Shown here in pieces: positions 1 through 51,926 of a DNA stretch of 51,926 bases. The translations under genes and the position numbers were made by a program. Source of the DNA: a virus; the IMG/VR virus record IMGVR_UViG_3300031949_000054, positions 1-51,926 of that record. One strand, given 5' to 3'. The notes under the pieces are model-generated. The model made no database searches and was not told the origin of the DNA. It saw only the letters and a list, made by a program, of their open reading frames with translations. Numbering within the stretch: the stretch's first letter is position 1; every line of letters starts with the position of its first letter.

Positions 1-127
1 TTCTTCAGCCAGTCGTAACCGGTGGATCCAATGGCGGGAAAGTATGGGACGAGTTGGCCAACGGTCCTGATCTTGCGCGGGTCGTCATCCGGGAGATGAA
101 CCCTGGCGAAAAGGTCGGCCACCACCA
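1..127. repeat. Terminal direct repeat, copy 1 (identical to 51800..51926); circular-assembly overlap or terminal redundancy
   Basis: Read directly: bases 1-127 (ttcttcagccagtcgtaacc...aaggtcggccaccacca) recur base for base at 51800-51926. The unique sequence is therefore 51,799 bp. Confidence 0.95.
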
Positions 128-1415
128 TGTCTTTTACCTTCGTCTTATTTCCCAAGCGCTTCTGCGCGTTGTGCTCGAGGAGCGCGAGGATGCCGCGCTG
201 GCCTTGCGCATCGGTGTTCACCCAGGCGCGCTTGGTCGCCGCGGTGGTGAGGAGTTCGTCCAGGCTCATCGGGGCGATCTTGTTTGGGCCCGGGAGCGCG
301 GCCTGCATGAGGGTCTGGTGGGATTGGCGCGCGATGCCGTCCTGGGCGGCGACCATCGTGTTCACGTGGGTCTTCACTTGGGTCACCACGAGGTCGCGGA
401 AGGTCTCGTCACCTGGATATTTCTTTTCGGCGAGCGCGCTTGCCTGGTCGACCCAGCTTCCGAGGTTCCCCTTCACGTCGTACTTCGTGCCGGTTGTTGC
501 GCGCGCGCCGGGCGCGGTGGCGGCGACCGCCGCGTCGATGCCGTCCTGGCCGGCGCTCGCGAGGCCCTCCTGGAGTTCGAGCGCGGCCTGCCCGCTGATC
601 ACCTGGTCGGCGATGCGCTTCGCCTCGAGAGGCAGGGCGAGTTGGCGCACCTGGTGCGTGAGCTGGGAGCGCAGCCTGGGGCTGATCTCCGAGCCGCTCG
701 CGCGGATGCTCGCGTATGCGCCCACCGGGTCGGTGAGGGACTGGGTATCGATCTTCGCCTGCCACACCTGGTCGCGAGCGGTTTGCCGGATGAGCTCGGT
801 TTCCTCTTTCGGCCAGCCGTGCTGCGCGGCCATGGTGGTGATCGCGTTCTCGATGCGCTCGACGGATGTTTGCACCGCGTACGGGTCATCGGAGTTCGCC
901 GCGATGTTTCGGGACTCCGCGGCGATCGTGCCCTCGAGCACTTGCTTGCCGTAGACGAGGGACTCGGCATAGGTGTGCTTCAGGATGTCCTGCTTGAACA
1001 TCGTTTCCGCGGGCGCCGCTCGCGCGGCGAACTTCGCGCGTTGCCGGTCGTTCTGCAGCCCGGCCGCGATCGAGCTCTGGGCGGTGGTGAAGCGCGCGCC
1101 ATAGTCCTTCAGGAGCGGCTGGGTGACGGCGTCCGCGCTGCGCTTGGTCTGGAAGCCGTCCTCGCCCACCGAGAGGTTCACCGCTTCGTTCTTCAGTTTG
1201 TTCAGGGCGTCCTCGGCCCGGAGGGAGTCCCAGTGATCCTGCGCAACGGCGAGCTCGGCGGCGCCCGCCATGAGCGAGCCTCCGGCTGCGATCATGGCGC
1301 GGTCCTCGGCGAATGGAGCGTCCAGGCCGCTCGTGTCGATCCGGGCGACTCCTCCTCCTGGCCTGGGGGCGGGCGTGTCCCCGAGCGCGGTGTAATCAGG
1401 GAGGGGTTTAGCCAT
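1..1415 (-). CDS. 5' part (ATG at 1415) of a wrap-around CDS of about 620 aa that continues at 51799..51352; putative internal virion/ejection protein (T7 gp15-like position)
   Basis: Absent from the ORF track because it runs off the window edge. The minus frame with codon tops at 1415, 1412... starts at ATG (cat 1413-1415), which overlaps the TAA of the upstream gene. I checked every tta/cta/tca in 1-1415 and none is in this frame. The frame joins exactly (125 = 51924) the listed ORF 51352..51924. Translation begins MAKPLPDYTALGDTPAPRPGG. Confidence 0.75.
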   Translation of the reverse strand, partial: MAKPLPDYTALGDTPAPRPGGGVARIDTSGLDAPFAEDRAMIAAGGSLMAGAAELAVAQDHWDSLRAEDALNKLKNEAVNLSVGEDGFQTKRSADAVTQPLLKDYGARFTTAQSSIAAGLQNDRQRAKFAARAAPAETMFKQDILKHTYAESLVYGKQVLEGTIAAESRNIAANSDDPYAVQTSVERIENAITTMAAQHGWPKEETELIRQTARDQVWQAKIDTQSLTDPVGAYASIRASGSEISPRLRSQLTHQVRQLALPLEAKRIADQVISGQAALELQEGLASAGQDGIDAAVAATAPGARATTGTKYDVKGNLGSWVDQASALAEKKYPGDETFRDLVVTQVKTHVNTMVAAQDGIARQSHQTLMQAALPGPNKIAPMSLDELLTTAATKRAWVNTDAQGQRGILALLEHNAQKRLGNKTKVKDMVVADLFARVHLPDDDPRKIRTVGQLVPYFPAIGSTGYDWLK

Positions 1416-1977
1416 AGGTGGGGCTGCCCCCGCCGATCGAGAGTTGGTTCGGTGGCGTTGCGGAGGCGGTAGTTGCCGGGCTCCCGTAGCCGTAGCGGGC
1501 GTAGAGGCTCGAGGCACCGCTTAGGACTTGCGCTGCGCTTTGCATCTCGATCGCCCTGCCTTGGGAGAGTGCGGCGGAGGCGCCTATTTCTCCGGTGATC
1601 CGGTTGGTCTGGGCCGCCAGGCGCAGGGCGCGCGCGCGCTCCTCGCCCTGGTAAACCGCGAGGCTTTGCCGGTAGGCGCCCTCGCTTGCGATCCCCGCGA
1701 TGATGCGTACGACCGTCGGGTCGCTCGCCCCGCCGCTCGCGGCGGCTAAGGTGAGCGCCCGGGACTGCACGAGCGCGGAGGTCCGCGCCTCGCCGAACTG
1801 GGCGCGTTGCCCGCTCGCCGCAGCGTCATTTGCTTGCTGCTCGAGCTGGCGGGCTTCGAACTCTGCCGCCTTGCGCTTTTTATTGGCGATGTCTTTTGCG
1901 TCCCGGCTCGCCGATGCTCCGCCGAGCGCCTGCAGCGCAAGACCGATGACGCCTATGATCGCGCCGGCTGCCGCCAC
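1408..1977 (-). CDS. Hypothetical virion-module protein with a hydrophobic N-terminus (T7 gp13/gp14-like position)
   Basis: 189-aa ORF with N-terminus MAAAGAIIGVIGLALQALGG and an Ala/Gln-rich helical body. It sits between the tail tubular genes and the large internal proteins. Confidence 0.6.
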   Translation of the reverse strand: MAAAGAIIGVIGLALQALGGASASRDAKDIANKKRKAAEFEARQLEQQANDAAASGQRAQFGEARTSALVQSRALTLAAASGGASDPTVVRIIAGIASEGAYRQSLAVYQGEERARALRLAAQTNRITGEIGASAALSQGRAIEMQSAAQVLSGASSLYARYGYGSPATTASATPPNQLSIGGGSPTYG

Positions 1978-2327
1978 GTGGGCCTCCAGTAGATGCCCTG
2001 CTCGACGTGTTCAAACCCCAGCGCCTCGAGCATCCTCGCCGATCCTGGGATCTCGGAGTCGCACAGGGCGACCACCGGGGCGCGGACCTGGGAGGCCGCT
2101 GCCAGCGCCATCTTGGCGGCGCGCACGATGACCTTCTTCCATCTCCGCAGCTCGGGATCAGCCTTAGCGTAGAGGATGAGGCGGCTTCTGTCGTGGTAGT
2201 ACCCGCAGACTCCCAGCGCTCTGCCCTCGAGCACGGCGGCGTAGGCGCGGCCGGCGCCGGCAGGGTGCTGGTCGAGCGCCTCGAGCATCACTTGGGTTGC
2301 GGGCACGATTTGCGGCGCGCAGGTCAT
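1953..2327 (-). CDS. Small GNAT-fold-like protein (weak call) inside the virion module
   Basis: 124-aa ORF. The C-terminal ..IPGSARMLEALGFEHVEQGIYW resembles the last strand-helix of GNAT acetyltransferases. No clear acetyl-CoA motif A is visible. Confidence 0.45.
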   Translation of the reverse strand: MTCAPQIVPATQVMLEALDQHPAGAGRAYAAVLEGRALGVCGYYHDRSRLILYAKADPELRRWKKVIVRAAKMALAAASQVRAPVVALCDSEIPGSARMLEALGFEHVEQGIYWRPTWRQPARS

Positions 2328-5068
2328 TGCTTCTCGTTCGTCTCGACGGTGGCGGTCAACGCGAGGAGTGTACAGGGGCGCGGGGCCATCGCGCGCAGGC
2401 AGATGCGCGAGTCGGTGTCCCAGTTGCCCGGGAATTCGAAGGATGCCTTGTCGTATTCCGACCAGATGCTGTCGGGGTCCACCAGGGCGCCGCTTTCCAT
2501 TTCGGGGAGCGGGTCGAGGGTGTCGAAGTCCGGTCCGTACTTCAGGCCGCGGGCGTGGGTATCTTTCAGGATCACGCCGAGGTGTCCGACCTTCTTTTTC
2601 TGGTTGAGCGCAGTCCCGAGCTGCGCAGCGTAGGCGAGTTTCGCGCTTTTCCAGTCGCCGTTGTAGGGGAGGCCCACTACGATCTTGCTCGCCGCGGCGG
2701 AGAGCGCCGGGGCGAGTATGCCAGCTGTTACCGTGTGGATCAGCGCGTCGTTCTCGTCATGGCCGACGTCGACGCCATCGGCCCAGACCACCACCTGCTT
2801 GCCCTCCAGGTGCGCGGCCGCGAGGTTGGTTGCCGGGGCGCCGTCGTGCACGACGAAGGCGTCGGCTTGTTTGTTGAGCAGGCCACCGCGCGCTTCGGAC
2901 TCGAGCGCCCAGCGCTCGAGGAAGCGCACGGTGGCCGCGTTGATCGTGCGCTTGACCGAGTAGTAGACCTGGTCCTCGCGCGACCCTGGAAGGATGACGA
3001 TATCCTCGACGTCGCCGTCGGTCTCAACCTCCAACCAGCAGGTTACTTCCTCGACTCGGTCGAAGATGAGCACCCCGACCACGCCGTCGGCGCGTATGCA
3101 GTGGATCCGGGTATCGGGTTTCCTCTGGATGGCGATTCTCACGATGCTCTTGTCGAGCGTCGGGTCGTTCGGATCGTCGAAAATGTCGGGCATGATGGCC
3201 GAGAGGTCCTTCGCCGAGAAGTCCCCATCCTGGGAGGACATCGCGAGCTCGTAGAGGCGAGTTCCGCCCTGGCGCACGAAAATTCCGGCCGAGTCGAGCT
3301 TCAGCGCCTGCACGGCGGCGGAGCCTTGGGTGCTCGAGGAGCGGATCTGGTTGTTCGTCGGGGTGAGCGGTTCATCGAGGGACGAGCTCACCGTCTGCAT
3401 CTCCGAGAGTTCCCCGCCCATGAAGAGGCGCCGAAGCGAGAGGGCCCAGTTGATGTTATCCACGGGCCCTGATCCGATCGAGCGCGTGATGGGCGCGGAG
3501 TCGCCCTCGACCTGGTCGTCGAAACTGTAGAAGCCATCGGAGACCGATCCCCACTCGAAACTCTTTCCAAACCACCACAGGCGCCCGTCGTCGAATACCA
3601 CGCTCGTGGGATAGCCGCGGATATCCGACCACGAACCTTCGGACCAGAATTCGCTTGCCGTCGTGGCACCCATGTCGGTGAGGACGTCGGCGGTGACGAG
3701 GACATTGGTCGTGAATACCCGGACCCTGGCGATGCCGGTGATGCTGCCAGTCCCGATCGAGAGTTGCATGTCGGTCTGTCCGGCGCCGCCCAGCACCGAA
3801 ATCCGCAACCGGTAGTACACGATCTGGTTGTCCAGGCCGTCGGTGAAGGGGGCCGTCACGGCCGCGATCCAGGTCCCTGTTGGGACAGCGGTCCAGGATG
3901 CTTGGTCGAAGGAGCGCTCGAGGATGATCGTGCGCACGCCATCGAAAAATCCGGAGATGACGATCATAAGCGCCCGGTCGGTGCCAACCCCAGTCACTCT
4001 GATCGGGGCGGTCGCGTCGTTTAACGCGACGCCGGCCTTGGTCACAGTCTGCCCGACCGATGTAACCCGGAAGAGTGCTCCGACGTGCGTCGATTTGAAA
4101 ATCGGGACGGACGCAGTCAGGGTAATCGATCCGGTGAGGGCCGATGGGGTGATCGTGATAGGCAGCACGTTCTCCACCCTGAACGGGCCGTCCTCGGGGG
4201 CATAGAGCACCACCGACCACGAGCGTGCGGCGCGGCGTTCGATCGCCCGCTGCTGGTAGCCGACCGTGACCGTGGTGCTTGCGCTGGCGACGTAAGTGAT
4301 GTCGCCGCTCGTGTCGTACCGGATCGAGCGCAGATCCGCCTCGAGCCATGGGGTGGGGATCTCGACGACGCCGGCGGCCTCAACGTTGCATGAGCCCACG
4401 TAGGCTGGGGGAATGCGTCGGGTGAGAAAGTCGATCCAGATCGACGCACCGGTCGGGGTGAGGGCGAGTGAATGGGTGCCGGTGTCCAGGACCGTTTGGC
4501 TGATGTAGTCGTCCAGGCCAGAGGCCGATCCAACCCGCAGAGTTACTGGGCCCTGCTCGATCACGATGCGCAGGGCATGTTCCACGTTTTGATCTGGGGC
4601 AGCCACGGCTACCTGCTGGCGCCTGATCGCGGCATTGGTGCCGGTGCCGGCGAGGGAGAGCGAGCCACCGAAGCTCGCCGACCAGATCGAGGTGGCCCCG
4701 GCTTCGTCGGCATCGGTCCAACTCGCGACGTCGGCGGCGAAGTTGCCGTTGGCAACTGCGCTCGCGACGGCGACCCTGGTAAGGAGCGCGTCGCTGATCC
4801 AGACACGGAGGGCTTGGTCGGTGAGTTCGAGCACCGCCTTTTGCTGCAGGTTGAAGACGAACGGGATGTGGAACGCCCGCAGGTTGCTGCGGCTGTTGCC
4901 GAGGTAGCCCATGCCCGGTCGCAACATCATGCTGCCCAGCACGCGCGCCATCCAGTTGCGGTAGACCTGGGCTGAGAGCGCGGTGCGCTTGAGGTCGACG
5001 CGCGCGAGCGCGAGCGCCGAGACGAGGCCGCGGTTGAAGGCGATAAGCGGGACGTTCTCCGCTGCCAT
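2324..5068 (-). CDS. Tail tubular protein B-like (T7 gp12-like) nozzle protein
   Basis: 914-aa ORF directly downstream of the gp11-like gene. The N-terminus (..IAFNRGLVSALALARVDLKR..MLRPGMGYLG) matches my recollection of podoviral tubular B proteins. Supported by synteny. Confidence 0.65.
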   Translation of the reverse strand: MAAENVPLIAFNRGLVSALALARVDLKRTALSAQVYRNWMARVLGSMMLRPGMGYLGNSRSNLRAFHIPFVFNLQQKAVLELTDQALRVWISDALLTRVAVASAVANGNFAADVASWTDADEAGATSIWSASFGGSLSLAGTGTNAAIRRQQVAVAAPDQNVEHALRIVIEQGPVTLRVGSASGLDDYISQTVLDTGTHSLALTPTGASIWIDFLTRRIPPAYVGSCNVEAAGVVEIPTPWLEADLRSIRYDTSGDITYVASASTTVTVGYQQRAIERRAARSWSVVLYAPEDGPFRVENVLPITITPSALTGSITLTASVPIFKSTHVGALFRVTSVGQTVTKAGVALNDATAPIRVTGVGTDRALMIVISGFFDGVRTIILERSFDQASWTAVPTGTWIAAVTAPFTDGLDNQIVYYRLRISVLGGAGQTDMQLSIGTGSITGIARVRVFTTNVLVTADVLTDMGATTASEFWSEGSWSDIRGYPTSVVFDDGRLWWFGKSFEWGSVSDGFYSFDDQVEGDSAPITRSIGSGPVDNINWALSLRRLFMGGELSEMQTVSSSLDEPLTPTNNQIRSSSTQGSAAVQALKLDSAGIFVRQGGTRLYELAMSSQDGDFSAKDLSAIMPDIFDDPNDPTLDKSIVRIAIQRKPDTRIHCIRADGVVGVLIFDRVEEVTCWLEVETDGDVEDIVILPGSREDQVYYSVKRTINAATVRFLERWALESEARGGLLNKQADAFVVHDGAPATNLAAAHLEGKQVVVWADGVDVGHDENDALIHTVTAGILAPALSAAASKIVVGLPYNGDWKSAKLAYAAQLGTALNQKKKVGHLGVILKDTHARGLKYGPDFDTLDPLPEMESGALVDPDSIWSEYDKASFEFPGNWDTDSRICLRAMAPRPCTLLALTATVETNEKQ

Positions 5069-5071
5069 CGC

Positions 5072-5722
5072 CTATCCGATCAGGCTGCCGCGGTTGCCTC
5101 TGTCGGGCCAGCCCCCGGTGCGCGAGCCGCGGCGCGATGCGGTCCACGCGCCCTCGGCCGGGAAGGTGGTGGGGTCGGCCATGGCGCCTTTGCTCTTGGC
5201 GTTCCTGAGCGCCTGGGAGCGGTAGGCCTCGGCGAGGGCGACCTTCTTCTTGTCCTGGGTGATGGGCAGGGCGACTTTGAAGGCAAACTCGCCCTTGACG
5301 TACTCCGTGAAAGTGCCAGGCCACAGGGACAGGTCCCCGCCGTACTGGGCGCCGTTCGAGACGAGACGCACGTAGATCGTGTCGAGGTTCGCGTACCAGA
5401 ATCCCGCCTCGTCGCGGTATTCGAGGAGCGGGGTGTTGAACATCTCGTCCTGGCACACCCCGCAGGTGCGGATGTGGTCCTCGGGTTTTTCGAAGACGCG
5501 CTTATAGCCCCAGTCCGGGGTGATGCTCGGGTCGTAGGTGAAGCGCCCGGCGCGCATCGCGAAGTACCACTGCCCGGCCTCGAGGCAGTCGTCGACGCCG
5601 CCGTCGTCCCAGATGAGATCGAGCGCGCGTCGGCTCTCGCGGTTCTCGGTGAGGGAGCCCAGGGCCCGCTCCCCGATGATCGCGAGGGCGCCGTTGTAGA
5701 TCCTGAGTTTGCTGGTCGTCAC
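5072..5722 (-). CDS. Tail tubular protein A-like (T7 gp11-like) adaptor
   Basis: 216-aa ORF (MTTSKLRIYNGALAIIGERALGSL..). Its size and its position between the capsid block and the 914-aa protein fit the call. Confidence 0.6.
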   Translation of the reverse strand: MTTSKLRIYNGALAIIGERALGSLTENRESRRALDLIWDDGGVDDCLEAGQWYFAMRAGRFTYDPSITPDWGYKRVFEKPEDHIRTCGVCQDEMFNTPLLEYRDEAGFWYANLDTIYVRLVSNGAQYGGDLSLWPGTFTEYVKGEFAFKVALPITQDKKKVALAEAYRSQALRNAKSKGAMADPTTFPAEGAWTASRRGSRTGGWPDRGNRGSLIG

Positions 5723-5726
5723 GGCC

Positions 5727-6296
5727 TTACGCCGGCACGACCTTCTGGTGCTCCCTTAGCCAGGTTTGCGCGTCGGCGAGGGTCTGGTCGTCCTTGTGCA
5801 TCACCTGCCGATCGGACTTCCGGATCACGTGCCAGCGCATGTTGGGGTTGTGCTTGATCTCGTAGCCCGAGGTGGCAAGCGCCTCGGTCATGGAGACGTC
5901 CTGGGTGGTGAGATCATCCCAGCGCAGCACGTGCATGCGCGCCCAGGTGCGATCGCAGGCGAGCACCAGGAGTTCGCCGAAGTACGTGCCGTCTTCGGCG
6001 CGGACTTCGATTCTGTTCCATGGGGCGAGTTTCGGCGCGACGTGGGCCCAGTAGGCGGGCTGGAGCATGTGCTCGAGCGTGTGGCCGGCGGGCGGGTTGG
6101 CGGTGTGCACGATGCGCTCGAATTCGGCGCCGCGCAGGCGATCGGCCGATAGAACGGGCGGGTCGGGCTTGCGGGCAGCGGCAGTCGCCGTGGTGGCTGC
6201 GGCAGCTTCTTCGGCCCGAACGACGTTTTGGCGTGCGACTTGGACGCGCACGTCGACCGGGCGTTCTTGGGTGGGGGTGGGGGGTTTGGCGGCCAT
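5727..6296 (-). CDS. Hypothetical protein
   Basis: 189-aa ORF preceded by AAGGAG about 8 nt upstream of the ATG. No motif recognised. Confidence 0.6.
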   Translation of the reverse strand: MAAKPPTPTQERPVDVRVQVARQNVVRAEEAAAATTATAAARKPDPPVLSADRLRGAEFERIVHTANPPAGHTLEHMLQPAYWAHVAPKLAPWNRIEVRAEDGTYFGELLVLACDRTWARMHVLRWDDLTTQDVSMTEALATSGYEIKHNPNMRWHVIRKSDRQVMHKDDQTLADAQTWLREHQKVVPA

Positions 6297-6338
6297 CGGG
6301 TGTTCTCCTTGAGGGTCTTTCTCTCAAACGTGCAAAGG

Positions 6339-6360
6339 CCCGAGGCCTTTCGGCCTCGGG
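6339..6360 (-). terminator. Putative intrinsic terminator/attenuator after the capsid block
   Basis: Perfect 9-bp stem CCCGAGGCC/GGCCTCGGG with a 4-nt loop. On the minus strand it is followed by CCTTTGCACGTTTG. It lies 29 nt after the stop of 6389..6775. Confidence 0.5.
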
Positions 6361-6388
6361 ACCGGGTGCTGCGGTCCTGCGCTCCGGC

Positions 6389-6775
6389 TTACGACGTGCC
6401 GGAGATAAACGTCGCCGTCGAGAAGGACGCGCCGTCTGAGCTCACGACCGACACCACGTTGAAGCGTAGCATCTGGCTTGAGCTCACGGTCGAGCCCTGC
6501 TGCACGAAGATGACGAGATCACCGGGCCGCATGCCGAGGGCTTTGGCATCGGTGAAGTAGTTTGCGGCGAGCACCGCGGAGGTCATGTCCGTGGTGTGGT
6601 ACATCCAGCCTTGCTGGCCGAAGCCTCGCCCTCCAGGGGTGGTGCCGCCTGCCCCGGAAATGTAGAGGGTGGTGCCGCCGGTGATGCGTGCGTCGGCGCC
6701 GGCGCCCATGCCGCCCCATATCCTGACCGGGGGGTTGGAGACGCTCGACGCTTGGGTGGTGCCGAGATAAGCCAT
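6389..6775 (-). CDS. Hypothetical Gly/Ser/Thr-rich small virion-module protein (possible decoration protein)
   Basis: 128-aa ORF immediately downstream of the capsid gene, with a GGAGAG ribosome-binding site. Few charged residues. Confidence 0.6.
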   Translation of the reverse strand: MAYLGTTQASSVSNPPVRIWGGMGAGADARITGGTTLYISGAGGTTPGGRGFGQQGWMYHTTDMTSAVLAANYFTDAKALGMRPGDLVIFVQQGSTVSSSQMLRFNVVSVVSSDGASFSTATFISGTS

Positions 6776-6839
6776 GGCTTTCTCTCCTGTCTTGGGGTCC
6801 GGATGGGGGCGGTGCTTTGCCCCCTAGCAGACCATCGGG

Positions 6840-7784
6840 TTAGGCGTAGGCCGATCCGTCGTGGGTGAAGACGACGTCGCCTGCGTTCTGCAGGAGCTTG
6901 GCCGCCATGAAGATCGAGCACCGAGCGTAGCTGTAGTTCTGCTCGTCGTTGTACCCGAGTGCCGTGTCCACTTCGCCGGTGTTCGCCGCGTGCCCGATCG
7001 CCGACTTGTGAAACAGGAACGATTTCTCGCTCGTGGTCCCTTTGCCTGGCAGGTTCGGGTGCATGACGATGAGGGTGTTCCTCCAGCGGTACGCCATGGG
7101 CGCGTCACGCCAGTCCGGGGTGTTGCCGGCGAAGGGCCGGATGTCCACGTACTGGGCGTTGGCGAACTCGGGCGCTTGCTCGAGGTAGGCGAGGAACGAG
7201 GGTTGCGTCAGGAACGTGATATTCGAGTCCCAGGGGACGGATGCGTTTTGCAGCTTCACCGCACCGTTCTGGAACATGCTCACGTTGGGGACCTGGCCCG
7301 CGCCGCCGACGGTCACCGTTCCGGTGTTCAGTTCCTGGATGACGGAGTCGTCGATCTTGCGGTTGATCACGCCCATTGAGGTGACCTGCATGATCCGGCG
7401 CTGGTCGCCCTGGGAGGCGAAGATGTTGAAGCCGGTCTTCCTCACGAGGTCGTGCCATTCCTGCAGCACCGCTGAGTTCTGCGTGAGGTTATCCGCGCGC
7501 GCCGGGATCAAGCCGTTCACGCCTCGGGTGACCGCGGTGGCCCCGCCTGAATCGGCGACGAGGAAGACGGCGGTATTGCCCTTGATGACCGCTTCGGTGG
7601 TCACGCAGGGTCGCAGGAGCGTTGCTCCGGCTTCGAACCCCTTGATGAACTCCTGTCGGTACTGGGTCTGGTAGGCGGTGTCGAGCTGGAAGGTGAAGTT
7701 CCTGACGAACCATGCGTCGATCTCGTCGAGGATCAGCACCCAGAGCAGGGCCGCGTACAGCTTGATGCGAGAGAACTTGGCCAC
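6840..7784 (-). CDS. Major capsid protein
   Basis: 314-aa ORF with a GTG start 5 nt after AAGGAGG. It follows the scaffold gene in portal-scaffold-capsid order, and its composition is typical of HK97-fold coat proteins. Confidence 0.75.
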   Translation of the reverse strand: MAKFSRIKLYAALLWVLILDEIDAWFVRNFTFQLDTAYQTQYRQEFIKGFEAGATLLRPCVTTEAVIKGNTAVFLVADSGGATAVTRGVNGLIPARADNLTQNSAVLQEWHDLVRKTGFNIFASQGDQRRIMQVTSMGVINRKIDDSVIQELNTGTVTVGGAGQVPNVSMFQNGAVKLQNASVPWDSNITFLTQPSFLAYLEQAPEFANAQYVDIRPFAGNTPDWRDAPMAYRWRNTLIVMHPNLPGKGTTSEKSFLFHKSAIGHAANTGEVDTALGYNDEQNYSYARCSIFMAAKLLQNAGDVVFTHDGSAYA

Positions 7785-8072
7785 GATGGCCTCCTTTCAC
7801 AAGCGGTTGTACGAACCGTCGCTCGGGGTGTCCATCGTGGCGATCGCAGGGGTGTCCCGGTTGCCCGGGAGCCGGCGCGCGACCCTATGGGGCCTCGCTA
7901 CCTGGTAGCTTACTTGGTCGGTTCGCGCTTTCTGTCGCGGGTCCCGGACCTTGGGGTGGCATCCTACGCGCCTCGTTCGGCGCGCACAAGAGGGCGGTGT
8001 GCAGATGGATCAAAGGGGGGAGGATCCCTAGCTGCTCCTCGCGGATGGCGGCCATCTGCAGCACCGCCTTTT

Positions 8073-8282
8073 CTATCTCTTTCGCGAAAGCCCGTACCTC
8101 GCGGCCTTGCGCTTGCCGAGCATCACCAGTTCGCGCGAGGCGATAAGTCCACGGAATACTCGCTGGAACTCGGCGCGCTGCTTATCGTCGCGGCACAGTC
8201 CTCGCAACGAGGCCTTGGTGGCCGGTCCGCAACCATCTGGGAGTTGACGGACCGCCGCTAGGATCCGGGCTCGGAGTCCCAT
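8073..8282 (-). CDS. Small basic protein, possibly winged-helix DNA-binding
   Basis: 69-aa ORF (MGLRARILAAVRQLPDG..ELVMLGKRKAARYGLSRKR). Its ATG directly abuts the scaffold TAG. Confidence 0.45.
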   Translation of the reverse strand: MGLRARILAAVRQLPDGCGPATKASLRGLCRDDKQRAEFQRVFRGLIASRELVMLGKRKAARYGLSRKR

Positions 8283-9323
8283 CTACTTCTTCTGCTGCAC
8301 TTCGAAGCGGTCGCGCGCGGTGATGAGTTCGCGATAGCGGGCTTGGTTCTTCTCGCGCAGGACCGGGTCGTGGGTCTTGCCACCGTGGTAGTCGCTGTTC
8401 TTGTCGCCCATCTGGCTTTCCCACTTCGCGATCTCGTCGCCGATCGCCATGCCGATGTCCCCGGTCGCGCCGGGCACCACGGTGGAGGCCGGGTTGATCT
8501 GGTGGGCTACGCTGTGCAGCCACTCGAGCATGCCCCAGTCGTTCAGCAGCGCGCGATCGTCGGGTCCGCGGGAGCCTTTGAGCTTGGCGGCGATCTCCGG
8601 TGGGGCGCTGTTGATGAGCGCGTTCACCATGTTCTTGTTGCGCTCGTTGTCTTTCCCCCAGTGGGCGACCATGGCCTCGACGGTTTCGATGCGGTGCGCG
8701 TCGTCTTGTTTCACCAGTGCCTCGATCTGCGCCTCGCGGTCGGCGTGGTACCACTTCAGGGCCTCGGTGACGAAGCTCGGGTGCGCGTTGATGCCGTGCA
8801 TCGACGTGAGGAAGCTCTCGACGAACGGCTTGTCGTCTTCCCCGAAGAGCACCCCCTCGGGCATGGGGTAGCCTGCGGGCTCGGCCGGGATCCCGGACTC
8901 GGCACGGTAGGCGGCTAGTTCCTCGGCGGTGGCGTTCTCTTTCAGGGCTGGGCGCAGTTCGCCCGAACTGATGCGGTTCTGCGCGGCGATGAGGGCGTTG
9001 GCGACGTCCCTCGGGGAGGCGTACCGGCCGAGGCGTTTCAGGAGTTTCTCGTCGTTGCCGACCAGCTGCTCGCGCCAGTCCTCGGGCCATGTAGCGGCGC
9101 CGGCGGGCGGTGCCCCTGGTGCGCCCGGTTCGGCGGGGACGGCTGGATCCAGGACGGAGGCTGCGGGGGCGGCCGCCGGCTTGGGTGCTCCTGGTGCCCC
9201 AGGCTGGGCGGCTGGCGCGCCTGGAGGTGCTGCTGCTGGCTTGGCGGGGGCTCCTGGCGTCGGTTGGGCGGCGGCGGGTGCGGCGGGTTGTCGCGGTGCG
9301 GCTGGGGCTGCGGGTGCGGGCAT
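8283..9323 (-). CDS. Scaffolding protein
   Basis: 346-aa ORF between the portal region and the capsid gene. It has a Pro/Ala-rich N-terminal third and a helical, charged C-terminal part. Confidence 0.65.
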   Translation of the reverse strand: MPAPAAPAAPRQPAAPAAAQPTPGAPAKPAAAPPGAPAAQPGAPGAPKPAAAPAASVLDPAVPAEPGAPGAPPAGAATWPEDWREQLVGNDEKLLKRLGRYASPRDVANALIAAQNRISSGELRPALKENATAEELAAYRAESGIPAEPAGYPMPEGVLFGEDDKPFVESFLTSMHGINAHPSFVTEALKWYHADREAQIEALVKQDDAHRIETVEAMVAHWGKDNERNKNMVNALINSAPPEIAAKLKGSRGPDDRALLNDWGMLEWLHSVAHQINPASTVVPGATGDIGMAIGDEIAKWESQMGDKNSDYHGGKTHDPVLREKNQARYRELITARDRFEVQQKK

Positions 9324-9330
9324 GGTCGTC

Positions 9331-9675
9331 TTACCTCTTTCTGAAGGCTTCTACATTCAACTTCGACAGTTTCACCATCTGCTGGCCGACGAACCGTCGC
9401 CCCTCGGCGAAGTCGGTGTCGCGTCGGCCTGCCTCGCCTGGCCGGAAGGACAGGTCGTAGAGGTTGCAGGCGCCGTCGAGGATCCACTTCACGGCGGTGC
9501 GCTGCTGGTCGGGGTTCGCGTTCCCGGAAAAGAGCGCCTGGATCGCGGTGGCTTCATGGTTCTCCCATGGGGCTGGGTGCCAAGCCTCGCGCGGCTTTTC
9601 TGCGGGCACCGCGCGCGGGCGCGGCTGTTCGCTCGGCGGCTTGGCGCTGCGCGATTTAATCGGCTGCTCGCTCAC
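9331..9675 (-). CDS. Hypothetical protein
   Basis: 114-aa ORF. It overlaps the portal stop by 4 nt. Confidence 0.6.
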   Translation of the reverse strand: MSEQPIKSRSAKPPSEQPRPRAVPAEKPREAWHPAPWENHEATAIQALFSGNANPDQQRTAVKWILDGACNLYDLSFRPGEAGRRDTDFAEGRRFVGQQMVKLSKLNVEAFRKR

Positions 9676-11321
9676 TGAACCATGGCCGGTTGGATACCTG
9701 CGGTATTCTTCTGCGACTCGCTGATGGTCTTGGCGACGTCCGCCCCGCCCTGGGCGGCAGCGAGGAACTGCGCGGTCTGCTCGGCGTCGGCCTTCGCTTG
9801 CGCGCGCGCGCGCACCTCGGCCTCACCGCGGGTCCACGCGGCCGGCACGCCAATCCCGGTCAGCGCATCGCGCAGCGCGGTGATCGAGTCGGGGAGGTCG
9901 ATCGCCGCTGGGTCGAGGGCCACGGCTTCGGCGGTGAGTTGCTTCATGTGCAGGAAGAGCGTGGACTTCATCTGGTCGATCGAGTCGTGCAGGGGCGACT
10001 TGAACTTGAACTGGATCTGCTTGCTCTCGATCGCCATCCGGAGCTTGCGCGGCATCACGAGCGTGGGTCCGAACGCGCCACCGCGCAGGAGGCGCCCGAA
10101 GGTCATCTCGCAAATCGAGGCGTTTCTCTCCGCTTCCATGGGCTCGAAGAGCGGCAGGGCCTTCCTGATGTAGTCCTGCACGATCTGGCCGGCCTGGAAG
10201 GCTGTCATCTGCGGGTCGGTCGAGGGGTTGAACGGGCGCAGCGCGTTCAGGTAGAAGGCGTCGGCGATGATCCGCTGGCAGCGGTCCTGCTGCTTTTCCC
10301 CGAGCGGGATGCCGCTTTTATCGTGGACCATGACCTGCATGTGGTCCTGGATCCGGGAGTCGCCGTCGAAGTCCGCCCAGGTCAAGCCGCCCGCGTACAT
10401 GGCGACGTCGGAGCGGAAGATGTTCTGGTCAAGGGCCCAGGGCGGGTTGGTCGCCTTTTCGCTCGCCTCGAGGAGGGTGTAGGTCATTGCCTGCAGGAGA
10501 CGCGCCTCGGGGAGGGCGGCCACGGTGGCCGGGGAGAAGGCGTACTGCGAGCCCGATACCGTTACCCAGCGCTCGATCGAGTAAATCAGGTCCCAGCTCC
10601 CCTCGGCCTCGAGCACGGTTTCATTGTCGATGTCGTAGTAGACCGAGGTGTACGGGGTGGTCACCTTCTTGTCGTAGAGGTCCGCCTCCACCACCATGTG
10701 CATGCAGTTGATCTCTTTGAACGGGTCGGCCTTTTCGTCGTCGGCGGTCTTCAGGGCCACGGTCTTGGGGAAGAGGCGCCGCAGTTCGCGCACGCCGGGC
10801 TTCCAGCGCCGGAAGACGGTGGCGATCGCCCCGTCCTCGTTCTCGGTCCAGGCGAGGTCCCGGAGGTGCCAGCAGTTGTACTGCAGGCCGTTCGCGTAGC
10901 GGTTGTTCTGGCAGGAGATGACGTCCTGGCCGAAGGCGGCGTAGTCGTGGTCGCCCTGCTTTTCGGCCTTGTTGAACATCGCGACCCGGTCGTACATGGC
11001 GCGGCGCATCACGGTCGTTTTCCATTCGAGCCATTGGCGGACCTCGTTGTCCATCAGCCGCTCGTCGATCGTGGTCATGTGGAACCAGGGTTTCTCGGTG
11101 GGGCGCAGCATCTGGCCGATCTGGTCGCCCAACTCCCGGCGCACGAGGAGCGGGTAGCTCGTCATCAGGTTCGCCGCGAAGTCGGTCCCCAGGGAGCGCT
11201 GGAAGGTGAAGTCGGCGCGCTCGGGATAGAAGTTCATCGCGATCTCCTGCTGCAGGGAGACGAGCGGTTGTTTCTTCGTGAAGGTGCGCTCGGCGAGGTC
11301 GTAGAGTTTTTTCGCGTCCAT
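9672..11321 (-). CDS. Portal (head-tail connector) protein
   Basis: 549-aa ORF downstream of TerL and upstream of the scaffold gene. Its size and N-terminus (MDAKKLYDLAERTFTKKQPLVSLQQEIAMNFYPERADF) are typical of podoviral portals. Confidence 0.8.
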   Translation of the reverse strand: MDAKKLYDLAERTFTKKQPLVSLQQEIAMNFYPERADFTFQRSLGTDFAANLMTSYPLLVRRELGDQIGQMLRPTEKPWFHMTTIDERLMDNEVRQWLEWKTTVMRRAMYDRVAMFNKAEKQGDHDYAAFGQDVISCQNNRYANGLQYNCWHLRDLAWTENEDGAIATVFRRWKPGVRELRRLFPKTVALKTADDEKADPFKEINCMHMVVEADLYDKKVTTPYTSVYYDIDNETVLEAEGSWDLIYSIERWVTVSGSQYAFSPATVAALPEARLLQAMTYTLLEASEKATNPPWALDQNIFRSDVAMYAGGLTWADFDGDSRIQDHMQVMVHDKSGIPLGEKQQDRCQRIIADAFYLNALRPFNPSTDPQMTAFQAGQIVQDYIRKALPLFEPMEAERNASICEMTFGRLLRGGAFGPTLVMPRKLRMAIESKQIQFKFKSPLHDSIDQMKSTLFLHMKQLTAEAVALDPAAIDLPDSITALRDALTGIGVPAAWTRGEAEVRARAQAKADAEQTAQFLAAAQGGADVAKTISESQKNTAGIQPAMVQ

Positions 11322-11324
11322 CGT

Positions 11325-11495
11325 TCACCCTCCGATGAGGGGGGCGACTATCTGCAGGCCGATCGCGTACCCGGTCACCAAACCAAAAAGCGCGCAGAGC
11401 AGGTAGTACGTGACGAGCTCGAAGGTGAGCTCGACCTCCTCCAGGTTGACCCAGAGGCTGAACTTCTCCCAGGTGGTGGGCTGATAGACCTTCAT
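11325..11495 (-). CDS. Small membrane protein (56 aa)
   Basis: Below the ORF-track size cutoff. ATG at 11495 forms an ATGA overlap with the stop of 11492..11830. Translation: MKVYQPTTWEKFSLWVNLEEVELTFELVTYYLLCALFGLVTGYAIGLQIVAPLIGG. Confidence 0.4.
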   Translation of the reverse strand: MKVYQPTTWEKFSLWVNLEEVELTFELVTYYLLCALFGLVTGYAIGLQIVAPLIGG

Positions 11496-11830
11496 GCGCC
11501 GAGCGGTTCGGATTGCGCCTGCGAGAGGATGGTCGACATGCGGCCGCGGCGCAGGGCCTGCGCTTGGATCGAGCGCCGGCGAGCGGCGATGCTCGCCTGG
11601 CTGGTGGGGCTGGGGTCGGGCATCGGGATCGGCGTAGGCAAAACGGGGTCGAACTCTGGGTCGCCGCGGTTTGGCAGGCCGGCGATGTCAGCGCTCCCCT
11701 CGATGGTCGCGGCGATCGGGTCTTGGTACTTCTTGCCTTTCCTGCGGAGCTGGTAGAGGTCCTCGGTGACCGGGCTGATCTCTCTTAGTCTGCGGATGTT
11801 GTCGGAGTGCTTGCGCGTTACGGCTGCCAT
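11492..11830 (-). CDS. Hypothetical protein
   Basis: 112-aa ORF between TerL and the portal gene. Confidence 0.55.
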   Translation of the reverse strand: MAAVTRKHSDNIRRLREISPVTEDLYQLRRKGKKYQDPIAATIEGSADIAGLPNRGDPEFDPVLPTPIPMPDPSPTSQASIAARRRSIQAQALRRGRMSTILSQAQSEPLGA

Positions 11831-11834
11831 GGTA

Positions 11835-13481
11835 TTACCTCTTGGCTCCGGTGAGCGGCGTTCTGCCGCCCATCACCGCCCGTGGCAATCTTCCGAGGGG
11901 CCGGCGGCGCGCGTTTGCTTCGCGCTGGGCGGCCCATGCCATGGCGTCCGTGATCTCTTTCGGTCCTGCCCACCACGCCATGATAACAGCGTCGGCTTCA
12001 TCTGGTGAGAATCCCAGGCGTTCGACCACGCCTTTCTTCCCGGACTCGCGTTTGGACTTCGCCTCGACTTGGATCCCGCGTGGGGTGACTTCGAAGGTCG
12101 GGGCGCACAGGCCGGCGAGGAGCCGCGGGTCCGGGGGCAGCGCGATCGGGCTCCCGCCGGGTTGGCCTGGATCCAGCGCCTCGCGAAACGCCCAGTACGC
12201 GGCGCTGCGGACGTTGGTGAAAGAGAGCTTTCGGTCGGCGGTGCGCTTGGTCGTCGCCTCGGCGCCCTTGTAGGCGGTGCACTCGACGCGGTTATTCATC
12301 AGGTGCTCGTACATCGGGGCGCCGAACCCGCCGCCCATGTCGATGATCACCATCGCGTCGTCGCGTCGGTTGGCGACGACGAGCGCGGCCGCGTAGGCGC
12401 CGGGTTTGTCCTTGGGGATCTGGTCCCCGGGCGTCTTCACGAGGGGCGCGTACCAGCCGTCGTAGCGGATCGCCTGCACCATCGGGTCCTGGCCGCCGCC
12501 GGAGGCGTCCGCGCCGATCGCGCACATCGGGACGTCCTTCGGGGGCTTGGGCTGCCAGCGCGCTTGGGCCAAGCGCACCCATTCGGTCGGGATGACGAGG
12601 TTCTCCGCGTCGTGCATGCCGACCTTCCAGTTGCCGTACAGGAGCTGGGAGCGCAGCGGCTCGGGCAGCGACTGCAGCGTGGCGCGGTACTCCGGGGTGT
12701 TCCGGTAGGGGTTGTCCTCGAGGCTGGCTGGGATGAACGTGTAGGACTTCGCGGTGTAGGCCTCGCCGTCGATCTTGTATTCCCCTGGGCCTTCGACCCA
12801 GATCGTCTTCCCGGAGCCTGCTGGGCCTGCGTACACGGCCCACAGAAGCTTCCCCGGCTCGGTGGGGAAGAGCGGGTGGTGGTCATCGAGCCACGGGGCG
12901 AACCACTCCACGAGCCACAGGCCCTCGGCTGTGCGCGGGGGGTTGGAGCCGATCACGATCCGCGTGCGCCGGCCGGGCTCCGCGCGCAGCCACGCCTTGA
13001 TCGAGGCGACCTGGACCTCGAGGAATTCACCACCCTCGTCAAAGCCGATAAAGTCGCGCTCGCGGCCGGCGTGGCCGATCCAGCTGTCGGCCTGCGGCAT
13101 GCCCCCGAGTTTCAGGGTCTTGCCGTTCTTCCAGGTCCACTCATGGTCGGTGCCGTTGAAGCTCGCGCGGGCGCCGATGATCTGCTTGCCGTCGCGCTCC
13201 AGGCCGTCGGTCTGCGTGAGCTCGCGCCGGAAGATGATGCCGGTCTGGGCCTCGTTGATGCCGATCCCCAGGGTGAGGTGGCTTTTCCCGCCACCCGCCT
13301 GGCCGCCGTAGAGGAGGACGTCTGCCTCCGTGAGGTAGGCCTCGGTCTGGGGGCCTGGGTTGGGGACCCAGCGCATGGCATGGGTCGGGCCGCGGCGTAG
13401 GTCCTTTGCAATCTTCGCCCTCTGGGCTGGGGTCATCACGCCCACCCGCTCGATCAGCTCATCGAGGGCGCTTACGGCCAT
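11835..13481 (-). CDS. terL: Terminase large subunit
   Basis: 548-aa ORF. Walker A-like LLYGGQAGGGKSH, acidic IGFDEGGEF motif, and a C-terminal nuclease-like region. Confidence 0.85.
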   Translation of the reverse strand: MAVSALDELIERVGVMTPAQRAKIAKDLRRGPTHAMRWVPNPGPQTEAYLTEADVLLYGGQAGGGKSHLTLGIGINEAQTGIIFRRELTQTDGLERDGKQIIGARASFNGTDHEWTWKNGKTLKLGGMPQADSWIGHAGRERDFIGFDEGGEFLEVQVASIKAWLRAEPGRRTRIVIGSNPPRTAEGLWLVEWFAPWLDDHHPLFPTEPGKLLWAVYAGPAGSGKTIWVEGPGEYKIDGEAYTAKSYTFIPASLEDNPYRNTPEYRATLQSLPEPLRSQLLYGNWKVGMHDAENLVIPTEWVRLAQARWQPKPPKDVPMCAIGADASGGGQDPMVQAIRYDGWYAPLVKTPGDQIPKDKPGAYAAALVVANRRDDAMVIIDMGGGFGAPMYEHLMNNRVECTAYKGAEATTKRTADRKLSFTNVRSAAYWAFREALDPGQPGGSPIALPPDPRLLAGLCAPTFEVTPRGIQVEAKSKRESGKKGVVERLGFSPDEADAVIMAWWAGPKEITDAMAWAAQREANARRRPLGRLPRAVMGGRTPLTGAKR

Positions 13482-14552
13482 CTATCGGCGCTTGCGTATG
13501 CGCAGGCGGCCTTTCTTATCCACTTTGACCGTTGCCCGCTCGAGCGTCTTCCACGATTGAGCTGGTAGCTCTGGGTCTGGATACGGATGCGTCGTGGGCG
13601 GCGCGGTTGGGATGGGCCCCTGGCCTGGTCCTGGCGGTGGATCGATCGGCACGGAAAGCGGCGGCTGCACGGGCGGGTCGAGCACGAGCGCCGGCGGGAT
13701 GCTCGACTCCTCGAAGCGGTGCAGTGCCGCCTCGATCGCCACGGCGCGGCCGGCGACCATCGCCGAGTGTGCGATCGCCTCGGTGATCTCAAGTCCCGGG
13801 TCGGGATCGGCGGTCCAGGTGTTGAGGATGTAGTCGAGGTTGTCGATCGCGCCCTTGCAGAACTGCAGCTGCTCGTTGTGCATGGCGACCTGCTGCTGGT
13901 GCATGGCCGAGCGGCTCGCGAGCTCGTTTCTGCGGGTGAGCAGCTTGACGTGCCGAGGGTGGTTCTCGATCTTTCCGTAGGGGGTCGGGGGTTGCAGGAG
14001 GTCGGACTCCAGCGGGAGGACGATCTTGATCCCCAGGGCCGCGGCGATGCCGAGGAAGTTCTGGCAGCCGGGGCGTTGGAAGGCGTACTCGGAGTGCGCG
14101 GCCATGTCGACGCCCCACAGGCCGATCGCCCTGGGGCGCAGCTTGATCGCGAGGGCGAGCATGTAGGCCATGCTCGAGGTCCAGAAGTAAGGGCCGAACT
14201 CCGCCTCCATCTCGGCGAAGGGGTAGACCACGGAGTTCTTGACGCTCGGCACTCGCTCGGACATGTAGACCGGGCCTTCGTGCAGCTCGAGGAAGCGCAC
14301 GTACTCGGGGCTGAACCAGGGCTTGTTGGCGGCGTTGCGCGGGTCCCCGGGTGCGGCGGGCTCCCAGCGGTGGATCTCGAAGAAGACGTCGGAGCGCCCT
14401 GGCGGGATCTCGCCGTACGCGCCGGGTGAGCAGCCCCAGATCGCCCAGGTCGGGTCGGTGTAGGGGGCGAGGCGGACCGAGCTCGGGGCGGACCCGATGA
14501 TCGCGATCTTGTCGAAACCATCGGGCCCGAGCTTCAGCGCGGGTTGCTGCAT
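13482..14552 (-). CDS. Paralog A of a Rossmann-like putative glycosyl/nonulosonate transferase (CstII/GT42- or Maf/DUF115-like; hypothesis) with a coiled-coil and Pro-rich tail
   Basis: 356-aa ORF. KIAIIGSAPSS..WAIWGC..FFEIHRW..WTSSMAYMLALAIKLRPRAIGLWGVDMAAHSEYAF aligns by eye with 25086..25751 and, from memory, with the TSGVYM..AIALGYKEIYLSGIDFY..YAF core of Campylobacter CstII. Confidence 0.5.
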   Translation of the reverse strand: MQQPALKLGPDGFDKIAIIGSAPSSVRLAPYTDPTWAIWGCSPGAYGEIPPGRSDVFFEIHRWEPAAPGDPRNAANKPWFSPEYVRFLELHEGPVYMSERVPSVKNSVVYPFAEMEAEFGPYFWTSSMAYMLALAIKLRPRAIGLWGVDMAAHSEYAFQRPGCQNFLGIAAALGIKIVLPLESDLLQPPTPYGKIENHPRHVKLLTRRNELASRSAMHQQQVAMHNEQLQFCKGAIDNLDYILNTWTADPDPGLEITEAIAHSAMVAGRAVAIEAALHRFEESSIPPALVLDPPVQPPLSVPIDPPPGPGQGPIPTAPPTTHPYPDPELPAQSWKTLERATVKVDKKGRLRIRKRR

Positions 14553-14601
14553 GGTGGAACCTCTCTTTCTTCTCTTGCGCGGTTCTCGCGCGGTTGGTGG
14601 A

Positions 14602-15075
14602 TCAGGTCGTCGCGGCGGGCGTGATGGTTGTGCTGCCGTTCAGGTACAGGCCCCACATCGCGGTGGTGAGTCCGATCAGCTGGATCACCGCCCCGGTCAG
14701 GGTCGAGCGGATCACGGTCGCGATGGTGCTGTCCGCGCTCGTCCTGAAGGTCTCTGCGTTCTTCGTCTTCAGGTACTGCGGGGTGTTCGCCGAGGAGAAC
14801 ACGATCGTCTTTTGCACGCCCGGGATCGGGGGCTCGATGATGTATACGCTCGAGGAGCCGGCGGAGGTGCCATTCAGGATGGACACGCCCCAGGCCGGGA
14901 CGTCGGTGCCGGTCGACTCGCCGGTGGTCACGCCCATTCGCAATCCTTCGGGGCCGGCGAGGAGGTCCGCGCCCTTGCTCACGGCGGTGGCGGCGCCGTG
15001 CTGGCCGCTTGAGAGCGGGATCAGGCCGAAGCGGCGCCCGTAGATGCCTGTCAGGATCTGGCTGTTGTAGGACAT
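14602..15075 (-). CDS. Hypothetical Ser/Thr/Gly-rich small protein
   Basis: 157-aa ORF with a GGAGAG ribosome-binding site. Charge-poor, beta-rich composition. Confidence 0.6.
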   Translation of the reverse strand: MSYNSQILTGIYGRRFGLIPLSSGQHGAATAVSKGADLLAGPEGLRMGVTTGESTGTDVPAWGVSILNGTSAGSSSVYIIEPPIPGVQKTIVFSSANTPQYLKTKNAETFRTSADSTIATVIRSTLTGAVIQLIGLTTAMWGLYLNGSTTITPAATT

Positions 15076-15161
15076 GTGGTGCTCTCCTTTACTGGGATGC
15101 TGCGGAGATTCGCGGGCGCTCGCCCGCGGGGGCGATGGCTGCTCTTACGAGCCGTCGCGGT

Positions 15162-15551
15162 TTACTTGCGCCATTGCTCCATGATCACGTAGCCGCTCGT
15201 GAAGGCGGCAAACGAGAAGCCGGTCGAGTCGAGGGGCACCTGGAAGGTCTCTGGGTACGGCCCGATCGGGATGTTCACTCCGGAGCTCGCGTGGCTCGTG
15301 CCGCTCGCGGGGACCGCGGCGCTCGTGGACTTCATGTTGGCGCTGAAGAGGTACGTTCCGCCGGCGGTGGTCATCCCGCGCAAGCGCACGATGTGGGCGC
15401 CGGCTGCGCCCGCGTTCGCCATCGCGGTGGATCCTGTGGAGAGCCAATCGGAGGCCTGGGCGCTGGAGCCTCCGGTCATCAGGAACGTGGTGACCTGGTC
15501 CGGGACGAGCGGGTTGCCCTCGGTGGGGTGAAGGGTGCCGAATCGGTTCAT
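15162..15551 (-). CDS. Hypothetical Ser/Thr/Gly/Ala-rich small protein
   Basis: 129-aa ORF with composition similar to 14602..15075. Confidence 0.6.
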   Translation of the reverse strand: MNRFGTLHPTEGNPLVPDQVTTFLMTGGSSAQASDWLSTGSTAMANAGAAGAHIVRLRGMTTAGGTYLFSANMKSTSAAVPASGTSHASSGVNIPIGPYPETFQVPLDSTGFSFAAFTSGYVIMEQWRK

Positions 15552-15706
15552 GCTCGGAGCTCCCTCAGTAGTGCATGGCGGTGTGCTGCGGCGCCGGGGG
15601 GCGTTTGCGGTTCATCCTGGGTTTCTTGCGGACCTTCATGCGCGGGGAGTGTAGGCGCTTCGCAAGCGCCGCACAAGTGGCGCCGGGCGCGAAGCTCGGA
15701 AACCCA

Positions 15707-16216
15707 TCAGTCGAGCGCGGTCTTCTTCGGCTTGGGGTGGGACTGCCGGCCGGCGAGCACCAGCGTGAAGGCGATGCGGCGCGCGATGTCCTTCACGTCC
15801 TGGACCTCGCCGTCCTCACCGACAACGTCCCCGGGCAGCTGCAGCTCGGCGGTTTCCTTCATCCCCAGACGCACCTTCGCCCAGAAGATCGCCGCCGCGG
15901 CGCTCGTGGCGGTGAGGCGCAGGAGGTTGCCGCCCGCCTGGATGTTCGCCTTCAGGATCCCGGTGTCGAGCTCGCGGCGGAAGTACTTTCGGAGCGTGAC
16001 CGGGGAGATCGGCCGGTGCGTCTTGGGGTTAAGGATGATGAGGACCTGTCTGTCCTCGGGGATCCCCAGGCCCGCCATCGCGGTCACCATGTTCGACTGC
16101 TCGGTGGAGGGCTTGAAGCCTCCGCCCGGTGGTCGCCCGGCGCGGCGCTTACCGTTTATCTTTGCTTGCGGTGCGGCGCTTGGCGATGACGTCGAAGCTC
16201 GCTTTTTCCTTGGCAT
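15707..16216 (-). CDS. Putative terminase small subunit
   Basis: 169-aa ORF. It has a basic N-terminus with AGRPPGG, an HTH-like MAGLGIPEDRQ..SPVTLRKYFRREL, and ..AAAAIFWAKVRLGMKE, all typical of small terminases. Confidence 0.55.
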   Translation of the reverse strand: MPRKKRASTSSPSAAPQAKINGKRRAGRPPGGGFKPSTEQSNMVTAMAGLGIPEDRQVLIILNPKTHRPISPVTLRKYFRRELDTGILKANIQAGGNLLRLTATSAAAAIFWAKVRLGMKETAELQLPGDVVGEDGEVQDVKDIARRIAFTLVLAGRQSHPKPKKTALD

Positions 16217-17642
16217 GGGTGGCGGTGCCCTTGGTGGCGTCCTGCCAGCGGCGCACGATCACGTCGGCGTACAGGGGGTCCAACTCGATCGCGTAGCAGG
16301 CGCGCCCGAGCTGTTCGGCCGCCATCAGGGTACTCCCGGAGCCGGCGAAGATGTCGAGTACGATCTCGCCCTCGAGGCTTGAGTTGGCGATCGCGCGGCG
16401 CGCAAGCTCAACAGGTTTCTGGTTGGGATGCAGGGTATTGTCCTTCCCGTAGCCGTTGTCGCGGCTCACCTCCCACAGGTCCTGGGCGCCGCCGCCGGCC
16501 TCGAGCAGAAGCGCTTGGTCTGGGGCCAGGTGTACGTGCCGGATCTTGCGGCCTTTGGGCTGGGTGCTGGTTACGTGGATCTCGCCTTCCTTGGTCGTGA
16601 TCGTCACTCCCGCGCCGATCGTCGTACGAAGGCCTGCGGCGGGGCCATGGGCGCTTACCCGCCACACGGTGGACTGATCCCTCCCTCCGTGCCAGGCGGC
16701 GCGCACGCCTTGCCTGGCAGCGTAGAAGCAGGGCTCATGGGCCCATCGGTAGTCGGCCCACCCCAGCACGATCTGGGGTTTCGCCCAGATGATGTAGGAG
16801 AGCTCCACTAAGCCGGTGTCGCGGAGGGCGGCGCTGTAGTCGTCCCGCGTTGCGCTCGCATGCCACACGTACCAGCCGGCGTCATCGGTGGTGTGCGGGA
16901 GCGCGGCGGCGAAGGCTTTCCGGAGGAGGTCCGCGAGTTGGCCGCGGCGCAGGTCGTCGCCCCGTATCATCTCGAAGTCCCCGCTCCTTGCGACATAGGA
17001 GACGCCGTAGGGCGGGTCGGTGAACACCATGTTCGCCCGACGTCCTAACGTCAGTGCCTCGAGCACGGTCTTCTTGGTTGCGTCCCCGTAGATCAGGCGG
17101 TGCGCGCCCATCAGCCAGATGTCCCCGGGCTGGGAGATCGCCTTTCGCTGCAGCGCTGGGGTTGCGGGCTCCTCCGGGTCCTGGGTCCGGGGTTCCAGGG
17201 CAAAGGCGATCTCGGGGAGGTTAAAGCCGGTCAGCTCGAGATCGAACCCCATGTCCTTCAGGGCCGAGAACTCCGCGGCGAGCAGGTCCTGGTCCCATCC
17301 GGCGTCTTCTGCTGCTCGGTTGTCGGCGAGCAGGTAGGCGCGCTTCTGGGCCGTCGAGAGGCCTGTGAGCTCGATCACGGGTACGCGCTGCATCCCGAGT
17401 TGCTTCGCCGCCTGGAGCCTGCCGTGGCCCGCCAGGATGCCGTTCTTGCCGTCGACCAGGATCGGGTTGGTCCACCCGTGCGCGCGGATCAGTTTGACGA
17501 GCTTGTCGATCTGCGCCGGGGTGTGAGTCCTGGGGTTCTTTGGGTCGGGCTTCAGGTTGCCGACATAGCGGTACTCGATCTTCAGCTGGCCGCCGTGGGC
17601 CTGCTTTTTTATAGCCGACACGTAACCGCCTCCCTGAACCAC
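16149..17642 (-). CDS. ParB-like nuclease domain fused to a beta-class DNA (N6-adenine/N4-cytosine) methyltransferase
   Basis: 497-aa ORF. ParB N-terminal motif (NPRTHTPAQIDKLVKLIRAHGWTNPILVD..GHGRLQAA), motif IV FTDPPYG, and C-terminal motif I LDIFAGSGST. Confidence 0.85.
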   Translation of the reverse strand: MVQGGGYVSAIKKQAHGGQLKIEYRYVGNLKPDPKNPRTHTPAQIDKLVKLIRAHGWTNPILVDGKNGILAGHGRLQAAKQLGMQRVPVIELTGLSTAQKRAYLLADNRAAEDAGWDQDLLAAEFSALKDMGFDLELTGFNLPEIAFALEPRTQDPEEPATPALQRKAISQPGDIWLMGAHRLIYGDATKKTVLEALTLGRRANMVFTDPPYGVSYVARSGDFEMIRGDDLRRGQLADLLRKAFAAALPHTTDDAGWYVWHASATRDDYSAALRDTGLVELSYIIWAKPQIVLGWADYRWAHEPCFYAARQGVRAAWHGGRDQSTVWRVSAHGPAAGLRTTIGAGVTITTKEGEIHVTSTQPKGRKIRHVHLAPDQALLLEAGGGAQDLWEVSRDNGYGKDNTLHPNQKPVELARRAIANSSLEGEIVLDIFAGSGSTLMAAEQLGRACYAIELDPLYADVIVRRWQDATKGTATHAKEKASFDVIAKRRTASKDKR

Positions 17643-17648
17643 TCGTCG

Positions 17649-17915
17649 CTACCGGGGGTCCCCCACGTCGGGGGGCGCAGCAGCCGCAGGCCCAGTGTCG
17701 TCGTCGCGTTGCGAACGAGTGTCCCGAATCAGCGGGTCCGGACCAGCTTTATCGGCAAGTACGCTGCTAACCTGCGGTGCTGCACCATTCTGTTCCCCTG
17801 CACGAGGGGCATGTGAAAAATGCATAGGACAGGAGGAGTCCTCGCAGACCCACAGTGCGCTTCCGCTCCAGTGGCCTATTTCACCCTTGCAGTAGCCCAT
17901 AGCGTTCGTGCTCAT
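17649..17915 (-). CDS. Hypothetical Cys-containing small protein (low-GC insert)
   Basis: 88-aa ORF with AAGGAG 6 nt upstream of the ATG. N-terminus MSTNAMGYCKGEIGHWSGSALWVCEDSSCPMHF. Confidence 0.45.
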   Translation of the reverse strand: MSTNAMGYCKGEIGHWSGSALWVCEDSSCPMHFSHAPRAGEQNGAAPQVSSVLADKAGPDPLIRDTRSQRDDDTGPAAAAPPDVGDPR

Positions 17916-18521
17916 TCATTTCTCCTTCGGTGAGGGAGGGAGCGCGGCACCGTATCGGGCTGGGGTAGCCCCGATGTCCGGTTGAGTGATTGTTACTAGA
18001 CCATCTCGTACCAAACCTTTGAGGGCGCTTCGCACTGGAGTAACCGGGATTCCGGTTGCGTAAGAAATGTCCCGTATCGTGCTGTGTTCGTTCAGCGCCT
18101 CAAGAACTTTTTGCACACGAGCAGAGCGCGTTCGTTTCTGGATTCCTACACGTGGATCAACTTTCGGCCAGGGGAGCAGTTTCTCAACGTCGCCACGGCC
18201 TGCCGCCACATCCAAAGCATCGGATACGTCATCGCTCGTCTCGAAGATGCCGAACATATCTGCCATGCAGCCGATGACTAGGTAGAGTGCAGCGCAACGC
18301 TCCTGCCATGTCCCAATCGTTTCTGGGGCCGTGTGCTCAAACTCAGCGGCATCAGCCTTAACCGGCTGCCCCGCCTCTGCGTGATCCGATAGGGCGCGAA
18401 GGGCTGCAAGAATTGCGTGCTGATCCTCGCTGCCAAGTTCGGTTGATTGGCCGTCTTCATATTGCAGAAACAGAATGCCGCTACCATCGATCTGTTCTAT
18501 TAGTCTCGTCAACTCGCTCAT
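17916..18521 (-). CDS. Hypothetical protein with a C-terminal winged-helix-like domain (low-GC insert)
   Basis: I chose the start at MSELTRL (ATG 18521), which forms an ATGA overlap with the synthase stop. The C-terminus ..VQKVLEALNEHSTIRDISYATGIPVTPVRSALKGLVRDGLV looks MarR/wHTH-like. Confidence 0.6.
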   Translation of the reverse strand: MSELTRLIEQIDGSGILFLQYEDGQSTELGSEDQHAILAALRALSDHAEAGQPVKADAAEFEHTAPETIGTWQERCAALYLVIGCMADMFGIFETSDDVSDALDVAAGRGDVEKLLPWPKVDPRVGIQKRTRSARVQKVLEALNEHSTIRDISYATGIPVTPVRSALKGLVRDGLVTITQPDIGATPARYGAALPPSPKEK

Positions 18522-19546
18522 GGCCTTCCTTTCCTCACGAGTTCCCACGTTAGCGGTTCGCCAGCCCTCACCGCCCGGTATACGCGCATCCCCATGACCA
18601 GAGGCTTGTTCTTCGGCTCCATGCCGTCCCCCGGGCGTAGCGCCCGGACGTTGTGCTCGGTCAGCGGGTCGCCCTCGGCCATGTCGTAGGCCACATGCAG
18701 GGTGCGGCGCAGAGCGAGCATCGGGCGTTCGGCTTCGCTCGGGCCGTAGCTCTCGAATCCGACAGCGTCGATCGCATCGTGCACGGCTTGCACCAGGGTC
18801 TCCATGCCGAGGGGATCAAGCGAGAAGCTCTTGTCCGGGCCGAGCGTCGTAAACTCCCCCATGTGCTTCTCGATCATGTCGGCGCCCATGATCGCGGCGG
18901 CTACAGCGGCGCCTGATCCGGGCGTGTGGTCGGAGTATCCAATTTTGCAGTCGAAATGCTGGCGCATGTTCGCCATCGTGGCGAGATTCACCTCGGCCGC
19001 TGTGGCCGGGTAGACGCTCGAGCACTTGAGCAGCGTGAGGTTGCCCTGCGTTCCGCCGGCGTGGCGATAGGCCTGGACCGCATCGTCGATCTCGGCAAGG
19101 GTGGCCATGCCGGTCGAGATGATGATCGGCTTACCGGTGAGGGTGACGCGGGTGATCAGTTCGAGGTCGAGGATCTCAAAGGAGGCGATCTTGTAGATCG
19201 GGCATCCCAGCCGCTCGAGGAAATCCACGGCTGCGGGTTCGAATGGGGTGCTGAACACAGGGATGCCGACCTTTTCGCCCTCCTTGAAGATCTGCTCATG
19301 CCAGCTCCACGGAAGCGCGCAGCGGTTGTACAGGTCCCAGAGATTCTCCCCCTTCCATGGTCCCTCTGTGAGGGTGTGCTGCACGCTCGGGTGGACCATG
19401 CTCGTGGGCTCGTAGGTCTGCAGTTTGACAGCGTCGCAGCCGGCGCGCTTGGCCGCGCGCACGATCTCCAGGGCGCGTTCCATGTGCTGGCAGTGATTCG
19501 CGCCCATCTCCGCGACAATGAACGGGTACCGCGAGGCGCGCTTCAT
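18518..19546 (-). CDS. pseI: Nonulosonic acid synthase of the NeuB/PseI/LegI family (pseudaminic acid synthase favoured by context)
   Basis: Start trimmed to MKRASRYPFIVAEMGANHCQ (ATG 19546). TIM-barrel NeuB motifs are present, plus a C-terminal SAF-like ..RALRPGDGMEP..G.RVYRAVRAGEPLTWE. Confidence 0.85.
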   Translation of the reverse strand: MKRASRYPFIVAEMGANHCQHMERALEIVRAAKRAGCDAVKLQTYEPTSMVHPSVQHTLTEGPWKGENLWDLYNRCALPWSWHEQIFKEGEKVGIPVFSTPFEPAAVDFLERLGCPIYKIASFEILDLELITRVTLTGKPIIISTGMATLAEIDDAVQAYRHAGGTQGNLTLLKCSSVYPATAAEVNLATMANMRQHFDCKIGYSDHTPGSGAAVAAAIMGADMIEKHMGEFTTLGPDKSFSLDPLGMETLVQAVHDAIDAVGFESYGPSEAERPMLALRRTLHVAYDMAEGDPLTEHNVRALRPGDGMEPKNKPLVMGMRVYRAVRAGEPLTWELVRKGRP

Positions 19547-19760
19547 GACCAAAGGCCGGCACCCGGACCCATAAGCGGGCAGGGTATCCGGGCGCCGGTT
19601 TTCTCTGGCACTACGCTGAATGGGGCTCGGCCACGAGAGCAAGGGGAGTTACCCGCAATTTCCTTCGCGCGGCTCTCTCTCGCAAGAACGGCCCGCGCCC
19701 CATGACTGGCCACGTGCAGATTGCACACGCTCGGCCCCTCGGTGTATTCCTTTTCGATCC

Positions 19761-20294
19761 TCATTGCCGCCCCAGGAGTTCAAGAGTCCGGGCCGCGTCC
19801 TCGAGGGTCGCGGTACTGAAATCGCCACTCGCGGCGGTGCGCCTGAGTTCGGCCGCGAGCGTCGGGATGTTGCGCTTGGCGACCTGGATCGTGCGCGCGA
19901 GTTCACCCGCCTGGAAGTCCTGCTCGTTGTTCTCGATCGGCTTCACGACGTGCTTGGTGCCCTGCGCGACGAGGCTCACGATCACGAAGGGTCGCGAGGG
20001 TTCGGCTGGGCTCGCCGGTACCGCGCGGCGGGTCCCCACGGCCGGGATGCCCGGGGTGGCGGGTCTGCCCTCCGGGCGGTAGACCATCGCCGCTGGGGTC
20101 ACCTTCTGGTAGGCCATGCACTGGTCAAACGCACTCAGGTCCTCCTCTCGAATCAGCACGGTCATCTCGGGGTTCTGATGGCGGGCCTTCCAGAGCAGGA
20201 GCTGCAGCACCCTGTTGGGGTCGGCCGCTGCGAAGGCGTCGAGGACGTCGACGGGCGGCGGCGTGGCTTTCGGTTTTGCTTTCGCTTTCGTCAT
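19761..20294 (-). CDS. Hypothetical protein
   Basis: 177-aa ORF. Its ATG overlaps the TGA of the GNAT gene (ATGA). Confidence 0.6.
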   Translation of the reverse strand: MTKAKAKPKATPPPVDVLDAFAAADPNRVLQLLLWKARHQNPEMTVLIREEDLSAFDQCMAYQKVTPAAMVYRPEGRPATPGIPAVGTRRAVPASPAEPSRPFVIVSLVAQGTKHVVKPIENNEQDFQAGELARTIQVAKRNIPTLAAELRRTAASGDFSTATLEDAARTLELLGRQ

Positions 20295-20752
20295 GGTCTT
20301 TCTCCTGGTGGCAGCTGGTAGGTGTGCTGAATAACGCGAGCTCCCAGCTTCAAAAAGAGCGCGTGCGAGCGGGTGTTCCCTGGGGCTACGTTCGCGAGCA
20401 GCGGTCCTGGGTGCCTCTCTCGCAGGAGAGTAACCGCCCGGAAGGCGTAGCCCTTGCGCTGGTGGGTGGCAAAGATCGCGACCGCTACCTCGTTCGCGCG
20501 GGTGAGCGCGACCGAGCCGACCCGTTCCAGTCTCTGAAGCTCGAAGAAGGCTGCTTCGTATGTTTCCGGCCTGTCCTCGATCAGGTACCAGGCTTTGTAG
20601 GGGCGGGAGGCGACGAATGCCTTGTGGGCCTCGTAGCTTGGCATCTGCCGGTGTGAGATGTTCGCCTCGGGTGGGCGCTCCTGCAGCAGCTCGTAAAGGA
20701 TCCGCCCGGCTAAGGATGGACCCACGTCGTAGACGTCTGTCAGTCTCAGCAA
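20291..20752 (-). CDS. GNAT-family N-acetyltransferase, PseH-like
   Basis: I chose the TTG start at 20752, which lies 6 nt after AAGGAG. LLRLTDV..ILYELLQERPPEANISHRQMPSYEAHKAFV..YKAWYLIE resembles the PseH-type N-terminus. The upstream part of the track ORF 20291..21034 is Arg-rich noise. Confidence 0.6.
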   Translation of the reverse strand: MLRLTDVYDVGPSLAGRILYELLQERPPEANISHRQMPSYEAHKAFVASRPYKAWYLIEDRPETYEAAFFELQRLERVGSVALTRANEVAVAIFATHQRKGYAFRAVTLLRERHPGPLLANVAPGNTRSHALFLKLGARVIQHTYQLPPGERP

Positions 20753-20934
20753 TTCGCGCTCCTTTTCCACGGGCCTGCTATCTGCCAGCACGGGCTGCAG
20801 GCCCAGATGACGCCGCGGCCGTAGCAGGCGGGTTGTCCACAGGCTCCGCATGGCCTGGGGATAACTTTCCCGTCCGGGGTGAAGCCGCCCATGTTGATCT
20901 CCTTCGCGTTGGCCGTGCCCGGGTGGTGCATCAT
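20746..20934 (-). CDS. Small Cys-rich (zinc-ribbon-like) protein
   Basis: 62 codons from MMHHPG.. (ATG 20934, ATGA overlap with the HisF-like stop). Contains CGACGQPACYG..WACSPCW. Confidence 0.4.
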   Translation of the reverse strand: MMHHPGTANAKEINMGGFTPDGKVIPRPCGACGQPACYGRGVIWACSPCWQIAGPWKRSANC

Positions 20935-21851
20935 TGGTGTCGCCCGATGAGCCCGAGAATCTCCTCCTCGGATACCTCTCCGCGCCGGTCCCACAGCATG
21001 TCGAAGACCTCCCTCGGTACCGGGGGGGCACCATGCTTCTGGGCTTCCTCCCAGACCATTTCCTTCAGGCGAGGGTCGCTCAGATCGCCGGTGATTTCCA
21101 TGGGTTCTGGGAGCCTGGTCTCGATCCCGTGTTCGGCGAGATAACGTGCGGCTTCCAGCGGGGTCTGATCGGTGAACTGGAACATGGCGCCAGCGGCTAC
21201 TGCGTCTGCGCCGGCCTCAATCGCCTCGAGCAGATGCTGGTACGTGCCGGCGCCGCCGTGAGCGATCACCGGGATGCTTACATAGTTGCTCACTGCTCGG
21301 ATTATCGGCAAATCGTAGCCTTCCATCGTGCCCTCGCGGTCGATCGATGTCAGCAGAATTTCGCCTGCGCCGTGTTGTTCCAAATACATAGCCCAACGGA
21401 CCGGCCTGCGGCGGCGCGCATATTCAGGGACGCCCTTGAACACGACAAAACCACCACGCACATCGGCGGCGGCGACAAGCGCTTGGCTGCCGACTCTATC
21501 CGCAGCCTCGCGTAAAAGATTAGGGACATGAAGAGTTGCAGCACCGATCACCACCTTGTCGGCGCCGGCGCGGAGCAGCGCTCGCACGTCGTCGACTGAC
21601 CGGATTCCTCCGCCGACAGCGAGCGGCATGAAACAGACTTCAGCGAGCTCGGCGACCAGATCCAGGTCCGGACCACGGCCTTCTGCGGTGGCGGCGACGT
21701 CCAGCAGCATGAGCTCGTCCACGCCGCGCGTCTGGTGGATGCGCACCGCTTGGGCGGCAAGGCCGACCGTTCTCCAGGAATCAAAGCGCGCGCCCTTCAC
21801 CATCTGCCGCCCTCGGCACAGGATCGTCGGGATGATGCGCTTGGAGAGCAT
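20931..21851 (-). CDS. HisF/WbuZ-like imidazole-glycerol-phosphate-synthase cyclase-subunit homolog (glycosyl amidation partner) with a ~55-aa C-terminal extension
   Basis: Start trimmed to MLSKRIIPTILCRG (ATG 21851). HisF motifs ..DELMLLDV.. and ..PLAVGGGIRSVDDVRALLRAGADKVVIG.. are present. Confidence 0.85.
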   Translation of the reverse strand: MLSKRIIPTILCRGRQMVKGARFDSWRTVGLAAQAVRIHQTRGVDELMLLDVAATAEGRGPDLDLVAELAEVCFMPLAVGGGIRSVDDVRALLRAGADKVVIGAATLHVPNLLREAADRVGSQALVAAADVRGGFVVFKGVPEYARRRRPVRWAMYLEQHGAGEILLTSIDREGTMEGYDLPIIRAVSNYVSIPVIAHGGAGTYQHLLEAIEAGADAVAAGAMFQFTDQTPLEAARYLAEHGIETRLPEPMEITGDLSDPRLKEMVWEEAQKHGAPPVPREVFDMLWDRRGEVSEEEILGLIGRHQ

Positions 21852-22093
21852 CAGCCTCTGCCTTGCGCTTGGATCACTTTCAGGATGCAGTCCGAAAGCG
21901 CCCAGGCTGGGCGCTTTCCCCACCCACGCTCTAGGCTTGGATGGTGCTGCGCTTCGTAATAATCTTGGTGAAATGGCCACCACCTTCTACGAATGCGGAA
22001 TAGCCGCATGTTGGCGTACTTCACGATCCTGTTCGCGTCGCCCTCGCGAGCCTCGTCACGCAGGTCAAGTTCCCGGCGGGTCTCGCGCGTCAC
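21851..22093 (-). CDS. Hypothetical Arg/Trp-rich 80-aa protein occupying the position where a HisH/WbuY glutaminase would be expected
   Basis: The GTG start forms a GTGA overlap with the amidotransferase stop. The stop forms a TGATG overlap with the HisF-like start. No glutaminase motif is present. Confidence 0.4.
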   Translation of the reverse strand: MTRETRRELDLRDEAREGDANRIVKYANMRLFRIRRRWWPFHQDYYEAQHHPSLERGWGKRPAWALSDCILKVIQAQGRG

Positions 22094-23196
22094 GCGAACT
22101 CCTTCAAAATGGGGCGCTTGTCGTAGGGGTGTGCGAAAAGATCCTTGTTCGTGAAGCGGGCGAGGGTATCCATCAGTTCGCCCTCGGACATCCGGATCTG
22201 CTCGAGCACCCTGGCGAGCGGGACGCCGGCATAGACATCTGGGAAGAGCCCGTCGATCTCGCGCACGTTCCGCATGGCCTCATCCCGTGAGAGCTTATTG
22301 TGGCGGATGTCCACTGAGAGTTGCGCGGCGGCCCGCCCGTAGCCGTACTTGCGGTACATCGCATGGTCGTGCAGGCCCGTCATCGCGTTGTCAAGGTTCT
22401 CCGCCGGCCACCAGTTCGCCGGGGTTGGGAGGTGCTGGCGCATGCCGGCGTCGGCCGCGGCGCGGGCGTTGCGCTCGGCGTCCCAGCGGAAGTACTGTCC
22501 CATGAAGTGGGCCTCGATCCCCGCCGCGGCGACAAAGCGCTCGTCAAGGGGGCGGTAAGGCTGCAGGTCGCGCTCGGAGAGGCTTCGTTGTCCGACCAGG
22601 TCCTGTGCTCGCAGGCCGAGAAAGCCGCCAAACTCCGTGACCCAGCGCCGCGTCATCGCGCGCGCGTCGGTCGTGCCCTGGGGGCCTCCGTAGGCTTCTT
22701 GCGGGTTTTCGCCGTACAAAACCAGTGGAATAATCATGTTTCGCGCCACCGCCCAGGGGGTGTTGAAGATGGTGGCGTGCTCGGGCCAGCTGATATCGCC
22801 CACGAGCTCCAGGCCCAGGCGGTTTAGCTTCGAGCGCACCTTCCGGTTCGGGGTGACCTCGATCGTGTCGGCGTAGCGGGCGAGGTTGTCGATGTTGAAG
22901 CGCCCGATCGGCGTCAGCATGCACGTGGAGGCAGTTACCACCAGGGGCCGGTAGCCAAGCTCGATCACCTTCAGCACCTGCCAGTGGCTGTCCTTGCCGC
23001 CTGAGCTCGCCACGATGCAGTCGTAGCCGCTCGCTGGGTTGTGCTTCTCGCGCATCAGGGTGTGGAACTCCTCCTCGCGCGCGGCCCAGTCGACGCGGCC
23101 CCTATTGGCGAAAGAGCGGCAGGCCGAGCACACCCCGTCCTCGAATGGCGTGTCGGGGCGGGCCGTAGGTATCACACAATTGCGGCAGCGGTTCAT
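22090..23196 (-). CDS. N-acetyl sugar amidotransferase (PseA/WbuX/WbpG type, PP-loop ATPase)
   Basis: 368-aa ORF. N-terminal CRNC..CSAC zinc-ribbon-like pairs, followed by the PP-loop IVASSGGKDS. Confidence 0.85.
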   Translation of the reverse strand: MNRCRNCVIPTARPDTPFEDGVCSACRSFANRGRVDWAAREEEFHTLMREKHNPASGYDCIVASSGGKDSHWQVLKVIELGYRPLVVTASTCMLTPIGRFNIDNLARYADTIEVTPNRKVRSKLNRLGLELVGDISWPEHATIFNTPWAVARNMIIPLVLYGENPQEAYGGPQGTTDARAMTRRWVTEFGGFLGLRAQDLVGQRSLSERDLQPYRPLDERFVAAAGIEAHFMGQYFRWDAERNARAAADAGMRQHLPTPANWWPAENLDNAMTGLHDHAMYRKYGYGRAAAQLSVDIRHNKLSRDEAMRNVREIDGLFPDVYAGVPLARVLEQIRMSEGELMDTLARFTNKDLFAHPYDKRPILKEFA

Positions 23197-23278
23197 TGGC
23201 TAATCCGATGGAATTCCTTTATCCCGTGCGAGAGTCTCACCCTGCGCCAGAACTCACCAGCGGCGTGTTTGCCTGCCA

Positions 23279-23845
23279 TCATGGCTTCTCCATCAACCAG
23301 TACGTGCAGCGGTCAAAGCCGTTCGCCTCGCCGGTGTGCAGGATCGTCAGCCCGAGCGCCTCATACAGCTTGCCGTACGGGCGCTTCCACAGGCGGTTCT
23401 CGTAGCCGCGGTACTCGATCATCTGCTCAACATCGGAGGCGTATTCGATCGCGACGATCCATCGTGAGCTCGCGTCGACGATCTCCCCCATAAACGCGGG
23501 AAGGTTCTCCGGGGCTACGTGGATGAGGACGCCCGCGGTGAACACGAGGTCGTACCGCCCTGGGGGCTCATCAAGCCTGCCGGTTGAAACGCCGACCAGG
23601 CCGGCGGCACGCGCCTGCTCTGCCGCCCTCGGGTTGATGTCGCACCCGTGGAGCATCGCCTTTGAAATCTCCGCGATCGCCGAGAGGTTCCAGCCCGCGT
23701 TGCACCCGACCTCGTAGACGCTCCGGGCTTCGGTGAAGCGCATGATGTCGGTCCAGAACGGGATGCGCGCGCGCCAGTCCACCCGGTTGCGCGCGGTGTA
23801 GGCGTTCCCGAACTCCCCCGCCCAGAACTCCTCCTGGGGGATCAT
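23279..23845 (-). CDS. SAM-dependent methyltransferase resembling the pseudaminic-acid-biosynthesis-associated methylase
   Basis: 188-aa ORF. Motifs seen: EEFWAGEFGNAYTARN, EVGCNAGWNL (motif I), GVLIHVAP, and IEY..IEYRGYENRLWKRPYG. Confidence 0.8.
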   Translation of the reverse strand: MIPQEEFWAGEFGNAYTARNRVDWRARIPFWTDIMRFTEARSVYEVGCNAGWNLSAIAEISKAMLHGCDINPRAAEQARAAGLVGVSTGRLDEPPGRYDLVFTAGVLIHVAPENLPAFMGEIVDASSRWIVAIEYASDVEQMIEYRGYENRLWKRPYGKLYEALGLTILHTGEANGFDRCTYWLMEKP

Positions 23846-24414
23846 CGCATTCCTTTCTCAGAACGCCGCCGCGCCTGTTGCGAGACGGACATCTTCGCTC
23901 TTGCTGAGGCTGGGAGCCTAGTACCAAGTTTAGCTGCGGCCATGCGCTTCCGGGCCTCCACGGAGAAGGTGCGCCCTTTCTGGGCCTTGGACATCCGCTC
24001 ACGAGATTCAGGCGTGACGACCCGACGCTTGAGAGCCAATTTGATCCGTTCTCTGTGCACATCAGACAGCCGTCGACCGCGTAGGGATTCCGATATCTTC
24101 GCCGCGACTGTCGGCAAGAATGGTACTGGCTTCTTTCCTCCTGGGCTTATGTTGTAGCCACGTGGGTCTAGTGTGCAAAACACAGCGATGGCGCGCGTTT
24201 CTGTCTCATCGAGATCGACTGGCTGTACGACGGCAAGCACCGTAAGGCGCGGCACCCCGTACTTTCGCCAAGCCATATAGACGGCCCCTTTCGTGCTTGC
24301 GTCGCTGGCCTTGTGGTGACGACGAAACCGTTGAAGCGCTGTCCCGACAGTCGCGCCGATATATGACTTTCCCGATGCAAAGTCTAGGCGGTACAGTTCA
24401 CCCATTTTCCCCAT
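23842..24414 (-). CDS. GIY-YIG homing endonuclease with NUMOD3-like repeats
   Basis: 190-aa ORF. LYRL..KSYIGAT (GIY-YIG), RFRRH, ETETRAI and GYNISPGG. Three C-terminal S/ARxRMSxAQKG-type repeats. GC looks lower than in the neighbouring genes. Confidence 0.85.
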   Translation of the reverse strand: MGKMGELYRLDFASGKSYIGATVGTALQRFRRHHKASDASTKGAVYMAWRKYGVPRLTVLAVVQPVDLDETETRAIAVFCTLDPRGYNISPGGKKPVPFLPTVAAKISESLRGRRLSDVHRERIKLALKRRVVTPESRERMSKAQKGRTFSVEARKRMAAAKLGTRLPASARAKMSVSQQARRRSEKGMR

Positions 24415-25120
24415 CCCTAAGCTTTATCGCAGCGTAGAGCAGTTCCGCCATCTCCCAATCGCTTACGGTGTTGATGTCCTGGCAGCGGTAGCGTGGGATC
24501 GGCACGCCGAGCGAGGCGGGACTGAAGATCGGCGCATCGCGCACGAACGACGCCGTTCTCCCCCAGTACCACTGCCCGGCGTCGTGGTAGTAGGTCGGGA
24601 GATCCTGGCTTCTTGCGTTCGCGATGGCCTCGGTAAGCGAGCCGGTGACGACCGCCCCATCTGGGCCGAGCTCGAAGGCCCGCTGCAGTTCGGCGTCGTA
24701 CGTGGTGACGGAGAAGGCGTAGACCGGGTCCCAGTCGGTGCGGGTGAGCGCCCGGAAGCCTGCCTGCAGGTCCGCGGGGGTCATCATCGGGGCGGTCGCG
24801 TAGATGCAGCAGGCGAGGTCGTAGGCGAAGTGCGGGCCGGCTGGCTTGTGGATCGCGAGCAGCGCCTCCCGCATCACCGCCTGGGTGCCGGTGTGGTCAT
24901 CGGCGAGCTCCGCGGGCCGACGGTGGACCGAGGCGCCGTAGCGCGCCGCGACCTCGGCGATCTCATCGGAGTCTGTCGAGACGAGGATGAGATCGAACAG
25001 GGCGCTCGCTTTCGCCGCCTCGATCGAGTAGGCGATGATCGGCCGACCGTGGAAGGGCTGGATGTTCTTGCCGGGGATGCGCTTGCTACCGCCCCGGGCG
25101 GGGATGATTGCGATTTTCAT
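24398..25120 (-). CDS. pseF: CMP-nonulosonate synthetase (PseF/NeuA-type cytidylyltransferase)
   Basis: 240-aa ORF. MKIAIIPARGGSKRIPGKNI and ..RRPAELADDHTGT.., as in acylneuraminate/pseudaminate cytidylyltransferases. Confidence 0.85.
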   Translation of the reverse strand: MKIAIIPARGGSKRIPGKNIQPFHGRPIIAYSIEAAKASALFDLILVSTDSDEIAEVAARYGASVHRRPAELADDHTGTQAVMREALLAIHKPAGPHFAYDLACCIYATAPMMTPADLQAGFRALTRTDWDPVYAFSVTTYDAELQRAFELGPDGAVVTGSLTEAIANARSQDLPTYYHDAGQWYWGRTASFVRDAPIFSPASLGVPIPRYRCQDINTVSDWEMAELLYAAIKLRDGENG

Positions 25121-25751
25121 GGTGGTCCTCTATCAGCTTGACGTCGTCGAAGCCATAGACCGTGTTGCTTTTCAGCAGGTGGTACTGGTGAAAGATGTCA
25201 CAGTCTTCGGTGGTTGTCACTCGGATTCCGCGGCCCTCGGCCACGCCGCACCAGTACTCGAGGCACGCCCTGGCGCTGATGGGCTCGGCGCGCCAGCTGT
25301 CCAGGGCAAGGCCGATCCCGTGTAAGGCGATCTCTGCCGCGCCCTCCAGGATTGCGTATGCGACCAGCATGTCGAAACTGCCGGCGTGGTAGCGGCCTCC
25401 GCGTGGGGTGAGGCGGAGGAGGTCATTCACCGGGAATAGGACCTCGTTCTCGAGGAGCCCGTGCCAGGTGTCGACCACGTACACCGGGATCTTGGGGTTC
25501 GCCTTGGAGAAGGCGGTGTCCCAGACGATGTATTCGTAGCAGTCTCGGTTCAGGTGCGCGAAGCGGTGCAGGTTGAACATCCTCGCCCAGCGGATGGGCT
25601 TCCAGGGCGGCTGGCGCGCGTCTGGGCGGATGGCGTTCAGGCCCCAGATCTCCCATCCCGGGCTCTCGTGGCGGCCGGTGAAGTACTGCTCCTTCGCGGC
25701 GCCGCCGATGATGGCGACCTTCAGGGCGGGGTTCTTCTTTCTTCCGAACAT
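25086..25751 (-). CDS. Paralog B of the Rossmann-like putative nonulosonate transferase (hypothesis)
   Basis: Real start taken at MFGRKKNPALKVAIIGGAAKE (ATG 25751). The upstream 142 codons of the track ORF are Arg/Pro noise. WEIWGLN..FNLHRF..GSFDMLVAYAILEGAAEIALHGIGLA aligns with 13482..14552. Confidence 0.55.
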   Translation of the reverse strand: MFGRKKNPALKVAIIGGAAKEQYFTGRHESPGWEIWGLNAIRPDARQPPWKPIRWARMFNLHRFAHLNRDCYEYIVWDTAFSKANPKIPVYVVDTWHGLLENEVLFPVNDLLRLTPRGGRYHAGSFDMLVAYAILEGAAEIALHGIGLALDSWRAEPISARACLEYWCGVAEGRGIRVTTTEDCDIFHQYHLLKSNTVYGFDDVKLIEDHHENRNHPRPGR

Positions 25752-25762
25752 CGTCTTTCTCC

Positions 25763-26149
25763 CTATCTCGAGGCGAGCTCTTGCACCGCCTGCAGCACCT
25801 GGTCGACCACGTGGGCGGCCTGGTAGGCGGGTTTCTTGCGGTCGCGCTCCATGCTGGTAAGCATCAGGGTCACGCGGGTGATCAGCTTGTCGCGCATCCT
25901 GGTGGCGGCGTAGGCCATGCGCTCTGGCTTGGTGATCAGGCGCTGGACGCGGTCGGCCTCGGCGGTCATCGCGTCGGCTACGTTCCGGGCACCGACCGGG
26001 TCGAAGGCGACCCAGAGCTTGGGCTCGGGGAAGCGCAGGATCACCTTGCCGCGCTCCGAGAGCACGCCGACCTCCGTCGGCCCGCTCCCTCCGGCGCCGA
26101 TCAGTGGGGGCGGGGTGTCGTCGCGGGGTTCGCTTCCGTTGATTCCCAT
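25763..26149 (-). CDS. Hypothetical protein
   Basis: 128-aa ORF. No motif recognised. Confidence 0.55.
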   Translation of the reverse strand: MGINGSEPRDDTPPPLIGAGGSGPTEVGVLSERGKVILRFPEPKLWVAFDPVGARNVADAMTAEADRVQRLITKPERMAYAATRMRDKLITRVTLMLTSMERDRKKPAYQAAHVVDQVLQAVQELASR

Positions 26150-26409
26150 TTGAGCTCTCCGGTGATCTTGATGCCAAGGGCGCGGGCGCAGTTGATGATG
26201 TTCGTCGCGGTCGCGAGCGCGATCTCTGGGGTCCAGCTGATGTTGGTGATCGGGACGGAGAACGCCATCGTGACCTGGCCCAGCTTCTGGTCGGCGTAGA
26301 CCGCGGACTGCAGGTTTAACCGCTGGGGCGCGGGGGCCTCTTTCGCCTTGGCTGCGGCACGTTGCGCCGCGCGGGCAGCCAGCTGCTCGTGTAGGTCTTT
26401 CACGCTCAT
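26101..26409 (-). CDS. Hypothetical protein
   Basis: Start taken at MSVKDLHEQ (ATG 26409, with GGAGA 7 nt upstream). Confidence 0.5.
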   Translation of the reverse strand: MSVKDLHEQLAARAAQRAAAKAKEAPAPQRLNLQSAVYADQKLGQVTMAFSVPITNISWTPEIALATATNIINCARALGIKITGELKWESTEANPATTPRPH

Positions 26410-26527
26410 CGGAAGATCTCCATTTTGGAAAGGTCGGGGTAGTCGTCGTTTGGCAGGTCCGGGATGATATCCGGGAGGAGCGCCAGGCGCACCAGGCTGC
26501 GACCCGGCGGTCTCGGTGGCCATGTGC

Positions 26528-27745
26528 TCACGTTTCAATCACCGGACGGTAATCCCGCCAGTCTTTGTAGAGGAGATTACGCCCTCCTGGGGTTGTCCTC
26601 CAAGTAGAGGCGACTGCTGCTTGCGGATTGCGACCAGCCTCGCCCGCGTACTGCTCTGGGTTGATGGGCAGCCAGTATTTCCGGAAAGTGCCGTCTGGTT
26701 CCGGGGATCGGTTGGTGACGCAGATCCTAGCGATCGGCCGGCCAACGTTCAGGTTTTCCATGTAGAGGTCCCCGAAGAGAGGATCGCTTGCCACGGGCTT
26801 CATACCGCTGTCGAGGATGTACCGGGCCTCGCCGTAGCGCTCGATCATGATCCGGCGGACCTCGGCGTTCTTCTCGTCTGTCATATGCTTGAGCGTGATC
26901 CACTCCGGCTTGACAACCACGAAGGCTGGCACGAGAACTCCGTGCCAGAAGTAGAGGTTTTCGATGTCGGACTCCAGGGCTGCGGATCGGTCGTTGTGCA
27001 GCCTTCGGCCGTTCGGCGTTTGTTCGACGTGGACCGTAGGCTTCGCGACCCAGTAGAGGGTGTCCTCGGTCCAGTGCAATATCCAAGCGCCAGCAAGGAA
27101 GGCCTCGAGTAGCGGGTCGGCCCAAGCCCTGACTTGCGGCGGGGGGGTTCCGAATGCCGTGGTGACGATCCAGGATAGGTCGAATCTCCACCAACCCCAG
27201 CCGTATGCCTGGATGCACCACGCCGCGAAGCGGTGAAGTGAAGTAAATGCGGCGCGGACGTCGCCGTCGGCGAGGGCGTCGCGGGCGGCGCGGGCGTCGC
27301 GGGCGTCGCGGGCGGCGAGGGCGTCGCGGGCGGCGCGGGCGGCGAGGGCGGCGAGGGCGTCGAGGGCGTCGCGGGCGTCGAGGGCGTCGCGGGCGTCGCG
27401 GGCGTCGAGGGCGTCGCGGGCGTCGCGGGCGGCGAGGGCGTCGCGGGCGGCGAGGGCGTCGAACTCGCGCGCGGCGAGGGCGGCGAGGGCGGCGAGGGCG
27501 TCGCGGGCGGCGAGGGCGGCGATTGATGGATAGGGTTTCACGATGTCATCGAGCACTTGGTTAACATATTTTTTGAGCGATGGCTCGGTTTCCAGGTCCC
27601 AGTCGATCGGAAGCCGCTTGATCGTCCGGTTTATGTTGAGCGCGCGAAGATAGGTCCCCAGGTGCTGCTCGACGAGGACAGCATCGAGCACACCCGGGTA
27701 ATCACACGCGGCGTCGTAGCGCTTCCGAAGTTCAGTCTGCGACAC
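26528..27745 (-). CDS. Repeat-containing protein: an Ala-rich (A-[L/R]-[A/D]) tripeptide array followed by a conserved bacterial-type domain of unknown function
   Basis: GTG start at 27745 overlaps the end of 27732..28073. The C-terminal ..GRRLHNDRSAALESDIENLYFWHGVLVP..EKNAEVRRIMIERYG.. matches a DUF I recall (possibly DUF6745), which is often preceded by ARD/AWD-type repeats. Confidence 0.65.
   Translation of the reverse strand: MSQTELRKRYDAACDYPGVLDAVLVEQHLGTYLRALNINRTIKRLPIDWDLETEPSLKKYVNQVLDDIVKPYPSIAALAARDALAALAALAAREFDALAARDALAARDARDALDARDARDALDARDALDALAALAARAARDALAARDARDARAARDALADGDVRAAFTSLHRFAAWCIQAYGWGWWRFDLSWIVTTAFGTPPPQVRAWADPLLEAFLAGAWILHWTEDTLYWVAKPTVHVEQTPNGRRLHNDRSAALESDIENLYFWHGVLVPAFVVVKPEWITLKHMTDEKNAEVRRIMIERYGEARYILDSGMKPVASDPLFGDLYMENLNVGRPIARICVTNRSPEPDGTFRKYWLPINPEQYAGEAGRNPQAAVASTWRTTPGGRNLLYKDWRDYRPVIET
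27269..27517. repeat. In-frame tandem array: 26 units of 9 bp (G[G/T]CG[A/C]GGGC on the plus strand) plus one 15-bp variant unit
   Basis: Parsed unit by unit: 21 units (27269-27457), then gtcgaactcgcgcgc (27458-27472), then 5 units (27473-27517). Seven of the nine positions are invariant in all units. Confidence 0.95.
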
Positions 27746-28073
27746 GGCGAACCTCCGGACCGAAGTCCTCGACCTGGAAGGCTTGGCGGTAGATGCCCTT
27801 ATCAAGGACGATCGCGGCGTGCTCCTCGTGTTTGAGTGTGACTCGCTCGAGCACCTGCAGGTAGCGCTCGGCGCCGGCGTCCCAGTAGCGGACCTTGTGC
27901 TGCTCCTTCTTCGGGACATCAATGCGGTGAGCGTGTCCGGTGACCTCGCCGTAGGCGAGGACGATGCCTCGGGCTTCCGGTTTGATTTCTTTTGCGCCCT
28001 CTGGGATGGTGGCGAGGGTGGTAAGTACGAGGGCGACGTCGCCCTGCCGATACGTCGTTGTGGCTCGTTTCAT
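27732..28073 (-). CDS. Conserved phage hypothetical protein (small beta-barrel type)
   Basis: 113-aa ORF. RQGDVALV..VLAYGEVTGHAHRI..LKHEEHAAIVL is a pattern I recall from many phage ORFs of unknown function. Confidence 0.65.
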   Translation of the reverse strand: MKRATTTYRQGDVALVLTTLATIPEGAKEIKPEARGIVLAYGEVTGHAHRIDVPKKEQHKVRYWDAGAERYLQVLERVTLKHEEHAAIVLDKGIYRQAFQVEDFGPEVRRVAD

Positions 28074-28103
28074 GGTGGGCTCCTTTGCTTCGGTTAGTCG
28101 GTT

Positions 28104-28619
28104 TTATGCGTGCTGCTCATACCCGTAGCGGGCGATCATGATGGCCTCGGCGCGGTTGTGGTCCATCACGCGCGTGAGCGGGGCCTGCGGGTAGAGGCGC
28201 TGGGCGCGCGCCCGCACCACGCCCTTGTTCTTCGCGCCGCCCGGGAGGCCGAGCGCCTTCTTCCAGGTGACGGGGGTGACCATCCGGAGAGGAAAGCCGA
28301 GCGCCACAACGACGCCCTCAAGTATCCCTGCGGTATGCCCCAGGCTAAAAGTACTCGAGCTCCCCTGTGGCTTATTGCCCGGAATGCGGAAAGGGGCCTG
28401 GTGCTCCAGCACCACAAGGATTTCGACGGTGTCGTATCCACGGGTCCATCCTTTCAGGAGTTGGGTGACGGCGGCGGCGTTCACCTGGTTCTTCACCTTG
28501 CCTGCGGCAAGCGCGCGCTGCATGACCGGCATGTCTTCGACGTGCTCAAGGCCGCCAGGTCCGACGACGGCGAGGGCGCCGGTCAGGCCGGGGTCGATCC
28601 CGATCACGTGCAGGCTCAT
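28104..28619 (-). CDS. RuvC-like Holliday junction resolvase
   Basis: 171-aa ORF. N-terminal VIGIDPGLTGALAVV catalytic-Asp motif. The size fits. Confidence 0.8.
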   Translation of the reverse strand: MSLHVIGIDPGLTGALAVVGPGGLEHVEDMPVMQRALAAGKVKNQVNAAAVTQLLKGWTRGYDTVEILVVLEHQAPFRIPGNKPQGSSSTFSLGHTAGILEGVVVALGFPLRMVTPVTWKKALGLPGGAKNKGVVRARAQRLYPQAPLTRVMDHNRAEAIMIARYGYEQHA

Positions 28620-29188
28620 ACCGTCTGCTCCCGGTCGGTCGGTTCTGGTGTCTTTTCCTGCTGGGCACGCTTTGCGTCTTTCTTTGCCTTCTGGGCGTGG
28701 AACTCCTGGACGGCCAGGCTTCTGAGTGGTCTTGACTCCGACTTATCCACAGGGTGTTCCGGGTAAAGCGTTTGGTTAGTACTTGGTTCGGGGGACATAG
28801 CTGTGTCACTACTTTTTGTCGATTCTGTCACCACTTTTTGGCCTCCGGTGTCACCCCCCGATTTGTCAGGTGACAACTTGTCACCCCCCTCTGTGGATAA
28901 CTTGTCTGGGGAGAAAAGGGGCAGGTTTTGGCGCATTCTTATCTGGAAGAGATTGGTGCCCTTTGGGCCCTCGTTTACCCTGACCGCGAGCTCTCCGGAT
29001 GCCTCGAGCCGGCGCAACAGCCGGGACACGTGGCGGTCACTCATTCTGATGTACCTGCCCAGGGTCGAAACCGAAGGGAAGGCCACGCCCTCTTTATTGG
29101 CGATGTCGGCGATCGCTAGGAGCAGCAGGAGCTCGGCGTCGCCGTGGCTCGAGTGCTCCCAGACGTAGGCGGTGACGTAGACGCTCAT
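28616..29188 (-). CDS. Replication-initiator-like helix-turn-helix protein (lambda O / DnaD-like N-terminal HTH)
   Basis: 190-aa ORF. ..LLLLAIADIANKEGVAFPSVSTLGRYIRMSDRHVSRLLRRLEASGEL.. is wHTH-like. It is followed by a low-complexity linker that is encoded by the iteron-like DNA. Confidence 0.55.
   Translation of the reverse strand: MSVYVTAYVWEHSSHGDAELLLLLAIADIANKEGVAFPSVSTLGRYIRMSDRHVSRLLRRLEASGELAVRVNEGPKGTNLFQIRMRQNLPLFSPDKLSTEGGDKLSPDKSGGDTGGQKVVTESTKSSDTAMSPEPSTNQTLYPEHPVDKSESRPLRSLAVQEFHAQKAKKDAKRAQQEKTPEPTDREQTV
28804..28906. repeat. Iteron-like cluster (candidate replication origin) inside the initiator-like gene
   Basis: TGTCACTACTTTTTG (28804-28818) and TGTCACCACTTTTTG (28826-28840). 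TGTCACCCCCC occurs twice (28849-28859 and 28879-28889). Palindrome TTGTCAggTGACAA at 28863-28876. AACTTGTC occurs twice. Seven TGTC cores lie within ~100 bp of locally AT-richer DNA. Confidence 0.5.
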
Positions 29189-29370
29189 GGTTTCACGTGG
29201 TCAATCGGAAAGCGGTTGCGGATCACCCTGCCGAACTCGGTGCGAAGCATGCGTAGTTCAGCAGCCAGGCGTTTGCGGTACGCGCGTTGCTCACGCCGAT
29301 GGCAGGCGTGGCAGTAGCGCTGGGGGTGGCGCTTATTTGGCCCATCGCAGCTCGAGCAGGTGGTCTTCAT
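29185..29370 (-). CDS. Small zinc-finger protein
   Basis: 61-aa ORF (MKTTCSSCDG..RYCHACHRREQRAYRKR), with two CxxC pairs. It has 4-nt overlaps with both neighbours. Confidence 0.5.
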   Translation of the reverse strand: MKTTCSSCDGPNKRHPQRYCHACHRREQRAYRKRLAAELRMLRTEFGRVIRNRFPIDHVKP

Positions 29371-29558
29371 CCTGACTTCGCCTTGCGATACAGGCTCGGG
29401 TCGACCTGCAGCTTGCCGCCGGTGATCACCTGCAGCTTATAGGCCATTCCCTCGGGCACGATGTCGGGCCATTCGTTGATTGCTTGTGGCGACCGGCCGA
29501 TTGCACGCGCAATCTCCGCTGCTCCGCCGAAATGCTTCAGTGCGGTTTCCTTCAGCAT
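29367..29558 (-). CDS. Cro/YdaS-like HTH transcriptional regulator
   Basis: 63-aa ORF (..FGGAAEIARAIGRSPQAINEW..). It is the first gene of the leftward operon, next to the divergent promoters. Confidence 0.65.
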   Translation of the reverse strand: MLKETALKHFGGAAEIARAIGRSPQAINEWPDIVPEGMAYKLQVITGGKLQVDPSLYRKAKSG

Positions 29559-29565
29559 GGCAGGT

Positions 29566-29595
29566 ATCCTACCGTCTGGTATTCCCGCTTGTCAA
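29566..29595 (-). promoter_or_regulatory. Putative leftward sigma70-type promoter
   Basis: On the minus strand: TTGACA (29595-29590), an 18-nt spacer, then TAGGAT (29571-29566). The -10 ends 7 nt before the ATG at 29558, so the mRNA may be leaderless or nearly so. Confidence 0.45.
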
Positions 29596-29603
29596 CAGAA
29601 AAC

Positions 29604-29633
29604 TTGACAGCGGCTTTCCGGCATGCCTATCAT
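29604..29633 (+). promoter_or_regulatory. Putative rightward sigma70-type promoter
   Basis: TTGACA (29604-29609), an 18-nt spacer, then TATCAT (29628-29633). Its -35 forms an inverted repeat with the leftward -35 (TTGTCAAcagaaaacTTGACA). Confidence 0.5.
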
Positions 29634-29678
29634 TCTCCTGTGGCGCCTGATCCCCAGGCGTAGAACCAGGAGATACCG

Positions 29679-29870
29679 ATGGCCACCCGCAAACTTCCCG
29701 AGCACTACTTCCGCTTCATCTGTTTCGAATCACTGCGCACCGCACGCTCGTTCGTGCGGGGTTACTGCGTGCCGCGCGTTGTGGCCCGGGTGCCGAGCGC
29801 GCGCCGCTTCCCATTCGTAATCTGTCACCCTCGCACGGCCTCGCGGCTCGGCTGGAAGGTGGCATCATGA
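29679..29870 (+). CDS. Small basic Cys-containing protein, first ORF of the rightward operon
   Basis: 63-aa ORF with AGGAGA 5 nt upstream of the ATG. The stop forms an ATGA overlap with the next gene. Confidence 0.4.
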   Translation: MATRKLPEHYFRFICFESLRTARSFVRGYCVPRVVARVPSARRFPFVICHPRTASRLGWKVAS

Positions 29871-30169
29871 CCACGAACCACAAACCGGCTACAGCGCTGC
29901 CGATCTGGAAACAGCTTAACAAGCTGTCCCACGAATTCGGCTATGACTCGCCGAGAGCTGTTCTACTCGGCAACGCCGCCCAGTTGCTCACCAAACAAGA
30001 GCGGGCTGTGAAAGCGCTCCGTGTTCTTACGGGGTTGTGCGAGAACGTCCCGGTTTTCCTGTTGGATGACGGGAAAGCAACCGTCAAAGCTATTCGCCTA
30101 GCGGGGAAATTTACAGGGGCGATGAACGTATCTCGCGCCGTCCTGCACGAACTCGGGGAGGCGTCATGA
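29867..30169 (+). CDS. Hypothetical protein
   Basis: 100-aa ORF, coupled to both neighbours by ATGA overlaps. Confidence 0.6.
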   Translation: MTTNHKPATALPIWKQLNKLSHEFGYDSPRAVLLGNAAQLLTKQERAVKALRVLTGLCENVPVFLLDDGKATVKAIRLAGKFTGAMNVSRAVLHELGEAS

Positions 30170-30693
30170 GCGCCCCAAACTGCACGCGCTGCGGGCGCGG
30201 TCTGAAGGATCCCGCATCGATCGAACGTGGCATGGGTCCGGTGTGCGCCGCGCAGCAGGCGATTGCCCAGGTGGCGGATAACGAGCAGCCGGTCCTGCTA
30301 GTCGGCGCCCTCGAGGATGTTGGCCTCGTATGTGGGCGGCGTCCGGATGGGCGGCTCGCGACCAACGTCGCACAGCGGTTCGTCTGGCATAGCCCCACTG
30401 GATTCGAGTGCGGGTATGGTGGCTCTGGGCCTGCTGATCTTGCGCTGAACGTGCTCGCGGCTCTGGTGCCGGTTGGGTCCGACGGTGCCGAGGGCTGGAC
30501 CATCTTCGACAAGCAGAAAGTCAGCGCCACTGCGGGACTGCTGCACCAGGATTTCAAGGACGAGTTCATCGCAAGGCTGCCGCGGCAGGGCGGGACGGTG
30601 TCGATCGCCGACATACGGGCGTGGCTCGACGCTGCTCGGCAGAAAGAACACTTCCGCGAGCGCATCGGCCCCTACCAATTGGTGGCGGCATGA
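30166..30693 (+). CDS. Hypothetical protein with an N-terminal CxxC..GxGPxC zinc-ribbon-like motif
   Basis: 175-aa ORF. CTRCGRGLKDPASIERGMGPVC (recalled as the DUF6011-type motif), and GYGGSGPADLALNVL in the C-terminal half. Confidence 0.6.
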   Translation: MSAPNCTRCGRGLKDPASIERGMGPVCAAQQAIAQVADNEQPVLLVGALEDVGLVCGRRPDGRLATNVAQRFVWHSPTGFECGYGGSGPADLALNVLAALVPVGSDGAEGWTIFDKQKVSATAGLLHQDFKDEFIARLPRQGGTVSIADIRAWLDAARQKEHFRERIGPYQLVAA

Positions 30694-30793
30694 ACTTCTA
30701 TCGCGACTTTTCCCCCAGCGAGTTGCTGATCCTGATGCTCGCTGGGGTTGCTCTTGGAGTGGCAGTGCCGTGGTAGTGGAAAAAGGAGGCGCC

Positions 30794-31066
30794 ATGCAAG
30801 CGATCGCACGCGTATTCGTTTCCGAACACCGCAAGCCCGTACCGTTCGCCCTCGTGTTTGTTGCCGTCTTTTGTACCACGACCGGGTTCCTCATCGGGGA
30901 CTGGACCGCCGAGCCGCGCTTCGCCGAGCGGGAGGATTCGCTCAAGAGCTACGTCGCCGGGGTCCGGGACGACGTCGAGCGCTTGCGCGACTCGCTCAAG
31001 GCCGGCTGCTACCAGTTCATCGATCCGACCAAGCCGCGCAGTTCCACCTTTGCCACCACCATGTAG
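30794..31066 (+). CDS. Small membrane protein
   Basis: ATG 30794 lies 5 nt after AAGGAGG. It has one hydrophobic helix (PFALVFVAVFCTTTGFLIG). The upstream part of the track ORF 30473..31066 was rejected. Confidence 0.55.
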   Translation: MQAIARVFVSEHRKPVPFALVFVAVFCTTTGFLIGDWTAEPRFAEREDSLKSYVAGVRDDVERLRDSLKAGCYQFIDPTKPRSSTFATTM

Positions 31067-31080
31067 AAGGAGGCCGCAAG

Positions 31081-31326
31081 ATGACCACCGAGTTCACCCT
31101 CACCGATAAGGCCCTGCTCATGCGCGCCGCGCGCGAGTTCGACGCTCGAGCGCAGGCGCTCTACGACTCCCACGGGGGCCTGTGGAACGCCTCCCAGAAG
31201 AAGTGGGCCGAGGACAAGCGCGAGCACGATCGGCTACGCCGCGATGCTCACGATCTGCGCACGTTGGCGAAGCGATTGTCGGCGCCGATCAACGCGCTCG
31301 AAATCCACCGGCAGGGGAAGCCATGA
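31081..31326 (+). CDS. Hypothetical protein
   Basis: ATG 31081 lies 7 nt after GAAGGAGG. 81 aa, helical. Confidence 0.55.
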   Translation: MTTEFTLTDKALLMRAAREFDARAQALYDSHGGLWNASQKKWAEDKREHDRLRRDAHDLRTLAKRLSAPINALEIHRQGKP

Positions 31327-31637
31327 AGGGCATCTTCTCCCCCGCGCAGCGGAAGATCCTCTATCGGCTCCGCGAGGAAGGCGGGGTGATCGAGCGCCGG
31401 CGCGGGAACCTCGGCGCGCGGTACTGGAACAACTACTGGACGGGGGTCGGGCAGCCCGCCTTTCCGGCCTGGTACGCGCAGGGGCACACGATCAAGTCCC
31501 TGGTCGCCCACGGGGCGCTCGTGGTGCTCGCCTCCGACAAGGATGGCCTGGTGCGCTGCAGGCTCTCCGATGCGCTCCGCGCCGCGCCCTCGGTCCCGAT
31601 CGGCCCCGCGGCGAGGGCGGTGTCCGCCCATGGCTGA
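31323..31637 (+). CDS. Hypothetical protein
   Basis: ATG 31323 forms an ATGA overlap with the previous stop. 104 aa. Confidence 0.55.
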   Translation: MKGIFSPAQRKILYRLREEGGVIERRRGNLGARYWNNYWTGVGQPAFPAWYAQGHTIKSLVAHGALVVLASDKDGLVRCRLSDALRAAPSVPIGPAARAVSAHG

Positions 31638-32781
31638 AGAGCACCTGCGGATCCAGCGCGCGGAGCGCCGCCAGGCGCGGCTGCGCCTGGCGGTGTCCGC
31701 CGCTTCCAACGGCGGGAAGACCTGGACCTCCATTGAGCTCGCCTTCGGGATCGTAGAGGAGCTCCTCACCCGCGGCGTGCTCGCGGGCACCCTCGAGGGC
31801 AAGGTCGGGGTGGTGGACACCGAGCGCAAATCCGCGCAGCTCTACGCCCACCTGGGTCCCTACGACACGGTGGACCTCGGGCCCCCGTACACGGTCGCCC
31901 GCTACGTCCAGGCTCTGGCGCTCCTTGAGCGCGCGGGGTGCGCGGTCATCATCCTCGATGGGATCTCGCACGCCTGGGAGGGTGCGGGCGGGGTGCTCGC
32001 GCTCCTCGATTCCTTTGAAGCCGGTCAGAAGTTCTCCGCCTTCGGGACGACGGTCAAGCCCGCGCAGAATGAATTCGTCGACGCGATGCTGCGCTCGCCC
32101 TGTCACATCATCGCGACCATGCGCTCGAAGACCGCCTGGGTCCTGGAGGACCAGGAAAAGCGCACAAGCTCGGGCGGAGTGCGCACGGTCAAGGCGCCGC
32201 GGCGAATCGGCATGGCCCCCATCCAGCGCCCGGGGATCGAGTACGAGTTCACCACCATGGTGGACCTGGATACCGACACCCACCAGGCACGGGTGCTCAA
32301 GAACCGGTGCCCGGTGTTCGCCGACTGGGTCCCGAAGGTGCTCACCCGGGAGCACGGGCGGCGCCTCGCCGCCTGGCTCCTGGAGGGAGCGCCCGCGCCG
32401 GCCGAGCCCGTTTCGGGGTCGCCGCTGGAAAGGGCTCAGGCTGTGCACGCAGCGGGCCTGCGCGCCTTCGAGCGGGCGCAGACGTTGCCTGACCTCGCGG
32501 TCGCCTTCGAGAGCGCCCAGCGCGATCTGAGGGCGTTCCCGCCTGCCGTGGCGGTGGAGGCCATCAGCCCCATGCTCGAGAGCCTGGTCACCGCCAAGGA
32601 TGCCCGCAAAGCAGCCCTGAGACCCAAGCTCGGGGCAGTCGGGGACCTGCCGGCGGGATCCGGGCGGCAGGCGGTGGTCGAGCCGGGTCCGAAGCAGGTG
32701 CTCGACCGGACGATCGAGAAGATCGCGCGCGAGCGCGGCGGCTTGCCTTTCTCCGAAATGAAAGACGACGTTCCCTGGTAG
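31630..32781 (+). CDS. Sak4-like / AAA_24-type RecA-fold ATPase (recombination/annealing helper)
   Basis: Start at MAEEHLRIQ (ATG 31630). Walker A-like SAASNGGKTWT and Walker B-like AVIILDGISHAW. Confidence 0.7.
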   Translation: MAEEHLRIQRAERRQARLRLAVSAASNGGKTWTSIELAFGIVEELLTRGVLAGTLEGKVGVVDTERKSAQLYAHLGPYDTVDLGPPYTVARYVQALALLERAGCAVIILDGISHAWEGAGGVLALLDSFEAGQKFSAFGTTVKPAQNEFVDAMLRSPCHIIATMRSKTAWVLEDQEKRTSSGGVRTVKAPRRIGMAPIQRPGIEYEFTTMVDLDTDTHQARVLKNRCPVFADWVPKVLTREHGRRLAAWLLEGAPAPAEPVSGSPLERAQAVHAAGLRAFERAQTLPDLAVAFESAQRDLRAFPPAVAVEAISPMLESLVTAKDARKAALRPKLGAVGDLPAGSGRQAVVEPGPKQVLDRTIEKIARERGGLPFSEMKDDVPW

Positions 32782-32795
32782 AAGGAGTTATCCAC

Positions 32796-33302
32796 ATGCA
32801 GTTTGAACTCGACGGGGCGAAGGTGCTCCTGGTTCACAAGAACGAGCGGCTGGAGAAGCACGGCGAGGAGGAAGTCCTGGCGTGCGATTTGGATTTCAAG
32901 TACGAGACCTCGAACGCGGTGCTCGCGGAGTTCCACCCGGATCTGCGCTCGCAGCTCTACAAGCGCCCGGAGAGCGCCCAGGGTGAGCTCACCGATGACC
33001 TGGAGCACCTTACCGCGCTTCGCGTCCCCGAGCTCGGGAGCGACTTCAAGTTCGCGGGCAGCCTGGAGCGTGCGGAGCTCGTGTTCTTCAAGGGCAAAAA
33101 GGCCCACGTGACCTTCGCTGAGGCGAAGATCCACAAGTTCTCCTTCAACCTGAAGGAGGGCGGGACGGTCATCGTCGGCTTCCAGGCGCAGGTGTACCCG
33201 GATGAGGGGCAATCCGGGAAGCTCTCCGGACTCCTGCAGGAGAAGCACTGCCTGCTGACCCTTGAGCCTGCGGAGGACTCCCAGCGCCCTTTGGCAAGCT
33301 GA
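32796..33302 (+). CDS. Hypothetical protein
   Basis: 168-aa ORF with AAGGAG upstream. No motif recognised. Confidence 0.6.
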   Translation: MQFELDGAKVLLVHKNERLEKHGEEEVLACDLDFKYETSNAVLAEFHPDLRSQLYKRPESAQGELTDDLEHLTALRVPELGSDFKFAGSLERAELVFFKGKKAHVTFAEAKIHKFSFNLKEGGTVIVGFQAQVYPDEGQSGKLSGLLQEKHCLLTLEPAEDSQRPLAS

Positions 33303-33330
33303 CCCGCGTCGTCCTGGATCCGGAGGCGGC

Positions 33331-33540
33331 GTGGCCCTTTCCCAAGAAGTAGCGGCGGTCTCGATCGAGGATCAGATCGCCTGCGTGGAGCGCGAGCTGC
33401 GGTTTCGCGAGCGGGTGTACCCGCGTTGGGTCGCCGATCATAAGCTCCTGCAGGTGACGGCGGATATCGAGATGTCGCGGATGCGAGCGGTGCTCTTGAC
33501 GCTGCAGCTCGAGCGCGTCGCCCCAGCCGGCGAGCGGTGA
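33331..33540 (+). CDS. Hypothetical protein
   Basis: GTG 33331 lies 4 nt after GGAGG. 69 aa (..CVERELRFRERVYPRWV..MRAVLLTLQ). Confidence 0.5.
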   Translation: MALSQEVAAVSIEDQIACVERELRFRERVYPRWVADHKLLQVTADIEMSRMRAVLLTLQLERVAPAGER

Positions 33541-33547
33541 TGTTCGT

Positions 33548-33811
33548 ATGACTACCGCCTATCCCCTGCAGTGGCCGCCCGGCTGGCCGCGCACGCCCTC
33601 GGATAAGCGGGAGCGCTCGCGCTTTGACACCAGTGTGTCGAAGGCGCTTGGCTTTCTCCACGAGGAGGTGCGGCGGCTCGGGGCGAAGTCCCTCGTCATC
33701 TCGAGCAACTATACCCTCGGGCCTGCTCCGGAGGATTCCGGGGTGTGTGCCTATTTCGAGTTGGGAATTATATACTTGACTCCCACAGCGGAATCAGTGG
33801 GTTATGAGTAG
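33548..33811 (+). pseudogene. 5' fragment of a J-domain protein gene, interrupted by the methyltransferase cassette
   Basis: MTTAYPLQWPPGWPRT..SGVCAYFE is followed by 16 element-encoded codons and then TAG. The frame matches the 3' fragment once the element and one TSD copy are removed. Confidence 0.7.
33763..33788. repeat. Left terminal inverted repeat GGGAATTATATACTTGACTCCCACAG
   Basis: Read directly. Its partner is at 34895-34920. Confidence 0.9.
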
Positions 33812-34907
33812 CCGAGTCATCATCGGCGACTGCCGCGCTGTGCTGCCGACATTGGAAGCCGGGAGCGTGCAAACGTGCGTCACGTCGCCGCCCTACTGGG
33901 GACTGCGCGACTACGGGCACGCCGGGCAGATCGGGCTTGAATCGACGCCAGCCGAGTACGTCGCCGAAATGGTTACCGTGTTCCGGGAAGTGCGCCGCGT
34001 GCTGCGCGATGACGGGACGCTGTGGCTGAACCTTGGCGACAGCTACGCCAGTAGCGGCGGTGCCACGCCCGGCAAGAGAAGCGAAGGGATCGGACAGGCC
34101 GAAGTAGGCGAAGGACTGCGCCGCCCGACACGCAAGGGCTCTGGACGCGCTGACGGCATTGTGACCGGAGAAAGCCCAAGGAACCGCGACGGCGCACCGC
34201 CTTGCGATCTGCCTGCGAAGAACCTTGTTGGCATCCCGTGGCGCGTGGCCTTCGCCCTGCAAGCGGACGGCTGGTATCTCCGGCAGGACATCATCTGGGC
34301 GAAGCCGAACCCGATGCCGGAGAGCGTGCGCGACCGCTGCACGAAGTCGCACGAGTACCTGTTCCTGCTGGCGAAGTCGGAGCGGTATTACTTCGATCAG
34401 GACGCCATCCTTGAGCCCGTAGCGGCTGCCAGCGTGGCGCGGCTGTCTCAACCCACGCTAGGCGAGCAAGAGGGCTCTGACCGCGTTCCTGGCAAGACCA
34501 ACGGCAACATGAAAGCCGTGTCGCGCAGCGGGAACAAGGAACGGAAACCGGCGCGCGCGCGCGGGGTGCCCGTGGACACGAACGGCGAGACGAATGGAGC
34601 CGTTGCAGGGTCGGTCCCGTGGGAAGGCTCGGAGCGCAACAAGCGCAGCGTCTGGACCGTCACCACCCAGCCGTTCAAGGGAGCCCACTTCGCCACCTTC
34701 CCGCCCGCGCTGATCGAGCCCTGCATCTTGGCAGGCAGCAAGCCCGGCGACATCGTGCTTGACCCGTTTGGGGGCAGCGGCACTACAGGGCAAGTGAGCG
34801 AGGCGCTAGGCAGGAAGTGGCTGTTGATCGAACTGAACGGCGAATACGCGAATCTGTGCGCCGACCGAACCCGGCAGACCGGCATGGAGCTGGCCTGTGG
34901 GAGTTAA
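33804..34907 (+). CDS. Beta-class DNA methyltransferase, SPPY type (N4-cytosine suggested)
   Basis: 367-aa ORF. Motif IV VTSPPYWGLRDY near the N-terminus, IIWAKPNPMPES, and motif I LDPFGGSGTT near the C-terminus. The stop lies inside the right IR. Confidence 0.9.
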   Translation: MSSRVIIGDCRAVLPTLEAGSVQTCVTSPPYWGLRDYGHAGQIGLESTPAEYVAEMVTVFREVRRVLRDDGTLWLNLGDSYASSGGATPGKRSEGIGQAEVGEGLRRPTRKGSGRADGIVTGESPRNRDGAPPCDLPAKNLVGIPWRVAFALQADGWYLRQDIIWAKPNPMPESVRDRCTKSHEYLFLLAKSERYYFDQDAILEPVAAASVARLSQPTLGEQEGSDRVPGKTNGNMKAVSRSGNKERKPARARGVPVDTNGETNGAVAGSVPWEGSERNKRSVWTVTTQPFKGAHFATFPPALIEPCILAGSKPGDIVLDPFGGSGTTGQVSEALGRKWLLIELNGEYANLCADRTRQTGMELACGS

Positions 34908-34920
34908 GTATATAAGTCCC
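34895..34920. repeat. Right terminal inverted repeat (reverse complement GGGACTTATATACTTAACTCCCACAG)
   Basis: Read directly. It has 2 mismatches to the left IR. Confidence 0.9.
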
Positions 34921-35268
34921 TTCGAGTTCGGGGGTTTGCGCGCGGCGATGCCCTGCGATCGCTGGACCAAGGTAGAGGATAACCTGCACTCCATCGCGAA
35001 GACGATCGAGGCGATGCGCGGCATTGAGCGCTGGGGCGCGAAGAACATGATCAAGGCGGCGTTCACCGGGTTTGTGGCGCTGCCGGCGGCCTCCAGACGC
35101 CACTGGCGCGAGGTGCTGGGCGTGACCGACGGGCAGGGATCGAGCCTCGAGTCGGCCTACAAGCGGCTGCGTTCCAAGCATCACCCTGACAAGGGTGGGA
35201 CGTCGGAGCGTTTCAACGAGGTCCAGGTCGCCTACGATCAAGCGCGCGCCGAGCTCGGAATCCCGTGA
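34897..35268 (+). pseudogene. 3' fragment of the interrupted gene, encoding the J domain (HPD motif); possibly still translated from a GTG inside the right IR
   Basis: ..FEFGGLRAAMPCDRW.. then LESAYKRLRSKHHPDKGGTSERFNEVQVAYDQA (J-domain helices II-III with HPD). GGAG lies 7 nt upstream of GTG 34897. Confidence 0.7.
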
Positions 35269-35411
35269 AGGATCCTACTCCGCGCTGGATGTGGCACCTG
35301 TGGGGCGTGGCCGGGGTGTTCGTCGCGCTCAACGGCAGATCGATTGTGCTCGGGGTCGTGCTCGTCGCGATCGCTGCCCTGGCGCTCGTGCTCAATGACT
35401 CCGATGGCTGA
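35265..35411 (+). CDS. Small two-helix membrane protein (48 aa)
   Basis: Below the ORF-track cutoff. GTG 35265 forms a GTGA overlap with the previous stop, and the stop overlaps the next ATG (ATGGCTGA). Translation: VKDPTPRWMWHLWGVAGVFVALNGRSIVLGVVLVAIAALALVLNDSDG. Confidence 0.35.
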   Translation: MKDPTPRWMWHLWGVAGVFVALNGRSIVLGVVLVAIAALALVLNDSDG

Positions 35412-36255
35412 GACGACCGGCATCGCCTGGACACGCTCGACGTTCAACCCGTGGATCGGCTGCACGAAGGTCGGACCTGGGTGCGACCACTGCTACGCCG
35501 AGACGCTGGATGCTCGCCACAAGTGGGGCGGGGTCGTGCATTGGGGTGCTGGCGTGTCGCGCTACCGCACGAGCGAGCACGCTTGGAAGCAACCGCTCGC
35601 GTGGGAGAAGAAGGCCGCGGCCGGCGACAAGCCCTGGCGCGTCTTCTGCGCTTCGCTCGCCGATGTGTTCGATAACGAAGTGCCGGAGGGTTGGCGTTTA
35701 GACCTTTACCACCTGATCGAGCGCACGCCGAATCTATCGTGGCTGCTCGTCACTAAGCGCATCGGGAATGTGGAGCGCATGGTGAAAGATTCGTGGTTCG
35801 GACACTACGGTTTCCCGCAGAACGTCCGCCTGCTCATCACCGTCTGCGACCAGGAGGAGGCCGACCGTGACATCCCGAAGCTGCTCGCGCTGCCGTGCAA
35901 GAACGGAGTTTCGTATGAACCTGCTTTGGGTCCAATCGATTGGTTGATCGCCATGAGCGGCGGCTGCGACAAGCACGGATACCGAAAGCCCCTACTCACA
36001 GATCGCAAGCTCGACTGGATCATCGTCGGCGGCGAGAGCACCCAGGGCGCAGGGAAGGCGCGGCCGTTCGTGTTGGGATGGGGTAAAGACACGATTCGCC
36101 AATGCCGCGCGGCTTCGGTGCCTGTGTTTTTCAAACAAGCCGGCAGCAACGCGACGAACCGGGAAGGCGTGCCACATCCGTTCAAGGATAGGGCCGGTGC
36201 AGATCCTTCTGAATGGCCGGATGAACTCCGAGCCCAAGAGTTTCCCGATGCGTGA
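35404..36255 (+). CDS. Phage Gp37/Gp68 family protein (DUF5131-like)
   Basis: Start at MAETTGIAWTRSTFNPWIGCTKVGPGCDHCYAE, the characteristic N-terminus of this family. 283 aa. Confidence 0.7.
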   Translation: MAETTGIAWTRSTFNPWIGCTKVGPGCDHCYAETLDARHKWGGVVHWGAGVSRYRTSEHAWKQPLAWEKKAAAGDKPWRVFCASLADVFDNEVPEGWRLDLYHLIERTPNLSWLLVTKRIGNVERMVKDSWFGHYGFPQNVRLLITVCDQEEADRDIPKLLALPCKNGVSYEPALGPIDWLIAMSGGCDKHGYRKPLLTDRKLDWIIVGGESTQGAGKARPFVLGWGKDTIRQCRAASVPVFFKQAGSNATNREGVPHPFKDRAGADPSEWPDELRAQEFPDA

Positions 36256-36700
36256 TCCCGCAAAAATCAAGGCCCGCAAGCAGCGGTATCTGGAGCGCCA
36301 GAAGGTGAAGAAGTACGGTCCTGGCGCTGCTGGCCAGGACATGCGCGGGCGGCACGGCAACCACGCCAAGGGCGAGAAGAACGCGCGCTGGAACGGCGGT
36401 CGCTGGCACCATCCTGACGGTTATATCGGCATTGCTGTTCCGGAAGGCCACCACCTGCGCCAAGCGCACGGCTATGCGTTCGAGCACCAACTCGTCGCAG
36501 AGGAAATGCTCGGGCGCCGCCTACGTGACGACGAGGATGTTCACCACAGGAACGGAAAGCGCGCCGACAACCGCCCGGATAACCTGGAGGTCAAGCTCAA
36601 GACCGACCATGCGCGGGAACACGCGAACGCCAGCGAACGTGACGCGCTCGGCCGCTTCGTCCCGGACAAACCGCGGCACGTGCAGGAGTTCCCGGCGTGA
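36248..36700 (+). CDS. HNH endonuclease
   Basis: Start at MRDPAKIK (ATG 36248, overlapping the previous stop). Contains ..DVHHRNGKRADNRPDNLEV..HAREH. Confidence 0.8.
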   Translation: MRDPAKIKARKQRYLERQKVKKYGPGAAGQDMRGRHGNHAKGEKNARWNGGRWHHPDGYIGIAVPEGHHLRQAHGYAFEHQLVAEEMLGRRLRDDEDVHHRNGKRADNRPDNLEVKLKTDHAREHANASERDALGRFVPDKPRHVQEFPA

Positions 36701-36937
36701 TGTGGATCCTGCTCGTGTGTTCCTTCCAGGCCTGCCAGATGGTGAGCAGCTTCGCGACGTTCGAGGCGTGCGAGGCGCAGCTCCTGATCGTAGAGTTTCC
36801 GGTCTACGCGATCTGCCAACCCGGTGAGGTTGTGTGAGTGTCCTCGCGAATCTGTGCTTCGTCCTCGGCACCACGCTTTTTCTGTGCGGTGCGGTGATCA
36901 ACCTCGGGGTGTCGCTCGGGTGGTGGGCGTGAGGCAC

Positions 36938-37312
36938 ATGTCCTTTATGCTCACGACTGAGCAGGTACGGACTGGCAGGAAAACCGTGACGCGCAGGATA
37001 GGATGGTTGCGTCTAACCGCTGGGGAGCGGCTCCTGGCGATCGAGAAAGGGCAGGGTCTACGCCTCGGCGAGCGCGTCGTCCCGATCCGACCTATCAGGG
37101 TGCTCTCCGTCCGGAGGGAGCCTTTGAACAGGATGTTGAAAGATGAGGTCTACGGCCTGGAGGAATGCGCGCTCGAGGGATTCTGGGAGATCACGCCCTC
37201 GGAGTTCGTGAAGCGGTTCTGCGCGAGTCACCGGTGCGACGAAGTAGCAACCGTGACTCGTGTCGAGTTCGACTACGATGTTCCTGCGGGCTGGGTTCAA
37301 CCGCCGGTTTAA
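36938..37312 (+). CDS. ASCH domain protein
   Basis: Start at MSFMLTTEQVRTGRKTVTRR. 124 aa, with an ASCH-like GxKTxTRR N-terminus. Confidence 0.65.
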   Translation: MSFMLTTEQVRTGRKTVTRRIGWLRLTAGERLLAIEKGQGLRLGERVVPIRPIRVLSVRREPLNRMLKDEVYGLEECALEGFWEITPSEFVKRFCASHRCDEVATVTRVEFDYDVPAGWVQPPV

Positions 37313-37512
37313 GGCGCTCTGCATGGCTCGCGCGGTGCGCGGCGGGCGGGTGGGGTGGGTCTTTCTTGTGCGTTTCCAGGCGGGCGATCTTGCATGGCTC
37401 GGCTTTAATCGGGTGGGGTGGAACCCGCCCAATATCCTGAATCTGATCGATCCATGCCTGCCGCCCTCGATGCCCTATTCTGTGTGGCCGCGCGTGGCTC
37501 AGGGGCGCTCTG

Positions 37513-37956
37513 TCAAACGTGGTCCTGGATCATCGCGTTGAGCACGTCCTTCCACCAGCGTGCCTGACGGCCGCGCTCACCTGGGCTATCGACGTGGCGT
37601 TTCACGCGCGCGGTGAAGGTCCAGGAGGGTGACCAGAATTTCCAGTCCTCGGCCCAGGGTACCTCGCGGAAAGCGATCGATCCCAGGGTGGTGTTCAGAA
37701 AGATGTCCAGGGCGTAGGCCGGTGCGGCCGGGGCGAACATCGCCCAGTGGAACCACTGCAGCGTGCCTGCCCTGCGCATCCGGTCGAAGGTGGAGTACGC
37801 GGCGAACGCGATGAAAAAGACCCACAGCCAGAAGAGGATCCCGGCGATCGGGTACTCGAGCGTCCAGCGCCACAGCGCCCCGAGGAGGGAGAGCCAGCTT
37901 GCCAGGACCCAGTTCATCAGCAGGGTTGTGATCGCGTTCTCGAGGATGCTCATCAT
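37513..37956 (-). CDS. Polytopic membrane protein at the end of the lysis cassette
   Basis: 147-aa ORF with three or more hydrophobic helices and a Trp-rich sequence. Confidence 0.6.
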   Translation of the reverse strand: MMSILENAITTLLMNWVLASWLSLLGALWRWTLEYPIAGILFWLWVFFIAFAAYSTFDRMRRAGTLQWFHWAMFAPAAPAYALDIFLNTTLGSIAFREVPWAEDWKFWSPSWTFTARVKRHVDSPGERGRQARWWKDVLNAMIQDHV

Positions 37957-38252
37957 GGGGTGTCTCCTTTAGGTTCTGCCCGGCATGCCGCGAGAGCCTC
38001 GCGGTAGCGGCGCAGGCAGTCTTCGTAGCCGATCACCTCGGCTCTGAGCAGTCTTGCTTTCCTGTCGGCGGCCAGCTCCTTGGTTGCGGCATTGTAGGCT
38101 GGGGTGTGACATTGCGGCTCGGGCACCCGGCAGGGCACGGGGACCGCCACCCGGACCTCGACTGCCGAGGGCGGATCCGGGCGGTTCTCGCACATCGCTC
38201 CCATGAGGAGCCAGGCGCTAAGGGCGAGGGGGGTGGCGACGTTCGATCTCAT
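37953..38252 (-). CDS. Putative o-spanin (Rz1-like), overlapping the 3' end of the i-spanin gene
   Basis: Start at MRSNVATPLALSAWLLMGAMCENRPDPP: a signal-like segment ending in Cys, followed by a Pro-rich mature part. The lipobox is non-canonical. Confidence 0.45.
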   Translation of the reverse strand: MRSNVATPLALSAWLLMGAMCENRPDPPSAVEVRVAVPVPCRVPEPQCHTPAYNAATKELAADRKARLLRAEVIGYEDCLRRYREALAACRAEPKGDTP

Positions 38253-38604
38253 CGTCGAGCTCCTTTTTGGTGGCGGCGCATTCATCGAGGCCCACGGGGC
38301 GATCCTTGGAGAGGATGGTGGCCACGAGGGCCTCGGCGCTCGCGGTCTGCGCGAGGGAGGCTTTCAGGCGGTTCTGGTAGCCGCGCACGATCGAGTCGGC
38401 GGTGGCCTTCAGTTTGGCGACCGACTCCCCGCAGGTGATCGCGGCAGCCTCGAAGCCCTTGCGGCTCTGCTCCTCTTTCGCGCGCGAGGATTCCGCGGCG
38501 CTCGCGCGCGCGTTGGCGGTGGTGAGCTTGCCGTCGAGGTACCAGATGGCCGTGCCGCTGCCGGCGAGGACCAGGGCGAGGGCGATCGCGAGGGCTTGGG
38601 TCAT
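38218..38604 (-). CDS. Putative i-spanin (Rz-like)
   Basis: 128-aa ORF. N-terminal TM (ALAIALALVLAGSGTAIWYL), then coiled-coil-like Ala/Glu/Lys-rich sequence. Confidence 0.55.
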   Translation of the reverse strand: MTQALAIALALVLAGSGTAIWYLDGKLTTANARASAAESSRAKEEQSRKGFEAAAITCGESVAKLKATADSIVRGYQNRLKASLAQTASAEALVATILSKDRPVGLDECAATKKELDDEIERRHPPRP

Positions 38605-39113
38605 GACGCTGGTGCTCCGGTAGGGGCGTTTGGTTGCGTGCCCTCGGTCGAGGAAACTTGCTCTGGACTTGGCAGTTCTGGGGGTTTGCCTTTGTTCGCG
38701 AGCTTATTGTCGGCTACCTGGTAGCCGAGCCACACGGTGGCCATCGCCCAGAGGTAGCCGACGATCAGGTCGGAGTGCTTGTGCACGACGTAGAGGAAGC
38801 CGTACAGGGTGGCGAGGAAGAGCATCGCGCGCTCCATGGCCTTGCGGTCGATCGAGCCATCTTTCCTGCGCACCATGTCGGCGATGCGGAAGTTCTCGTA
38901 CTCACTGTTGCCCACGTTCAGGCGCCAAAGCCAAATGATGAGCGCGGCGAAAAGGAAAAAGAACACGATCGAGACGAAGGTGCTCTGGATGTAGGCGAGG
39001 GTCTTCGTCGCCCACTCCCACCAGGTGAACACCTGGGCTGCGGCGTCGGTTGCGAATCCGGCGACCTCCTCGACGGCTTCCTCGGTTACGGTGTGGTTGG
39101 CCTCGTGCGTCAT
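38601..39113 (-). CDS. Holin-like multi-pass membrane protein
   Basis: Start at MTHEANH (ATG 39113, ATGA overlap). It has several hydrophobic helices and a polar C-terminal tail. Confidence 0.5.
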   Translation of the reverse strand: MTHEANHTVTEEAVEEVAGFATDAAAQVFTWWEWATKTLAYIQSTFVSIVFFFLFAALIIWLWRLNVGNSEYENFRIADMVRRKDGSIDRKAMERAMLFLATLYGFLYVVHKHSDLIVGYLWAMATVWLGYQVADNKLANKGKPPELPSPEQVSSTEGTQPNAPTGAPAS

Positions 39114-39397
39114 TTGTGCTCCTTGTTCTCCTGCTCCCATCGCAGGCGCGTGACGATCTCGTTCACCTTGTTCCCGTAACTGTGTAACCTGGTCTCGAAG
39201 CCTTCGAGTGTTTTTACCACGTATGTCTTGAGCTCGGCTTGGACCTGCTCGATCCGGCGTTGGGCTTCCTCATCACGTTTGATGTGCTCCTTCACGAGGA
39301 GCGTGAGGATGAATCCTATGAAAGCGGCGAGCGCCGAGAATACCGCTCCGACTGCGGCGAGGACCCAGAGCCAGATCTGCACCGGGAAACCGTTCAT
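39110..39397 (-). CDS. Single-pass membrane protein with a coiled-coil tail (holin/antiholin or second spanin-like component)
   Basis: Start at MNGFPVQIWLWVLAAVGAVFSALAAFIGFILTLLV (ATG 39397, ATGA overlap). The upstream track extension is Arg-rich noise. Confidence 0.55.
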   Translation of the reverse strand: MNGFPVQIWLWVLAAVGAVFSALAAFIGFILTLLVKEHIKRDEEAQRRIEQVQAELKTYVVKTLEGFETRLHSYGNKVNEIVTRLRWEQENKEHK

Positions 39398-39594
39398 GCT
39401 CCGCGTTCTTCCCCTTCCTGGCGTCTGCCTTGCCCTGGCGGGAGAGCGCGGATGTGCACGCGCACGTCGGCCCGGCGGATCGAGAGCAGCTCCTGGAGCG
39501 TGCAGCCGCAATCGAGCTCGGTCGCCTGGATGAACCGCACGCGCACGGGATCCACGTGGCCGGTAGCGGGGTTGATCACTTGGGCTAAGTTCAC
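39394..39594 (-). CDS. Hypothetical 66-aa protein
   Basis: GTG 39594 forms a GTGA overlap with the endolysin stop. The stop forms an ATGA overlap with the next gene. This corresponds to the last 66 codons of track ORF 39394..40023. Confidence 0.4.
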   Translation of the reverse strand: MNLAQVINPATGHVDPVRVRFIQATELDCGCTLQELLSIRRADVRVHIRALPPGQGRRQEGEERGA

Positions 39595-40196
39595 GCGAGC
39601 TCCTCTTTGGCGGCTTCCCATCGAGCGATGCGGTCGTCCTCGCCGTTCAAGCCTCCGTTGATCGCATAGGTGATCGCCTTGAATTCCCCGAGGTCGGCGA
39701 GATCGTTTAAGTTCACCCCGACCGGGACGCCGTAGTCCTTGGCTGCTTGGGAGAGCCGCAGGCCCGCGCCTACCGACCAGAACCAGCCGGCGGAGCGCGT
39801 GGCGAGCGCGGGCTCCTCGAGGAGTTCTGGCTCGTCTTCCAGCGGGACGTTGAGCGCCTGGCCGCAGGCGGCGTAGTTGCCCCGGCCGGTGATCTGGATC
39901 AGGCCCCGCCCGCGGTAGCGGAAGCCGTCGCCCTCGTAGAGGTTGCCCAGGACCGCAGCCTTGCGGGATGGCGGCTCGTAGGCGCGCTGGGCGGGCGTGG
40001 GGCCCCAGATCTCGCGCACCCACAGAAACCCGTTTGACTCGTGGCCGAGCTGGGCGAGGAAGGCCGCCTGGCGCCCGGGGGTGTCGATGTCGAACTCCTC
40101 CATGGTCGTGTTCAAGGGGCCGAGGAAGGCCTCCAGGCGCAGGTGGTTCGTCTTCGGGGCGACTGCGCGCAGATCATCGGTGGTGATCGGGTCCAT
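39591..40196 (-). CDS. Endolysin, glycoside hydrolase family 19 (chitinase-like)
   Basis: 201-aa ORF. AAFLAQLGHESNGF and YRGRGLIQITGRGNYAACG motifs. Confidence 0.85.
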   Translation of the reverse strand: MDPITTDDLRAVAPKTNHLRLEAFLGPLNTTMEEFDIDTPGRQAAFLAQLGHESNGFLWVREIWGPTPAQRAYEPPSRKAAVLGNLYEGDGFRYRGRGLIQITGRGNYAACGQALNVPLEDEPELLEEPALATRSAGWFWSVGAGLRLSQAAKDYGVPVGVNLNDLADLGEFKAITYAINGGLNGEDDRIARWEAAKEELA

Positions 40197-40197
40197 T

Positions 40198-40572
40198 TTA
40201 GAAATCGATTTTTATTCCTGCAGAGGCATTGCGGCGCACTTGATTAGCCTCGAGCCCTATCCACACGTACTGCCAGCCTTTTCTCCATGGCGGCGGGAGC
40301 AGGTAGCTCACGGCAGCATGGCCTACTGTGTGTGCGGCCATGTACTTGTTCACGCGGCCCATTGATGGGTGTTCCCCCAATGCCGGACTAACTTCGTGAA
40401 ACTGCTCCGGGTGTTTGACGATGTGTCTTGTCTGTCCCCAATCGGCGAGGAAGAGCACCGTGAGTGTGGTTTGACGACGTGTATCCTCGCGCGTCCAGTC
40501 CCCCTCCGCCCCGGCACAAAATGATGCCGTAGCAAAGGCTAGGGCAACAGCAAACCTCGGTACTGAAATCAT
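40198..40572 (-). CDS. Secreted small protein of unknown function (low-GC gene)
   Basis: 124-aa ORF. Signal-peptide-like MISVPRFAVALAFATASFCAGAEG. The C-terminus ..AGIKIDF ends in Phe with alternating hydrophobic residues. Confidence 0.6.
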   Translation of the reverse strand: MISVPRFAVALAFATASFCAGAEGDWTREDTRRQTTLTVLFLADWGQTRHIVKHPEQFHEVSPALGEHPSMGRVNKYMAAHTVGHAAVSYLLPPPWRKGWQYVWIGLEANQVRRNASAGIKIDF

Positions 40573-41759
40573 ATTAGTTGCTCTACGAGTAGCCCTTCTT
40601 GAACGACATCGTTGGTCGCTGTCACCAAGTCTGCGACTGCTTTTATCACGATAGGTGCAGAGTCTGCTTCGGTGGCCGTATATTGGGCCGATGATCCCTT
40701 CACCGTGTTCAGGGTGCCGCCGCCCGTTGCTTCCAGCGTCTCTTGGAACGTCATGCGGACATCCTGATTACCAGAGGCAGTACGAACAACAATTATTTCT
40801 GCTTTCCAGAATACTGCCTCGGAGATTGTGAGGGCCAAAGGACGGGATGTGCTCCCCCATGCAATCCCGAGGACTTTGCCGTTTACGTTGTTCGCGCCTG
40901 TTCCCCACATGGTCACTCTGATGCCCTTGCCGTTGGCGTCCAGGGTGTCGGCCGGGAGGGAATAAGTGATTAAATCATCGGGGCCTGCATTGACGTTCCC
41001 AACGGCAGCCGCGTCTAGCTTCAAGACGTTCGATCCCGTGGCTGCGAGTACTATATTAGCGGTGCCGTCAAAGCTTACGCCGTTGATAGTTCTCGCTGTT
41101 TGAAGAGCGCTTGCGGTCCCGGCGTTGCCGGACACTGAGGATTGGTCCCCGGTGTTATTGCCAGAGCTCGTTCCGCTGAAGGTCCCGTTTTGCGTGGCAA
41201 GAGTGCCGAGGCCTAAAGTAGCACGCTGGGCGGTCGCATCGGCGTCATCAAGTATCGCCCGTCCCGCTGCTGTAACGGGGATTTCCTCGGTGTCTCCCGC
41301 CCCTGCCGTTGCTCGGCCGAGCATCTTGTCCGTCGCAGAGATGTTTTGGATCTTGGCGTAAGTAACCGAGTCGTTCCCTATATTGGCGGCGGCCACGACA
41401 TCCTGCGAGAAAGTGATGGCCGAAGTACCGATCAGGATCGGGTCGGCGCTCGATACGAGCCAAACGCCTGTGGTGGTCGAGCCTTCGTTCACCCGGACGA
41501 TGGTGCCGCGCACAATGTCTCGGTTGCCATCGAAGTCCGGGGCCCTGGACCAGGCACCGGTGCTCACCGTGTAGATGCCGTTGTCGACCGCACTTGCCTG
41601 GTCTTTCACGAGGACACGATCCCCGTCGACCACGGCGATCCCGTCCACGGTCTGCTCCCCCGAGAGGACGAGGACGCCGGTGGAGGCCGCTCGGCACGGG
41701 GTCTTGATGGCAAGGCCGGGGGAGAGCTGCTGCTGGCGGGATTCGCTGATGGTGGTCAT
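40569..41759 (-). CDS. Tail fibre / receptor-binding protein
   Basis: 396-aa ORF. The N-terminal ..LVLSGEQTVDGIAVVDGDRVLVKDQASAVDNGIYTVSTGAWSRAPDFD.. is a common tail-fibre N-domain. The 3' half looks lower in GC. Confidence 0.7.
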   Translation of the reverse strand: MTTISESRQQQLSPGLAIKTPCRAASTGVLVLSGEQTVDGIAVVDGDRVLVKDQASAVDNGIYTVSTGAWSRAPDFDGNRDIVRGTIVRVNEGSTTTGVWLVSSADPILIGTSAITFSQDVVAAANIGNDSVTYAKIQNISATDKMLGRATAGAGDTEEIPVTAAGRAILDDADATAQRATLGLGTLATQNGTFSGTSSGNNTGDQSSVSGNAGTASALQTARTINGVSFDGTANIVLAATGSNVLKLDAAAVGNVNAGPDDLITYSLPADTLDANGKGIRVTMWGTGANNVNGKVLGIAWGSTSRPLALTISEAVFWKAEIIVVRTASGNQDVRMTFQETLEATGGGTLNTVKGSSAQYTATEADSAPIVIKAVADLVTATNDVVQEGLLVEQLI

Positions 41760-41773
41760 CTGGAAAGTTCCTC

Positions 41774-43504
41774 TTACGTCCTCGCACCGCGCTGGTTGCG
41801 CAGGTGCTCCTGGACGATGTGCTGCGTTGCAAAACGAACGAGCGCGGCGAAGTCTTCCTCCTCCTCGCGCTCGAGCTGCTCGCGGCGCCGGCGCTCCTCG
41901 CGCCAGCGGTTGCGCGCGCCCAGGGTGATGACGGTCGAGACACCGCCCGGAGTGGCGTCCTCCCCGATTGCTTCGGCGTCAGAAGTACCCTCGGATAGCG
42001 CTGCGGCCTCGACATCGCTTGCCCCTTCGGCTTGGGCGTCCGCCTGGCCAGCGGAGGATGCGGCACCGGCGTTGATACCAGCTTGGACCTCGTCACCCTG
42101 TGCTTGGGCGTCGGCGATCCCTTGGGAATCGGCGTCCGAGGCGGCTCGTGCGGCACCTTCAGCTTGGGCATCGGAGGCGCCATCTGATCGGGCGACAGCC
42201 TCGGAGGCAGCCAATGCGGCGCCTTCGGCCTGGGCATCGGAGGCGCCATCTGATTGGGCGATGGCGTCGGAGAGTGACGCTCCTACTGCGGTGGTGACCG
42301 CAACCCCCGGGCTTGATGCTTGGGCGGCGGCGATCGCCGCGGTTGCGCCCTGTGCGCTTGAAGTGCCGACGGTGGAGGCCGCTCCGCCGCCGCCAGCAGC
42401 AGCCGGCTTGAACGCCACCGCACCAGTCGCGTCCTCGAAATTTACATTCTTCGTCCAAGACATCACCCCGCCAGCAGACCCTAGTTGAGTCGATCCTGAA
42501 AAACACGTGCTCCCGCTTTGCTGCGCCCACCTGTCGGTCTGACCAGCTCCTGCCGTTAGACCACCTGTTTGGCAGAAAGCGAAGCAAACATCAACAACCA
42601 GATCATCGGCGCCAACGCTCCCCACCGTATTTGTCGGAGTCGTGCGCCCCGTGGAGGTGGAAGTAGCTGCAGTACCGACAGGGGATGCTTGATCCACTCC
42701 GGTCATGGTGATAACTCCACCACCGAACGTCCCCGGAGTTGCTCCACCAACCGCTGTTATGACAACAGTTTGTGCTCCAGTCGGGATACCGGATTCTACA
42801 AGTTGTAGTCCGCTGAACTGTTGTGAATCAGAGAATGCGCCGTCAAGGTTCCAGATTGGAGTAGAGCTATTCCCGTTGTACGTCGCCGTGAAACTCGTCT
42901 GTGCATTGCCGCTTGATGCCTCGCTCACTGCACCGAAAAACGCTGCGCGATCTGACCCGGAAGCAGTATGTGAGAAACTAATTACTCCGTCACCAGAGAT
43001 TTCCAGAGCCGAACTTGCGGCGTCGAAAGCCGCAGAACTATGGAAGGCGAGTCGTGGCGCGGGTTCAGCTTTACCAAGAACGATGATGTCACTGTCGATA
43101 GAGCCATCAAGCGAGGTAACTTCTATTCTCGCGGTGTAACTCGTCTTGGAGCGCTCGCCGAGCCTGACTGGAAAGCCCTCCTTGACACCGAAAAACCCCC
43201 ACGGGATTCCGTACTTGAGGATGTACTCGGCGATCTCACCTTCGCCCCTCCTAGCCGTACCAGGGACAATGCCACCTGCCGCCTGGCCGTCGCAGCGATA
43301 TTCCTCGCCATCAATTTCTATGATGGTTGCTATTTTTAGTCTGTCGGCGTTCCCCCAAGCCTTGGGATTTAGCGAGGTCGGCCTAGTTATCCTGATTTCT
43401 ATTTCCGAGGTCTGAGGCAGAATGACAAGCGGCGGCAGGACGAAACGCCCAGCCGTGCTCGCTATGGCAAGGCGTTGTCTAGGAAAAAGAGTGGTGAGCG
43501 CCAT
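41774..43504 (-). CDS. Tail-associated protein with a low-GC N-terminal beta-rich domain, Ala/Asp/Gln-rich tandem repeats and a charged C-terminal helix
   Basis: 576-aa ORF containing SDGASDAQAEGAA repeats and the C-terminal stretch RNRWREERRRREQLEREEEED. Confidence 0.6.
   Translation of the reverse strand: MALTTLFPRQRLAIASTAGRFVLPPLVILPQTSEIEIRITRPTSLNPKAWGNADRLKIATIIEIDGEEYRCDGQAAGGIVPGTARRGEGEIAEYILKYGIPWGFFGVKEGFPVRLGERSKTSYTARIEVTSLDGSIDSDIIVLGKAEPAPRLAFHSSAAFDAASSALEISGDGVISFSHTASGSDRAAFFGAVSEASSGNAQTSFTATYNGNSSTPIWNLDGAFSDSQQFSGLQLVESGIPTGAQTVVITAVGGATPGTFGGGVITMTGVDQASPVGTAATSTSTGRTTPTNTVGSVGADDLVVDVCFAFCQTGGLTAGAGQTDRWAQQSGSTCFSGSTQLGSAGGVMSWTKNVNFEDATGAVAFKPAAAGGGGAASTVGTSSAQGATAAIAAAQASSPGVAVTTAVGASLSDAIAQSDGASDAQAEGAALAASEAVARSDGASDAQAEGAARAASDADSQGIADAQAQGDEVQAGINAGAASSAGQADAQAEGASDVEAAALSEGTSDAEAIGEDATPGGVSTVITLGARNRWREERRRREQLEREEEEDFAALVRFATQHIVQEHLRNQRGART
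42150..42281. repeat. Two tandem copies of a 66-bp (22-codon) unit inside 41774..43504
   Basis: Units start at 42150 and 42216. I counted 4 mismatches in the first 46 nt. More degenerate copies continue toward 41960. Confidence 0.8.
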
Positions 43505-43529
43505 TTTATGTCGCTTTTGGGCTGTCCTC

Positions 43530-43970
43530 CTATTGCTCGGTGACCGAACTGAGCGTCGTCAGCCGCGGGGTCACGTTCTGCCCGGAGTTGATAGTCGGGG
43601 CAATGGTGCCTGTGTAGGCTGCCGAGCTTCCGGTGGAGTCTGAGCTGGGATACACCGAGAAGTGCGTAAAGGTCCCGGTGGTGGTGGAGGTGTTCTGCGG
43701 GAAGTCGATGTTCGCCACAGGGCTCGCGCCGGCCGCCGCGCCGCTTGAGCCGCTTGTCACCGACCACCCGGCGGTGGAGCGATCGGTAGCCACGCGGGTG
43801 TACTGGGCGTATCCGCCCTCGGCGGCGCTTGAGCCTGAGTCGCCCGGATCCGCGGTATGTAGTCCCAGCCACACGAGCGTGGTGCCGGCGGTTGCGGCCC
43901 AGTTGGTCCAGGCGACCCCGTTGAAAGTCTGTCTCAGGCAGGCGTATTCGAAGTTGTCGGTCTTGCTCAT
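43530..43970 (-). CDS. Conserved phage hypothetical protein (Ser/Thr/Gly-rich, tail-fibre neighbourhood)
   Basis: 146-aa ORF (MSKTDNFEYACLRQTFNGVAWTNW..LGLHTADPGDSG..). Confidence 0.6.
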   Translation of the reverse strand: MSKTDNFEYACLRQTFNGVAWTNWAATAGTTLVWLGLHTADPGDSGSSAAEGGYAQYTRVATDRSTAGWSVTSGSSGAAAGASPVANIDFPQNTSTTTGTFTHFSVYPSSDSTGSSAAYTGTIAPTINSGQNVTPRLTTLSSVTEQ

Positions 43971-43985
43971 TGAGCTACTCCTTGG

Positions 43986-44591
43986 TCATGACTTCTTTAC
44001 CGGGGTCGCGCGGTATTTCGCGGCGCGGCCGTTGCCGTCCCTTGCGGCGACGGTGAACTCGTATTCTGGAGCCTCGACGGGTACGGGCTGGGGTGTGGTT
44101 TTCATGGCAGCCTCGAGCCCGTCCAGGCGCTTCACAGTATCCGCGTGGGCTTGGGTGGCGATGGTGAGGAGCCTTCGCAGTTCGGCGTTCGTCGCGCGCT
44201 CGCGCTCGACGGTGGCGAAGCTCGAGGTGAGCTGCCCGCTCGCCTCGGTCTGCGCGGCGGTCATCTCCTGGACCATGAGGGTCAGGTCCGCGATGTCTTT
44301 GCGCATGGTCTCGGTGGTCTGGCCCTCGGGCGTGGCCTCGGCCTGGAGGCGGGCGGCTTCCTCTTGCTCAAGGACGAGTCTGCCGTATGCTCGCGTGGTC
44401 TCGTCGCGCTCGCGCTCGGCTTGCTCGCGCGCGAGGCCCGCCTCCTCCCGTAGGCGCACCTCCGCGGCAATGTCTGAGCGCATCTGCGCGCGTGCCTCCT
44501 CCAACGCAGAGTTATCCACAGGTTGTCCACCGGTTGGCTTGGCGAGGCTTGCGAGCCCCGCGGAGGCGATCGTGTGCAGTTTCGTGGTCAT
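43986..44591 (-). CDS. Coiled-coil protein
   Basis: 201-aa ORF rich in Glu/Arg/Ala heptad-like sequence. It overlaps the giant gene's stop by 4 nt. Confidence 0.6.
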   Translation of the reverse strand: MTTKLHTIASAGLASLAKPTGGQPVDNSALEEARAQMRSDIAAEVRLREEAGLAREQAERERDETTRAYGRLVLEQEEAARLQAEATPEGQTTETMRKDIADLTLMVQEMTAAQTEASGQLTSSFATVERERATNAELRRLLTIATQAHADTVKRLDGLEAAMKTTPQPVPVEAPEYEFTVAARDGNGRAAKYRATPVKKS

Positions 44592-47500
44592 TTGACGATC
44601 TCCAGAGCCTGATTTGGTGTGGTTTTCTGCCGGTATGCCTTGATTTCTGCTTCAGTGAAGCCGGCCTCGCGGAACTGCTTGTCGAGGGCGGTGCGGTCCT
44701 TCGAGGCTTTATCCAGGGCGACCTTCATCTCCCGCAGCGTGGCGTTGCCGGCGCCGGCCATGGCGATCATCTGGTAGTACACCGTATCGATCAGCTGGCG
44801 CTTCTCTCCGGCCGGGAAGTTGGGGTTCCTGTCGACCAACTGGATGGTGCGCTGCGCGGTGCCTAGGCCCTCGTGGATCCCTTTCAGGCGCACCATCTTG
44901 TCCGGGTCGATCGAAGCCTCCCGGAGTGCTGCCTCGGCGTCGCCCTGGCGCGCGAGGTGGCGGATGGTGTCCAGGACCTTGGTCGCCTTGTCGTAGCTGT
45001 CGTAGAAGTCCTGGATGGACTGCGCTTGGCCCGAGGGGTAGCGCACCATGAACCCGCGTAGCACCGGCAGGTCGGCCAAGGTGGAGGCCGGGCGGATGGG
45101 GTCGGGCAGCACACCGGTCTTCCTGAGCGCAATGTCCGCGGTCTGCAGGGCGTACACCCCGAGGGTCCCAGTCCAGGCCCGGATGTAGTTGTCGATGATC
45201 ATCGGGGAGGCCGCGGACTTGTCGTGCATGCCCGGGATCGCGCCGATGATGTGCCCCAGGGCGCGCGTCGCCTGGGTGGTGTAGCTCGAGTACTGGTACT
45301 CGGGGAGGAGCTTTTCCATGCTCGATGATACCAGGGGTCGGTCGGTGAAGAAGTTCCAGTTCACGATCTGCCCCACGACCGGGGCAGCGACGGTGGGCAT
45401 GAAGTTCAGGCCCATCGTGTTCACCATGGTGCTCGAGAAGTCCTTGAACGAGTCGGGCTTGTCGTCGTAGAAGGCGTCCAGGATCCGCTCGACTGAGCTC
45501 CCGAAGATCACCCCGAGCTCGAAGGGCTTGGGGATGCGGTAGATGTGGTCCTCGGTGAGCACGATCCAGAAGAGGTCGCGCTGCCAGTTCGGGATCTCCT
45601 TCCAGCGCGGGTCGTCGTGGTTCGCCCACCACAGGAGCACCGAGGGCAGCGTGATGCTGGTGGCGATCGCGACCGTGGTCTGCAGCGGGCGATCGTGGAT
45701 CGCCCTCACCACGCGGTCCATGCCCTCCAGCTGCGCGTTCCAGAAGGCGGTGATCATGTTCAGGGACCGGGTCTTCGCGCCCAGGCGCGCGAAGTCCAGG
45801 GTCACCTCGCGGGACTCGTAGCCGGCCGCCAGGATCTCCTCCTTGGTCATGCCTTCCAGGGCCTTCTTGAACTCACCCACGCGGGTGGCGTTTTCCATCA
45901 GCTCCGAGGCGATCCGCAGGGGTTCCAGGGGATTCTTCACGATGTTCCAGGTCTTGTCGTAGAAGGTGAGCTGGCCGGTATGCTTGGCGAGCGCGGTCTG
46001 CACGTAGTCGCGGTCCAGGGCGAGCATCGCGGAGTTGGCGCCGCCTGATTTCAGCCACGCCTGGAACTCCGCATCGTGCTTGGCGATCGAGACAGCCCCA
46101 CGGGCTAGGTCCAGGACCGGCACGTAGCCGCTCTTGGAGAGGACGTAGGCGCTGAACTGGTCGCGCACCGGGTTCCGCGAGATGAAGTCAGGGGAGAGCG
46201 TCGCGCCGGCCCTGAGCATCCGGGCCGGGATCGCGAGGATCTGGGTCAACATGCCGGCGGTCTCGCGGTCGGTCGCCTTGAAGGCGGTCGCTACTTCCTC
46301 GGGCACCTGGTAGACCGCGCGCTTGCCATCGGTGAAGACCACGATCTGGTCGTGCTCGGGGACGAGGGAGTTGCGGCGGAACACGGTGAGGGTGTCCTCG
46401 GGGGCCTCGATCCCGTGGGCCTCGAGGAAGCGGCTCATCTCCTCGTCCTGGATCTCGATCGGGCGTACCGGTTGCTTCACCTTCTGCACGAGTTCCTCTC
46501 CTCGCCCGGAGCGCTCGGCGAGGGTAACGAGGGCTTGGCCCACCGCGTTGCGGTCTGCCAGGGCCGTGTACAGGTAGGTGTTCTTCACGATCGATTCCAG
46601 GGGGTCGATGATCTTCCTCTCGCTCCCCTTGATCCGCTTGATCGGGCTCCTGACCGACAGGCCGGGCCCGGCGCCGCCCTGGCCCTCGGCGTCTTCCATC
46701 AGGCGGTAGAATGGCACGTAGTCCTTGTTCGCCTCGCGCATGGCGGCGATCTGAGCGTCATTGAAGATGCCCGAGTCCTTCATGTAGGCGAGCACGTGGT
46801 CCTGGAACTCCTGCAGGTCGCGGAGCACGGCCTCGTACTTCTGCCCCTGCTCGACCACGGTGCGCGCCTCCTCGAGCGGGACGCCGGTGACGATCTTCCG
46901 CTCGGCGAGCTCGATCGAGCGCCGGCTCACAGCGTACGCCCGCAGGCCGTCGAGGTCATCCTTCACCGGGTCCAGGACGTCCTTCAGCGGCTTGCCGACG
47001 TTCTTCAGGGTCTTGAACTCGAAGGGCGAGTACTCGAGGAACTGCGTGGCACGGCCGAAGGCGCCGCGCGTCAGGCGCGCGAGCCTGTAGGGATCCTCGG
47101 CGGTCCCCAGCGCCGTGCCCTGGCGGAGCTCGTCCACGAGGTTCTTGATCGGCCAGAGGTCATCCTTCACGTCGGCGTAGAACTCCTCCCAGGTGTAGCG
47201 CCGGGGGATGGCCGGATCCATGGAGATGCGCTCGAGCACCGCTTTCTGCGGGTCGCTCGGGGGCGGGGATTGCGGGGGACGCGGCGGCGCGGCGGCGGGC
47301 GGTGCCGGCGGCGGGCCTGCGGGGCGCTCGGCCTGGGAGGAGAGCATGCGGTCCAGTACCCCGCGGACGTCATCCGACAGGCCGGCGTCCTTCACGATCG
47401 TGTAGATCTCCAGCAGCCAGTCGCGGAACTGCTCGAAGATCGAGCGCAGCGCGGGGCTCGGGGCCTTGCCTTCGGCGAGGTACTGCTCGAAGCCCTGGGC

Positions 47501-50500
47501 GAACTTTTCGTGCGCCGCGCGCGGGATCTCCGCGCCCTCCTCCAGGGCGAGCCAGTCGGAGAGCACCTTCCAGTCCTGGCGCGCGAGCGCCGGGGCGGCT
47601 TCGCCCGTGGCAAGGTCGCGAGTGACCTGCAAAAAGAAGTGCCCGGTCTCGTGCAGGAAGGTGGAGCGGTCGGCGTTCTCCAGGAGGCTGATGATCGTGC
47701 CGCGCTCGCCGAACTCGATCTGCCCGCGAGGGGCGCCCTCGCCCTCCTGGAAGAGTGGCATGCCCTTCAGGGCCTTTTCCTTCAGCGCCGGGGAAATGTC
47801 GAAGCCGGGCTGCGTGGCGCTTGTCTCATCTTGGCCACGTATATCGATCTCGACCTTACCGACCTTCTCGCCGCCCAGCTTCTTCAGGACGTCGTTCGCG
47901 ACGTTGGGCACGATGCGGTCGTAGAAGGCGGCCATGCCGGTGTCGTCGATCCGGATGTTCTCGCCCTCGATCACGCCCGACTGGGCCGGGTCGTTCCGGA
48001 TCTGGTCAGCCATCGCCTTGCCGATCGCGTCGGAGAGTTCGGTTTCCTTCTGGGTGGTGTCGACGACTTTGTTCCTCTGTGAGCTTTTGTCGAATAGCCG
48101 TTTGAGCTCCTCACGCTCAACCTCAGACAGAGATTCTTCGCGGAGCCGTTCATCACGCTCAAGTGTGGCAAGCCTTCTTTCTTCGACAGGTGACAGCGAT
48201 TTGCCGCCCTTGTACCCGACGAGCTGCACGCCCTCGGGCGTCTTCGTCCACTCGATCAAGTCGACCTCTTTGCGGAGGGCGTCGCGGTAGCGCGTGACCT
48301 GCTGCTCGCCGGTGGTCCAGGCGATGCGCTCGTAGCCTTCGTCGGCGGCGTAGCGGATCATGCGCTTCATGGACAATGCCAACCAAGCTTCTGTTTTCTC
48401 GACGAACGGCGCTCGTGGCACTCCTCCAGTTTCTTTGCGCCGACGCAAATGGTCATACTCCAGATGCTGCGCGTTTGTCATTTCATCGAACGTTAACTTG
48501 TCCAATTCGGCGAAACGAACCGTCTCTCTAGCATCAAGTCCAGAAAAGCCTTTACGCGGGTCCCTCCCAGTTGCAGACCAATCCGACTGCCACTCTTCAA
48601 CGAAAAGAACTTTCCGTCCTTCGGTATAGGTGCGCTCGTTGAAGCGGATGTGGGCGATGATGTTTGGTTCTTCGAAGTGGGTCGATAGGAAGACCGGATC
48701 AGAGCGCATTGCTTCAAACTGCTCTGCTGTTATTTCCCCACGCTCTACTCGCGCAGCTTGATCTTGTATCGACTCGCGCTCTGGCAGCGTGAGCAGCAGC
48801 TCGCGGTACTCCTGGCCTCCCGGTAGTTGGTACTGGCCGAACTTCGGCTCGGGCATCGTCATCCTGACGTGTTCGCCGTCGTAGACCGCATTCCCGGCCT
48901 CATCCCTGACGACGTCGCCTATTCCGCGCACCACCTCCTCGACCTTCACCCCTCCTTGCTCGAGGAACGCCGCCACCTGCTCCTTGGTGACTTTGCCCTC
49001 CTGGACGTCCAGCCACTCCTCGATCCCGGACCACTTGATCTCCTCGGCCTTCACGCCCTTCGTGCCCAGGCCCTTGATGTAGTCCTTCCAGGCTTTGGCG
49101 GCCCCGGACTTCATGGGGCTCGCCTCGAGCTGGCGCGCGAGCTCGGAGTACCAGAGCGGGCCTGCCACACCCTCCTGGCGCAGGATGCCGGGGGTGGCGG
49201 GGCTGGGCAGCTCGCCCGCTTCGATGCTGACCATGTAGCGCTCGAGGAGCGCGGCCGGGTCGAGGTTGTAGCGCTCGCCCGCGGAGGCGAAGAAGGCCTC
49301 CCAGACGGCGCCGTTTGCTCGGGCTTCTGCTTCGTCGACCCCGGTGGCCCGGAGCCGCTCCTCGATCGCGCGGCCGATGGCGGCCGGCTGCTCGCCGCGC
49401 GGGAGGTCGGTCAGCCCTGCGATGGGGCCTGTGGGTTCACCAGCGGGGGCTCCTGGGCGCTCGCGGCTTGAGGCTGGCTCTCCGGCTGAGGTAGCGGCTC
49501 CTGGGCGTTCCTGCGGGCGAGGAGCGCCTTGGCGGCCTTCAGCAGTTGTTGCACTCGTTCGCTCATCTACGATCCCCTTGATGGCGGACAGGAACCCCGC
49601 CTCGTCGTTCTCGAACTGCAGCGCCGCGCGCTCGACCGCGGCCTCATCGAGCGCAGCCGCCCGGGCGACCAGGTCGACCTCCACCACGTTCTGGGTGGTG
49701 GGTTCCAGTCCTTGCTCACGCGCGACCCCTGCGGCTTCGTTCCATTCTTTCTCTCCGAGACGCTTCAGTTCGGCTGCACGAGTCTGCGCGATCTGGAGCA
49801 TGTGGTCAACGGCACGTTGCTCGATCGGTTTTAACTTCTCCCCGGAGATGGCTTTTTGCACTGCAGCGCGGGTGGCGTGCTCGTTCATCTTCTTGTCCGG
49901 GCGCTCGCGCCACCATTCCGCCCTCGGGATCCAGGTGGAGAAGTTCGGGGTCCCCATGGGGCCGCCCAGGTGCCGGCCGCCGATCTGGGCCCAGCCGAGC
50001 TCGTTCGCGGCCATGATCTGCATGATCGGCAGCACGTCGGGGTGCTCGACGCCCTTTGCCTGCAGTTCCTCCTGGTAGACCTTGATCTGCTCGTCCTTCG
50101 CGAGGATCTGGGCGTGCAGCTTCGTCTGGCGGGTGGCCATCTCGGCGTGCTGCTCTGGGGTGAGGGTCTCGGAGCCGAAGTGTCCGGGCCGCGGGCCCAT
50201 GCGGGCCTGGGCTGCGGCGAGGAGGGTCTCTGCCGCTGGGAACCCCCACCCCTTCGGTGGCATCTCGACCTGCTCGCCAGGGCGTTCCGCGGGCAGCGTG
50301 TCGGATACCTGGCGTGATCCGAGCGCCGCGCGGATCTCCTCGATTCGTTTCTCGACCTCGGCGAGCTTCGGGGCATCCTCGGTGGCGCTCGTGCGGTCAG
50401 CCTCGAGCGCCTGCAACTCCTCCCGGAGCGCCATGCGCGCGGTGGTATCGGTCACCTTGCCGGGCTGGGCGAAGACCTGGGCCGGGTCGCGGTTGTCCGC

Positions 50501-51355
50501 TAGAAGGTTCTCCAGCACCTTGGGGTCTTTCGTCGCGTGGTCGTAGACCACCACCGGGTCGATGCCGGTTTCCTCGTACACGGCGCGCAGCTTCGCCTCG
50601 AGCGGGGCAACGGCCTCGGACTCTCCCTTGGCGAGCGCCGCGGCGGCGTCCTTCATGGTCTGCTCGGTCGGGGCCTTGCCGGCCATCCTGCGGCCCAGGG
50701 ATGCGACGAGCGGGGGCGGGAGCATGGCGATCGCCGACTCGGTCAAGGCGCCCGCGCCGGCGGCGAACTCCTCGGAGGTCATCCATTCCAGGATCGAGCC
50801 CTCGGTGAGCTTGCGCGCGGCGGTCATGGCCGGGCCGGGCTGGTTGTAGGCGTCGGTCACCTTGTGCCCTGCCGCTTCGGCCGCCTCGGTGAGAAGCGTG
50901 AAGGGGAGCATCAGCGACTGCGCGGTGCGCTCGCCCGCCGCGGTCATGGGTTTGTAGGTGACGAGCTCGGCGAACTTGCCGGCGATCTCCTTGGGGTCGT
51001 CATCGGAGAGCCCGGTCCCGCGCGCGATGAGGGAGCCTACGCCGGCGCCGAGGTACATCGGGAACCCAATCAGGAGCCCGGAGGCGGCGTGCAGGGCGGC
51101 CTCGACGGGGCCGTAGATCGTGGCGAGGTCGACCACGCCTTGTTCGGCGCGGCCGAGGGACTTCGAGACCGCGCGCGCGAGGGCGGAGTTCGCCTTGAAG
51201 GTGTCCGGGGGCCGCTCGCCGAACCAGGTGGTGATCTCCTGGTCGGTGAAGCCGGCCTCGGTGAGGGTCGCTCGCTGGTCGCTCGCCCATTGCCCGATCT
51301 CGGCGTCCTCGAACCCGGCTTCGCGCAGTTGGGTGGCTTCTTCCATGCCGCTCAT
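44588..51355 (-). CDS. Giant (2,255 aa) polyvalent internal virion/ejection protein with a zincin-like HExxH motif (T7 gp16 position)
   Basis: Single uninterrupted ORF. HETGH lies at aa 1235-1239 (47639-47653). Pro-rich linker ERPAGPPPAPPAAAPPRPPQSPPPSDP. EAGF(E/T)xxEI motifs occur at both termini. Confidence 0.8.
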   Translation of the reverse strand: MSGMEEATQLREAGFEDAEIGQWASDQRATLTEAGFTDQEITTWFGERPPDTFKANSALARAVSKSLGRAEQGVVDLATIYGPVEAALHAASGLLIGFPMYLGAGVGSLIARGTGLSDDDPKEIAGKFAELVTYKPMTAAGERTAQSLMLPFTLLTEAAEAAGHKVTDAYNQPGPAMTAARKLTEGSILEWMTSEEFAAGAGALTESAIAMLPPPLVASLGRRMAGKAPTEQTMKDAAAALAKGESEAVAPLEAKLRAVYEETGIDPVVVYDHATKDPKVLENLLADNRDPAQVFAQPGKVTDTTARMALREELQALEADRTSATEDAPKLAEVEKRIEEIRAALGSRQVSDTLPAERPGEQVEMPPKGWGFPAAETLLAAAQARMGPRPGHFGSETLTPEQHAEMATRQTKLHAQILAKDEQIKVYQEELQAKGVEHPDVLPIMQIMAANELGWAQIGGRHLGGPMGTPNFSTWIPRAEWWRERPDKKMNEHATRAAVQKAISGEKLKPIEQRAVDHMLQIAQTRAAELKRLGEKEWNEAAGVAREQGLEPTTQNVVEVDLVARAAALDEAAVERAALQFENDEAGFLSAIKGIVDERTSATTAEGRQGAPRPQERPGAATSAGEPASSRERPGAPAGEPTGPIAGLTDLPRGEQPAAIGRAIEERLRATGVDEAEARANGAVWEAFFASAGERYNLDPAALLERYMVSIEAGELPSPATPGILRQEGVAGPLWYSELARQLEASPMKSGAAKAWKDYIKGLGTKGVKAEEIKWSGIEEWLDVQEGKVTKEQVAAFLEQGGVKVEEVVRGIGDVVRDEAGNAVYDGEHVRMTMPEPKFGQYQLPGGQEYRELLLTLPERESIQDQAARVERGEITAEQFEAMRSDPVFLSTHFEEPNIIAHIRFNERTYTEGRKVLFVEEWQSDWSATGRDPRKGFSGLDARETVRFAELDKLTFDEMTNAQHLEYDHLRRRKETGGVPRAPFVEKTEAWLALSMKRMIRYAADEGYERIAWTTGEQQVTRYRDALRKEVDLIEWTKTPEGVQLVGYKGGKSLSPVEERRLATLERDERLREESLSEVEREELKRLFDKSSQRNKVVDTTQKETELSDAIGKAMADQIRNDPAQSGVIEGENIRIDDTGMAAFYDRIVPNVANDVLKKLGGEKVGKVEIDIRGQDETSATQPGFDISPALKEKALKGMPLFQEGEGAPRGQIEFGERGTIISLLENADRSTFLHETGHFFLQVTRDLATGEAAPALARQDWKVLSDWLALEEGAEIPRAAHEKFAQGFEQYLAEGKAPSPALRSIFEQFRDWLLEIYTIVKDAGLSDDVRGVLDRMLSSQAERPAGPPPAPPAAAPPRPPQSPPPSDPQKAVLERISMDPAIPRRYTWEEFYADVKDDLWPIKNLVDELRQGTALGTAEDPYRLARLTRGAFGRATQFLEYSPFEFKTLKNVGKPLKDVLDPVKDDLDGLRAYAVSRRSIELAERKIVTGVPLEEARTVVEQGQKYEAVLRDLQEFQDHVLAYMKDSGIFNDAQIAAMREANKDYVPFYRLMEDAEGQGGAGPGLSVRSPIKRIKGSERKIIDPLESIVKNTYLYTALADRNAVGQALVTLAERSGRGEELVQKVKQPVRPIEIQDEEMSRFLEAHGIEAPEDTLTVFRRNSLVPEHDQIVVFTDGKRAVYQVPEEVATAFKATDRETAGMLTQILAIPARMLRAGATLSPDFISRNPVRDQFSAYVLSKSGYVPVLDLARGAVSIAKHDAEFQAWLKSGGANSAMLALDRDYVQTALAKHTGQLTFYDKTWNIVKNPLEPLRIASELMENATRVGEFKKALEGMTKEEILAAGYESREVTLDFARLGAKTRSLNMITAFWNAQLEGMDRVVRAIHDRPLQTTVAIATSITLPSVLLWWANHDDPRWKEIPNWQRDLFWIVLTEDHIYRIPKPFELGVIFGSSVERILDAFYDDKPDSFKDFSSTMVNTMGLNFMPTVAAPVVGQIVNWNFFTDRPLVSSSMEKLLPEYQYSSYTTQATRALGHIIGAIPGMHDKSAASPMIIDNYIRAWTGTLGVYALQTADIALRKTGVLPDPIRPASTLADLPVLRGFMVRYPSGQAQSIQDFYDSYDKATKVLDTIRHLARQGDAEAALREASIDPDKMVRLKGIHEGLGTAQRTIQLVDRNPNFPAGEKRQLIDTVYYQMIAMAGAGNATLREMKVALDKASKDRTALDKQFREAGFTEAEIKAYRQKTTPNQALEIVK

Positions 51356-51926
51356 GGCAGGCCCCGCCTTTTGCGATATTCCTCGATCGTTTCACCGGGT
51401 CGGCGCGCGGCGTCCTTTGCTGCGGGGGCCGCAGGTGTAGTTGTGGCCGGCGCTCCGGGTATGGCGGGCGCCGGTGGGCGTGTAGCGGACTGCTGGCGCA
51501 AGGACTCGGCCATGCCGCGGATCTGCTCATCCAAGGAGCGCTTGAAGGCTGGCACCTTCTTCCCGAGGTAGTCGGGGTGCTTATAGTTGTATAGATCGTA
51601 GGCGTCCTTCCCTGGTGTCGATGTATAGATGCGTTCCTGCTCCTGGGCATACTGCCAGAATCGGAAATTGTCCTCTCCGCCCTTCTCATCGACCGTGAGG
51701 AAGGTGCTCTTGTCGAACTGCGGCTTCATGGCGTTGTAGAAGCGCGTGCGGACGTCCGACAGGCGCTGCCCTTCAGGGGTCTCGCGCCTGTCCAGTTCAT
51801 TCTTCAGCCAGTCGTAACCGGTGGATCCAATGGCGGGAAAGTATGGGACGAGTTGGCCAACGGTCCTGATCTTGCGCGGGTCGTCATCCGGGAGATGAAC
51901 CCTGGCGAAAAGGTCGGCCACCACCA
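51352..51926 (-). CDS. 3' part of the wrap-around CDS whose start is at 1415 (51800-51926 duplicates 1-127)
   Basis: Track ORF 51352..51924 is in frame with the minus-strand ORF that leaves the window at base 1. Its stop overlaps the start of the giant gene (ATGA). Confidence 0.75.
   Translation of the reverse strand, partial: VVADLFARVHLPDDDPRKIRTVGQLVPYFPAIGSTGYDWLKNELDRRETPEGQRLSDVRTRFYNAMKPQFDKSTFLTVDEKGGEDNFRFWQYAQEQERIYTSTPGKDAYDLYNYKHPDYLGKKVPAFKRSLDEQIRGMAESLRQQSATRPPAPAIPGAPATTTPAAPAAKDAARRPGETIEEYRKRRGLP
51800..51926. repeat. Terminal direct repeat, copy 2 (identical to 1..127)
   Basis: Read directly. Confidence 0.95.

Follow-up and report, generated by a model that had tools for sequence, protein, structure and literature searches.

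The J-domain gene of a 51,926-bp virus record, which is complete with direct terminal repeats and is referred to below as the window, is interrupted by an IS1595-derived cassette that probably carries a built-in translational relay and in this resembles an engineered non-polar cassette. As a rule, a transposon that inserts into an operon is destructive and exerts polarity, and it is commonly held that phage genomes can bear only a few such insertions; the family to which this cassette belongs appears to cut the cost of insertion by means of sequence in its own ends. The first-pass annotation of the window described three ORFs that overlap in series across the insertion (33548-33811, 33804-34907 and 34897-35268), and a base-by-base reread agrees with this arrangement as well as with the cassette coordinates, the repeats, the TAG next to the ATG at the entry and the GGAG-N7-GTG layout at the exit. 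It had left undecided whether this wiring is coincidence or adaptation. Comparison with other insertions of the element indicates that the wiring is conserved throughout a subfamily of cassettes and is not a coincidence of the locus, so that the predicted relay is a property of the subfamily and not of this one insertion.

The cassette is 1,158 bp long and lies on the plus strand (33763-34920). It is bounded by a left (33763-33788) and a right (34895-34920) inverted repeat of 26 nt each, which are complementary at 24 of 26 positions, and the terminal repeat is found in two copies in the whole window against an expectation of zero. The cassette is flanked by a perfect 8-bp target-site duplication, TTCGAGTT, with its left copy at 33755-33762 and its right copy at 34921-34928. 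The relative L200 has the empty target site, at which TTCGAGTT is present once. The sole ORF of the cassette (33804-34907, plus strand) encodes a 367-aa orphan N4/N6 DNA methyltransferase with a TSPPYW motif (PF01555, E=4e-51; phrog_67), which probably guards the phage DNA against restriction, and its TAA stop (34905-34907) falls within the right repeat. The PF12762 transposase was not found anywhere in the 51.9-kb genome, and a search of a phage database returned only ordinary methylase homologues and no copy of the cassette. RNA folds at both cassette junctions score no better than shuffled sequences (z = -1.1 and -1.5). The two 26-nt repeats could also pair with each other in the mRNA, which would hide the GTG at 34897.

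The ends of the cassette point to its origin. IMG/VR contigs contain the terminal sequence GGGAATTATATACTTGACTCC very often, in more than 120 stretches, and 76 elements of 222-3,509 bp could be paired in viral contigs by their shared terminal repeats, 55 of them with perfect 8-bp AT-rich duplications. Many elements flanked by GGGAATTATATACTTGACTCC contain an ORF of about 305 aa with PF12762 and PF12760, the IS1595 DDE and zinc-ribbon domains, and these transposase ORFs often stand beside passenger genes. The terminal repeats of the cassette are identical to those of the IS1595 transposase-bearing elements, and it has the 8-bp target duplication seen in IS1595-derived cassettes. The shared repeats and the lack of a transposase of its own mark the cassette, as judged by its sequence, as a non-autonomous derivative of the IS1595-family transposons that are widespread in environmental phages. 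In the terms of PMC3129680 it is a mobile insertion cassette, or a transporter IS that lacks its transposase. It is presumably mobilised by a transposase acting in trans, as the many insertion sites suggest.

The gene into which the cassette inserted can be reconstructed, as in-silico excision of the cassette together with one duplication copy yields a single 184-aa ORF with KRLRSKHHPDKGG. Its 5' fragment (33548-33811, plus strand, 87 aa) consists of 71 native codons, a junction codon and 15 cassette-encoded codons (GIIYLTPTAESVGYE), and ends 16 codons beyond the native sequence at a TAG (33809-33811). The 3' fragment, the ORF with which translation would exit the cassette (34897-35268, plus strand, 123 aa), has eight cassette-encoded codons (VGVKYISP) followed by 115 native codons that include an HPD motif within KHHPDKGG. 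Both pieces match one phage family, phrog_9210, at profile positions 6-80 and 86-202, respectively. The J-domain profile PF00226 scores 26.0 bits on the 3' fragment against a cut-off of 27.8 and is carried by its homologues; the split gene has both the J-domain fold and the HPD motif. Intact orthologues are 183-188 aa long and 78-83% identical to the 3' piece, and 348 homologues of the gene were found at E<1e-10. Some shorter homologues comprise the C-terminal part only (P0029, P0051, P0054 and P0075) and may be either genuinely split genes or incomplete gene calls. Decay of the gene among its relatives, which the first-pass annotation had named as evidence against its reading, was not observed, as the closest orthologues are intact save for one 1-nt frameshift in the L200 copy, and neither piece of the interrupted gene shows further stops or frameshifts.

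At the entry side, the frames that run into the cassette are all closed close to the start of the methylase. The methylase ATG is at 33804 and is preceded by a conserved leader without a Shine-Dalgarno (SD) motif (33789-33811, plus strand), which ends in TTATGAGTAG. The cargo frame is closed 27 nt upstream of the ATG by the TGA of a TTGACT in the left repeat (33777-33779), entry frame 0 is closed by a TGA that overlaps the ATG, and entry frame 1, the one used by the J-domain gene, is closed by the TAG 5 nt past the ATG (ATGAGTAG, 33804-33811). At the exit, an SD-like GGAG (34886-34889, plus strand), which is kept in sister cassettes, lies 7 nt upstream of a GTG at 34897. This GTG lies within the right repeat, is the first start codon of the 3'-fragment ORF and reopens the frame of the original gene 8 nt before the TAA at 34905. 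The right repeat is open in one outward frame only, GTG GGA GTT AAG TAT ATA AGT CCC, which ends at the last base of the element. A stop codon therefore lies near a start codon, as translational coupling demands, at both cassette junctions in the window and in all members of the family.

A search with a pattern specific to the leader identified 12 viral and 74 metagenome loci, which correspond to 69 unique sites of insertion; 48 of the copies are complete. Perfect duplications are present at 23 unique sites and absent at 16, and the copies without them are probably nested or recombined elements. All copies carry the leader ...TTGACTCC-N8-AATCAG-NGNN-TTATGA and lack an SD motif before the ATG, and frame 1 stops 5-8 nt after the ATG in the variants ATGAGTAG, ATGAATAG, ATGAATGA, ATGAGCCTTAA and ATGAACGTTAG. 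Since there is a single conserved leader and the search pattern itself demanded TTATGA, conservation on the entry side reflects one evolutionary origin and does not amount to independent replication. The leader is followed by six unrelated families of DNA-modification cargo, namely N6_N4, D12 and C5 methylases, a PAPS-reductase-like protein, Mom and one unknown. A search of 185,579 prokaryote genomes with the same pattern gave two chance matches only, both without the repeats; the subfamily was found in phage and metagenome contigs only.

The first-pass annotation had further held that the element uses translation of the host gene for its cargo. This fits the missing SD motif, the outcome of a sigma-70-like promoter scan of 31000-37500, which returned no promoter-like site, and the orientation of the cassettes relative to their flanking genes, which is the same at 49 sites, opposite at 6 and mixed at 3. 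The flanking genes were called with a home-made, self-trained 3-periodic coding model. Two other ways of calling them were dropped: taking the longest ORF mislabelled GC-rich antisense ORFs as genes, and scoring amino-acid composition overlooked one true ORF and picked a spurious antisense ORF in its place. The methylase could instead start on its own, either independently of an SD or from a weak promoter that includes the TTGACT of the left repeat, in which case the nearby stops would be irrelevant. SD-less initiation does occur in bacteria, the TTGACT is a perfect -35-like element and transposase-bearing relatives have -10 boxes resembling TAGATT or TAGTTA 17 nt downstream of it. In the subfamily, however, this position reads GGGTTA or GGTTAT, a transcript from the TTGACT would begin at or past the ATG, and the bias in orientation points to reliance on host transcription; expression of the methylase by itself is thus distinctly improbable.

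The exit side offers a test against elements with other leaders. Right ends were sorted into seven classes by the distance between cargo stop and element end, and eight designs were counted since two unrelated contexts, with N6_N4 and C5 cargos, share the 13-nt class. In all eight an ATG or GTG in the open exit frame lies between -8 and +4 nt from the cargo stop, in the form of ATGA, GTGA, TGATG, TAATG, TGATATG or, in the window, the GTG inside the repeat. An SD-like motif is found 4-10 nt upstream of this start in six of the seven distance classes, and the background density of a start with SD within the cargos is about 0.005 per nt. The controls were 51 outward-reading ends of other IS1595-type elements with the same repeats and other leaders. 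A start in the exit frame was present in 10 of them (Fisher p=6e-5 against the subfamily designs) and a start with SD in 6 (Fisher p=1.4e-4). Some of the right-end designs are related to each other, with A and C both having GATGTTCGC-RTGA, which weakens the independence of the designs in this comparison.

These counts bear on a neutral explanation, by which the overlaps are accidents of a compact element, the SD and start at its end are left over from a former operon of the cargo, and the J-domain gene is simply knocked out, with an untranslated or useless 3' piece whose loss is tolerated. Overlaps of the NTGA type are indeed common by chance and occur in about 20% of the control ends. The use of the sole open exit frame by every design across six unrelated cargo families, mostly with an SD, stands against it, since a former-operon remnant would not account for all designs using one frame. 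Chance would also not be expected to yield the strong co-orientation bias, and on the whole such an accidental origin is unlikely.

Whether the restart at the exit rejoins the frame of the interrupted gene depends on the phase of insertion. Since the exit frame ends at the last base of the element and the 8-bp duplication follows, the native frame is regained only if the duplication begins at codon position 1, and an insertion at this position is entered in frame 1, as is the case in the window. For a co-oriented insertion the prior probability of an exit in frame with the 3' gene piece is about 0.34-0.45, a value that also suits a neutral origin. The in-frame exit at the J-domain gene is thus roughly a one-in-three outcome that is possibly enriched by selection. 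About 8 of 11 intragenic insertions are in phase. The lower value is the null obtained with a position weight matrix (PWM) of the target, which has the consensus nWWnnWWn, and the higher one comes from a model based on AT counts. The excess of phase 0 has p of about 0.01 under the former and about 0.06 under the latter, which makes the small excess among intragenic insertions suggestive only. The AT-rich target preference was also considered on its own as a factor that could favour phase 0 in genes with high GC3.

Individual insertions illustrate the range of outcomes. In L002, where the cassette lies one codon past the ATG of a phrog_19005 gene, the exit ORF continues in frame through the entire gene; a 20-codon leader runs from the native start to the TAG, and the exit ORF encodes the otherwise complete protein with 11 additional residues. 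The cassette of L165 is located immediately 3' of an ATG and is in phase, as are those of L003, L128 and L157. L005 and L151 are in phase close to the 3' end of a gene, and their exit ORFs reach the native stop that overlaps the next start. L185 is out of phase (frame 0), as possibly are L177 and L173. L144 was dropped as an out-of-phase intragenic insertion, as a PHROG match places the probable start of the gene at about the insertion point or beyond it. In many further copies, which lie at gene boundaries, the duplication includes the ATG of the host gene, as in L052 and L172. There a frame-0 leader begins in the left duplication copy and terminates at the ATGA, and the stop of the exit ORF is a TGA overlapping the host ATG that has been retained. 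L182 contains a tandem pair of cassettes with one copy of the 8-bp duplication between them, so that exit frame 0 of the first feeds entry frame 1 of the second. The many cassettes that are in frame with nothing again favour a neutral origin.

The first-pass annotation also proposed that the exit restart may restore the J domain as a separate polypeptide, and this part does not agree with the predicted structure of the protein. In an AlphaFold2 model of the orthologue P0002 (pLDDT 91.8), residues 1-118 form a domain of beta-alpha-beta-beta-beta-alpha-alpha topology that is followed by a flexible linker at about 120-130 and a J domain at 132-180, and the modelled J domain matches solved J domains with a probability of 0.98-1.0. 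The insertion point corresponds to residues 72/73 of P0002 and lies in the turn between strands 3 and 4 of the model. The cut is thus within a beta-hairpin of the N-terminal domain, so that the 3' product would comprise half of this domain together with the J domain and not a clean J domain. Because the cut splits the N-terminal domain, function as a J protein is doubtful, and going by the model any such activity would require both fragments to reassemble. The position of the cut, like the frameshift in the J-domain gene of L200, would also suit a gene whose loss is tolerated, a reading that is opposed by the lack of further lesions in both pieces, the intact closest orthologues and the large number of homologues.

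A more far-reaching version of the rescue holds that the two fragments are both produced and come together as a functional J protein with the aid of the tails encoded by the repeats. The turn between strands beta3 and beta4 is a typical permissive site for splitting a protein, both gene pieces are intact, and the tail at the end of the 5' piece (GIIYLTPT...) and that at the start of the 3' piece (VGVKYISP) share a beta-prone pattern, hydrophobic-x-Y-[LI]-[TS]-P. There is also a precedent for essential tails derived from a mobile element in a split enzyme, NrdA of phage Aeh1 (PMC3045599), and a parallel between its tails and those of the J fragments is speculation by analogy. The tails are, however, fixed by the repeat to which the transposase binds, their similarity follows from the internal symmetry of this repeat, and most insertions of the family lie outside genes, all of which makes such a reassembly very unlikely.

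A benefit to the genes downstream is more likely than a rescue of the J protein. A 48-aa ORF (35265-35411, plus strand) begins with a GTG that overlaps the stop of the J-domain gene (GTGA, 35265-35268), and the likely ATG of the gene that follows it, at 35405, is located 4 nt upstream of the TGA stop of the 48-aa ORF (35409-35411). As these ORFs overlap serially, translation of the 3' fragment from 34897 would prolong the chain of coupling along the operon and limit polarity. The main benefits of the relay are probably the expression of the cargo and the sparing of coupled downstream genes from polarity.

It is proposed that a transposase supplied in trans moved the cassette into an nWWnnWWn target inside the phage J-domain gene, where, having neither a promoter nor an SD of its own, it would depend on read-through transcription. 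The leader would close the three entering frames near the cargo ATG, by the TGA 27 nt upstream, the TGA of the ATGA and the TAG 5 nt downstream, and ribosomes that end on the host ORF would restart on the DNA-modification gene. At the cargo stop, the SD and the ATG or GTG would then open the sole frame through the right repeat and return ribosomes to the host message. In the window this would give rise to three serial products, an 87-aa N-fragment, the methylase and a 123-aa C-fragment with the J domain. The anatomy of the cassette, its conservation across the family, the orientation bias and the intact orthologues are direct observations; the reinitiation, its benefit and the mobilisation in trans are inferred.

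The view that the wiring is an adaptation which lowers the cost of insertion is supported at the level of the family by the conserved layout of the cassettes, and its extension to each single insertion falls short, since the in-frame exit is not universal and many copies are at boundaries or out of frame. An evenly balanced proposition is that phage-restricted IS1595 cassettes have evolved into natural non-polar cassettes, which would carry anti-restriction genes into coupled operons and ORFs with minimal polarity, allow host proteins, whole or split, to be still expressed where the insertion is in phase and be read in series across the 8-bp duplication when in tandem. If this is true, it would help to explain the ease with which anti-restriction DNA-modification genes pass between environmental phages that are not related. 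Selection on the ends of a transposon would then act for translation as well as for the binding of transposase, and the cassettes would offer a model from nature for insertion cassettes that are non-polar and express themselves.

Several known systems share features with the phage cassettes. The transporter IS and mobile insertion cassettes of the IS1595 family (Siguier, Gagnevin and Chandler 2009; De Palmenaer et al. 2004; as cited in PMC3129680) likewise have IS1595 repeats, 8-bp AT-rich duplications, passenger genes and no transposase. The subfamily described here differs in its DNA-modification cargos, its SD-less frame-closing leader and the restart site by the cargo stop, from which the reading frame leaves through the repeat. 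Class 1 integron cassettes are also promoterless and often SD-less, a short upstream ORF that ends near the cassette start (ORF-11, ORF-17 or ORF-18) drives their translation by translational coupling, and upstream translation affects the cassettes downstream (PMC8876359; PMC11511950). The coupling ORF of integrons is provided by the platform (attI), whereas in the phage cassettes the stops come from the cassette end and the ribosomes from the interrupted host gene, and integrons employ an integrase and attC in place of a DDE transposase with repeats and duplications. The phage cassette is not an integron gene cassette, as its 26-nt inverted repeats and 8-bp duplication are those of DDE transposition, and the two only work alike. 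In phage Aeh1 the insertion of mobE in nrdA leaves both halves expressed, their reassembly into an enzyme is proven and the element-derived tails are essential (PMC3045599). As in the window, where this is predicted from the ORFs, a mobile gene within a phage ORF leaves two pieces with tails derived from the element, but the mobile gene of Aeh1 is a homing endonuclease and the reassembly there is proven, whereas here a DDE-type cassette is involved and the function of the split J protein is doubtful.

Both the element class and the coupling of promoterless cassettes are thus known, and literature searches turned up no account of these phage cassettes or their translational wiring, that is of DDE-cassette ends with a relay of entry stop and exit restart, nor of a phage-restricted subfamily of this kind. 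A further counterpart is man-made. In 1993 Menard, Sansonetti and Parsot reportedly engineered a non-polar aphA-3 cassette with stops in three frames before the marker and an SD and start at its 3' end, and this restart is said to give translation of the part of the interrupted gene that follows, provided the cassette is put in frame. The layout of the phage cassette equals that of the aphA-3 cassette, with the difference that the latter is framed by design, whereas the phage cassette is a natural transposon derivative in which the frame is set by the phase of insertion.

The 8-bp duplications that flank cassettes of the methylase-leader subfamily, the transposase-less and IS1595-derived elements with a common leader, converge on the palindromic consensus nWWnnWWn across its 69 unique insertion sites. 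A or T occupies duplication positions 2 and 7 at 68 of these sites and positions 3 and 6 at 61. Several cassettes (contig loci L142 and L074) lie in the repeat of another element, within that repeat's AT-rich core.

Two contigs, L159 and L186, carry different cassettes at an identical insertion site, with the flanks and the duplication CTATCAAT common to both. The L159 cassette (124-1227; 1,104 bp) has a methylase of the window type as cargo and the L186 cassette (124-1369; 1,246 bp) encodes another N6_N4 methylase. This occupation of a single site by different cassettes suggests either that cargo was swapped by recombination between cassettes or that one hot spot has been used repeatedly. At a further locus, L182 (121-1977), two differing methylase cassettes stand in tandem with nothing between them but a single copy of the duplication TTTTTTAT, which is present three times in total. 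The L182 tandem is array-like, and the 8-bp spacer wires its two cassettes in series. Cassettes with a D12-class, Dam-like methylase as cargo (L131, L133, L160, L002 and L173) come in sizes of 973, 1,021, 1,069 and 1,117 bp, and these 48-bp steps arise because the cargo contains an in-frame 16-aa repeat, GxIPHASDAGxGVQAI, that varies in copy number.

In the transposase-bearing relatives (e.g. L037, L043, L064 and L012) the left repeat contains TTGACT, with TAGATT or TAGTTA lying 17 nt further downstream. This arrangement looks like a promoter in which the repeat itself provides the -35 box. The corresponding -10 box is lost in the methylase-leader subfamily.

In the closest relative whose site is empty, L200 (2857-3348), one additional C (CCCC vs CCC) lies downstream of the target at a distance of 24 nt and places the J-domain part out of frame. 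The database protein P0003 represents the same gene without the frameshift, so the shift in L200 either stems from an error of assembly or is a variant that occurs rarely. Four database homologues of the 3' fragment (P0029, P0051, P0054 and P0075) are 108-120 aa long and start near the start of the window 3' fragment, with N-termini such as MVAYF.. and MSFACDRW... These proteins may come from truncated gene calls, or the same gene may have been split independently.

The N-terminal domain of the phrog_9210 J-proteins, to which the interrupted window gene (33548-35268) belongs, has a beta-alpha-beta-beta-beta-alpha topology in the model of an orthologue (m51754266b3d6). Its best Foldseek matches, albeit weak (E 0.02-0.3; TM about 0.3-0.45), are to the ribosome hibernation factors HPF/RaiA/pY, and this modelled resemblance hints that the phrog_9210 protein may be a ribosome- or RNA-binding J protein.
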